In this document: in pieces, positions 1 through 64,000 of the stretch
Layout of the letters: each line of letters begins with the position of its first letter
Numbering within the stretch: the stretch's first letter is position 1
Source of the DNA: Epiperipatus broadwayi
Lineage: Eukaryota > Animalia > Onychophora
Direction: 5' to 3'
DNA: 64,000 nt
NCBI GenBank assembly: GCA_028023455.1
Contig: JAQFVV010000003.1
Span: 20,088,001 to 20,152,000 of the forward strand
Notes under the pieces: model-generated
Databases searched by the model: none
What the model was told of the DNA's origin: nothing
What the model saw: only the letters and a program-made list of their open reading frames with translations
Position numbers and translations under genes: made by a program

Positions 1-309
1 CAGCCACCGTATATGCAAAAGCTTTATATAACCTTGATGTTACCGCTGCCAGTCTATAATTGTTTATCTTTCTATGATCCTTCCTTTAAATAATAGCCTC
101 ACTCTTGTATTATTCCAGCTATCTGGAAATTCTGTCTTTGGTGCCAACTTATTAAAACATGATATTAGATTTAATTTTGACCTATTTTCCAAATTCATCA
201 CAATCTCTACTGCCAATCCATCTAAACCTCTTGCTTTTTCATTTTTCAGTTTCTTTCCTGCCTCATTCAATTCATTTTCTGTAAAACTAATATTTCCATT
301 ACTATGTTT

Positions 310-800
310 GTTATCATTCCTTCCTCCACATTTAATATCTTTTCTATATCCATTACATATTTATTTAAGATTGACTCTAATTCTTCTCTAGAGCTACAAT
401 CTTTTTTCTCATCATTTATTAATACTATTTCTCTCTCCTCTACTTTTAATACATTTCCAAAATTTTTTACTCCCATCTCTTCCACTTTTATTAATATCCT
501 CTAATTTACTATATTATTTTATTCTCTGTCTATAATTATCAGTTTTAGTCAACTTATTCTGTCCTTCACATCTAACACCTTTTCTATATCTATTACATAT
601 TTAAGATTGGCACTAATTATTCTCTAGAGCTACACTCTTTTTCTTCATCATTTAGTAATACTATTTCTCTCTCCCCTACATTCCTTGGTTTAATATATTT
701 TCAAAATTTTTTACTTCCATCTCTTTGACTTTTATTAATCTCCAATAATTTACTATTCAATTTTATTCTCTCTTTATAATTATCTATTTTAGGCAATTTC
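310..800. repeat. ~240-bp diverged tandem duplication inside the LINE
   Basis: tttctatatc...ctctagagctaca...tataattatc occurs twice. Confidence 0.8.
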
Positions 801-1258
801 TTGTTTAAAAATACTTTTCCCATTCAATATTTACATCTTTTTCACTTTATTTGTTTTTAGTATCACATTTATATTCACTGCCTGCTTTTTTCCTCTCTTT
901 TACACTTTTACTAATTCTCTATTTTCTATTACTTTTATTCTTCTGAATATTCTTCCCTAAAACACCATTTGCCGCTTTTTTTTTTACTTTACCACACTAG
1001 TCTTTATATTCACTCCCCAAAAAACTCTTTCCTTTCATGATTTCTTCTACTTTTATTTTTTCTTTGAACTTATTATTATCATTCACTTTTCATCCACATC
1101 TTTCACTACACTTTCCATTTTTATTATTTTTCATCACATAACTAACCATTTCTGTTATAAAGAAATTATGATCCCTATTACATACTCTCTTCTTTATCGA
1201 ACACTTTAATTTTCCATATTTTATTCATTCTCTCTTTCTTTATTAATACATAACTTAT

Positions 1259-1420
1259 TATTTAACCACTAAACATCACATGATCACCATCTCAGGCTAG
1301 CACATAACTGTTAGTAAACAGGCTCTAGATAGGGATTTTATGCACAAGCCTTCTGGCATACATTGATTACTCTGGTTAGCACAAGGTGGCACTACTATAT
1401 GGAGAGTTTTTGCCTGTTTT
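1259..1420. mobile_element. Short retrozyme-family foldback without HHR, 9-bp TSD
   Basis: Same two ends as the other copies (aaccactaaacatcacatgatc... and ...tgcctgtttt). TSD ataacttat at 1250-1258 and 1421-1429. Confidence 0.8.
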
Positions 1421-3659
1421 ATAACTTATGTGAAATATATTATTTCTAGACCATGTGTATTATCCCTCATAAATATTTGATAAATTCCCAATGCTCACTC
1501 TGACAAAAATTTTTCAAAAACTGTCCATTTTTGTTATCCACATCATCAATTTTTTCAATATGCCTAGTTATATCCCCTATAACTATTATTTTCTTTCTTA
1601 TTTTGTACAGCAACTCCCTCTTTATTGTTTTTACATCTAAAATATTTTATTTTTATTATCTAATCTTTTAATAATAATCTTTATAAAAGCATCATTTAAA
1701 AATCTAAATCTCTATTTAAAATATGGTTAATATTATTGATTAGAGTAACTTCCTTAAATTTCCTTTCTCTTTTATTTTTAATATCTTATATCATTTTAGT
1801 ATTATCTTTACAAATACAGGTATACCCAAATACATGCCTTGTTTTCATGTAAATATACAGGTGTTGTTGTTTTTTAAAATTATATTTATGCTGTATTAAT
1901 TTTGTGTAAATTAAATTTTTTATTTCACCTATGTAATTTGTTTTAATATTTTTAATCTAACATTTTTACATTTAATGGCATAAATACCATTTATGCAATT
2001 ATCTGAATTTTTAATATAATTAATATGTTTATTATCTAATATATTATGTTTTTCCTTTTTTTATTAATTATTTTATTATAATTTATTCTATTATTTAATA
2101 TTTTATTTACAATTTTATTTAAATTATTTTAGGCACATAGTCTTAGGGTTATAGCCTTAATATATATTGCTTAAATTATTATTATAATTTTTCATATGTA
2201 TATAATTAGTTTTTTTTTCTATTTAAATTATTATTATTATTATTGTTGTTATAAAAAATATCTTCATTAATTTTGCTTACTGTCAATTTTATGCTTTTCT
2301 TAACAGTTTTACTTGGGTAATCATTATTTATAAGTTGTTATACTGTTAAATCTTTTTGTTTATTGTTGATCAATGCAGTAATTTATAGCTCTGCATACTA
2401 TTGAATTTATAGTAGTAATTTTATATTTTTAGTCTATATTAGAATACCAATTAGTTATATTATTGCCCATATTAGTTTTTATTATATATAGATATTTTTG
2501 TTTTACATCTATCTTTTATATAAGGTTTAATTAACATAATGTCTAAATATGTTAATTTATTACTTTTTAATTTTTTTTATTGCGAACTTATAATATTAAT
2601 TTTATAGTTTTTATCTATATTTGAATTTCTTAATCTTATAGAAAAGGTAAATGCAAAATAGAAACATCTATATATAATAAAGTAATATTAACATTATTAT
2701 AACTAATTAGTATTTTAATATAGAGAAAAAATGTAAAATTAATACTGTAAGTTTAAGAATATACAGAACTATAAATTATTGTTCTGATATAAAGATGCTA
2801 ATAAATAAATAAATTTAATAATGGAAAAGCTTATAAATAATGATTATTCAATAAAAACTATTAAGAATAGCATAAAGTTGATAATAAGCAAAATTAAAAA
2901 GATAATAATAATAATTTAAATGGATAAATTAATTATATACGTATAAAAACTTATAATAATAATATAAACAAAAATAAATAAATTTATAATAAATTATAAT
3001 AAAGTAATTAATAAAAAAAAAGAAAATATATAATATGTTAGATAATAAATATACTAGCAACTATAATGAAAATTCAGATAATTATTTAAATGGTGAATAT
3101 AAAATTAAATGTAAAAATGTTAAATTAAAAATATTAAAACAAATTATGTTGGTGAAATAAAAAACTCAATTTATGCAAAATTAATACATCAATATAATTT
3201 TAAAAATCTCCTATATATTTACATTCAATAGAAATGAGATATGTATTTAAAAAGATAGCATTAAAATGATGCAATATACTAATAATAAAAGAAAAAGGGA
3301 AATTAAGGAAGCTATTGTAATCAATAACGTTAAATCCATTTTAAATAAAGATTTATATTTTAAAATGATACTTTTATAAAGATTATTGATATAAGATTAA
3401 ATAATAAAAATAAAAAGAAGAAATGTTTTAGCTGTAAAAGATACTAAAAGAAGGAGTTGCTATACAAAATAAGGTAAACGGTGCTACTGTTTGGGAGTTT
3501 GCTAGGTATGGAAGAGTATGTTTGCCTGGAGCTAGAATTAGGGAAGCTACAGATAAGATAAATAAAGAGGGGAGTAGAGATGTTTATGGTTTGGTGATGA
3601 CAAATAATTTGTTAGAGCCCTAGTTTGAAAAAGGTTAAAGGAAAAATAGGAGTAGTTGG

Positions 3660-3850
3660 ATTACTATCAAGATTCAATAATAGATATATGTTAGATAGGG
3701 CATGTTCTTTAAATGAGAGATTGAAAAAATTATGTGACAGAAATAATGTTATGTTTGTGGATGTGTGGAATTTTTTTTATTAGTAAGAGGGAGTTATACA
3801 GTAAAGATGGACTGCATTTAGCAAAATAAGGAAGTTAGGCATTAGGGGGT
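3660..3850 (+). pseudogene. LINE ORF1 SGNH-esterase remnant
   Basis: Translates DRACSLNERLKKLCDRNNVMFVDVWNFF and ELYSKDGLHL (DxxH block of SGNH esterases, as in esterase-type LINE ORF1). Confidence 0.75.
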
Positions 3851-3877
3851 TTGTTTTATGAAAAATATTATACTTTG

Positions 3878-4015
3878 GGAAATGTATAAAAGGGGGGGGG
3901 GGTAGGGTTTTAAATTATAGTATTTTCAAAAAGAAGGTTAAGAGTAGGAAATGTATGAATGGGGGGGGGGTAGGGTTTTGAATTACAGTATTTTCAAAAA
4001 GAAGGTTAAGAGTAG
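3878..4015. repeat. 2 x 69-bp tandem duplication containing G10-11 runs
   Basis: Units start at 3878 and 3947, between LINE ORF1 and ORF2. Confidence 0.92.
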
Positions 4016-6798
4016 AATAGATCAGATGTAAGAAGAAAACAAAGGGTAGCTGATCCAAATATAAATGTAGATGTGGAGAGGGAATGGGTCTGTAAAACTA
4101 ATGATAAACTAATTACAAATGTAATAGAGAAGAAAGAGTCAAAATTTATAAAAAGGTAGTATGAAATGAAGAAATTGTTAAAATTGGATATTTGAATATG
4201 CCAAGTGGTAGGAGACCAGAAAAGTGGTTGGAATTAAACAAAGCAGTTAAAAATGAAGAAATTGAGGTATTAACAGTAGTGGAAACACATCTAAGAGAAG
4301 ATGAAGAACCTGCATTGGAAAATTTGGTATGGTAGGATATAAACAAAAAAGAAAAAAGTGGTGGTGGTATAGGAATTATGTCAAAAAAATATTTAAATAC
4401 TATAAAGTATCAAGAATATTTGTGGTTTCAGATAAAGATAGGAAGACAAAAATGTTTGGTGGATATAGTGTATGGCACTCGAGATAGTCAAACTATAATA
4501 AAATGGAACAGTAGCATATATGAATGCTTATTTAAGGATATACAGAGTTTCAAAAAAGGAGGGGAAGAAAATAATGGTTATAGGGGATATGACTCGGCAT
4601 ATTGAAGAAATAGGATAACAAGAATGGACAGCTTTGGAAAAAAAATTGTTAGGGAGTGAATTTAGAAATTTATCAACTATTTATGAAGGACAATACACAT
4701 GATCTAGAAATGATATATTTTACACAATAGATTATGTATTAATAGATAAAGAGGAAATGAATAAAGTACAGAAAATTAAAATGTTTGATAATATAGAGAG
4801 AATATGTAATAATGATCATAAATTTTTTTATAATAGAAGTGGTTAGTAATATGATAAAAAAATAATAATAAATATACAAAGAATAGTGAAAGATGTGGAT
4901 GAAGAATAAATGATAAGAATAAGTTAGAAGAATATAAAATGAAAGTAGAAGAAATTATGCAAGAATTTGTTGGGGGTGAATATAAGAAATGGTGTGGTGA
5001 AGTAGAAAAACTGGCAAATGGGGTTTTAGGGGAGAATATTTAGAAGAATAAACGTAGTTAGAAAAGTGAGAATGAGTAAAAGTGTAAAAGAGAGGGGAAA
5101 GGCATGCAGAGAATATAAATGTGCTATTAAAAACAAAGAAAGTGAAAAAGATGTGAATATTAAATGGGAAAACTATTTAATTAAAAAGAAGTTGGTTAAA
5201 ATAGATAATTATAGAGAGAGAATGAAATTAAATAGTAAATTATTAGAGGATATTAATAAAAATGAAAAAGATGGGAGTAATAAATTTTGGAAATATATTA
5301 AAAGAAGGAATGTAGGGGAGAGAAAAATAGTATTATTAAATGGTGAGGAGAAAAGGTGTAGCTCTAGAGAAGAATTAGAGACAATATTAAATTATGTAAT
5401 GGATATAGAAAAGATGTTAGATGTGAAGGACAGAATGATAACAAACATAAAAGCACATGGTAATGGAAATATTAGTTTTACAGAAGAATGAAATGAATGA
5501 GGCAAGGAAGAAGTTAAAATGTGGAAAGGCAAGAGGTTTACATTGATGGACAGCAGAGATGATGAATTTGGGAATAGGATAAAATTAAATCTATTGTCAT
5601 GTTTTAATAAGATGGCACAGAAGACAGAATTTCCAACTAGCTGGAATAATACAAGAGTGAGGTTATTATATAAAGGAAGGGTAAGGACCATAGAAAGATA
5701 AATGAATATAGACAAGTAGCAGTAATATTGGTGTTGTGAAAGATTTTGTGTATATGGTGACTGGAAAGGTGGCAAAATGGATGGCAGAAAATAATATAGT
5801 GGGAGAAATGCAAGAAGGTTTTAGAATGGAAAGACATATAGGAGATAGTTTATATGTAGTCTCACAATATAATAGATATGAATAGGAATACTGGTAGGCA
5901 AATTATATATAGTCTTGATGGATATAGAGAAGGCATATGATAGAGTAAATAGAAATAGATTATGGGTAAATTTAGTAAATTTGGGAATGAATGGAGCTTT
6001 AGTGGATCTTATCAGATTGCATAAAAATAATTATTATATGTATCAGTTAGAAAATATAGAATCAGAATTAAAAATGGGCTGGGACAGGGCAAGGATGCCC
6101 TATCCACCTCTTTGTTTTTGTTGTATTTGAGAGAAATGGAGAAGGCAATAGAAAGATTAGGAAGAGAGGTAGAGATACCATTAATAGATGACAAAGGAGG
6201 GTATACATTATTAGGTCTTATTTGCTGATGATATTTTCTTGTCCACAGAAAGTAGGGAAGATATGAAAATTGTGCTGAAGACTTGCTCAAGGGTGGATGG
6301 GTAAAGAGATAGGGATCAAATTTAATGAAGAAAAATCAAAATGATAAATGTTGGGGTAAGAGAAGAGAAAGAATTTTTCTTGGGGATATAAAGTTAAATG
6401 TGTTGAATAAGTATAACTATTTGGGAATCGTCTTAAGTAATCAGAGGAATTGTTTGGATGAATGGGAGGAAAAATTGATAAATGAAGCAAAGAAAAGAAA
6501 GGGACTGATAAAAGAAATTAACAGTGTTCTCATATAATAAATATGATGTAGTACGGATTGTATGGAAGGAACTGGCAGTAGCATAGTTAACTATGGTAAC
6601 AATGTGTTAATAAAGAGGAGTTAGATTACTTAGCAAAAGTGCAAAGAGAAGTAGAAAGGCATCACATGATCACCATCTCTTATACTAGCACATAACTGTT
6701 TATAAACAAGGCAAAACTCTCCATACAGTAGTGCCAATCAGAGTAATCAGTGGATGCCAGAAGGCTTGAGCATAAAATCCCTATCTAATGCCTACTCA

Positions 6799-6855
6799 TC
6801 CAATATCCGCAGACTAGTTTCTGGCTTATGGCCTTCATTGGTGAGGAGCTTTGGA
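6799..6855 (-). ncRNA. Degenerate HHR (core CCAAUGA)
   Basis: Family HHR layout; stem II GGC/GCC; GAAAC UA GUC retained; core mutated. Confidence 0.7.
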
Positions 6856-6924
6856 TCTGAGAGCACTGCATCTAGATCTGGATGGTTGCATTAGATCCTA
6901 AGATCTAGGTGCAGTGCTCTCAGA

Positions 6925-6981
6925 TCCAAAACTCCTCACTGACTAAGGCCACAAGCCAGAAACTAGTCTGGGGATATTGGA
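6925..6981 (+). ncRNA. Degenerate HHR (core CUGACUA)
   Basis: tcctca CTGACTA aggccacaagcca GAAAC ta GTC tgggga; G8 mutated. Confidence 0.75.
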
Positions 6982-7959
6982 TGAGTAGGCATTAGATAGG
7001 GATTTTATGCACAAGCCTTCTGGCATCCATTGATTACTCTGATTAGCACAGGGTGTTACTACAGTATGGAGAGTTTTGCCTTGTTTAGAAGTAGAAAATA
7101 GCATGTGTTAGATGCAGATGTGTGGCTGGTAAAGGAGGTAATTCAAGGAGAAATGGGATGGTTAAGTTTTTATATGAGAGATGCAAAATAAAATTGTTGG
7201 GTAGATTGCAATTTATGGATAGTAAGAGAATAACCAAAATAGTATTCAATTGATTATAAGTAAAGGACAGGCAACAAAATGGATGAAAAAGGTAGTGCGG
7301 TATGCAGAAGATTTGGATAAAGACTTAATGTCATTATACTTGTACAAAAGATGGGATGATTGTGTTAGGAGCATTGTATACTAGCAAAAAATAGGATAGA
7401 AGAATACATGCATTAATAAAAAAAAAATAGGGAGTTAGAGAGATGGAGAACTAGTATGGTGAATAAAAAAGAGTATAAATATATATATAGAAGTAAACAG
7501 AATATTTTATGGTTAATTTATGATAATAGCAGGGAAAGTAGTTTACTGTTTAAAGCTCAAACAGGGTTTTTGGCAACAAGGGAATATACAAAGGGATGGA
7601 AAATATTAGTCACCTGCTAATTAAATGTAAATGCTTACAAGTAGAAAGAGTACAAATAATGAAGTTGTGGAAGAATAAATATAAAACAAAGTGACTATAC
7701 AGAAGGTGGGTTCTTGGTTTTTATGCTGAGTTTGGAAAAAAGATAAGGGGGAATCTAGATAAAAAGGCTATAGAGTGGACAAAGATAATGTGGAAATGAG
7801 ATAGAGAAGAATATGGGGAAAACTTAGGGGGCAAGAATGGAAAAGGAAAGTAAGGTGGCTAACAGTTTTTTTTAGCATATTGGCTAAGAGATTCCTGATT
7901 TTGATAAAGGAGTAGCCATATCACATCACATGTAACAATTAAAATTTAAAAGATTATTC

Positions 7960-9270
7960 AGTTATAGGAGATAGAGATACTGTTAATAGGTGGCAAGGGA
8001 GTATATACTTTGTCAAGTCTTTCTTGCAGAAAAAAAAGAGATGTGGAAGCTATGCTAAGGACATGCACAAGGGTGGGTAAAGAGAGGATCAAATTTAGTG
8101 AGGACAGAATACTGGGGAAAGAGAAGACAAAGAATTTTTACTGGGGGATATAAAGTTAAGTATGGTGAATAGATATAGTTATTTGGGAATCATCTTAAAT
8201 AATCAGAAAAATTGCTTGGATGATTAGGAGAAAAATTGATAAATGAAGCAAAGAAAGGAATTGGTAAAGAAATTTAACTGTGTTTTCATATAATAAATAT
8301 GATATAGCTAGAATTGTATGGAAGGTAGTGGCAGTAGTAGGATTAACATATGGCAATGATGTGTTTGTAAAAGGGTATTATATTACAAAGGGAAGTAGGA
8401 AGATTATGCATTAGATGCAGATGTGTGGATAGCAAAGGAGGCAATTCAAGGAGAATTGAATTGGACCTGTCAAATTTTTATATGAGAGATGAAAAAAGCA
8501 AAATGAAATTGTTCAGTAGATTGCAGTTTATGGATAATAAAAGAATAACCAAAATAGTATTTAATTGGGTTATGGGTAAAGGGCAGGCAACAAGATGGGT
8601 GAGAAAGGTAATATGGTATGCAGAAGATTTGGATAAAGAATTTATATCAATATACTTGTATAAAAGGTAGGAGGATTGTTGAGTGTTATAGTGGTAAGGA
8701 ATGGGATAGAAGAATAGATGCATTAATAAAGAATAGGGAGTTGGAGAACTAATATGGAGAGTAAAAAGAGTTTAAATATATATAGAAATAAACGGAACAT
8801 TGGATGCAAGTTAATTTATGATAATAGCAAGGAAAGTAGTTTACTGTTTAAGGTTCAAACAGGATCTTTAGCAAATAGGGAATATACACGTAAGTGGAAA
8901 ATTTTGTATAATTTAGTCTGCAAGGTGTGTAAGGAAGACATAGAAAATATTAGTCATCTGTTAATTCAGTGTAAATGCTCGAAAGCAGAAAAGATACAAA
9001 TAATGAAGTTATTGAAGAATAAATATAAACAAATTGATTATATAGAAAGTGGGTTATTGGTTTTTATACTGGGTTTGGGAAAAGAAGGGGGATTTAGATA
9101 TGAAGGCCATGGAGTTGACAAAGATTATGTTATGGAAATGGGAGCAGATTCTGGGAAAACCTAGAGTGAGGAATGGAAAGGGAAGATAAAGTGATTAACA
9201 GGTTTCTCTGAACATAGTTGCTGATAGATTCCTGTCTTCGTATAAGAAGTCACAGTGCATCACAGTTAAA
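7960..9270 (+). mobile_element. 5'-truncated second copy of the same LINE family (RT C-terminus, CCHC finger, 3' UTR)
   Basis: Homologous to 6170-7940. 8754-9164 contains LLFKVQTGSL and CKVCKEDIENISHLLIQC. It is uninterrupted where the first copy carries the 6658-7086 insertion. Confidence 0.88.
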
Positions 9271-9699
9271 AGAAGATAATACAATAATATATATATAATA
9301 AAGTTAATTTAGTTGAAATAATAAATTTAATTAAATTAATTAAAAATTTAAAGAAATAAGCTGTATATACACACCCATATATATATTAAGATATTTAATA
9401 AAGCAAATCAAAAAAAGTTTAGCAAAATAGATCATAAAATTTGATAATTTAATAATATTTATAATTTATTAATATTTACATTTATTGTATAAAAAATAAT
9501 ACAGAAAATACAAATGGATATATTGTAAAGTATATGGTTATGTACTGAATTTATGATATAATGAATTGTGCAAAGTATATATTAAATATATATATATAGT
9601 TTAAATTAAAGTATATATTAATGGACTGGCTTCAAGTTGTAAAATTTATTATATTTAGTTATAAAATACTAGATTTTTACTTCTCTCAAGATAATTATA

Positions 9700-9825
9700 A
9701 AATTACAAGCATGTTGAGGTACTGGAAAGAGAAACTATAATAAATACTTATATGAATCGATTTATTGATGCATATAAGTATTTATTATATCTTCTCTTTC
9801 CAACATCTCAACACACTTGTAATTT
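9700..9825. repeat. ~60-bp-arm hairpin
   Basis: aattacaag...ataataaatacttatatg / catataagtatttattat...cttgtaatt. Confidence 0.85.
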
Positions 9826-10032
9826 AGTTATGTATAGTTAAGATAATATATGTTATACAGTTATGTGTCAGTGATGAAGCATGACTTTTTTAAGAATGGA
9901 AGCACACTTCTTTTTTTAATAATGTTTTTATTTCACTTGCCATAACAATTTTTACATAATAGCGTCTAACATATATTTATTACACATATCTAGAAAAATC
10001 TGAAACTCTCTTATCTGTAAATCAGAGAATAT

Positions 10033-10415
10033 ATTATCAATATATTTTTATCTTCCAAATCTTTTTAGCATTCTTAAAAGTTTTAACTGTAAATTAGGTC
10101 TTAGCATTGTTTGAACTTCTTATATTCAATAAGAATATGTTAGTCAAATTCATTTTTTGCATATATAAAAACAATTCAACTGTTGGTAGAAAAAAATTGA
10201 AAATCAACAGTAATTCCATACAAAAAATAATGAATTTGAAATGTTCATTCTAATCAGACTGTGATTAGTTTAAAAACAGATAATACATTATCAATATATT
10301 TTTATCTTCCAAATAACTGTAAATTAGATTTTAGCATTGTTTGAACTTCTTATAATCAATGAGAATGCGTTAGACAAATTCATCCTTTGTGTCAGCTGTT
10401 GGTAAAAAAATTGAA
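10033..10415. repeat. Diverged direct repeat, ~250-bp offset
   Basis: attatcaatatatttttatcttccaaat...aactgtaaattag...gcattgtttgaacttcttata occurs twice. Confidence 0.8.
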
Positions 10416-10499
10416 AGTGAATTTTTTAAATTGAATTTTAATTAAAGCTTTTGAAAGTTTTACTGAATTTTTCTATGGAAACACTCATTCTGTTCAATA

Positions 10500-11270
10500 C
10501 ATGGGCACTTTGTCCCTGTTATATGTTCATATGTATTTATATGTTATAGTTCTGAAGAAGATGTAAAGATTTTGTCAAGATAAGAATAAAAAAATGGCAT
10601 TGTAAAAAATCTATAAAGGAATAAGTATTTGTTTTCCAAATAATAATTAATGATTGCATAATGAAATGAAAGAAGAATTATAATACTATAAAAATTCTTT
10701 GCAAAATTCTTCAGCACACTTCATCCCATCATCCCTTATTTTATTAGTATTTTTAATGCCATTTTCTTATTGCTGAAACAACTTTTCTTCCAATATCTAA
10801 ATGTTTAATATTTGACATTTTTGTTCACTTTTATAGTTTTCCTACAATTTCATTATATCATTATTAATTTTTTTTTGTACCATTTTCATATTGCTTCTTT
10901 TCTTCATAGATTAACTCAAGTGAAATTGTTTTTTAATGTTAGCAGTATGTGTGGCAATTCTTAGTAGTGAATCAGTTATCCTTTTGTTGATTTTATTCAA
11001 GTATGAGTCATATTGGAACTCTGTCAATATTTTTAAATAATTTTTTTAGATTTCATTTAAATTTGTTAGAATATTTCTAAAAGTTAAGAATGGTAGTTTT
11101 TAATTCTGTTGCTTTTAATATTTTTATCTCTCCAATTTTAGATTAACACTTATCTTACATCTCATTAATCAATGATTACTTGGTTGTATTAAATCTGTTA
11201 AAATCATTATAACCTTAATTTTGTTGGTCAAAATATAATTAAATTCTGTTATATTTTCGTACAGGTATTT
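10500..11270 (-). mobile_element. RTE-like LINE endonuclease remnant
   Basis: Homologous by eye to ~52980-53290; includes SNH*L (SDH motif) at ~11165-11190. Confidence 0.5.
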
Positions 11271-11289
11271 CTATGTTTTCTATCTTTTT

Positions 11290-12260
11290 TTTTTTTTACC
11301 AGCTCTGTGCTACTTAATATATGCTTCAGTAAATAATAGATTCTAGCTGATAGTCCTTAATAAATCCCTATCCTGTGCCATTCTGTTTTTTATCAGTGAT
11401 GATTTTGGATTTTGAAACAATGCAACTGGTCTTTTAGGATCTAATGCTCCTTCCTCCTGTTAGCCATAATTTACCTCTGTTATACTATCAAGCTATGAAC
11501 CCAAACTGAAAATATAAAATGTTCTCAATCTTAGCCAGTTTGCTTGCATAGTCATATAGATTTGAAATCAATTCAGTTTCTATATATTATGATGTCCTTA
11601 GATTTTTTAACCATTCTAGACATCTCTGTCATATGATCAGGATTAAGTATAGATTATTAAATTACCACATGACACCTGGCAGCATATATTTTTCTTTCAT
11701 TAGCTCTATGGCACTTAATATAGCTCTAGTAAATAATAGATACTAGTGATTAATAAATTCCTATCTTGTATTATCCAATCCAATATCCTAGACAAATTTC
11801 AAGGTTATGGGTTTTATCAGTGAGGAGTTTTGGTTTTTAGAACAGTGCATCTGGATGTATTTATACTAAGTCCTGGCCACAGTATAGAGATGCCTATAGT
11901 AACTAAGAACACATCTTTACAATTATACAAGCAAGTTGATTGAGATTGATAACACTCACGTTTTCAGTTTATGCTGATAGCTTGGTAAGTATAACAAACA
12001 ACAACAAAAAAAAAAAAACACCAGAAGGAGAGTGCATTTAATTCTAAAGATGCAGGTGCACTGTTTCAAAATCCAAAACTTCACTGATTAAAGATATAAG
12101 CTTGAAATTAGTCTGGGGATATTGGACAGAACAATGCAGGTTAGGGATTTACTAAGCACTATCATCTGGCATCTATTACTTACTAAAGCTTACAGTAAGT
12201 GGCATAGAATAGGTTAAAGAAAAAGATATGCTGGTAAAACAGCAAGATATAAATTGGAAT
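11290..12260. mobile_element. Divergent subfamily of the retrozyme-like element, tandem + foldback
   Basis: HHR remnants at 11779-11833 (-, core CUGAUAA), a partial core at 11390-11396 (-) giving a 424-nt period, and 12072-12126 (+, core CUGAUUA). Boundaries approximate. Confidence 0.75.
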
Positions 12261-13399
12261 CATGATAATCATTTACCTTTATCTGAAAATTCCACAAGCC
12301 TGCATATTCTCTTACTTCTGTCTTCATGACCAAATTTATTTATAGGATTTTTATTTTTTTGATCATTTTCTAATCCTAGCATTAAAATGTTCCTTATAAT
12401 TTTAAACTGTTTTTGACTGACTAAAAGCTTTTTCTGCATGTATATTGTACAAGTGCTGTAGTTTTTCAACATGTGAGAATGTGATACAGCATAAACATTT
12501 TTTTTTTTTGCATTTAGTATCTTCCATTACACAGAATAACAATGTATGGTTCAATTTATGCAATATTATTTTTTCATCTTTTATTTATAATGAATCTCAT
12601 TCTTCTAATATTGCCAATGTTTGTATTTTTATAACATAGTACATACCCACTTTTTAAATTGGTTGTCTCTTCATTTTTTCTTCTAACTTCAAAGTCCAAT
12701 GTTCCATTTAATATTAGACAATGCTATCTTTTTTCACTTCAATCTACAGTTGTAGATAATCAAATAAAAGGCATACATTTATGCAACTAGTCTGGGTTTT
12801 AAAAACTTTAATTTGATACTGGCATATGTTAATGGGAATGTTAAAATTAACAGAAAAATCCATTTTGTAGATACCGTACTATAGAAGAAAATAAACTACA
12901 TAAATAGATTTCTAAAAATCAAGATATGATATAAAGATCAATAAAAAAAGGACAAGAATTTCATAGAAAAAATGAAAAAATCTGTGGCTGCAAAATAAAA
13001 TAATTTATGTTCAAGCTCTAAAGACGAAGGTGTATCGCAACAGTTCCATTTACTTAATTAAACCGAGATTTTTTTTTTTTTTACTTTATTAACTTGAAAA
13101 TTAATCAATAACCTTAGCATTTCAATTTGCTCCCCTATAAAATGGAAGATCAAAACAAGTAAATTCTTTTATTTGGGAAAATTAATTACAACAGATAGAA
13201 AGTGTAATAAAGTTGTGGCTTTTAGACCAAATATTTCAAATATCTGAAGACTGTGTCAGTCAAAACTATCATATTTTAAATAAAAGTATTGTGAAAAGTT
13301 CATTATGAATGTTTATTAATAAAATAAATGGACTTTTCTTAAATAAAGATATATACATTGTAATTATTTAGTTACTAACTTTATCATCAGCATCATTAG

Positions 13400-16250
13400 T
13401 TATCTATTAAAATGTGTCTTATAAACCAGGTTATCGTTTCTGTTTCTTGCTCTATATTTTAAAATCATCTTTCATTATTCTCTTGCCTCAAATTACTTGT
13501 CTAATGCAATTCCTCTTTTTTTAATATATATATATAATTTTCTCAATAAAGAATTTTTCATTAATTGTTTAACACTTCTGCAACACTAATTCTATTTTAA
13601 TTTTCTTTTGATTCTCCAAAACTATATTTTTAAATACTTCAGTCTTTTTTCTCATTTTTTAATTTATGCTCATAAGCCTCATTATTCAATCTAATTTTAA
13701 TGCACCATAAAATAATTTCTATACTTAATATTATTGTTTCATCATTTCACTTCTCACTTTAAATTTTGGATCATTAGTTCCTTAAATTATTAGCTTGCTT
13801 TTTAACCATGTATCTAATGAGTGGCAAACTCAAATAAAAGATCGGGATCAGACAAAATATTAAAAAACACTGACTCAAATTAGTATATGTATTAAATGGA
13901 TTATGTCTTGTACATGAGGGGTCACATTGTCTTTAGATCAACATGGGTGTGATGAGAATCTCAGACCAGGGTGGCCTTTGATTGTTCCACCATCAGATTT
14001 TCAATTGGATGGAAGGTTGAAGAGTTGGAGTGTGGAGTGGATTGAATCCTATCCATTAAAGTATGAAGATTGGCTATCTTAATATATATCTGAGCACTTA
14101 TTGCATATATGTGTAGAGATGATAATCTGGCCAACTGATGATTGTTGATTTAGCATGAAATACGTTTATTGGTGATTATTTATCTTTTCAACATATATGT
14201 GTTCAAGTGTATCAGTGTTATGAGATAGAGTGGTGAGTGATGGGTCATGTGAAAGTCTGTGCTCATATACCCTATATATTAAATGAAATTGTTAAATGCT
14301 CAATTTCCCCCTAGGATATTCTGATATCCTATGACAAAGCAATTAACCATATAAATTATATATAATGATTTTATTAATTTAGTTTTTTTTTTTAAAAAAA
14401 AAGATTATTTCCCCCTATACTTATAATTATTTTTCTCCAAAATCTTTTCAAGTTCCATATAACATTTTATAATGCTTACGCTCTTTATCTACAAGAGCTG
14501 TCATATTAGTAAATCTAACACAATAAATCTTTCAGCTACCGTTGCTATTTCTTTTTTATTATTATTATTCAAAACAGTCATATAATTTGGTTTACAAGTG
14601 TCAAAATTTCTGCATCCATATCTTATATCATCTATTTCAGATAAATACATTAATGATTTTTATTAATCATTTATTAAGCTAGATATGATTCCTAGACCAG
14701 ATTTAAATTTTAAGGCTCAGTTAAAGATTAATTATTACTAAAACATAAGCACGTCTCTATAAGCATAAACCGTATGAATGTTTTCTGACATATAGTGTAA
14801 TAAATGTCTCTTCCATTATACTTTTTTTTCTTCAAATATCCAACAAAGCAACCTAATTTACTTTTTCAAATGCCTTTTCCAGAATGATGAAACAAATATT
14901 AATCTTCCTTATTGTTCTCTCTATACTCTCACCAATAGTTTTTATTATGTCTAATTGCTTCTCTGGGTTTTCTATCATTTTTAAATTCAAATTGCTCTTG
15001 AAATATAAACTCTTCAAATACAAATTTATTTGCTTTATTTAATATCCACTTATTCAATACCATTTTATCCACTTCAAGATTAATCTCATTCTAAAATCTC
15101 CATATTTAATTGCATTCAATTTTTTCTACCCTGAAATCATTAATGTTATGAGGAAAACTAATAGCCATTCTGTAGAGTCATAGATGACTTTACAAAATAT
15201 GCCCTGATTCTCTCAAAGACTTCCTTCAAAATGTTTAATAATCCCCTGGAATCTCATTAGGTGCCCATTTTTATCTCATTCATAAATTCTTACTGCATTA
15301 TTGTGAAACTTATTTCTTATTTATCTGATTTTGTTTTTCCAATTCACAGAGATTGAATCTTATTATTTCTATCATTAAATAATATGATTTTCCTCATTTT
15401 TTCAGTGTATCACTTTATTACAAATTCACCATTTATTCTTAATGCATTTATTGGTTCATTTCTGTCATTCTGTTTTTCTATCAAACTTTTATTTAGCATT
15501 AAAGCAAATGTATATTTTCTTTTATGATTTGTCAAACTTCTACATTTCATTTCTAATCACTATTTCTTAGCTTTATCTATTTCAAGTCTCAGTTCACTAT
15601 TAAGCTTTCTATATATATCTCCAGCTTGATTTTTTTTAAAACAAGACTGTTTTATTCTATTATATATTAATTCAAGCCTATATTTTCTTCAAAAATTTGT
15701 CTGACTTTTACATATTCTTTCTATTCACTCTTTCATGCATCATTTGTCATTTCTCAATTCATTAACTTTTCTATCCTACTTTTTCAATTAAGCTGTTTTA
15801 CCCTGTTGTATGTTAAAATAATTTTTTTAATAATTTATCTATCTTCTATTTTTTCCTTTCTAACTACTCTTTCTTAGTTTTATCTATTTCATTTGTCAAT
15901 TCACTATTAAGCTTTATACCCTGCTTTTTTCAGCCAAACTGTTTTGTTCAGTTCTATGTTAAAACTCATGAATTTTTTTTATAATTCTTTTATTTTCTAT
16001 ATTTATTTTCCAACCACCATTTTTAAGCTTTATTTCATGTCTCTATATGTTTCTCTACTCTGCTTTTCCATTAAACATTTTTATTCTACGATAATTGCAA
16101 AATGTTTTCTTTTATAATTTGCTTACTTTCTACATTTTATTTCTAATCACTTATTAAGTTTATCATTTCATGTCTCAATTGTTAAACTTTCTATACATAT
16201 CTCTGCTTTCTATACATAATGTATATCTTCCATCATCTTTGCCCTAAAAA
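13400..16250 (-). mobile_element. Scattered decayed LINE RT remnants (interrupted)
   Basis: Traces of RQG (~15205), EQFEF (~15000) and the ARNR..W terminal motif (~13430); extremely degenerate. Confidence 0.45.
13850..14265 (+). mobile_element. Family 2 single decayed unit
   Basis: Colinear with 25700-26085 and 51793-52058 (catcagattttcaat...ctgagcact...gaaagtctgtg). Confidence 0.8.
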
Positions 16251-18574
16251 ATTTTCTCACGTGAAATCAAATTTTTTGTGTGCATGTTTGTTATATTTCT
16301 GTCATAAACTACTTCTTACTGCTACATCACTTTAATTTAATTTTAATAATTCTTATCTTTTATCTAAATTTATTTTTATCAATCAGCCTATTAGCATTCA
16401 TTCTTATTTTCATATTTGAAAAATTTCTTTTTAATTTGTTTCATCTTTTTATTCTTTAGAAAAATAATTTTAATCCTACCATCATAAGTTACAATCTGAA
16501 TTTATATCAGCTGCAGGATGTGCTCATGTACCCTTGCTATTCCTATCAAAACATAATCTCAGATTATTATTACTCTTATTTTTTATAACAGCATTTGTTT
16601 TTGTTTGTTTTTTTATCACTAAAAACGTGATTACTTTTAATTTTTACATGTAAAATACTAGAATTATTGAGGAATAAAATAATTTTGATAAATAAAAATC
16701 TTTAATTAATAGACAAAATGTGAAAGTTAAAATTCATGAATCTTGGAATATCACATATTCTGTTAAATTTAAAAAGTTTCCAGTTGGAAATGGTTATGCA
16801 AATAATAAAGTTTCTGCATTTTATAATAATTAGTATCATTGTTAATACTTTATTGATTTATTATTATGCATTTGTACATATGCATGTACATGCTGAAAAT
16901 GTATACATAGTATAAACAAAAAATTAAAATGGTGAAAATTAATTATTTTTTAATTTAATTTTTTTGTATTTTCTTTAGACATTTTTTCATAGCAAATAAA
17001 TGAAACTGAAAATATGATATGAAAGGAATTATTGCATATCCTATGTTTTTATCATTTGATTATTTATCAAACTGAGTTTAGAACTCTTGCAATAAAGTTC
17101 TAAGCTATACTTATTTGTCCAGAGCAAGTTTTCTAAATCTTACATAATTATTCAATAAATATTTGGTGTAATCTAACAATTCTACTTATGATAAATTCAA
17201 TAATTCAAGCAAAGAACAGATTTAAAAGATATATATATGTTCCAATTTTTTGATTTTTATCAATCTCTCTCTAATCTCAATTACATTATATCATGACTAT
17301 CCACCGTGTTATGGATATGTTTCATAATAATCTTCATTCTTTATAATATATCACTCTTTATATGAATTAGAGATATTGAATATTTAATTTTCCATGCTCA
17401 TATAAGCAGCTTAATGCCTTTCACACAAGATTAAGAACTGACTTCTTACTATTTTCAATACCTTGTGAAACAGTGAATAATCATTTCCCTGCAGAAGATT
17501 TATATTTTCAATTTTTTTTTTTTTATAAAGAACAATTTATTAAAAATAAAATAACAAATAGTTAATTTAATAATAATGTATGCAATTATACAAAAAAAAA
17601 ATTGCAAGAGGTATCCTCAAAATAATTATATAAAAAATAACCAATTTGCAATTTATTTTTTATGTAACTTTATGCCTTTTTTAATTACATATTCAAAAAT
17701 ATATCATTAAGCATGTGTCAAAAGGATGCAAAGAAACTCATATGATGTTTGTTAGAAAAATAAATCCTATTAGATATATAAAATCTTATATAGTCAAACT
17801 CTATGGAAGAGTCTCTGACTTTCTGAACATTTGGACAGTCAGATTTAAATACAGAGATTTTTGCAAAAAGTGGAAATCTTTTGGAAAATAAACCAAAAAC
17901 ATAGCAATAAATTTTAGTGAGGTTCTTTACAGGATTAAAAAACCCCTGTTTTTAAGATAAACATCGAGTCAAATGGAAAGCAATTATCACATTTATGAAA
18001 AGTAATAACAATTGTGGGTGCTATGCTTCCTGCATTCAGTTATTATTCCTATGTATTCTAAGAGTTTTCATATTCTTATTTCTCTAGTATCATTCACAAT
18101 AACCCATCAACTTTAATAAAATATGGTAATGTAAAAGAAATTGGCAAAATAGGAATATAAGAAATGAAAAGTTTGATTTTATACATGTGACTTAACATGA
18201 GTTTAAAATGAAGTTCACAATCTAGATGAATTGAACAGTAGCCTTTAAAGATAAAACAATGTTTAAAACTTTATGATTTTATAGATCCAATATATTTTCA
18301 AGATTAAATTTTTCATTCAAATAAAACGATTTCTCCCCCTCAAATCAAAATATGTTATATTGGATCAATGTAGATTGTTACATTGACTTTGGAGGGAGGA
18401 GAGAAAAATCTATTTATACAGGGAAATAACAATTAGGATTTGGCAATTCCTTTTCTTTCAATTTTTTCTTAAAAAATTATTTTTATTTTTAAAAAAGTAG
18501 ATTCCCATGTTTCCCAAAAAAAGAGACCGGAGTTGAATGCTGATCAGTGAAACTAACTTAGCATTATTTTATAG

Positions 18575-18985
18575 TTCCTGATGGTACAACTGATTGTGGA
18601 TCAATATGAATATGTCTTAGCATCAACTTCAAATTTGTGATACAATTGACTGCTGGTCAGGAAGAACTTGACTGGGTATCACCCTTCGGCTCATTCTGCT
18701 ATAAGTGATTGCTTGCCATTGTGAATCTTAGTTTCATTCTCTGTCTCACTGACTAAATTAGCATCATCCAATGACTTATTTTGGCACAATTGATTGCAGG
18801 TCATTACTCTCTGATTTAATGTGGTCAGTGTAAGAACACCCTCTGGTTCATCATGATACGACTGCTAGTCAGTGAATTCGATTTAGTATCAACCTCTGGC
18901 CCATATGATACAATTGATTGTTAGTCAAAGTAAGTTTGACTGATCACTCTTTGGTTCATTGTGATACAACTAATTTCTGCTCATA
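18575..18985. repeat. Degenerate ~60-bp minisatellite
   Basis: gatacaattga(c/t)tg..gtca....cctctggttcat recurs about 6 times. Confidence 0.65.
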
Positions 18986-20514
18986 GTTAACTTTATTTGG
19001 CATTATTCTCTAGTTTATGACAATATGCTGATGAAACTTAAATTCCAAGTATATAAAATTAAAAATAGAACAGGTTGAAGTTGGATAATCAGGTATCCAG
19101 GTTAAATATATGAAATTTTTAAAAAAATCAAGGGAACTTAAAATATTTTTATCAAATAACAAAATAGTTTTAATTATATAAAGACTGGTATCCAAGAAAA
19201 CAAAAATATTAATTTTATATATTTCATCAATAGTGAAAGATTTCAAACAAAATAAAAATGGATATTTGAAGTCTAAAAATGTTGCATGTTCAGTATAAAA
19301 ACATATATCTATGCCATCCATTCATTCATTATGACTGTAATCTCTATCAAAGATAAAGCCATGATTTTATCCTCTAAAATGTGTAAAATTAAATGGGAAA
19401 AAGCCTTTGGTCTCATGGAGTAGATAATAAATAATAGAATGTTGGTTACTCAGGAGGTCATGTGACACTTGAGCATCAAAATATTAGATTAAGTTTTAAT
19501 CCAAGAACTTTTATCTCTAAATCCAATACTTTGCTAAACTGTATAAAGTGAGTAGATATTTATTTTACATTACAAATATCTCTGCATGTTTTTGGCAATA
19601 ATCATGGTTAACATGCACAATAATATAATTATCATTTGTACAAATGTATACATTCTAATACAAATTAAACTGCATGATATTTGTTCTTTGATTTAAAATG
19701 TCGTGTTTTTTTTACATGTAATAAACTATTTTATATTAGAATTATTGTACTCACATTTCTATTGTATATAACTTGTACTCTAGTGTTTTATTAGATAAGA
19801 CACAATTATGTGTTTATATACAAATACATACAAGCAATTAACAATATATTACTCAAAATAATAAAGAGATCTTCCAAGAAAAAGTATAATGCTCTAAAAT
19901 GATTTGATGATAATCATCAATAATATATACTCTTTTTAAAAATTTATTATGGCCTTTCTTGGTAAATGCTTTGTTTTCTCTATTTCTTTAATTTTAATAT
20001 ACATAATATTTTTGCAATCTATTAATTAAAGGCATGTTTTACCTTCATCTTTGTTTATTAGAATTTAAATGAAGCTAAATATGGCTTCAGCAATTTAAAT
20101 GCTGGGCCTATAGTCTTGTTAAGAATTTCTTATTATACTTGAAGACTCATAAAAATAATCTTTGATTTATATAGATAGATTATTTTGTAGAATGTTATGA
20201 AGGTCAAAACATAAGTGTCTTAAATCATAAATGTATATTTAAAAAACAACTTCAAATTCAGACATATATTCAAAAATAAATACTGCACATTTATATCATT
20301 ATTGTGTAAAATAATAAGATTTTGAAAATAATGTAAAATTCTTTTAAAATGTTTTATATTTAATTTTAAATACTGATTATAATTGCTGCTTATTAGTTTC
20401 ACCCCACCCCCCTTCAGAATATGTAATATTAAAACAGTAGCAACTTTTTCCATATAATAATGTTACCTAGTACAAGCTATAGTAATAAATGTTTGAAGGT
20501 TACCAATTTATTCT

Positions 20515-21200
20515 TATCTAGTGCATATTCATCCAATATCTCCCAGTTTCTAGTTTATGGCTTTCATCAATGAGGAACCTTGGAACTGCGAGCAATTTAT
20601 CTAGATCTTTGGATCTGATGTACCCCTTAGTACCTGCTTTTTATCTAACTATGAAGCTACGAGATCAAATTTAAAAAAAATGTTTTCAATCTTAATTTGC
20701 TTGTATTGATTATTATAATTTGCATTCGATGGTACTATTATGTGGAAAAAGTTCCTATTGTTTTAACAGTTTATGTGAGCATTAAAAAAAAAAGATCATA
20801 TGATGATTATTATAAATTCTAGACAAAGGATATTGGTGACTATGGTTATTAAAAAAACAGATTCCAAAATGTATAGATATTGAACTGGTTTCAAATATGC
20901 ATGATAAGAAAATTAGTTTGGTTTGAAAACGTTTTAGCTTTTAATTAACCAAAAAAGAGTGGGTGCTCAAGGGGTGCATTAGATACAAAGATCTACTGCT
21001 TTTAGATCCAAGGCTCCTCACTGATGAAAACCATAACCTAGAAATGAGTCTGGGGATATTGGACGAGTAGGCAATAGATAGGATTAAATGCACAGCCTTC
21101 TAGAAACTTTTGATTACTATAGCTTGCATTAGGTGACATTATTGTGTGGAAAAGTTGCAATTATTTTACATTATAAGAATAAGAAATAATGATCATGTAC
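20515..21200. mobile_element. Older retrozyme-family tandem/foldback
   Basis: Minus arm with HHR remnant at 20532-20584 (cleavage triplet deleted). Plus arm longer than one unit, with HHR at 21007-21063 (CUGAUGA intact, stem II decayed). Boundaries approximate; no TSD recognised. Confidence 0.8.
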
Positions 21201-22058
21201 TATTTTAATGGTTTAACATGCAATATTCTATAATATCTACCTCAATTGTATCATTTTATAAGATTGTTTTATTAGTCAGGGGTTTTATCATGTAAAGTGA
21301 ATATATGAATATAAGGGGTTACCTGTATTTCATATTCTATATATTTTGCTAAGTAAATCCCAAAATGTTGTGTCTTTATATTTTATGGATTTTGCCTCTG
21401 GGAATAAGCATATTAATAGATTGCTAGATGAAAAAATAGCGTCTTTACTATATATACAAAGAATTGCCAGGTTGCTTAAATAACTAGTAAAAATGAAAAC
21501 AAAAATTTTGTTCTTCACACACTTTGGAAACAAATATACAATACTTTCATTTCATTTTTATATTCACTATTTGATTCATTTCAAAACTTTACAACTCACC
21601 CCTCTTATGTGGACAATGTTTTGAAGATTTGATATAAATTTATTTCATAAATTTATAAGGACAATGTTGATTGATCATGCAAGATTATTTGGGAAAAAAT
21701 AGCAATTATATGTAACTTGCTTTGTGCATTAATGTCCTATGATGAATAAGCTTTATTAAATCAAAACCATTAGATTGAGTATTTAAACTTTAAAATCAAA
21801 TCTTATTGTATTACTATTATTTAAATAAGAATGAAATTGCAATATTGTTTGTGAAAATTGTCAGACTCCCAATGGTACTCCAAACTATATATTCTACAGA
21901 GACTGGTTTGGCTTTTTCATCATATAGTGACTGATAGGATAAAATAATATAGACAATGCTTTGAAGATTTGATATTGCTTCAGTTTATTTCAAATATATA
22001 TTTTGATTTACAAGTGTCAAAGTTTCTGCACTCACAATTTTAACATTAACACTTATTA

Positions 22059-22640
22059 AACCAATAAACATCAGATGATCACCATTTCTTATGCTTGCTC
22101 ATAACTGTTATTAAAACAGGTAAAACTCTCCATACAGTAGTACCACTTAATGCAAGCCATAATAATCAATGGATGCCAGAAAATCCCTATCTAGTGCCTA
22201 CTCATCGAATATCCCCAGACTAGTTTCTAGCTTGTGGCTTTTGTCAGTGAGGAGCCTTGTTTCTGAGAGCACTGCACCTAGATCTTAGCATCTAATGCAA
22301 CCCTCCAGCAGCCATCTTTTATCTCTATTTAACTACAAAACTATGAGAAAATTGAAAACACTATTTTCAATCTAAGCGTATTAGATTATGTAGTCATAGT
22401 TTTGTAGTTAAGTAGAGATATAATGTGGCTGCTGGAGGATTGCATTAGATCCTAAGATCTAGGTGCAGTGCTTTCAGATCCAAGGTTCCTTATTGACGAA
22501 AGCCACAAACTAGAAACTAGTCTGGGGTTATTGGATGAGTAAGCACTAGCTAGGGATTTCATGTTCAAGCCTTCTGGCATCCATTGATTACTCTGTCCTG
22601 CACTGAGTGGCACTACTGTATGGAGAGTTTTGTCTGTTTT
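22059..22640. mobile_element. Retrozyme-family foldback, 14-bp TSD
   Basis: TSD attaacacttatta at 22045-22058 and 22641-22654. Long inverted arms. HHR copies at 22205-22261 (-, core CUGACAA) and 22479-22535 (+, core UUGACGA). Confidence 0.92.
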
Positions 22641-24159
22641 ATTAACACTTATTACTAATCAATTACTAAACTAAAGATTATCCTTGCTAAGATATAAACT
22701 TTAAATCTTAATTAATGATTAATATATGTTTTTTTTTTATAATTTAACTTTATCTTTCTTTTTGCATGTTAATATATTTTTTAAAAGATATATGGAGCAA
22801 ATGATCAAGTCTTATATAAGAGATTGTAATTTGAGCCAACTGAAGGGACTGTTCACAATATTCATCCCGGGGATTTGTCTTTATTCATTATATTTTCAAG
22901 AATGTGTTGTGGAGTGTAAGTTTGAAATATGTATTATTTGTTAAATATATTGAATAATAAAATTTGAAAACAAAATAGTGAAAGAAGTGAGGGGTGATTT
23001 AAAAAAGGAAAAGAAATTCACTCATTTAGTGGAAATTTTTTAAATGTAATATAACTTAAATATCATTATTTCAAAACCCACAGATTTCAAATATTTTAAA
23101 ATTTTCAGGTTTAGTAAAAATATACACAAATATTACAATTTCTATAATGTATTTAATTACAAAAAAAAAATGAATTGTTGAAAAAAATATGTATTGATTC
23201 TCAATTATTTTTAAAATATTTTCAATTTTATTCTAATTATTTATTCTTAAAGAAACATCCACATAAAAGCAATGATGTGAATCATTTAGTATCTTTTTAG
23301 TTTTGCACCCATCACTATGATATAGCAGTATTTATGAATGGAATATAATTTACATAGAAAAATTCATTTGTAAAAAAAGTTGAAACTTTAAAAAATCATG
23401 CCAGTTTGTTCATTTTTGATTTTTAAGAGTGAATGAAATATAACAGCAAAAGATTTGCAATTCTATGCTAAACATTTATCCTCAAAATATTAATAGAAAA
23501 ACAATGATAGTGAATCATCTAATATCCAATTCCATTTATGATTGCATATATCCCAAAGATCATAATTAGTGAAAAGCACAAAAAAAATTTTTTAAATTTT
23601 CTGCAAGCAATTTTCATTATCATACTTTCTACTATAAATGCAATCTAAATTTTCTTCATAATGAAATAAATATAAGTAATTAAATTTCTTTAAATATTTT
23701 TTTAAATTCTTTTTAAGTAATATTTGCTAATAAATTATAATAACAAATTTAATTCTGTTCAACTTATTTTTCTTTAATGACAAGTATAGTAATGCTTTTT
23801 AAGAATTTTCTCTTTCTACGTGATAAGTGATATTCTTTAATTTCATTGAAAATTTTAATTTAAAAAAAAAAAAAACAACCTCAAAAACCAAGGTTTTGAA
23901 ATGATGGTATTTACATAACTTTTTATTTGTTATTGTTAGTACAGAATAAAGAAATCTAAAGAGTCTTATGATTTATTAATCTAATAAACTAATTATTTTA
24001 GTTAAGAAATTTGTCTCCAATTAAAATGCTTACTTAGAGTTTAAAAAACAAATTGTAAAAACATGGTTTACTTAAGTTATTAATCTTCATTAAAAAATTG
24101 ATTATCTTGAATACTTAAAAAAATAGAAGAAAACAGAACATCACTTGATTTAAATATTA

Positions 24160-24217
24160 AGCCAATAAACATCACATGACCACCTGTGTGTGGCAATATA
24201 TATAGTGAGTTTTTGCC
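24160..24217. mobile_element. Minimal 58-bp ends-only retrozyme-family insertion
   Basis: Only the two family termini are present. Flanking direct repeat tgatttaaatatta at 24146-24159 and 24218-24231. Confidence 0.75.
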
Positions 24218-25099
24218 TGATTTAAATATTATTGAGCTTTTGTGGATTATTGTATTCTTAAATAGTGAATAATTGATATTCTTAACTGATATTTCTCAGA
24301 GATCTTGAAAAATGTCTTATGATTATTTTATATACAATTATATAAATAAATAATCAATCAAACAAGATTGAAATACACAACTATTAATAACTATATTTAA
24401 ATATTTATCAAACCGGATTTCATCTCCATTGAGACCTTCTCAAGATATTATACTACACAATTCACATAACCAATTAACTATATCCACTCCATCTACAAAT
24501 AAATTATATTGGATATTTGACCATTATAGTGACAATTATATAATTATCTTATAAATAATAACAATTCTTGATGAAAACATGGTCACATACCACACTAACA
24601 TAACTATCACAGATATTTCTATTTGTCCAATTCAGTATGATATCATTCTTTCTTTTATTTAGTCAAATGCCTTATTTGAGTATATAAAGTGTATATGGAT
24701 TCAAAATTAGTGAAATAACAAGAAAAAAAAAATTCAATAAACTGATACCATAAATAAAATTGAAAAGGAAAATTTATAAAAGTGAAAAAATGACAAAATA
24801 ACTGTATATAAAACACATTATGAAAACAAAAAATCATTTTAAAATTGACAGCAAAGATTTATAAATAATTGATAGATTGCTCCTTACATCATTTATCAAT
24901 AGCAAAATGTCTAGCAGTCAAGAGATTTATTATCACTATGTCATGGGTTAAAGATGCAGTTATAAATTTTTAAATGAAGGAAAATCCATTAAAATTAAAA
25001 TCAGAATTATTGAACCTACTTTGACTCACTATATTGAAAAGCATGCTTAAATAAAAATATTTATATATAAGTATATTGTCTATATTGAACATAATGAAA

Positions 25100-26090
25100 T
25101 TAGAGGGGATTTGAACTCAGACTTTTCAAGGTCCCTTCAGCCATTCACTTCATCTTATACAATTGATATACATGACTACCTGTATTTGAAAAAGATAAAT
25201 GATCTCCAATATATGTATTTTTCTGAAGGTTTGTGATAATGGTGTTTTAGTTGTCTTTTTTATATTGGATTATTTCCATCATCTAATTTGAGTATTAAAT
25301 GTATTTAGAAAAAATTAACTTTATTTAAATATTCCAAATACATTCAACTGTTAGTAATAGGACATCAAACAGATTAGTATATACAATATATCTCCAATAT
25401 ATGTATTTTTTGCTAAACCAGCATTCATCAATCGGTCCAGATCATCATCTCCCACACACATATAAAATCAGTGCTCAGTTTAATGAGCAAGCTCCACCCT
25501 CCAACTCTTCAATCATTCATATTATTGAAAATCTGATGATGAATGATGTCATACCTATGTTGATTTTTAAATTATTCTGATTCCTCATATATGTTGAAAG
25601 ACTGGGTTCAAATCCCTCTAATGACATTAAATTCAGTATAGACTATATATTTGTATTTAAATATTATAGATTCATCATGTATTCTGCCCATCCCTCTTCT
25701 GTGTATTTAAATGGACATTTTGAAGCCCTATAAATGAGGTGTAGGAATGACTTAAAGTCAACATGATTATGACAATAATATTGGTATCATCAGGGGCTTT
25801 GAGCATTCCATGATCAGATTTTCAATAATATGGATGGATGATGAGTTGGAGGGTAGAGAAGATTGAAACATGCCCATTAAAGTTTGAAGATTTGCTAACT
25901 TAATATAAACTGAGCACTGATTATGTGTGTGAGAGATGATGATCTGGACCAACTGATGAGTGCTGGATCAGCGTGAAATACACATATTGGAGATCATTTT
26001 TCACGTGTATGTGGTCATATATTTCCGTTGTATAAGATGAAGTGGATGGCTGCAGGGAACTTGAAAGTCTGTGTTCAAATCCTCTCTAAT
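25100..26090. mobile_element. Second non-coding foldback family (family 2), tandem + inverted
   Basis: Inverted ends ggatttgaactcagactttc / gaaagtctgtgttcaaatcc. The end motif recurs at ~25597 and ~26062 (period ~465). Homologous to 13850-14265 and 51472-52058. Confidence 0.85.
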
Positions 26091-27192
26091 TATATAAAAA
26101 TATTAATGTTTTTGAAGTTTGCAATAACTTCAAAAATTACTCCTAATGGCAAGAAAGAGAAATAAGTGAATTTGGCCAAATTAAATTTAAAATTATTTTA
26201 CTAAGGGCATACTATACGTGATTGCTTAGAATGGTTTGGCATAATGATACAGGGATGAATTTAAAATCTGAAGGCTTCTAGATCAAAAGCTTAATAAGTC
26301 ACTTGTGATGTCTGAATTTTAACATGATCTCGTGAGCAACTAACCTTTTATTATTTTATTTTACGACTGACTTTATTAATAAAATACACAAAAGTGGAAG
26401 ATAAAAGAGGAGAGAATGATAACTGCATTCAAATATTTATATATGATAATTAGATACTATCAAGTTGGCATTCATTTCTAATGCTCATATGAATAGCATT
26501 TGTCCAAAAATGACCTATCACTTGTTTAATTTTCAGGCTGTCCAAAGACATATTCATTATTGTGATAAAAGTATCAATCCATCTCACTTGGTCTTTTCTT
26601 TTTATCATCATAAACCCCTCTAAACATTATACACTTTTTTCATTAATTATATTATCTCATGATATGATCAAAAAGCAGTCAAATTTGTTTCCACAGAATT
26701 CTTAAAACTCTTCACCAGCACCAGAATTCAAATTAATCATTTTTCCATTGTTCAACTCTCACATAACTTAAACATAAGCACACACACAGAAATATTACAT
26801 TAACTGGAGAAAATATACAAAAAACTATCCAGCCCCTATGTACATAAAACAATCAAGTTCAACTGCAACACTATCTTCCTCTGGTTACTGCTAAGCAAAT
26901 TATAAATAACATTATAGTTGAAATTTATTGTTTAATTAATATTTGAATGGAATAGTTCTTTATAAATACATATATACACATATAGGAAAATACTAAAAAG
27001 ATTTATAAAAGCTCACTGCAGAGAAAAAGCTACATTAGCCCTTCTCCACAGATCACTAAAAGAAAAGCTACTACTCACCTGATTAGTCAATTCAACATTT
27101 AGTTGGAAAGGATTTTTTATACTTTTCTTTGTTTTACTTTCTATCTAAGGTTGTAATTATAAATTTTATTAAATGCACATTATTATATTAAG

Positions 27193-27286
27193 TAATATTT
27201 ACTAAGGCTGTAACCTTAAGAATAAGGTCCCTACCTTTGAATTTTTCAGACACTTATTCCTAAGATTACAGCCTTAGTAAATATTA
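27193..27286. repeat. 34-bp-arm inverted repeat
   Basis: taatatttactaaggctgtaaccttaagaataag / cttattcctaagattacagccttagtaaatatta. Confidence 0.88.
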
Positions 27287-27882
27287 TTATCTCTATCTAA
27301 GAGTAATTGTTATTGACTTATTAACCCCTAATTTGATGATTAACTAGATTGGCTATAGATTAATTATCTAAAGCAAAAAAATCTTAAAACTGGCTTGGAA
27401 AATCTTCAACTACCTGAAAAAATTCCAAGTTTCATCAGAATTCAAATCCAATTTATTGGTATAACTATACACACATATCATTATAAATTAATATATTATT
27501 TTAGAAATTTGTCACTGACATATATATGGAAAAAGAAATATTGCTTAAAAATAATACAATCTAGAAAAACTTCTGTATATTTTTTTAATAATTGTAATAT
27601 GAAATACAATCATTTTTTAAAATTTATAAAAAAAATCACAACCAACTATAAATCTTATTTCTTCTTACAATGGTCAATGTCATCTAATAGTTTTTTTTTC
27701 TTCTTAAATAATTAACATTTTCAATCTAAATATCTTGAATATCATTCTGGAAGATGATGTTGAGATCACAGCCAATGGCATGGCTGCTGCACTATCTCCA
27801 CTGTAATTAACTGAATCCAATCTATCCAAATTTTTTACAATAATCACAATTTACTCCTCAGATCAGTATATCCTAGCCATTG

Positions 27883-28047
27883 TTATAATTCATCATGGAC
27901 AATGTCTTTACTCTTTTGTAATGCCTCTTGATATTTAGGATGGTTTAATACATGGTCCTCAGCAATTTCTATTAACCTCATAAATTCTGAAACGTCAAAT
28001 GCATAATTGGTGAATTTTGCATGGGCTCCTAATGTTGGGTGATGACC
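27883..28047 (-). CDS. EOGT: EOGT terminal coding exon (54 aa + stop)
   Basis: [54 protein letters not shown], the EOGT C-terminus with HDEL ER-retention signal. Acceptor aaatag, phase 0. Confidence 0.97.
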
Positions 28048-28102
28048 CTATTTGAAGGGAAAAACTAATTAAAACAGTAATAGCATTAATATATATCAAT
28101 GT

Positions 28103-29236
28103 TATATATGTAATCATGTAATTAAATATTAATAAATACAACTTTAAAAACTTATCCGCCTAGGAGCACTTTTGACTAGTATCATAGTGTATGTCAATTA
28201 AGTAATTCTTTTTAAGGTATCTTCCAACACACTTTCAAAGTCTAGCCTTCCCACAATTCATTAATTTTAACATTTGCCACCTATCTATTTATTAAGTCAT
28301 GCTTACATTTATATATTAACATAGTTTCCTTTATTTTCATTTTATTATTGTTTCTTTCAATTTGTAATATTTTCACATTATTATAGTCAAAATTAAAACT
28401 ATATATACATAACCTATTATGATCATAAAAAACTGATGTTGAAATGTTATCATTTCCATTACAAATTTGTTTAGTTTTAAAACTTTTTAATAACTGCAAG
28501 TGTTCTTTAGTTCTTTTCTCCAATGTACATCTTGATTCCCCTATATATACACTACCATATTTACATCTCCATTTATATATGATGCAATTTTGATTTAAAA
28601 ATGAAATGAAGTATTAGCTTTTGAATATTGCATTTTATGTACCTCCTAGTTTAAATAAAATAATAAATAATTCAAAAGCTAAAACTTCATTCTTAAATCA
28701 AAATTGCATCATATGTAAATGTGGTAGTGGATATATAGGGGAATCAAGATGTACATTGGAGAAAAGAACATTCACAGTTATTGAAAAGAGTTCAAAAAAC
28801 TAAACAAAATTGTAATGGAAATGATAATGTTTCAACATCAGTTTTTTATGATCATAATAGGTTATATGTATATGGTTTTAATTTTGACTATAATAATGTG
28901 AAAATATTACAAATTGAAAGAAGCAATAATAAAAGGAAAATAAAGGAAGCTATGTTAATATATAAATGTAAACATGATTTAATAAATAGATGTAGGTGGC
29001 AAATGTAAATATTAATGAATTGTGGGAAGGCTAGACTTTGAAAGCATGTTGAAAGATACCTTAAAAAATAATCAGACTAGATGACAATGAGTACAAAGCT
29101 AGTCGAAAGCACTCCTAGATGGATAAAAGATTTTAAAGTTGTACTTTAGTTATGTTACTGTACTTATTAATATTAAATTACAAGATTGAATATATAACTT
29201 TGAAGAAATACAGATATCAAATAAGAAAATCATTAC
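28103..29236. mobile_element. Penelope-like element 3' remnant as head-to-head inverted repeat (GIY-YIG endonuclease)
   Basis: CKCGSGYIGESRCTLEKRTKEH and FDYNNVKILQIE...KRKIKEAMLI on both arms (28281-28523 minus, 28621-29008 plus). Spacer ~28627-28669. Candidate TSD atatatatcaatgt at 28089-28102 and 29237-29250. Confidence 0.9.
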
Positions 29237-32200
29237 ATATATATCAATGTGCATGTGTTTATTATTTACAGTGTGATGATCAACCAGATGAGGAAGATTA
29301 ACTGATACGAAAAAAATAAAATCAACAATAAATAAAATTAAGATAATTAAAGTTTATACTTATCAATTTATTAACTTATACACTTTATACAATCATTATA
29401 TTTTCAAGCATATTTTTTACTACAGCACATTAATTATTCAATTTTAATATGTTTATTTTTGTTTCTTAGCTATTTATCAAGAATAATGACTTAAAAGAGT
29501 CAACTAAAACTACACTTGATTAGAAAATGTGTTTTTATGCTAAATAAATGTAAATACATTAATAAAAATGTATTTTATATTTATTCATTTTATTAAGAAC
29601 ACATAAACCTGAAAATTTATCAAATTATTATAGAACATTTGAACATCGCTCATGTATTTAAAGAAGGATATTAGAAATTCCAATATATATATATATATAA
29701 ACAAGTAGTAATAATATAATATTTTTAAATCCCTTTTATAATGGAAGAAAATATATATAAAACTTAATGACTGGCTAAATTAAGAGCTGACCAAGTTGTT
29801 ATATCTGAAGATCTTATAATTAATATATAAAGGTCATCCCAGAATAGAGACATAGATAAATTAATTGAATGGTGAATTAGGTCAAAATAAAGTGAAGTTA
29901 TCACCGAAGTTGTACTTTTCATGATTGAAGCAGTCAGATCATGTAGGATATTTTAATGATCATGTGTTCCTTGTTACTGAAAGTGATTTTTTTTTAAAAA
30001 TAAAAATACTTTAGATGGCTTTAAAATATCAACTTTGAAGAAACTTTTAAGGAAGTTTAGAAAAGAGGTTTTAATTTCATGGAATGTTCAATAAATTATA
30101 GAAGGTTGGAGATACTTCACATATCATCCATAGTCAAATAGTATAACGAAAAAGGCTATGCAGCAATTAAAGGTGACACTGAAAAAAATGAGAGTGAGTA
30201 AAATAAAATACATAAAATTATGTATTTCACTTTGCCATCAACATACAACTTTCTCAATGGTAATGAGAATTAACGAATGGGTAGAAAACTATATAGTAAA
30301 TTATCATTTTTAGTGCCAATTATCAAAAAAGATAAAAAGTTATAATAATATAAAAATTTAAATAAATAACCTCATCGATAAGAGACAGATTAAGAGGAAA
30401 ATGAATTTTAAAAAAAAAATTAAGAAGATAATATTCAGAAGTATTGTGGTAGTAAGAATGCAAATAAAATAGTCTGTAAGCCAATCATGCTATGTATGAT
30501 TTCTATCCACTGTCCTTGTATAAACTGTAATTTTATTTTCCTCATACTGATATAGTGAAACTTAAGACTGAATTGCAATAGTAGCAAAACTTACCTTTAG
30601 TAAAGAAAATATTTCAAAGGATGACTAATTTTTTGCAGTAAATCTAAATATTAAAAATGATATCAAACATAAAATGTTTGTGACTTAATTATGCCATATT
30701 TAGCTTTGAGTAACAATTTTTTTTTTTATGCTTAAGACTATTCACAAATTGCTTGTGTCAATGCATCTTTGCATTTGTAATTAAAATATTTGAATTAATA
30801 TTGTATAATACAATCACTTACTAATTTAAAAAAAAATTATAATTTTTTTTTATAAGATTTATAATAAAAAAAATTATATAAAGTACAGGCTTTTACCATT
30901 GGGGCCTTTAAATAGTCAGGTCCTGAATATACTGCATCTTTGCATCCTCAGATTGTGTCCCTGAGAATGACAACCCTTGTTTATAAATGTTTGTCAATGA
31001 TAATTTATTACCTTGGATAATTTATTACTAGAGTTTTGAAATATGGTTATAATCTGTTATATTTTGGAAAGAATATTGCTTTAGTAACTTAATAAGTTAT
31101 AACACTAGGATTTGTGATTCCATAAAAATTGAAAAGAATAGAAACTTAAATATAGAACGATATTGTAAGATAAAAGAAATGTGAATAATCATGCTGGAAA
31201 GGCTTAATGGATTTAAGCATAGAAAAGGCTAGTATTCTTTAATTAGAGCATTAAGCTATTTTAAAGTAATTAAAGAATACAGAGGAAAGGTCAGTTTAAT
31301 CAATATTTGAAAGACTAATTGCAGGTGAAAGGAGTGTACACTGATGTAATTTGTGAAAAGACACATTACTGGAGAGGGGGGAATAGCTTAATGCAATTAG
31401 TTATCTTTTATAATAATTAATACCAGATATTAAACTGCAAAAATGTATAAATAATGTGCTGAAAAGAGCAGGAGCTTTTTTGTACCCTTCGTGTGATAGT
31501 GCTGTTGGTGTTGCATTGTGGGACATCAGGAGAAAGCATCCAAAGAAAAAGCTGTTTGAAAAGTTGTAGCAAGTTTTCTTCTGCAAGGGATGTCATCCCA
31601 GAGACTGAGCCTCTGTAGGTGCCAACAGCCAGCTAGGGAACTTAAACAGACCACACCGGTCTTATTTTTATTTGTGTACACCTGATAAGGCTCATGAGAA
31701 CTGTGCAGAGTCAGACTGTGAGTATAAACAATTTTTTTTAAGTATTTAATACTCAGGTCTAAAAATAGTGAAGACAGTAGTTAGTTTTTAGCTGTGGGGA
31801 ATATTAGCATTTAGTGGGAAATAATCCTTCAATTCAAGGACTGATTTGATCACGTTAGTAAATGAAGAACTTTGGGAAGTTATATGTGTGGAAATAACTG
31901 CCGAGTGGTCAGTTGTTAGTGGTCATTGGAATTATTAAAGATGCAATTGTATATAATGTGTTATGTATATTAATATAAAATAAATAAATGTTCATCTTTT
32001 ATTTGATGATGTTTTTTAAAAAGTTATAGTCTACAATTTTATTGGCATTCAGCTTCATGGGTTGAATACACAACATAATCAGAGAGAATAAAAAAATATA
32101 ATTATCTATGTTTCTCAAACTAATGGTTAATTTCCTTTTGAAGAAATTTAAATTATTTTAAGATATAGCTATGGAATATTATATTGATTAATAATTTTAC

Positions 32201-33635
32201 CCATTATAATATTTTTAAAATAATTTATTTGTTATTAATAGTTTAATATATATTATTCAATTTAGTAATATATATTAGATTGCTTTTTTGGACATTTAGC
32301 CATTTAGAAATATATATATACATTTATTAAAGTTTATTATTATTTTAAATTACAATGCATATATTATCTGATATAATTGAAAATACATATATCAGAATAG
32401 ATAATAAAAGTTAGTGTAAATGTTTGCAGTAATGAGTGATTAATTCATTATTATAACAAATCTAACATTTCAAAGATGTTTAGTGGGTAAATTTAAATTT
32501 TAGATAGTAGAACCTAGGTTTTAATCTCAAAACTATATAAAAATCAGAATCTTATTGAAGATACTTTGTATATATAAATGAAAGTATATGCCCAAACCCT
32601 TGCATGTAACTCATAGTTCAATTTACAAGATATATGCTATGATTATTCCAATATATTAATGAATTTTATATTTAGCAACAGATTGTTTCTGTGAACAAAT
32701 CAATGAAGTTTGGAATCTAAAATAACTTGATCCATTATTGTTGTTTTCTGATCATATTTTTTTATCAAAATTTACCAAAGTAACAGTATCTGAGAAGGTT
32801 GTTATATGTTATAAATATACATGTTAAGTGATGTTGTAATTTACATAGAAAGTGCATAAAAGATATGTCCTTGAAGACATGGTGGCTGTCATGAATAATT
32901 GCAAGTTTAGGAATGAAGAATGCACATTCTAACTCGAAAAAACATTCAATTTGTTTTAATTTCAATGTACATTATTTTGCACAATTTTATAAAAATAAAA
33001 AAATGAATTTTTATCCTTGATCAATCAAGTATACTGCACATATTAGCAGAACGAGTGAAGCTATTAAACTGATAAGATTGATCTCACTTATTAATAAGAT
33101 AACATTCAATCAATTATGAAAACAAATTACTTAAAAACTCAAGTGCCAAAGCTGTGGATAGAAACATAGATCAACATCTAGGTATGATGACCACGTTCTT
33201 CAGCAATAAGTGATAGCCAGTAAAACTTATTATGTAGCTTGATTAAGAATACCAAGTTCATTATGCTCTTACTACTGCAGTTAGGCTGATGCAAATCAAC
33301 ACAGTTATTACCACTGATAAGACAATGTTTAAAGGTAAAAAAAAAAATGGATTGCTGTACAAATCTGGTCTTCAAGCCAATATTTGTTTGCATAATTTGT
33401 ATGTACTGGAAAATTATTATTTTGAAATCTGATTCAAAATATTCAAATCTGCAGCTACAGTGTGTTCAAAAAAATGGAATATGGCTGCCCAAATCATGAC
33501 AGTTCTAGTATCATGTTTCATAATTGGGAGAAGATATCATTTTATATCGAGAATCGAAATTTATTAGACTTTATATCATTAAAAAGCATAATTAAAATAG
33601 GTAAACTTTTTTTTAAAAAATTGATTTATATTTAC

Positions 33636-33738
33636 CTCATCTTCCTGAATTAACTTATCTTTTTTTTCCCATGTTATATATTTGACGCCTCTTAGGCGGG
33701 CCAAGTCTAAATAGCAAGAATCATCTTCACAATTATAA
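33636..33738 (-). CDS. EOGT: EOGT coding exon (103 nt)
   Basis: 1 nt + [34 protein letters not shown], matching EOGT '[23 protein letters not shown]'. AG acceptor and GT donor; phases consistent on both sides. Confidence 0.96.
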
Positions 33739-36700
33739 CTAAAAAAATTAAAATTATTATTAATTTCATTATATATCTAGCATTAACTAACTATGCAGTA
33801 AATTGTTGAATAAAACTCATAATATATAACAATTTTAGTGTGTGTGAATATGCATACATACATATACGTAATAATTTCATCTATCAAGCAAAATATAAAA
33901 CGTCATAAATAAATTACCATTCTCTTATTCTAGCCATTCATCAAAAAATTAAAATGGGCTTCAGATATATAGGATTGAGTTTTAGAGGCCCCCATATATT
34001 CATCATCTGTGGAAAAAACAAGGGCTCATCATTCAATAAAAATCATAATATTACATGCTTGTAAGTTATTTAAAAAAATTTTCGTGGTTAACTAGAGTAC
34101 GAGGTTTGATAACTTTTTTGTATTATATATATGCCAAATGGATTAGTAGACTTCTTTTGTAAAAATAGGCAAAAGACCATTCGTACAAAGAAAGAATGAT
34201 AGGTTAACATTTTTGGCTGAAATAGTAAAATGTCCATGTATATAAAACCATATATGCAAATAAAAGATCATTTGTTTTTGCAAATACACATAGATTTCTT
34301 CATTTTAATAACATTCCCTTTATCAAAGAAAATTACTCTAGAAATACACTTGAGAGATCATCCCAAATTATAGATTAAATTAGAATAAAATCGGTATGCA
34401 AATAAAGCTAGTTGCATACAAATTAGATATAAGATACCCCCATTGTAATTGAAGAAAAAGGAAGGAAGTAGTTAAAATGGTTAAAGTTAGTATTGAAGTT
34501 CTAATAGATCTGCAGTAAAGAGTGGCCAATGATAGACTAGATTGACTAGCAGAAATTAAGTCTAAAATCGAATAGTAGTAAGTGAGAAGCAATACATGTT
34601 TGTGAATAGAAAAGATTATTACTAGCGAAGGGTAATTAATAGATGTTTGACCAAACAGCAGGAGAGAAGTTGGTAGAATAAATGTATAAATTGTGTGTGG
34701 CAATGTAAGCAGTGAGATTGTAAACTTTAATAGTTTATTCGATACATTAAATTATATATGCTCATTTGTGTTATAAGAGACATTTGATTTGAAAGCACAC
34801 ATAATAATTGGATTACTCCTGGTGTGAAAGAAGACTATTTTGATCCAATGAAAATAGTGTATCAATATTAATGAACTATTAGCTTTTTATGTTATTTTAT
34901 CACATTTTTATTGTTATTAAATAAATCTTGTTATATGTGCATTCTGAAGTACTGTACATTGTTTATTAAGACACAGAAAATAATTACATATGGAATTAAT
35001 CTTACTTGAAACTGTGATAATATTTCAGTCTTTTCAATTTCTTGCATGGTTTAATTCATGGAATGCAACTCAATTCTATTATTTCTAGTGCTTGAATTTC
35101 ATGCAAAATTCAGATGAAAAACATTAAATTATTTGACTTTTTCAAGGTAATAGTGATTGAATTATGAAAAAAAATAAAAAGATAAATTTCAAAATAACAA
35201 ATCACATCATATCTCTCAGTCTGAAAGTGAAGAGAATTACAAATGGTTCTTTATAAACATATTACAATTTTGCCATATTTTATTTCCTCTTTCTTCATTT
35301 GTTTATTTTGAAATTTAATGCTATTTTTAAGACTATAAAGTTATATTTGGATTTTCTTTTAAAATCAAATTGTGACAAAGATTACTAAAATGTTATCAAA
35401 ATGGCAAACAATTTCAGATGCCATGCATAATCTAAAACAATCAGATTAGTCTATCTAATTACTAACATGAATAGTCTCTTACCTGCCATTAGAAACATAA
35501 ATGCCCGAAGAAACAATGTTTACTATTAACAAAAATATTCATACCAATTTATATGTAACAAAGACTTTGATAAATCAGACATTATGTAAATAAGATTAAT
35601 AATAATAATGAAAGGGTAACTCACCCAGGAGATTATGATAGTTTGAACTTTGATCACTTTATTGCTACACTAAATTACACAAATCAATGTATGTGGATAA
35701 TATTGGCAGTTTTCTATGAGAAACCAGATATAACCTATCACTTTTAATTAAAATACAATCATTCACATATAAAGAACATTAGCACTCATAATTAATTTAT
35801 TGTTTTGAAAATTAAATGAGATAAGCCACATGCTTGTCTAAGACAGTTAATTTGTATAATTTCTTCAGCTGCCACATTTAATTTCACATTGAGCATGCAT
35901 ATATTCTTTCTATGGGAATATATTCTTTCTATGGGAATATATATATATATATATATATATATGACTTATTTATGCACAATATAAATAAATATTTCATATA
36001 AAGATTGCTCTATCTAGAGGAAAATCTAGCCAAATGAAATAAGTATTGCAATATTCTGCCTATGATGTCTATAATTAGGGTTTTCAGCTAGCTAACTCTT
36101 TTAGAGTTTACAAGCAAGAAAAACTGCAAAAAAACTCACCTTATCATGTGCTTAGTTTGGTGAGATATTATCTTAGTTCTTTACTATTTCTTTATGAAGA
36201 AATACCAGAGAGATTTTTGCCCTGTAATAAGCTATTTAAATGAAAGTAAACCAGTAGTATCTGTAGTCTGTTTAAAAAAGCAGAGCAGACTCAATCAGTG
36301 TTTTTCCATAAGATTTTGCATGCCCATGGATCAACTAGATATATTCATTATTTTATTCCCAACCCAATGACTTTTTACAGTATTTTTAAGTCAATCAAAG
36401 AGATGGTATCTAAACAAAGTGCAATGCAATTACTGTAAATAAAAAATATTGTAAAATCTTGAATTCTTATAAAAATTATATCTGTCAATATCACAGCATG
36501 AGAAGTAATTATATCTTCTTCTAGCATAAATTATTGGCATTCATTATCAGTTTTTGATATTTCACAGTAATGAATTCTATTTACTATCAAAACCATTCTG
36601 ACCCAACATTTCATTATCAAATCCACTTTCCATCAAAAAAAAAGAGACAAGAATCATCATTCTACCTGATTATGAATAGCTAATGGAGTTTTTATAACTG

Positions 36701-37349
36701 ACTTTGATGGTAGCTATGGGGTATCTATGTATCATCTTCAAGAATAAAGCATTTCATACTGTCACTAATGTATTTTAAAATAATATTTGGAACTGTCAAA
36801 TTCATTTTGCAATAATCTTACAAAAGCCAAAATTGTCAAGATGCTTCTTACATACAGAAATCTTTGAATTTCTTATTAGATAAAAACCCACTTTATATAT
36901 GGTCAAGTTTATATATCGGAACTACATAATCTTTGTTTCAGTATTAATGGATCTACATTTCTGATATAACTTCAATTAAAAAAAAAAGAACCAGCCAATA
37001 GCATATCAAAACTTAACTAGACTAGTTTGGACATATATTGCAATAACTATAGAGAAATGGATGCGTGCCAATATATTACAACCACTGTGAACAATTGGAA
37101 AATATATATATATGAACACTAAAATTATTACCATAAACAGATATATAAAAAATCTTACAAGAGCTATCAAATAAAAACATGAAGTTTTAAGATAAATACT
37201 AAAAAGATTAAAGTAATGTTCTATGTATTTTCAAAAAGTAAAAAATAAAGATTGATCATAATGGATTAAAAAAAAAACCCCATTATAAACATCTTATCAA
37301 AACCCTAATATATATAGAAACAGTCAATGAAATTAATCATAAATTTAAA

Positions 37350-37800
37350 CCTATATAAGTGCTTTTGTTAGAAATAATATTATTAAACAAAATTTGCCTA
37401 CATATTTTGAAAAGGAAAGCTTTTTTTAATAAATGTTTACCAATATGTATTTATGAATCAGAAATTTGGATACTTAACAGAAAAGTAGTACAGAGACTGA
37501 AACCATACAGAGAAGTATTATATTATCATTAATAAGACAAAAAACAAAAGCAAAATGATGAAAGAGTAAACAAATATAATTGATAACATTAGAGGCTAAA
37601 ATGAATCTGGAATAAACATATCAATAGATTACAAGTAGGTGACTAAAGTTTTAAACTGGATAACAAAAATTTGTAAAAGATTTAGAAAAAGATCATATGA
37701 ATTAGATGAGATGAGAATGTTAGAGTAATGTGAAAAAGATAAACACTAGAAAAAAAAAAATAGAGGATTAGTCTGAAAAAAATCTTCATTCAGCAATATG
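37350..37800 (+). mobile_element. RTE-like LINE RT C-terminal remnant
   Basis: KRKAFFN...YESEIWILN-type motif (~37410-37475). Confidence 0.55.
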
Positions 37801-38094
37801 ATAATGGTTATAAATAATGATGATAATATATATATATATGAGAGCTGACTAAAAAAAATTCGAATAAAACAGTGCTTCATGGAGATGTTTCCAAATACAA
37901 TCTATTTCTTAGGCAATGTCCATTCATTAATTATTCATTGATATAAAAATAAAATGTTAATACATTTTGATTAGATCTCAGTGTATGTCTGCAAATAGCT
38001 CAATTTAAGATTGGATGAGAAAATAACCAGTCAAACAGCATTATTATTGATAAAAAAAAAAAATCTATCATAAAAATAAATGTAAGTACAAGGA

Positions 38095-38330
38095 ATATAA
38101 TTCCAAAAATATAGAGATAAGTAATAGTTAATAAATAGCAGTATAATCTAAATGCATTTTTGATGCTGAACACCTTTGTTAAAGGCAATAGACATAAAAT
38201 TTATATACCATCATATAATTCCAAAAATATAGAGATAAGTAATAGTTAATAAATAGCAGTATAATCTAAATGCATTTTTGATGCTGAACACCTTTGTTAA
38301 AGGCAATAGACATAAAATTTATATACCATC
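38095..38330. repeat. Perfect 2 x 118-bp tandem duplication
   Basis: Units start at 38095 and 38213. Confidence 0.95.
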
Positions 38331-38668
38331 TAATACATGAAACCACAACATGGAAGTTATGAAATCATCAGTCTAATTGTGCATGTTTATTAAATACTAT
38401 TTATCTCTGTATTTTTGGAAATAATATATTTGTGTTTATATTATTACTGATAATGATTTTAAATATATAACTTGATAATATTGATATCTAAACTTTAAAC
38501 AGAAAACATATGTAACCATATATGATAGAAAAACTATGAATCAGAAAACTGCAATGGATTGATAAAAAATTTAATAGATTGTTAATATATTTCTATTGCA
38601 AGATAGAATTCAATACATATTAGCAATATCATTCAATCCACTATTTTGCATAATACATAAAAAAAAAA

Positions 38669-38730
38669 TGGTTTCATGGCATAATGGTTAGTGTCAATCT
38701 AGCCATGCTCATGATATGGAGTTCAAGGAT
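38669..38730 (+). mobile_element. Possible decayed tRNA-derived SINE head
   Basis: A-box-like tggcataatggtt and B-box-like gagttcaag at tRNA-like spacing; no cloverleaf. Confidence 0.3.
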
Positions 38731-39959
38731 AGATGAAACATAAAAAAAATTTTCAAATAGCTCAAGATTATATAAGAGTGACCGCTCTTGTCTTTTAAAG
38801 TTGTTAATCGTGCTAAAGGTGCATAGTCTTAAGGTTATAGCCTTAATATATATTGCTTGGGTAATGAATATGTGCTTAACAAATTATTAGTTACAACTTT
38901 AAATTGTAATAAAAGATGTTTTTCCCTCTGACAATTCAATTATCTAGATAATTATTGAATGGAAAATGAATAGCCATTTTTGCTCAGAGAGTAAAATAAG
39001 GGCAAAGTACCGACTAAAAGCCTCACCAAATAATAAAAGACTAACTTGGTGAGCAATATATTTTCATTTACGTTTTCTCTGTGGAAGGATGCTGCTTTAT
39101 CCTGCAGTTATGGGTGTCATATATGTATAGATAGAAAATGAGAGAGAGAGAAGAATTCTCATGTTTTTTTTTCTCAGAATAGCAATTATTAAATTTATTA
39201 AAAGAATAATTTATTAAATGATAATATGACAAATTTCAGACATTTTAAAATAATAAGAATATGAATAATCATCAATGTCTGTTAAGAGTAGTTGCAAATG
39301 AGAAAAAAAGTATAAGTGGGGAAAAAAGAATAAAATAAATATTTGTTTTTTCCTCTCTTCAATATTTTATTTATCTAAATGTTTATCAATTTAAAAAAAA
39401 TTAAAATATTAATATTCTTTTTTAAAGAAGGTTGATTTTAATTAATTAAAATTGATTTTTTTTTTCTTTTCTCTTTACCTCTATAAAGAGATGAAAAATG
39501 TTTTACAAAATTAAAAAACTATCCTATTTCCAATAATTAAAAAAATAACTACAGAGAAAATTTTCGATAATTAGGTTATAATTGGAACTCTTAATTAAAA
39601 AAAAGAGAAAATCAACTGATTAGGTTTTAATGTTATCACTTCTGAGATAGTATGTGATTGGATAGATAATGATTGTTTTAAAAAACATAGGAGGGGAAAT
39701 AGTAGACTTTAGCAACCAGTCAGTAACAGTCATTCTAGGTCCAGATGTTGAAAAAAGAACAGCTGTAGCAGCTTAACTCTTGAAAGGAAAACAATGAGAT
39801 GTTAAGCCTGTAATCTAAAGTAAAATAGACCTCATTTCTAGTTTTCAAAAATGATTCTTGAAATGGAGTAAAAGAAAACCATGGGTTAAGCTTTAGCTAA
39901 AAGCTAAGCTTCACCAATCCAACAGATAACCTGTGCCCATCCAAAATCATGAATGTTTC

Positions 39960-40370
39960 AGCTTATGCTAATGTGTCCTAGAAATCTGTTTATCTGGAAA
40001 ATATTATCACATTTCAAATTGAAAACTTGAAGCTACAAAAAAAAAATTAATGGGAGAACTTTTAAAGAAAATAATGTATAAATTCACCTTGAGTTAATCT
40101 ACCCCAGAAATTGCTATTATCATTTTAAATTGAAAACTTGAAGCTACAAAAAGAAGTTAATGGAAGAACTTTTAATGAAATAATGATTAAATTTAGCCTA
40201 TGCTAACCTGACCTGGAAACACTGCGGTAACCTGAAAACTATCATATTGTAAAATAGATAAGTTTAGCTTATGTTAACATTCTCTGGAAATTATTGTCCT
40301 AATTTTAACCAGAACACTTGAATCTACACAAGGACAGCTAACCTGAAAAGAAACTGAAAATTATGACTAC
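39960..40370. repeat. Degenerate ~110-bp tandem repeat with taacct motifs
   Basis: aaattgaaaacttgaagctacaaaaa at 40016 and 40127. Confidence 0.65.
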
Positions 40371-41754
40371 AACAGGACTAAATGAAAAACCATAGCAAAA
40401 TCGATAGTTGGTGTATATATATCTTCATTTACACCTTTTCATTTATATATATTTAAAATATTTTTTAATATAAGAAGTATTTGATAGCAATGAACAATTT
40501 TGATTTAAGTTTTTAGTTGAAACATCATTTTTTTTAATTTTTCTTCTCAAAATGTTAAAATGTAGATGACCTTCCCATTTTCATAAGAAAAGGGGAAGTG
40601 TTTTTTTTATCTAAAGTTACATTTTTTTATTGTGAAATGATGCTTTCAAATTTAATCACCATAATTATTAAAGAAATGAGTTAAAGAGAAAGTTAATTAA
40701 GTAATAAAACTCGACATATAACCTTATTTGTTTTATGAAATCATATTTCTTATATAGAATATGTATTAGTTTTGAAATGGTTATAGTATCATATTTTTCT
40801 GAATTCATTATTAATTAATTTTATGAAATAATTCTTTAAAATAATTTCTGAAATTATGTTTTTCATGTGCTGATGGCTTAATTCCTCCAGCTATCTGTTC
40901 TTTGAATTGGCAATGTATATGTGACTTGATTTCTTCATAACATTATGATTTAAGGAATTTGTAAATTATCCCAATAAAATTATTTAAGATATTATGGATT
41001 AAACTTATGCATTTGTATTTTCTCTTGTTCACTGTCATAGTCCTAGGAGACTTGTGATCCTGAACTAGTTAATGAACAATAATGATTAATTTATGTAAAT
41101 GTAGGGATTTATTTGTGTTTGGACATCAGGCTAGTTATTTGGATGACTTAAGATCATCTTTAAAGCCCATTCACTGGACTGTATTTGTATAGATTTGAAA
41201 TAAATTTATACATGGTCAGTACATTCATGGTACCATATGGATAGAGCATCGATGATCAGCATGTATCAAAATTCCAGTATTTCTATTATATATTAGCACT
41301 CATATATGTGAGTGCAGGTGAAAGTATAATGATTATTTTATATGCCCTAAGTTTGCCATTGGTTAGACAATTAGCCTATATTTTGATATTGAATGCCTTT
41401 TAGATTGAGGCAAAGGGATGTTTGATGATCAACCTTGTTTAGTGTTGGTAATGTAACTTATTATTATAACTATTTGTTTTATTCATTCTCTAATGTTTCT
41501 TTTAAATTTGTTACTTAAACAGTGACTTATAATAAAAGGTGACTTCTTCCTCTGTTAACTCAATTATATTGAAAAATAACTATCCATTTTTCTCAGAAGG
41601 TAAAATAAGAAGAAAATATCCACTAAAATCCTCAGCAAATATTAAAAGACTAGCTTGAAAAACAATATATTTTCCTTTATTCTTTTTTTATGGAAAAATG
41701 CTGCTTTACCCTGCAGTGGATTAAGACTGTTTTATATTTTACATATATATATAT

Positions 41755-42786
41755 TTCACTTATTATTTAAAATACATGAGCAATTTAAAAGTACTGCAAT
41801 TTGTAATGTTATAATTAACTATTTATTAGTCTGCATTACATGACATGTTTATTTCATGTTTAAAGGGGGGTTTATTTAAACTTCATTGATCAATATTTCA
41901 TTCTCTGTGGTCAAGTTGCAATCTTTAAGTGTCCATATATATTCAATGGACCATTAATAAGAGTGGATTTCCATTCTTGCTATTAAAAGGTGAGAAGGTT
42001 GCCTTGACAGTAGTGAGAAATATTGATTACTATCTTTATTGTGAATGTTTAGGTGGTTACTGGTTGGTTTCTAATGGTTACATAATTATTCCATTTAGTT
42101 TTAAGCATTATTTCACTTATTATTTAAATAATACATGAGCAATTTAAAAGTACTGTAGTTTGTAATGTTATAATTGACTATTTATTAGTCTGCATTACAT
42201 GGACATGTTTAAAAGAGTTTTATTTAAATTTCATTGTATCAATATTTCATTTTCTATGGTCAAGTTGCAATCTTTAAGTGTCCATATATAATCAATGGAC
42301 CATTAGTAAGAGTGGATTTCCATTCTTGCTATTAAAAGGTGAGAAGGTTGCCTTGACAGTAGTGAGAAATATTTATTACTATCTTTATTGTGAATGTTTA
42401 GGTGGTTACTGGTTAGTTTCTAATGGTTACATAATTATTCCATTTAGTTTTAAGCATTATTTCACTTATTATTTAAATAATACATGAACAATTTAAAAGT
42501 ACTGTAGTTTGTAATGTTATAATTGACTATTTATTAGTCTGCATTACATGGACATGTTTATTTCATGTTTAAAAGAGTTTTATTTAAATTTCATTGTATC
42601 AATATTTCATTCTCTGTGATTAAGTTGCAATCTTTAAGTGCCCATATATATTCAATGGACCATTACTAAGAGTGGATTTCCATTCTTGCTATTAAAAGAT
42701 GAGAAGGTTGCCTTGACAGCAGTGAAAAATAGTGATTACTATCTTTATTGAGAATGTTTAGGTGATTACTGGTTGGTTCCTAATGA
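41755..42786. repeat. Three tandem ~350-bp copies
   Basis: Unit starts at 41755, 42112 and 42461; high identity; the track ORFs 41929-42138 and 42278-42487 are near-identical. Confidence 0.95.
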
Positions 42787-44149
42787 TATATATATATATT
42801 GTAATGCTAGCAAGATACATGTTATAAAACACACACACATATATATATATATATATCTGAATTACATGTTTTAAAATAAATGAATAAATTATTAAAGGAA
42901 AGGAAAATATGAGAGAAAACAAAAAATATATTTAAAAAAGATTTTAAAATATAATGTAAAAATGAAAGATTGCATCATTTTTTTTTAGAATAGAGTAAAA
43001 CTGTTTAGTATGAATAGGGTGGGGAAAGATTTAAAACCTGCCCTCTCTTCTTTTTTATTAATTAAAAAGAAAAAGAAATAAATATTTAAAAATAAATAAA
43101 TAAATGTAAAAATAGAATTAGCAAAAGAAATTTTTGTAAAATATCTCAATGACAGGAATCCAACTAATGATAAAATGATAGATGAATTTAATAAAGATTA
43201 GATATTAAAAAAATGTAAAAATGAATTAAACCAGATTAAAGTGATGTTAAAAATTAAACAATGGGAGAGTTAGGTATAAAAAAGAGCTGTTGTCTATTGT
43301 CATCAATTATTGCATTGTTTTGCTGTTCAAGTTTTCTGAGTATTGTTCAGAATTGTTCAAAGTCTTCAAAAGTTGCCAGAGTTTTCCAGTTTAGTAGCTG
43401 CAGACTTTTCCCAGCTTACCAGCTCATGGAAAAATACAGTCAAAGAAGCCACAGAAGTAGCAACATGCATTGCTAAAAACCTTAGGAGTGTTCAGCTGGG
43501 CTTCATGTCCTGAGTCCTCAGCTCTAACAAATGTTCTTGCCTGAAACCAATGCCTGGAATCAATGGCTAAACTGTGAAATAGATACTGTTGCATATATTT
43601 GCTCTTTCTCTCCTATTATACATTCGAGGAATGGTAGGAAAGCCAAGAAGCCATCAATGGAGACCAAAAGGATAACCAGTTGGAAACCAAAACCAAGGGG
43701 CTTGTCATCTTGATATCATAAAAATAAAAACCTAGGTAAATATACTTTTCAATCATAAATGTCTAGAAATATATTTTCTCATAATGAAGTGAACTATAAT
43801 GGACATTAGTATTATTGATTTTCTAACAAGTATTATGTATTCATTTAATTATATTCTGTGTTAATATTTATTATATCTATTTAAATATATGTGTGTGTAA
43901 TAATGTTTGCTTAAAATGTTGATTGGCCTATTCTCTCTTTTTCTTATAACTGTGTCATCAGTAATTTAAAATATTTAGAAATGCTTCCTGTGTTAAGTAA
44001 TTTGCACTGTGTCCCCTGATCAAGAGTGTAAGTTGCATTGGGTTCACGTGTCTGTCATCCATGCATACCAGCTATATATAACATATATGGCCGGATGGTG
44101 CCTGAGACTTATTCCCAAAACCAATAAATTGTTTTGGATGGTAGGTTTT

Positions 44150-44310
44150 GACCTAGCAGTATGGAGGGGTGCTATAGCCAGGAAATATGGTCATCGTTGT
44201 ATTTCCGTGTAGCCTCAATCTGGCCAAAGATATCGCTGATTGCGAATCTATCAATATTATTCTACCCATCTGCTTGAATGTACAATCCATTGCTGCAGGT
44301 ATTAAAGATA
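44150..44310 (-). pseudogene. Possible RNase H remnant of an I/Nimb-type LINE
   Basis: Minus strand IILIDSQSAISL resembles the RNase H 'DSQSAL' motif; one motif only. Confidence 0.3.
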
Positions 44311-44474
44311 AAATTAATTAATCACATCAAGCAAAATAAATGATCAAATAATATTAAATATTAAAATATATTAGTAAATAAATAGTTTTTATAATGGATG
44401 CTTATAAATGGCAGTGTCTATTTATCCATTCCTTTGTTCAACTGGCAAGGTGGGGTATTCATCACAGTATATTG

Positions 44475-46002
44475 TGATGTACACATGTTGCCATCTGTAG
44501 TTCCATTTATAATAAGCAATTAAATTAAGAAAACAATTAAAGATCTTATATTTAATAAATGTTCATTAATTTGGGATAAATGGATACCTTATTAAATTTA
44601 AAAATGAAATGATTTTTATTAAATTATATAGAATGGTAACAATGCATTATTAAGAATTTAAAAAAAAAAAATCACATGTTCAGAACCAGTATTTTTTTTT
44701 TTTTTTTTAAATTTCAGTGCATTTTGTGTTACTATAGGTACAGAAACAAATTTAGCAAGGAGAACTCACATAGTTTTTTTTTGTTTAAAATTTTGTGATT
44801 TATCTTATCTTACTTTTACAAATAGATTATAAGGAAATATGTATTATGAGTAGAAAATTTATTTAAGGAGGAGACACCACAAAGCTTCCCCTCATTTGAT
44901 ATTTTTATGATTCAAATAGAATGATTAATAACAAATACTATTCTTAACTGCCATGAAGTTATAAAACTATCAAAATTTACCATAAATTGTAATATCGACA
45001 AGAGGAATAGTTGAATATTATTTAATGATAAAAATGTTCATGGAAATCTACATTTGTATTTTATCATTGATGTGCCAAAGAAAATGTAGTGGGATACTGG
45101 AATCTAAGCAGAAATTATATATATAAGCTAAACTTGATAACAGACACTAAGAGAAAAATTCTTTTAAATTATTTGAATGAAATAAATTGCATTTATTAAT
45201 AATAGTTAAGAATATAATAGTAGCTTAATGATAAAATATTTATCAGTCTTTTTTTATTAATAATCTTCATTATAAGGTAATTTTATCTAATCATTTGATA
45301 TAAATATAAATAATAGACTCACATAATTAAGACTTAAATCAATTGTTAATATATTAATTTGTAATTAACTCTTCTTTATGACTGTATTCATTAATAATCT
45401 TAATCATAGATTGTTTCTATTAATTGCAATCTAGTAGAGATAAATTATAATGATATATTATATGATATTAGATTGCAAGTAGTAAAATAGAACTATGTTT
45501 TTGGTCTTAACCACCACCTAAGTACCTTGATTTATCTATTGCGTAATCATTATAGAACTATTTTATTACACAATTTATTTGCAATTAAAATATTTAAGTG
45601 TATATTCCTTACAATAGCTCATTAGCAAGTAAAATATTATTTATTGAACTTTATCTTGTTTGCTAAACATATGTACTTATTAGGGACCAATAGATGCTTT
45701 GTTAATTCATGAGTCCATTGTAAATATAAATCTAAACTGCTATAGAGCCAATTTATGGATTAATTCATTTATTTGTTTATTTATTAGTCATTTTAGTTGC
45801 CTAATTATAACATTTATGCATTACATTTTCTAGCTTGCTCAAATACATGTGCATTCATGGTTCAGGTAATTTTTATCCATTATTTTATTTAATTGTCCAT
45901 TATATTTCTTGGCTCGTCCAGCAGGGGAATATTACTATTTATGAAACAATGTTGTATCATTAGCATTGTTTTTATATTTTAGAATAATTTACATTACAAA
46001 AT
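44475..46002 (+). repeat. ~1.5-kb direct duplication, copy 1 (copy 2 at 48872-50403)
   Basis: Colinear throughout, e.g. catgttgccatct...gttccattt, ccacaaagcttcccctcatttgatat, gagccaatttat. Confidence 0.93.
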
Positions 46003-46169
46003 TTGGCTTCCCAACAGGGGCAATAAGTTTTTATTCAGAATCCATGAGAGATTTGGAGTCATAAATTGATAAATAAAATTATAATAAAATTTTAATTATA
46101 ATTAAAATTATAATAATTATTATTATAAAATTATTATTGTATTATAAAATTTATAATACATAAAATAGG

Positions 46170-46760
46170 ATAATCAGACAGTAAAAATCTTGATATATTA
46201 GTAGGAAATTATAAAATAAAAGATGATGTAAAATATAAAAAGGGTGTAATGTATAAAATTACTTATGGGTTTTGCAGTATGGTTTATTATGGACATACGG
46301 CAAAACAATTAGAAGAAAGGACTAAAGAACGTAATAATGCTATTAATAGGAGAGATGACAGATCTGCTTTGTATGTTTACTACTTAAAATATAGACATAG
46401 AATAGATTGTGTTAAGAATATAAATCCATTAAATTATATTAAAGAAATTAATAGAAGGAAGATATATGAAACCAATTACATTAATTATAACAGAAATAAT
46501 TGTAAGAACATTTATAAAACGTCAATTAATTTAGCTAATAATTGGATAATGAAAAATGAATGGAGGGTTATATAATATGTGTTATTATAAAGATATTAAA
46601 GCATAAATTATAGGCTTGTGTTAATTTTATATAGAGCTGGTAGATGTCACTATGTATGCAATATAGGTTATTTTTGTAGTTAAGACATATTGAAAGGGCT
46701 AAAAATTTAAAAATTGCCGAAAAGAGCTTTTATATGTTACGATTATATGACTATATTATT
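46170..46760 (+). mobile_element. Penelope-like element GIY-YIG 3' remnant
   Basis: KGVMYKITYGFCSMVYYGHTAKQLEERTKER...RRKIYETNYI (46249-46575), a degenerate GIY-YIG endonuclease. Confidence 0.8.
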
Positions 46761-48871
46761 TTATTGTTAGATAAAGATATATCTAAGATTTATTTTTTAT
46801 TGATAAATAGATATGGTCAAAATATTGCTTATTGATCACAATTAATATCAGCTATTTTTGTGTATACTAGTGTTGGATTAAACTGATTAATGACTCAATA
46901 GATAATAATTTTAAATTTGTAGTTGGGCTTTGTTAAGGGTTAGAATTTAGAGTGGGTTGTCAAATTGTTTTCTGAAGAATATGTGTAACCATACATGAGT
47001 TGAGAAATGATCAAGTTGTAAAGTGCTTTATAAATAAAATGTACTAGATGATGATGCATGGACTTGCCATATAATAATAAAAATAAGAATTTATGTTTAT
47101 GACTTTAAAAGCACCAGATATGTGCTATATGTTAATAAAATGCTAAAGGAATATGAACTCATTACTAATAATATTATTAAGTTCTCCTCATGAAGTAACT
47201 GTAAAATAAATAATGAAATGTACTTGAAAACAGCTTATTCTATTAATAGTGTTGTCTTCTAGTTATTTTGGGAAATAAGTGGAAAACATTGGTGTTCACT
47301 GTTTAGATTCACTAGTAAGCACATGATACAAAATCTTTTGAGCGAATATATTCCTTAAATTTATGCTAAGTTGTATATGATATAGTAGAATGTTGAGACT
47401 TATATTAAGTTAGTTTGGGATATTAATGTGAATAGGTAAATCAATCACTATAGAGAAATGATGCTATTGTGGTATTTTATATTGAAAGGTCTTTTACATA
47501 AATTGAAATGTACGTGAATAGGAATTTAATTAGGCTGTAGGGGTCAACATATGAAGCAAGATAAAGAAAACAAGTTATTCATTACATTTGGTATGGGATA
47601 TTGAATTGAGAAGAAAGACTATGTTCTTACCTTTTTAAAATAAAGTAATAAATCTAAATATATTAGGGAAAATGAGATGATAGGACAGGGAGAGAAGTTA
47701 AAGAAGTCTCTGTCACGTCAAAAACATAAGAATCTATAATAGCAATGTTGCAGAGCTTGATGAATAAGATCATTGAAAATCAAGTAAAGTATGACAAGAA
47801 TCATGAAGAGCATATGCAAATAATAAAGCAAAGCTGAAAAAAGCTTATACAAGGTATGAAATAAGGTTATATAGATCTAAGAAGTGAGCTCAATGAAGAT
47901 CAAGAAAAGTATGATAAAAGTCAGTAACTATTTAACCAAGAAAGGAATCAAAACCAAGAAGAACTTAAACTAGACATGAAGCAAGGGCAGAAAATCTTAG
48001 TAATAAAGTTAGAAGAGGCTCATTATAAAATCAGAAAAGTATAGATTGGAATGCCAGAATAAAGATAGAGTCCTAGAAACTAAGTTAAATGAGTATCAAC
48101 AAATTAATGATAAAGAGTTAGAAAAGGTATAGTATAGACAGAAACAAGAGGTCCAAAATTTAGAAACTCCGATGGAGCAGGGTCATTCACATATTACATT
48201 AGATGTAATGCAATCTATGGTAAATATCCAGGTTTCTTCATAGGTAACTCCGTCACAAGCTTAAATGGTGTGATGGGTGCAACATTTATAGAAATAAAAC
48301 TTTTAAAATGTAAATGGTTTTATCACTATGAAGTACGTAGTCGTGAATGTAGGTACATTGACTGTGGACATAAGAATTTGTCTCAATCACAGAGAAAGGC
48401 CAGTGATAAGTGTTTGATTTGTGACATTAGCAATTTGGGAAATGTAGTTTATGGTTAGGCTACAATCAAATACATGAATCATTATGGATATAATAGCAAA
48501 TATTTAGTTTATATTAATGATTATATTCATGAGTTTATTTAATACGAAGAATCCATATTCATTAGAAATGAAGGAGTTTATATTATTAATCAAATGACAT
48601 ACAACTTATATGATGTAATAGATTTGTTTTACTAATATCTTATTAGAATGAAATGTGAAGATGCTTGTTGTGGGATATTTGTCTTGTTACTTTTAGTGTT
48701 TAAAAAAAAAGTATAAAATACATAATTATACATAATCATCAACTTCATTGTTGTTGTGGTAATATAGTTTTAATTAATCATGAGTTATTCATAGAATGTT
48801 TAATCAGTAATGGTGATCTTATGTTAAATGTAAAGAATTGTTTTCTTTATTTTTATTAAGGGTGGAATATA

Positions 48872-50403
48872 TGATGTATACATGTTGCCATCTATAGTTC
48901 CATTTGTAATGTATAAACAACTAAATAAAGAAAACAATTAAAGATCTTATATTAAATAAATGTTTATTAAAAATGGATACTTTATTTATTAATTTAAAAA
49001 GGAAATGATTTTTATTAAGTTAAGATTTTTATTATGATTAGAAAAAAAAAAGTCACATGTTCAGAGCCATTGTTTAAAAAAAAAAAAGGAAAAGGACTTC
49101 ATTTTGTGTTACTATAGCCACAAAAACAAATTCAGCAAGGAGATTACACATAATTTTTTTTGCTTAAAATTTTATGTTTAATCTTATTTTATTTTTACAA
49201 ATAGATTCTGGACTTATAATGAGGAAATATATATTGTGAGTAGAAAATTTATTTAAGGGGAAGAGACCACAAAGCTTCCCCTCATTTGATATCTTTATAA
49301 TTCAAATATGATTAATAACAAATACCATGCTTAACTACCATGAAGTTATGAAACTATCAAAATTTACCATGAATTGTAATATCGATAAAATAAATAGTTG
49401 AATATCATTTAACAATAAAAATGTTCATGGAAATCTACATTTGTATTTTATTATCATCGATGTGCCAAGGAAAACATCTTGGGATAGTAAAATCTAAGCT
49501 GAAATTATATATATATAAGTTAAACTTGGTAACAAACACTAAGAGAAAATTTCTTTTAAATTATCTAAATGAAATAAATTTCATTTATTAATAATGGTTA
49601 AGAGTATAATAATAGCTTAACAATAAAATATTTATCAGTCTTTTCTTTTATTAATAATCTTAATTATGAGGTAATTTTATCTTATCATTCGATATAAGCT
49701 TGAATAATAGACTCATGTTATTAAGACTTAATTCAATTGTTAACATATTAACTTGTAATTAACCCTTTATGACTATATGCATTAATAATTTTAATCACAG
49801 ATTATTTCTACTAATTGCAATCTAGCAGGGATAAATTATAAAGATATATTGTATGACATTAGACTGCTGTTAGTAAAAATAGAACTATGTTCTTGGTCTT
49901 AGCCATCTCAATGAGTTAATGTTTGCTTCAATACATTTATATTATTATTATTAACCTAAGTACTTTGATTTATCTAGTGCATAATCATTACAAAACTATT
50001 ATATAATTTATTTACAATTACAAAGTGTATGTCCCATACTATAGCTCATTAGCAAGTGAAATATATTTATTGAACTTTATCTTCTTTGCTAAACAAATGT
50101 ACTTATTAGGGATCCATTGACACCTTAAAAAGTCATGCGTTCATTGTAAATATAATCTAGACTGCCATAGAGCCAATTTATTGATTAATTAATTTGTTTA
50201 TTTATTAGCCATTTTAGTTGTCATTTACCCATTACATTTTCTTGTTCAAATATGTGGGCATTTGTAGATCAGGCAGCTTTCCATCCTTTATTTGATTGTC
50301 CATTACATTTTTTGGCTCATTTGGCAGGGAAATATTGCTATTTATGATACAATGTTGCATCTTTAGCCTTGTTCTTATATTTCAGAAAAGTTTCCATTAC
50401 AAT
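48872..50403 (+). repeat. ~1.5-kb direct duplication, copy 2
   Basis: See 44475-46002; this copy ends ~50 bp from the EOGT exon donor. Confidence 0.93.
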
Positions 50404-50455
50404 ATATATATATGTATGCATTTTTATATGTACAGAACACTTAATTTTAACTTAC

Positions 50456-50547
50456 ATTTCAAAAACAACAGCCCAATCTGGTAGAAAAAGTAGATGTGTT
50501 AGTCCAGAACCATGCATTCCAATAAAAATATCTGAATTATAAGTCAC
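50456..50547 (-). CDS. EOGT: EOGT coding exon (92 nt)
   Basis: Translates [30 protein letters not shown] + 2 nt, matching the glycosyltransferase-61 '[18 protein letters not shown]' region of EOGT. Acceptor tttag, donor gtaag; the phase joins 33738. Confidence 0.96.
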
Positions 50548-50699
50548 CTAAAAATAAATTATAAATATATATATAAAAATGTAGTAAGCATACATATAAT
50601 GCTATTTGGGCTCAAAAATAAATGCATATTAAAAATTATGAAAAATATGATTTCATACAGAAGGGTATCCATGTTATTCTATTTTTAATATGGCTGATC

Positions 50700-53600
50700 T
50701 GATTTTCACCATCCTGTCACAAGAATCTTTAAACACTATTAATATTTACCATCATTTCAATCATTAACAATTCGCTGTATAATAAAAATCTCTCCAAGTT
50801 AAATCCAAATTATCTCATCTATAGATTTCTCTTTTCTCTATATCAATTCAGCAAACTTCCTTCATTCACTTATTGAGATCACAAATAATCTCTTTCTAAA
50901 TTTTTTTATAATCCATTGATCCATCTACTGTCATTATATCAAACCTCTCAATCATTTCACCGACATCACTTGTACCTATATATTTTCTCTTTTTTTTTTT
51001 TGATCTCAACTTATTAATTTCAATATGCTAATTCTCAATACAATATGATCTGTAATTTCTACATAGCTATTTTATTAAATTCCCAAGTCTCATATCCATA
51101 AGTAAGTAATTAATAGTAAAATCTAAACTTTCAAGTATATAAGATTTCCTTTTTTAATAGTAAGTTATTACTATGAAAGTTCTTCGTTTTAATTTTAATT
51201 ATATGATTAATTTCATTCTTTGTTTCCATTTGTATTAATAATCTGATCAAAGTAATTCATATTGTTAATTTCTAATTAAATTACTATCAGTCTTTATTTC
51301 TTGTTTTTGAAAAGACATTAAACATTACTTTAGCCTTTTTATGATTTATCTTTAATTCTATTTAATTCTACTGTCTTGCTTTCATGTGATAATTCTTTAA
51401 TATCTGAAGCATTATTTGTGAAAATAATCACATACATCTTCTGCAAAGTCTAAATAACTTAAATAATATCTGGATTTGAACTCAGACTTTCAAGCACCCA
51501 CTGACTATCCACACTATCTCATACAACTGACACACATGTCCACACACATGTAGAAAAGATAAATAATCACCAATATATGTATTTCATGCTAAACCAGCAT
51601 TCATCAGTTGGTCTTGATTATCATCTCCCACATATATATATAATCAGTGCTCAGTTTATATTAAGATAGCAAATCTTCACTCTTTAATGGACAGGCTTCA
51701 ATAAATTCTAACATCCAACTTTTCAGCCAGCCATATCATTGAAAATCTGATAATGGAAAGCCAAATCCCATACTGATGCCAACATTATTGTTCCATCATC
51801 AGATTTTCAATGATATGGCTGGCTGAAAAGTTGAAGGTTGGAATAGATTGAAGCCTTTCCATTAAAGAGTGAAGATTGGTTATCTTAATATAAACTGAGC
51901 ACTGCTTATGTATATGTGTGGGAGATGATAATCTGGATCAACTGATGCAACTGATGAATGCTGGTTTAGCATGAAATACCTATCTTTTCTACATGTGTGT
52001 CAGTTGTATGAGATAGTGTGGACAGTTGGTGGGTACTTGAAAGTCTGAGTTCAAATCCCTATATTTACAATTAAAGCTCCAGGTTTGTGAGGAATGCCTG
52101 GTTTTCAAATATTTAAATATCTATATATTATAACTAAAGTTCTACATTTAATCATCTAAATTTCTACAAAAAGTTTTGGAAAAATAGAATAACCCTGTCC
52201 TACATCTATATCAATATTAATCTAATTAGTGTTATCATGTAATATTTTTCAAAATTTGACAATATTGAAATCTATTCATGATGTTCCAAAGCCTAATCTA
52301 CAAATCTAAGGTAAAATGGCAACTTATACTCATTGGTCCCTTCCATAACTGCTTTTAATACTTGGATGTAATCTATTGTTCTATCCTTTCAAATTTCAAT
52401 TTATTATTCTGGTTGATTTAAGTTCAAAATTCTCTGTAGAAAACTGATCAAAAGATGACAAATCTGCAATTTCTAATATATTCACTTTTATTTTTCATAA
52501 ATATTCATATCATTATCATATTCTTTCAGTTATCTGATATATTTTTATTATTTAAATATTTGGATGTAACTTTGCCAACAATACATTTCTTCTTGAAATA
52601 TCTATGATGATTCCTCAGTGCCAGAAAATATCCATTCTTTATCAATTTCACCATGTTTCATTTCTTCTTTTAAAACACTTTGTATTTCAAAAGTTGTGAT
52701 TCTGAATATGAGAGTTATTTTGTTTTCTTATTCTTTATGACTGTATAATTATTTATAAATTCTGCCAAATACTTCATGATGTCATATTTTCTTTTTTAGC
52801 ATTGGGGCCATCTTTTTTTTTCTTATTATTACTAAAATAATTTCCCTTCCATATCTAAATTATGTTTATATTTTTAAAAACTTCATTAGCATGAGATTTT
52901 GAGATATTCAGATTTTTTAAATGAATCATAATAAAAATTTTCATTCTTTCCGAGAAAAATTTACTGGAAAATTACTTCTGCTTTGTTCCTGCAATCTGTA
53001 TAATTGTCTTAAGTAACTATCTGTCATCTTATTGATCATATTCAAGATTTAGCCATCTTTAAACTCTATGAATATTTAAAAATGATTTGAAACTTCTAAT
53101 TTAAATTTATTGGAATGTTTTTAAAAATCCTGTTAATACTTACTCTCTAATTTTACACCAACACAAAATTTACAATTCATTAATCAATGACCACTTCTTA
53201 TGTAGAATCTATTAAATACATTACAGACTTTATATTAATATTTTCTGTTAACCAAACTAGAATTTAACCCTGCTATACTGTCATATGAATAATTCCAAAG
53301 AATTCAATTCAACTCTGAATTTTTCTCAAAAAAATTCTAAACTTCACACGATTGTTTTCTTTTATTTATGTTTCTGCACTCAGTCTATCTTTTCAATCTC
53401 TTCCTATTTCTAGTACTAAAATCTTCCATGATAATTGAAAAATATTACTTGATTGAATCTTCCATTTCTTCTTCAGAATAAAAACTTGCTGGGACATATA
53501 TACACTGAATTATCTGCATTTGCATCTTACATTAAGATGAATATTTTAATACTCTATCTGATATTCCACCAATTTCTACAATGTTGTTCTTCCATTTTAT

Positions 53601-53900
53601 AATTATATAAATCCCATTCCATATGTGTACACCTTTATTATAAAATACATATCCACTTTCCAAATCAATTGTCTCTTCATCTTTTCCTATTTACTATTAC
53701 ACAGTTCTAGTTCATGCAATTTTGCTTGAAAGTATAACTCAGTTGATAGCCAATCAATAATCATCATCATATAGCAACCTACATCTATAATCCAATACTT
53801 TTAAACAATCTGTCTTGGCTGATAACTTTACAATCTTTAAAAAATATGGGTCATAATACATTTTTTTCTATCATAAATCATAAATATAAAAAGTGGATAT
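50700..53900 (-). mobile_element. Decayed RTE-like LINE (APE + RT), split by the family 2 foldback
   Basis: Minus strand SGYVFYNKGV...IIQCIYVP (APE, ~53480-53680), SDH-like RSGH*LM (~53180) and YETW-like RT C-terminal motif (~51085). Heavily degenerate. Confidence 0.65.
51472..52058. mobile_element. Family 2 foldback inserted in a decayed RTE-like LINE
   Basis: Inverted arms ~51472-51757 and ~51793-52058 with a short spacer; LINE RT remnants flank both sides. Confidence 0.88.
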
Positions 53901-54739
53901 TCTCATGAAAACATTCATTTCACTTCAAAAAAATTCATATGATGTCTCAGTCAATGATATTTTCTTGATTTTAAACTTGGAGGTAAAGGGTAATAAATTT
54001 ACCATGCTAAATGATGCATTCTCCACCCATATTTATTATCATATAAATAATCATATGATTACAACAATGTATGGAGTGAACATTAATAATTTATCTTAAT
54101 GAAATTTTTTAAAGTCTTAAAAATAAATCAAAGTTTTCTTTCAATTAATACAAAATTCCTTTGCAATCACACACATGTATAAAAATAAATTTCTATTTTT
54201 TAATGTTTCTAATTAAATAAACAATTAATAAAACTGCAAAATAAATATCAAATCACTATATCCCTGAAAAGAAATTAAACAGACATCAATCTCATCATAG
54301 TTCATCTTATATTAGCTCCAATTGTGCAATGCTTAGAGATTAAATCTCAATTCAACCGTATATAGATAACTAAAATGCCCTGTAGCTATAACAATATTTT
54401 TGTTGGTAAAAAAGCATCTTTTATCTTTGTCTCCTTCATATATAGAGAGAAATATCTGAAACACTCAGGCTATAAGTAATGAATTTTTAAATTAATAAAA
54501 AAAAATTATTTCTAAAAATTTGAAGTTTATTGATATTTTTAAATGACAAGTCTGAAATTTATCTCATTTTTAAAACTTTGTCAACAACAATTCAAATAAT
54601 GAAAATATGCATTTTAAAGTATTTACAATGCTAAATATATATATGGGTAATTTAAATGTCATCTAGCATGTATATATATACTGAAATGCTATATTCCATA
54701 GGAATATATTTCATTAGTGTATAAATTAAGAAGATTATG

Positions 54740-55200
54740 ATACATTGAGTATGAAAATATTCAGTCAAATGATGCAGAGAATAGTGGATCAGATAAATGA
54801 AAATTTGCAACAGAAAATGGATGAGAATCAATAGAGTAAGAATCAAATGAATGAAAATATGCAACAGACACTGGATGAAAATCAGCAGAGTATGAATCAA
54901 ATGAATGAAAATTTACAACAGAATCGGTAGTGAATGGAGAAAATGAATAAAAACTTGCAAAATAAAATGGATGAAAACCAAAGAATAGTAGTGGAAAATC
55001 TGCAGCAAGAAGTAAAAGTAATGCAGCAGATAATCCAACAACAAAGACTGGAAGTAAAAAAAGAAATAGAAAAAGTTCAATTTGAAATGAAAGAACAATT
55101 AGTAGTCATTAGGATAGAATTAAGTGATAAAGTTCAAAAAGTAGAAATGATTGACAAAATACAAAAGATTTTGAGAAAAAAGAACATCAAATAGATATTT
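54740..55200 (+). pseudogene. Gln/Asn/Glu-rich coiled-coil repeat ORF remnant, possibly retroelement gag/ORF1
   Basis: Repeated MDENQQSMNQMNENLQQ-like units with in-frame stops; no catalytic motif seen. Confidence 0.35.
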
Positions 55201-56448
55201 CTTTAGAAGTGGTAGATAGTATAGCTATATTTAAAGAATCTAAACTTAATGTGGTTGTTGTTGACGAATGTAAACTTGAGGTAGATAGGATAGAGTCAAC
55301 TAAATATAATTTAATCTGTATATGAAAAATCCAAAATTAATGTGGATTTAATAGAACAATCTCAACAATTCAAAATTGATGAAGAGATTGAAAACTACTA
55401 TAAAACTGATGCAATAAATATTGAAGAATCTAAATTAGATGATGTGATTATGGATGATTATGATATTGTTATGAAAATGTCAAAAAAGATTAAAATTTAT
55501 GCAGGTATTGAAATGGATACTGAAGTTAATACAGAAATTATGTTTAGGAAGAATAGTTGTAAAAAGGCAAAAGTAAACATATTATATAAGTTAGAAGTTT
55601 TTAATAATGCCATGCACAAGAAAACTCAGTCTCATACTTTTATGAAACTTCATACAGATGTAGAGATATTAAAGAAAAAGTTAATAAAAAATCTTACAGT
55701 AGAAAATATATAGGAGTATGTAGGTGAGAGTAATCATAATAAAAGAAATAGTAGTGACAATAATCAGGAATCTGAAGAAACTCATACACAATTCTTCTTT
55801 AGACAAGTTCTTAGGATGAAATATCTCATTGTATTTATTCTATCATAAGGACAGACCATTCATATTAGAAGTTGTGATTAATCAATATATATATATATGT
55901 TATGTTAAATGAGCTGGAATATTTCTTTAAAAAATATGGCCAAGATGATAAAAGAATTAACCTTAAATGGAATGTAGTGATATTAAAAAGAATATTGTTT
56001 TTTCTAAAAGTAAAAAAATTAAACCCCATCTTAATGAAGTGGTAGCAATCAAAATTTTGCTACAATACTAAAACAAAAAACTTGGGAAACTTAAATAGTT
56101 TTGCTATCATGAAATACAAAGTCATGAGTATGACAATTTTAACTATGAATATGTGAATTTATTAGATTCCAATGTAGGAAAAGTTTTCAGTGGTAAATGC
56201 TTACAGTTACTGTAATGTATAGTTTGTAGTAGTGACTATAGGAGAATTGCTTTTGTATGGTATTAGAATATTATATTTCTTGGGAATAATGAAAATAAAT
56301 ATAGATCTAAATGGATATACCAGCATAGCAAAATTGTTACTTTATACAAGAGATATGTTAAGTTAAAATCTAAAAATTTAAATAGGTATTATTTATAGTT
56401 GTATTTAGTTTTATTGGTGATTAATAAATTAATTGAGGTTGTCTATAT

Positions 56449-56897
56449 CAGGGATGTCCAACAAGTCGATCGTAATCCACCGGTCGATCGCAAAGTCATT
56501 TTTGGTCGATCCCTAGGCCAATCTGGCAAGAGCTATTGGGTTGTTATTTTTGTTTTTGTTCTAATTTTTTTTTTCCAATTCTAGATAGATGAAGTCCACT
56601 AAGTGGTATCATTATTGAAAACAATATTTTTAATCTTGATTTAATGTAGCTAATTTGAATTAATAAATATTGTTAATGATTACTCATGTTGCTTTAATTT
56701 CTCCGACATAAGTTTTTTGGCCTGTTAAATAATTGTTATTTTTTACTAGGTAGATATATAAAAATAGTATGTATTTCACACCTCCATCCACTTAGACTAT
56801 GCCTATGACAAGTCAATCGCCTATGATAACAAGTCGATCGCAAAACAGTTTTAAAATAAAAAGTAGATCTTATGAACACAAAAGTTGGCCACCCCTG
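56449..56897. mobile_element. hAT (Charlie-like) MITE
   Basis: TIRs cagggatgtccaac / gttggccacccctg; 8-bp TSD gtctatat (56441-56448) / gtctacat (56898-56905); internal gtcgatcg repeats; no ORF. Confidence 0.9.
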
Positions 56898-58989
56898 GTC
56901 TACATCATTAGAATTTTAATGAGATTAAAGAAATTCATAATTCTAGAGGTCATAACCAATATTTTTTATATCAAAAATTGGACAATCTACACTATATTTC
57001 CTTATTAGTTTTTTTTATGTACATAAATATAAGTGTCTATATTTGGTTGTTGTTTTTTTAATATTGTAAGTAAATATTTTTGTATAATTATTTTATATTT
57101 GAGTTAATAGTTAACTCACTTCTGAATAGAAGTTTTATATTATAAGAAAGTCAGAATAAAATTTTTCATTTTTTTTAAAAAATAAATATAATTGTTAAAT
57201 GTAATAAAAATACACTTTTGTGAAAGGAAGTTTAATGAAATGATATATTCCATAGGAATATATTTCATTGGTGTATAAATTAAGAAAAAATATATGGAAA
57301 AGAAATTTTATTTAATGATTTTTAAAAATGTGATGTCATGAAGTGTGTTTAAAATATTGTATTGTTATTATTATTGTTTAAAAACATAATTAAAATTTAA
57401 AAAGAACATTATTGTATTTTATAATAGTACAAAATATTTTGTTGAATAAAAATATTAATCTATAAAGAACTGATATAATTTTTATTTTATTGAATATTCT
57501 TAAATAAACTGCAAAATAATTTATTATTCTGATGGCTCTTTGCCAAGAATAATTTCTTGTAAAACTGACTGCTCACATGAATAGATCGTGATGCTTTAAA
57601 AAAAATAAAAATAATAAAATTTTAAGCTCTATAAAATGAACTTTTAAATAAATATTTTTTATCCCAGAAAGGAGAGCCCAAACTCAAATGGATAACCTAT
57701 TCTTCCATATCTTTATCAACAATGAATAGGAGTACTTTTCAAACCATTATCTGCAGCAAAAATATATTTTCATTCAGACCTGTCTTCTGTTCATATATTT
57801 AAAAATGGATCTCCGTAATGGACAGAATCATCTGCTTCAGTTTAATGATTTTAGCACTTCTTCAATTAATTGCCTTTTACTGATAAACAAAACACAATAA
57901 ATAAAATCAATTTATCAATCTTTTATGAAATATATATTTATTTTAAAAATAAAATATTTTCCTTTATACAACTATTTATTACTATGTGCAGTATTTAAAT
58001 TAATCTTTTCACATATTCTATTGGAATAGTCAAAATATGGTATAAATTCAAATAATAGTAATTTATTATTATTTATGAAAGTATACCAATGTCATATGTC
58101 GGTGCACATTGTAAAATATATAATCTTTGTTATTTAATGATAATTATTTATAATTTTAAGTTTATAATGATGTTTAATTGTTAATGAGTATTTATTTTGC
58201 ATATGGAAGTCGACCAATGCTGCATGTATTAACAGTTTGGATATTGTGTAATTGAATGTATTTAGATTGATATTATTAGTTCTAGTTATAAACTGCCTAT
58301 GGCTTCGTTTTTATAATGACTTAGTTGTAATAAATACTTTTATAAGAACATGGCTTATATCATTATACCTTAATGAGTATGGCTATAATAATAAATTATT
58401 ACTGATATTATTCAAATATAAATGTGGTCTTAAGTACAGTTGCTCATTTAAAGCCATTATTTTAAATATTATTATACTATTGAGTTTGTCTTATCTTTAA
58501 CAGGCATTTCACTCATTGCTTCCTTTTATAAGTCCTCAGTATATAAGTTGCTGGATTAGTAATTATTTATATCAATGCTGGCTTGGTTTATTTTGCCAAT
58601 ATGTTTAATTGTCAATCATGTGGCACATTGATTGTTTTTAATGTGTCAATTTAAGTATTTATGGCTGTTACATTATTGTTGTTTTTTTTTTAAATAAATT
58701 ATTTTGTTTATTAAATACAGATTTTGTTTATTTTATTATTGATCATTAATTGATTAATAATTTGAATAAAATTCTAAATTATTGATATGCTAAACATAAG
58801 TAGAACTCATGACAGGAAAACGTGTATCTTTTCTCCAAGATTTTTTATTAGTTAGAAGATTTTTTTAATATATAATTTGTGGCTTCCCAAGATTTGGATG
58901 TGATTTTGCTAATAAACTTAACTTCCTTTTTTGGTATTTGCTTTCATTAGTTAGAAATGTTAGATAATAATTTAGTATAAGAAAGAGAT

Positions 58990-59300
58990 TTAGATCTATT
59001 ATCTAGTGGGGCCTTCTAGTGAAGTTACATATCAAAATTGCTAAGAGAAGCTATAAAGATTTTTAAAAAGCCCAAGATCATAAATGAAAGGTGCGAATTA
59101 AAGAAGATTAACACTTCTCAACCAATAGAATTTAAGTATGAGGAGAAACAAAAAGATAAAAACGATTTTAAATCTCACACGCATTCCTATGATTTGAGAA
59201 AGAGATCGCTTTGAGGAGGGTACTTATTATTGTACCGAAACGTCAGCTATTTTACCACATGGAATATCCCCAAAATAATAATAATATGAAATCATATATA
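58990..59300 (+). mobile_element. Penelope-like element 3' end with HHR
   Basis: KLLREAIKIFKKPKIINERCE (~59035-59100) resembles the PLE endonuclease C-terminus and is followed by a minimal HHR. Boundaries approximate. Confidence 0.65.
59205..59250 (+). ncRNA. Minimal PLE-type type I hammerhead ribozyme (C3-to-U)
   Basis: atcgct TTGAGGA g-ggtac-ttattatt-gtacc GAAAC GTC agctat: stem I gct/agc, stem II ggtac/gtacc, palindromic ACGU stem III. Confidence 0.7.
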
Positions 59301-61259
59301 GGATCCTTAAGCATGCATTTAATGTGCATATGCTAACTACAATTATAGCCTCTAAAATATCAAAAATGTCCACAAGATAGTTTATAACAGAATTCACTCA
59401 AATCTGTAGTTATTATCTAACATAAGCTTAAGCATTTATTGTGCTTGGGTTGAAAATCTTAGAATGGTGGAAAACATAGACCATTATTTGAAAAGCATTT
59501 CAATAAAAATATTGATAGATATAATGCAGATAGTACACCTATTGAACACATCCAACAGAAAAGTCTGGAATTATGTTTTGACATTACTGTAGGGCATCAA
59601 TGTATTTATATTTACATTGTGAACTTTGAATAATATCAGATAGACATTTAATACATACACAGAGCTATTCTTAAAGAACATAGATATTTTAAAAGTAAAT
59701 AATTTTAATACTGATTTTAAAAAAAACATTTTTCATTTCAGCCAATAAACATTATTAGAAATAAGGAATATAATATTAATTTTGCATTTGCACAATTAAA
59801 AAATATTGACTTTATAAAACTGTCAAAGTTTGCCTGTTAACCTGTCATTTTAATGAAAACAGTAATTCCACATTGATAAAGTCACATATAAAGAATGTCA
59901 AGTGTATAAATTTGAAAAACTTGAAAATATTGAATTTGCAGCCAAATGCTGAAACTGTCAAATTTTCCTATTATGTAATTTTAAAATGTTTTAAAAATGG
60001 CAATATAATAAATATCAGTATTCTTTTATATTCATTAAAAAAAAAATCCTTAATATATAAAACATGAGATGTTGTTAAGACTTAATGAAAAAGAATGATT
60101 AAGTTAATGTTTATAATCAAAAATATTTTCTGGATGCCAGCAGCCTTTGATATGAGACTCTTTGGGAGTCATCAAACAAATTCTGTAATAAATTTCACAA
60201 TTATATATATATAAAAGTAATTAAATATTGTTTTGCAATATGTAATACTATAAGCTACTGCATATTTTTTAGAATGATTATAAAAAATATTATAAGAATA
60301 AAATATAATAATCCTTCAAAAGAAAAGAGAATTAAAAAAGATTAGATATTGTTCATTCAAACTCTAAAATTACAAGCTATTATGTTTGAGCTTATGCATG
60401 TAATCAGATTATTATAGTAAATAAAATATTTGAAAAAATGAATAAAATAAAAAGCAATTAATTTATCAGTAATTATGATTTCATTTTAAAATGATTAAAT
60501 CATTTTACATAAATATTAAATTTTTTATATATGATTAAAATTTATTAACAGAATACCATCTAAAGCAATTATTAAACTTCAACAACTTTTAGAACAGATC
60601 AAGACATATACAAATGCATACACATATTCTTATGTGTCATTGTTCACAAATATAAATACATATGTATTTGTATAAAATGTACATGTAACTGTATATTTGC
60701 ATGTCTTGCAAGTATATGCATATTAACATTTAAATCAAAGATACTATTAAAGTGCCCTCTAGTAAGCTCATGACAAAATAAAAAACTAGATGATATATAT
60801 ATAATAGCTAACTTCTGAATTATAATAAACTGTAAGACAGGCTCATAGCAGCAGTTTCAAAAAACACCAGCAGCTGTTCAAACCCTTAAATATTACTAAC
60901 AACAAATAAAAACATAGAATAGAATAAGATTACAATTCAGAAGTTGTGTATTATATATATATACAATCTATATAATTACTTTACCATGAGTTCAACAGGA
61001 AGCACTTTAATGTTTTGATTCATATAAATGTGAGAGATTCACCTTTGTGGTTTACCTCAAAGATATGAATAGCAAACATTGACCTGAAGTATCCAGGATT
61101 AATTCTCAATTAAATAACATAACTGTAAAAAAATAATCTCACTTCAGTTAATTAAATGAATTGTTGTATTCAATATGCCATTACAATGTTCAAACATCTT
61201 ATAAACTCTGAAGTAATATTTATTTAATTTCAGTCACTAATATAATAAATTGTCATCAT

Positions 61260-61640
61260 CATTTTCAAACCACTATAGCATGAAGGTTTCTCCAAGTTTA
61301 ATCCAGTTTTTCTGATCCACAGCTTCTCTAGAAATTTCTTTATTCCATCTATCTCTACCATGGTCTTTTTCTAAATCATGATAGTCTAGTGGGATCTAAT
61401 TTAAAATCTCTTCTAATGTGTCCAAATGAATTCCATTTCAGATTCCTAATTTTTTCAATTATATTCTGTTTGTTCTCTCATCCATATATTTTGATTTTCT
61501 TATCATCCACTATATAATTTCTTCATAGTTTACTGATTAATGTGATATCTCTGTGTTGTTCTTTTATTAAGCATTTAATTCTTGTATTTATATTGAGATA
61601 GTGAACTCTCTCAATACATAATTTATTTTAAAAATATCAT
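61260..61640 (-). mobile_element. RTE-like LINE 3' remnant
   Basis: Minus strand HLDTLEEILN and AVDQKNWIKL resemble the RTE C-terminus. Confidence 0.45.
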
Positions 61641-62449
61641 AGTTGGCAATTGTGAATCAAATTCAGGTTTCATAAGATTAAGTTTTTCTATATATAGGCT
61701 TATATTATATATACACGCATTGGTAAAGGTCTGCATTTAAAATCAAATAAGGTCAATTTTATTTTAGTTTTAAAAAGATAAAGAAACTGATTTATTTTAA
61801 TTAAAAGTATTTCAAATAAATCTGTTGTAAAGCCTACAAGAACATAGGTTAATTAAACAATAATCTATAAAATTAGACTGTATTATTATTAATTAAAATT
61901 TCATGGAAAATAATTTCTTTTAAATTTTATTTCAAGTTTTGAAAATGTCAGTTAAATAATTTTAGGAATTAAGATGATTAAGTGACATGTATAAACGTAT
62001 CGGTATGTTTAATTGAAGAATTGTAAAAACACATAGGCTTGTTTAATTAAAGAATTTTGTAAACATGTGGGATTGTTAATTAAAAAAACAAATGTGTTTT
62101 GAAATGTGGATAAATATAAAAAGACCAGCTCAGAAAATAATTGTGCTTTTGAATCTTGATTTTGCCTGCTTAACATGAAGAATACTGAATCTCTATCAGC
62201 AACTGAATTAATAAATAAGCATTGCTACTTATCACAAATATTTCTTCAGCACGTAGCCCATAACCATCAGGATATTGAATGCTGCTTGCTAACAATGATC
62301 CAACACTGTTCCAACTATTTTCACACATGTAGTTAAACAGATATACTTCCCAACAATAATTTAATCCAATTGCGACTAAGAATGGAAACCTGTAAATGGA
62401 AAACTTTGCTAGTAAACTACCAAAGAGCTTTCTTTTCACTAATGTATGT

Positions 62450-62880
62450 ATATATATAAAATATTATTTTTGGGAATAAACCGTGTATTATTTTGTATTA
62501 CAATCCGATATTTCGATGGACTAGCAACTGCCATTATCAAGGTTAACTTTTGAAAAAAAAAATCATTAGATCTCAAACAATAACGTGACTCAGTGCGAGA
62601 TGAGATTCAACTTGAAGTAGTTCAGCATTCACAATATGAGACTTATCAAAATGTTTATTTCCCTCAGTTTTTTTCACCTATTAATTTTAAGTTAATATTA
62701 GATCAAATGAGAGGTTTCCACATAGTTGGAATACGTTGTGCTTCATCAACCCTATTTAAACCAGTAGGTCTCTTTAATATTTCAATTGACTCTCTCATGG
62801 TTCTTAAATCATATCTTTCCAAATTAGCAAGTATTTTTGTATTGTCAAAATCAGGTTTGTTATTTCTAAAAAATGGGAAG
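62450..62880 (-). mobile_element. Penelope-like element 3' remnant
   Basis: 62703-62864 minus reads NNKPDFDNTKILANLERYDLRTMRESIEILKRPTGLNRVDEAQRIPTMWKPLI*, a typical PLE endonuclease C-terminus. A degenerate HHR-like motif follows at 62503-62544. Confidence 0.8.
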
Positions 62881-63104
62881 TAAAAACTGATGTGCTAATT
62901 TTTTGATTAATATATATATATATATATGATTCTACTTTTATAGAGAAATACCTACTCAGCTGTATTACTTTTATAAACTTTTAAATTTTTATTATCAACA
63001 AACCAGTTATAAAAACAGGTAAACTTTTCATACAGTAACGCCATTCAGTGTAAGCCAGAGTAATCAATGGATGCCAGAAGGCTTGTGCATAAAGTGCCTA
63101 CTTA

Positions 63105-63161
63105 TCCAATATCCCCAGACTAGTTTCTAGCTTGTGGCTTTCATCAGTGAGGAGCCTTGGA
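63105..63161 (-). ncRNA. Type I hammerhead ribozyme, intact core
   Basis: Minus strand: UCCAA-GGC-UCCUCA CUGAUGA A-AGC-CACAA-GCU-A GAAAC UA GUC UGGGGA-UA-UUGGA. Stem I is bipartite, stem II is AGC/GCU, stem III is palindromic ACUAGU. Predicted cleavage between 63118 and 63117. Confidence 0.85.
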
Positions 63162-63557
63162 TCTGAGAGCACTGCACCTAGATCTTAGGATCTAATTCAA
63201 CCCTCTAGCAGCCACCTTTTATCTCTACTTAATGACAAAACTATGAGAATAAAATTGAAAACAGAATATTTTCAATCCAAGATCATTAGCTTATATAGTC
63301 ATATAGGTCTGAACTCAGTTCAGTACCCACATATCTTGGTGCCTTTGATTTTTTAATAACCATAGCCACCACTATCCTATTAGGCAGGATTGGTATTAAA
63401 ACACTAAACATCATATGATCACCATTTCATATGTTTTCTCATAACTGTTATTAAAACAGGCAAAACTCCCCATACAGTAGTGCCACTCAGTGCAAGTTAG
63501 AGTAATCAATGGATACCAGAAGACTTATGCATAAAATACCTATCTAGTGCCTACTCA

Positions 63558-63614
63558 TCCAATATCCCCAGACTAGTTTCTAGCTTGTGGCTTTCATCAG
63601 TGAGGAGCCTTGGA
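63558..63614 (-). ncRNA. Type I hammerhead ribozyme, intact core
   Basis: Same 57-nt sequence as 63105-63161. Predicted cleavage between 63571 and 63570. Confidence 0.85.
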
Positions 63615-63726
63615 TCTGAGAGCACTGTGCTTAGATATTAGGATCTAATGCAACCTTCCAGCACCCACCTTTTGTCTCTACTTAACTACAAAACTGAGAA
63701 TAAAATTGAAACCACGATATTTTCAA

Positions 63727-63775
63727 TCCAAGCTCACTGATGAAAGCCACAAAGCTATAAACTGGGGATATTGGA
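63727..63775 (+). ncRNA. Defective HHR copy (GAAA mutated, cleavage triplet deleted)
   Basis: ctca CTGATGA aagccacaaagcta TAAAC tggggatattgga; lacks tagtc. Confidence 0.75.
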
Positions 63776-64000
63776 TGAGTAGGCACTAGATAGGGATTTT
63801 ATGCACAAGCCTTCTAGCATCCATTGATTACTCTGGCTTGCACTGAGTGGCACTACTATACGGAAAGTTTTGCCTGTTTTAATAACAGTTATGAGCAAGC
63901 ATAAGAAATAGTGATCATGTGATATTTAGTGGTTTAAAACCAGTTATATTTATAATTTAGATGATTTTATGTATTTATCTTTTATAGTAACACATTTTAG

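Follow-up and report, generated by a model that had tools for sequence, protein, structure and literature searches.

The 925-bp insertion at positions 63012-63936 of the 64-kb window (the whole stretch of DNA analysed here) is a short non-coding mobile element with hammerhead ribozyme motifs. With a probability of roughly 0.78, it represents one insertion of a non-coding retroelement with a unit of about 453 nt and a type I hammerhead, namely an animal non-LTR retrozyme that is not autonomous and is either derived from Penelope-like elements (PLEs) or carried along by them. The assignment is made because structural features of retrozymes, the insertion anatomy of PLEs and a lack of open reading frames (ORFs) coincide in the same element. 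Elements of this kind have been known since 2014-2020; the insertion is another example and not a new kind, and the current picture is unchanged by this insertion and its five sister loci. In animals, retrozymes have only recently been recognised as a source of abundant small circular RNAs, and the mechanism of their return into DNA is still a matter of inference. The six loci of the window tie a retrozyme family to Penelope-type integration through variable duplications, outward-facing arms, a one-sided tail and arms of more than one unit. This insertion anatomy, in a genome that is probably of an invertebrate, agrees with a 2026 preprint, whose phylogeny (in vertebrates) derives non-LTR retrozymes from PLE pLTRs. 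Within the window, the locus at 63000-63948 (L6) is a clean illustration of PLE-type retrozyme integration, and it carries a natural hammerhead variant with an unusual A·A step beside the core.

The coordinates 63012-63936, first proposed in an earlier note on this DNA, enclose exactly the DNA between two 12-bp target-site duplications. Words of at least 12 nt are shared by 0.5% of random position pairs in the window. The features of the locus are as follows, with unit positions q1-q453 numbered from the cleavage site.

63000-63011, no strand: left copy of the target-site duplication, 12 bp, AAACCAGTTATA; the identical 12-mer lies at 63937-63948
63012-63117, minus strand: 3' end of the direct arm, unit 2 part A (q1 to about q124-131), with an 11-nt deletion and no tail; 79% identical to 63452-63542
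63118-63147, minus strand: hammerhead 2 (CUGAUGA, helix II AGC/GCU, GAAA, A-CUAG-U, C17); predicted cleavage between 63118 and 63117
63118-63570, minus strand: monomer between both cleavage sites, 453 nt, non-coding; predicted cleavage 3' of C17
63148-63285, minus strand: unit 2 part B, with the 5' strand of the extended helix I and a 12-bp internal hairpin (fold and repeat comparison)
63571-63600, minus strand: hammerhead 1; predicted cleavage between 63571 and 63570
63601-63736, minus strand: 5'-truncated start of the direct arm, part B from q286 (BLAST alignment, dimer query)
63733-63942, plus strand: inverted 5'-truncated arm (q420 to q180), with the tail q131-180 at its outer end; 181-nt arms, 90% complementary
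63937-63948, no strand: right copy of the target-site duplication, 12 bp, matching 63000-63011

The direct arm of L6 amounts to 1.64 units, running from q286 to q453, through a second q453 and on to about q131, and it contains two ribozymes; q286-906 of the dimer query aligns with 63736-63118 at 97%. The two arms are joined head-to-head, with their 5' ends in the centre and their RNA-sense 3' ends pointing outward. The hammerhead of the inverted arm is degraded by the insertion of one A, a G12 to T change and the deletion of TAGTC. The earlier note had described a plain tandem, a description that has to be revised, given that this third, inverted and degraded copy belongs to the same insertion.

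The two hammerheads of the direct arm were recovered by two kinds of search. The pattern CTGATGA...GAAAC...GTC occurs exactly twice in the window, both times on the minus strand (63600-63571 and 63147-63118), compared with a chance expectation of 0 matches (100 dinucleotide shuffles). A strict descriptor, combining the core with a helix II of at least 3 bp, a palindromic loop 3, UH and a helix I of at least 4 bp, returned the same two sites only, and none in 30 shuffles. The 30-nt motifs are identical in sequence (CTGATGA-AAGCCACAAGCTA-GAAAC-TA-GTC), with all core positions intact in both: C3 U4 G5 A6 U7 G8 A9, G12 A13 A14, A15.1-U16.1 and C17. Helix I is bipartite, with UCCUCA/UGGGGA and AUCCAA/UUGGAU separated by an internal loop, and is followed by a much longer imperfect helix; because the flanks form helix I, the hammerhead is of type I. 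Helix II (AGC/GCU, loop CACAA) comprises three Watson-Crick pairs only, and helix III is a single A-U pair with a CUAG cap, the sequence ACUAGU being palindromic. Pattern search, strict descriptor and helix assignment together confirm what the earlier note had read from the letters, namely two identical minus-strand type I motifs with an ordered core, a bipartite stem I, a stem II hairpin and a palindromic stem III. The cleavage positions after GUC also reproduce its 453-nt monomer at 63118-63570. Similarly, its observation that no ORF separates the hammerheads holds for frames of at least 55 aa with a start codon, none of which is present in 62884-64000.

The G10.1-C11.1 pair, highly conserved in canonical and PLE hammerheads (PMC4209133), is replaced in this element by an A·A mismatch, which separates the core from helix II and is followed by an A-U pair. 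The majority variant of the family has A·A followed by G-C, and the divergent copies of the sister locus L3 have A-U at 10.1/11.1. Judged from the sequence, the activity of the hammerhead may be weak, with A·A in place of G10.1-C11.1 and a helix II of three Watson-Crick pairs; minimal PLE hammerheads are almost inactive in vitro (PMC4209133). A search with Rfam hammerhead models, a check proposed in the earlier note, gave no match at the gathering score in the window, at E ≤10 in a 1.2-kb segment or in an 88-nt slice. This is likely due to the minimal helix III, the helix II with three Watson-Crick pairs and the A·A at 10.1/11.1. The only strong Rfam matches were to plant miRNA precursor models, which were rejected as being driven by the long inverted repeat. 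Scans of metagenomes did not find the ribozyme sequence.

The lack of Rfam matches, like the A·A at 10.1/11.1, could also be read as a sign of a decaying or inactive hammerhead-like motif in a satellite-like tandem, spread by PLE machinery with no cleavage or circle involved. The state of the other copies could be read in the same way: the core is intact only in 63571-63600 and 63118-63147, and mutations affect the core in the other nine of the 11 window copies. Furthermore, PLE clades without hammerheads proliferate well, and hammerheads may "simply parasitize PLEs" (Craig et al., PMC8557442). An inert motif is nevertheless an unlikely explanation, as conservation between the tandem units is far higher in the ribozyme region than in the remainder of the element. 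Outside the hammerhead region, units 1 and 2 of L6 differ at 46 of 217 alignment columns (~35 events, about 16%), compared with 1 of 80 positions inside it (binomial P ~1e-7 versus outside), and both hammerheads equal the consensus of 10 window copies. This contrast points to conservation of the ribozyme in the lineage from which the insertion came. It also makes the earlier label of a "young" insertion ambiguous: the consensus cores and the perfect duplications agree with it, and the difference of ~16% between units outside the ribozyme does not.

An inert motif is also at odds with the pattern of changes in the helices. Across the 10 window copies, a small sample in which the two arms of a locus are not independent, the proposed helices are paired in 91% of cells, compared with 27-40% when the partners are slid, and compensatory changes are present at two pairs. 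In helix II, covariation of A-U with G-C separates subfamilies, both among the window copies and among thousands of public contigs. The latter come from four runs with four organism labels tentatively taken as RNA, and are undirected and of uncertain library type; no run with an RNA-Seq label was among those listed. They total ~100-200 Mb of contigs, an amount equally compatible with DNA, and RNA cannot be separated from DNA in them, nor circles from tandems. The family is very abundant in these contigs, with a summed depth of 1e4-1e5 on the element compared with <2e3 on its flanks. At hammerhead 1, the A-U to G-C change of the 10.2/11.2 pair has paired frequencies of 61/58, 64/56, 74/75 and 82/81% in the four runs. 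Among the variants listed (≥10%), the other frequent change in the core region is U7 to C, at the single free core position, which again argues against an inert motif. These variants support one compensatory event and not a full map of constraint. Finally, the layout of the unit boundary, of helix I and of the predicted monomer fold is that of circle-forming retrozymes, and this arrangement favours a non-LTR retrozyme over an inert passenger sequence.

BLAST searches of the 64 kb with monomer and dimer queries identified six clear insertions and one 41-nt fragment at 61903-61941. The earlier count of 11 hammerhead-like copies therefore stands, and the seven insertions reported with it become six and the fragment. 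The five sister loci of L6 are listed below.

1259-1421, no strand: L1, 163 bp, two short part A arms, no hammerhead, 9-bp flanking repeat ATAACTTAT
6660-7087, no strand: L2, two arms, clean 10-11-bp duplication (A)GAAGTAGAAA, helix II GGC/GCC, cores mutated
About 11290-12260, no strand: L3, divergent subfamily with A10.1-U11.1, minus-strand arm longer than one unit, borders approximate
20427 to about 21218, no strand: L4, older, 67-79% identity, plus-strand arm longer than one unit (q61 via q453 into the tail)
22054-22661, no strand: L5, arms q268-q177 (minus) and q309-q139 (plus), 14-nt flanking direct repeat, both cores mutated

L2 is nested in a LINE-like remnant. A twin-arm plan is found at all six loci, with the sense 3' ends facing outward and lying in part A (q101-180), and no two loci have the inner junction of the 5' ends at the same unit position. 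Arms of more than one unit are present at three of the six (L3, L4 and L6), and those of L3 and L4 are circularly permuted. In all five loci with both ends mapped, a one-sided tail of 43-58 nt separates arm ends at q119-131 from arm ends at q162-180. The probability that random pairs of positions share a word as long as the flanking repeat is 0.002 for L5 (14 bp), 0.005 for L6 (12 bp), 0.013 for L2 (11 bp) and 0.08 for L1 (9 bp); no duplication flanks L3 or L4. At L5 and L6 the duplications overlap element sequence by a few bases at the arm ends (at both arm ends for the 12-mer of L6), as would be expected if microhomology aided priming.

Inverted arms and flanking direct repeats at several loci are also features of a foldback or MITE-type DNA transposon, in which case the terminal inverted repeats would contain a hammerhead-like sequence by chance. 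This origin is very improbable and was rejected. The flanking repeats range in length from 9 to 14 bp, there is a difference of 43-58 nt between the outer ends, and the inner junction changes position from locus to locus; such variable duplication lengths, outer ends and inner junctions do not fit a cut-and-paste transposase. In addition, arms can exceed one unit and be circularly permuted.

The same anatomy is well matched by PLEs. PLE insertions are described as strongly 5'-truncated partial tandems, often adjoining an inverted 5'-truncated copy, with a tail of 30-40 bp at one end (Craig et al., 2021, PMC8557442). The partial tandem, the adjoining inverted copy with its 5' truncation and the one-sided tail all recur in the present family, as do variable duplications; its tail of 43-58 nt is longer than published. 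The repeated portion of the element includes the hammerhead, as in PLE pLTRs (PMC4209133, PMC8557442). In metazoan type I motifs, helix III has 1-2 bp and a palindromic loop, and the motif acts as a dimer (PMC4209133); the same helix III and loop, implying a dimer, are shared by PLE pLTR hammerheads and the element. In PLE repeats, hammerheads are frequently paired on opposite strands, 100-700 bp apart (Cervera and de la Pena, 2014, PMC4209133). The hammerheads themselves differ: helix II has 3 bp here compared with 6-8 bp in minimal PLE hammerheads, and helix I is long and bipartite, closer to the canonical metazoan type I motif.

In view of this anatomy, the unit could be the pLTR or 3' UTR of an autonomous coding PLE, with the window copies being heavily 5'-truncated insertions, as the earlier note had anticipated. 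Known PLE insertions are indeed highly 5'-truncated, and most PLE hammerheads are single or opposite-strand motifs (PMC4209133). However, three of the six loci run from part A directly into the part B of the next unit with no coding sequence between them, and a truncated coding PLE would be expected to continue into its ORF. Neither an RT/GIY-YIG ORF nor a Pfam match was found within or beside any of the six loci, and a search that covered the largest ORFs of the window gave no RT_PLE or GIY-YIG match. The alternative thus retains its insertion anatomy and loses its coding sequence, and we assign it small odds. For the non-autonomous retrozyme preferred here, we infer a driver PLE that supplies the enzymes in trans. 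An antisense frame of 66 codons, open in the family consensus, was considered and rejected as coding: five of 11 copies are stop-free, which equals the expectation under random substitution (P = 0.52), and the frame is without sign of constraint. In a search for a host gene, ten exon-like frames had no Pfam match, and an Atlas search gave a weak lead only, to ERp29, for one exon-like frame.

Non-LTR retrozymes are non-coding tandem units of 150-450 bp with a type I hammerhead and no LTR, PBS or PPT (Cervera and de la Pena, 2020, PMC7229834). Low GC content, duplications of >4 bp and self-paired RNA are further characteristics (PMC7229834). A non-coding, dispersed family with type I hammerheads fits this definition of animal retrozymes, as the earlier note had suggested (PMC7229834). 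As in the animal elements of Acropora, Mytilus and axolotl (PMC7229834), each unit has one type I hammerhead, units are arranged head-to-tail and are non-coding, and target-site duplications exceed 4 bp. The GC content is likewise below 50% (36.9% for the monomer), the copy number is high and sequences are heterogeneous. In the predicted fold the monomer would pair with itself and be closed by helix I. The family differs from these elements in its 453-nt unit, which stands at the very top of the size range (3 nt above the published limit), and in its dispersed twin-arm insertions, of 0.4-1.6 units in the window, in place of long arrays. Its hammerhead has an A·A mismatch and is unrecognised by Rfam.

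Newt satellite 2, Schistosoma Sm-alpha and Dolichopoda pDo500 are also short non-coding repeats with a type I hammerhead. They share with the element a weak helix III, which favours cleavage of multimers by double hammerheads. The element differs from this group in lacking a tRNA-like head, and it is dispersed, with target-site duplications and inverted arms, where the group forms long arrays. A tRNA-derived SINE with a hammerhead (of the Sm-alpha type) was rejected for the same reason, since ARAGORN identified no tRNA-like head; the program found no tRNA-like sequence anywhere in the window.

A working model of the cycle can be put together from the published family and from the loci described here. 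As in the published family, transcripts with two ribozymes would pair through the palindrome ACUAGU to form a double hammerhead and be cut after GUC. The resulting 453-nt linear RNA, its ends held by the long helix I, would be circularised by the host tRNA ligase. A PLE reverse transcriptase/GIY-YIG endonuclease, acting in trans, would cut the target with a stagger, and both exposed 3'-OH ends would prime cDNA on retrozyme RNA within part A, with the help of microhomology. The template would exceed one unit, as a multimeric transcript does, or would come to do so when a circle is copied round or when template jumping links monomers; the two cDNAs would be joined head-to-head.

Units 1 and 2 of L6 were probably already different at insertion, judging from their divergence. 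That divergence argues against a simple rolling-circle copy of a single circle at L6, and fits a heterogeneous multimer as the template or template jumping between monomers. Two proposals are put forward jointly and tentatively, at somewhat less than even odds. The first is that the family hammerhead with its inserted A·A is an active natural variant overlooked by covariance models. The second is that the insertions are a direct footprint of retrozyme RNA entry, with two-sided PLE-type priming, RNA of more than one unit and heterogeneous units. If true, the RNA would enter DNA through copying of heterogeneous multimers or through jumps from one distinct monomer template to another, and rolling-circle copying of a single circle would not be the route.

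RNA folding was predicted for the monomer and for the whole insert. The 453-nt monomer folds at -129.7 kcal/mol (z-score -3.2, 100 shuffles) into a branched structure that is not a clear rod, with its 5' and 3' regions paired. Its first ~60 nt pair with the ~60 nt that precede the core, and this pairing would hold the cleaved RNA ends together for ligation. The minus-strand transcript of the whole insert folds at -474 kcal/mol (z-score -30). In this predicted structure, the inverted arm forms a long hairpin of ~200 bp, in which its partners are part A of unit 1 and the hammerhead 1 core, and hammerhead 2 keeps its local fold. The earlier proposal that double cleavage releases a monomer is therefore supported by the geometry of the sites, and opposed in a read-through transcript by pairing of the inverted arm with the upstream ribozyme. 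With hammerhead 1 buried in this way, release would require that transcription begins within the insert or that co-transcriptional folding is fast. According to these models, L6 may have arisen from the retrozyme cycle without being well suited to feed it, and its long hairpin would be a plausible source of small RNAs.

The consensus of the retrozyme family contains an antisense open frame of 66 codons, which runs across the hammerhead and part A of the 453-nt unit (positions q1-q453, counted from the cleavage site), while the other five frames contain 4-7 stops each. Its location in the window is as follows.

Antisense open frame of the family consensus
63440-63640, with the homologous parts of the sister insertions L2, L4 and L5; antisense strand; open frame

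This frame is free of stops in 5 of the 11 copies (P = 0.52), and simulation reveals no selection that maintains it.

In the divergent sister insertion L3, the copy at 11290-11420 (minus strand) finishes with GCTGGT and then 13 consecutive A, and the L3 hammerheads carry an A10.1-U11.1 pair next to the core in place of the A·A mismatch of the main family; L3 may belong to a subfamily that is older and whose 3' end differs. An isolated 41-nt fragment (61903-61941) has 83% identity to q295-335, the internal hairpin of part B, and is probably what the earlier note counted as a seventh insertion. A direct join of q29 to q393 (window 63178 / 63542) was observed in a single public contig (run X11, depth 161), and would give a putative mini-unit of ~90 nt with little beyond the hammerhead and extended helix I.

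Insertion L2 (6660-7087) is hosted by a LINE-like retrotransposon remnant spanning 3400-9200.

Features of the LINE-like remnant
5882-6127; plus strand; RT-like motif in one frame
7095-7250 and 8371-8667; near-duplicate frames
8754-9164; open reading frame with a Pfam zf-RVT match (E = 1.2e-6)

The flank adjoining the main insertion (62724-62885) reaches a depth of 450-1700, compared with 0-50 farther away (summed contig depth, two public runs), and is probably another, lower-copy repeat. About 65 bp separate a (TA)n microsatellite (62915-62937) from the target-site duplication on the left side of the main insertion; (TA)n targets are reportedly favoured by some clades of Penelope-like elements (PMC8557442).
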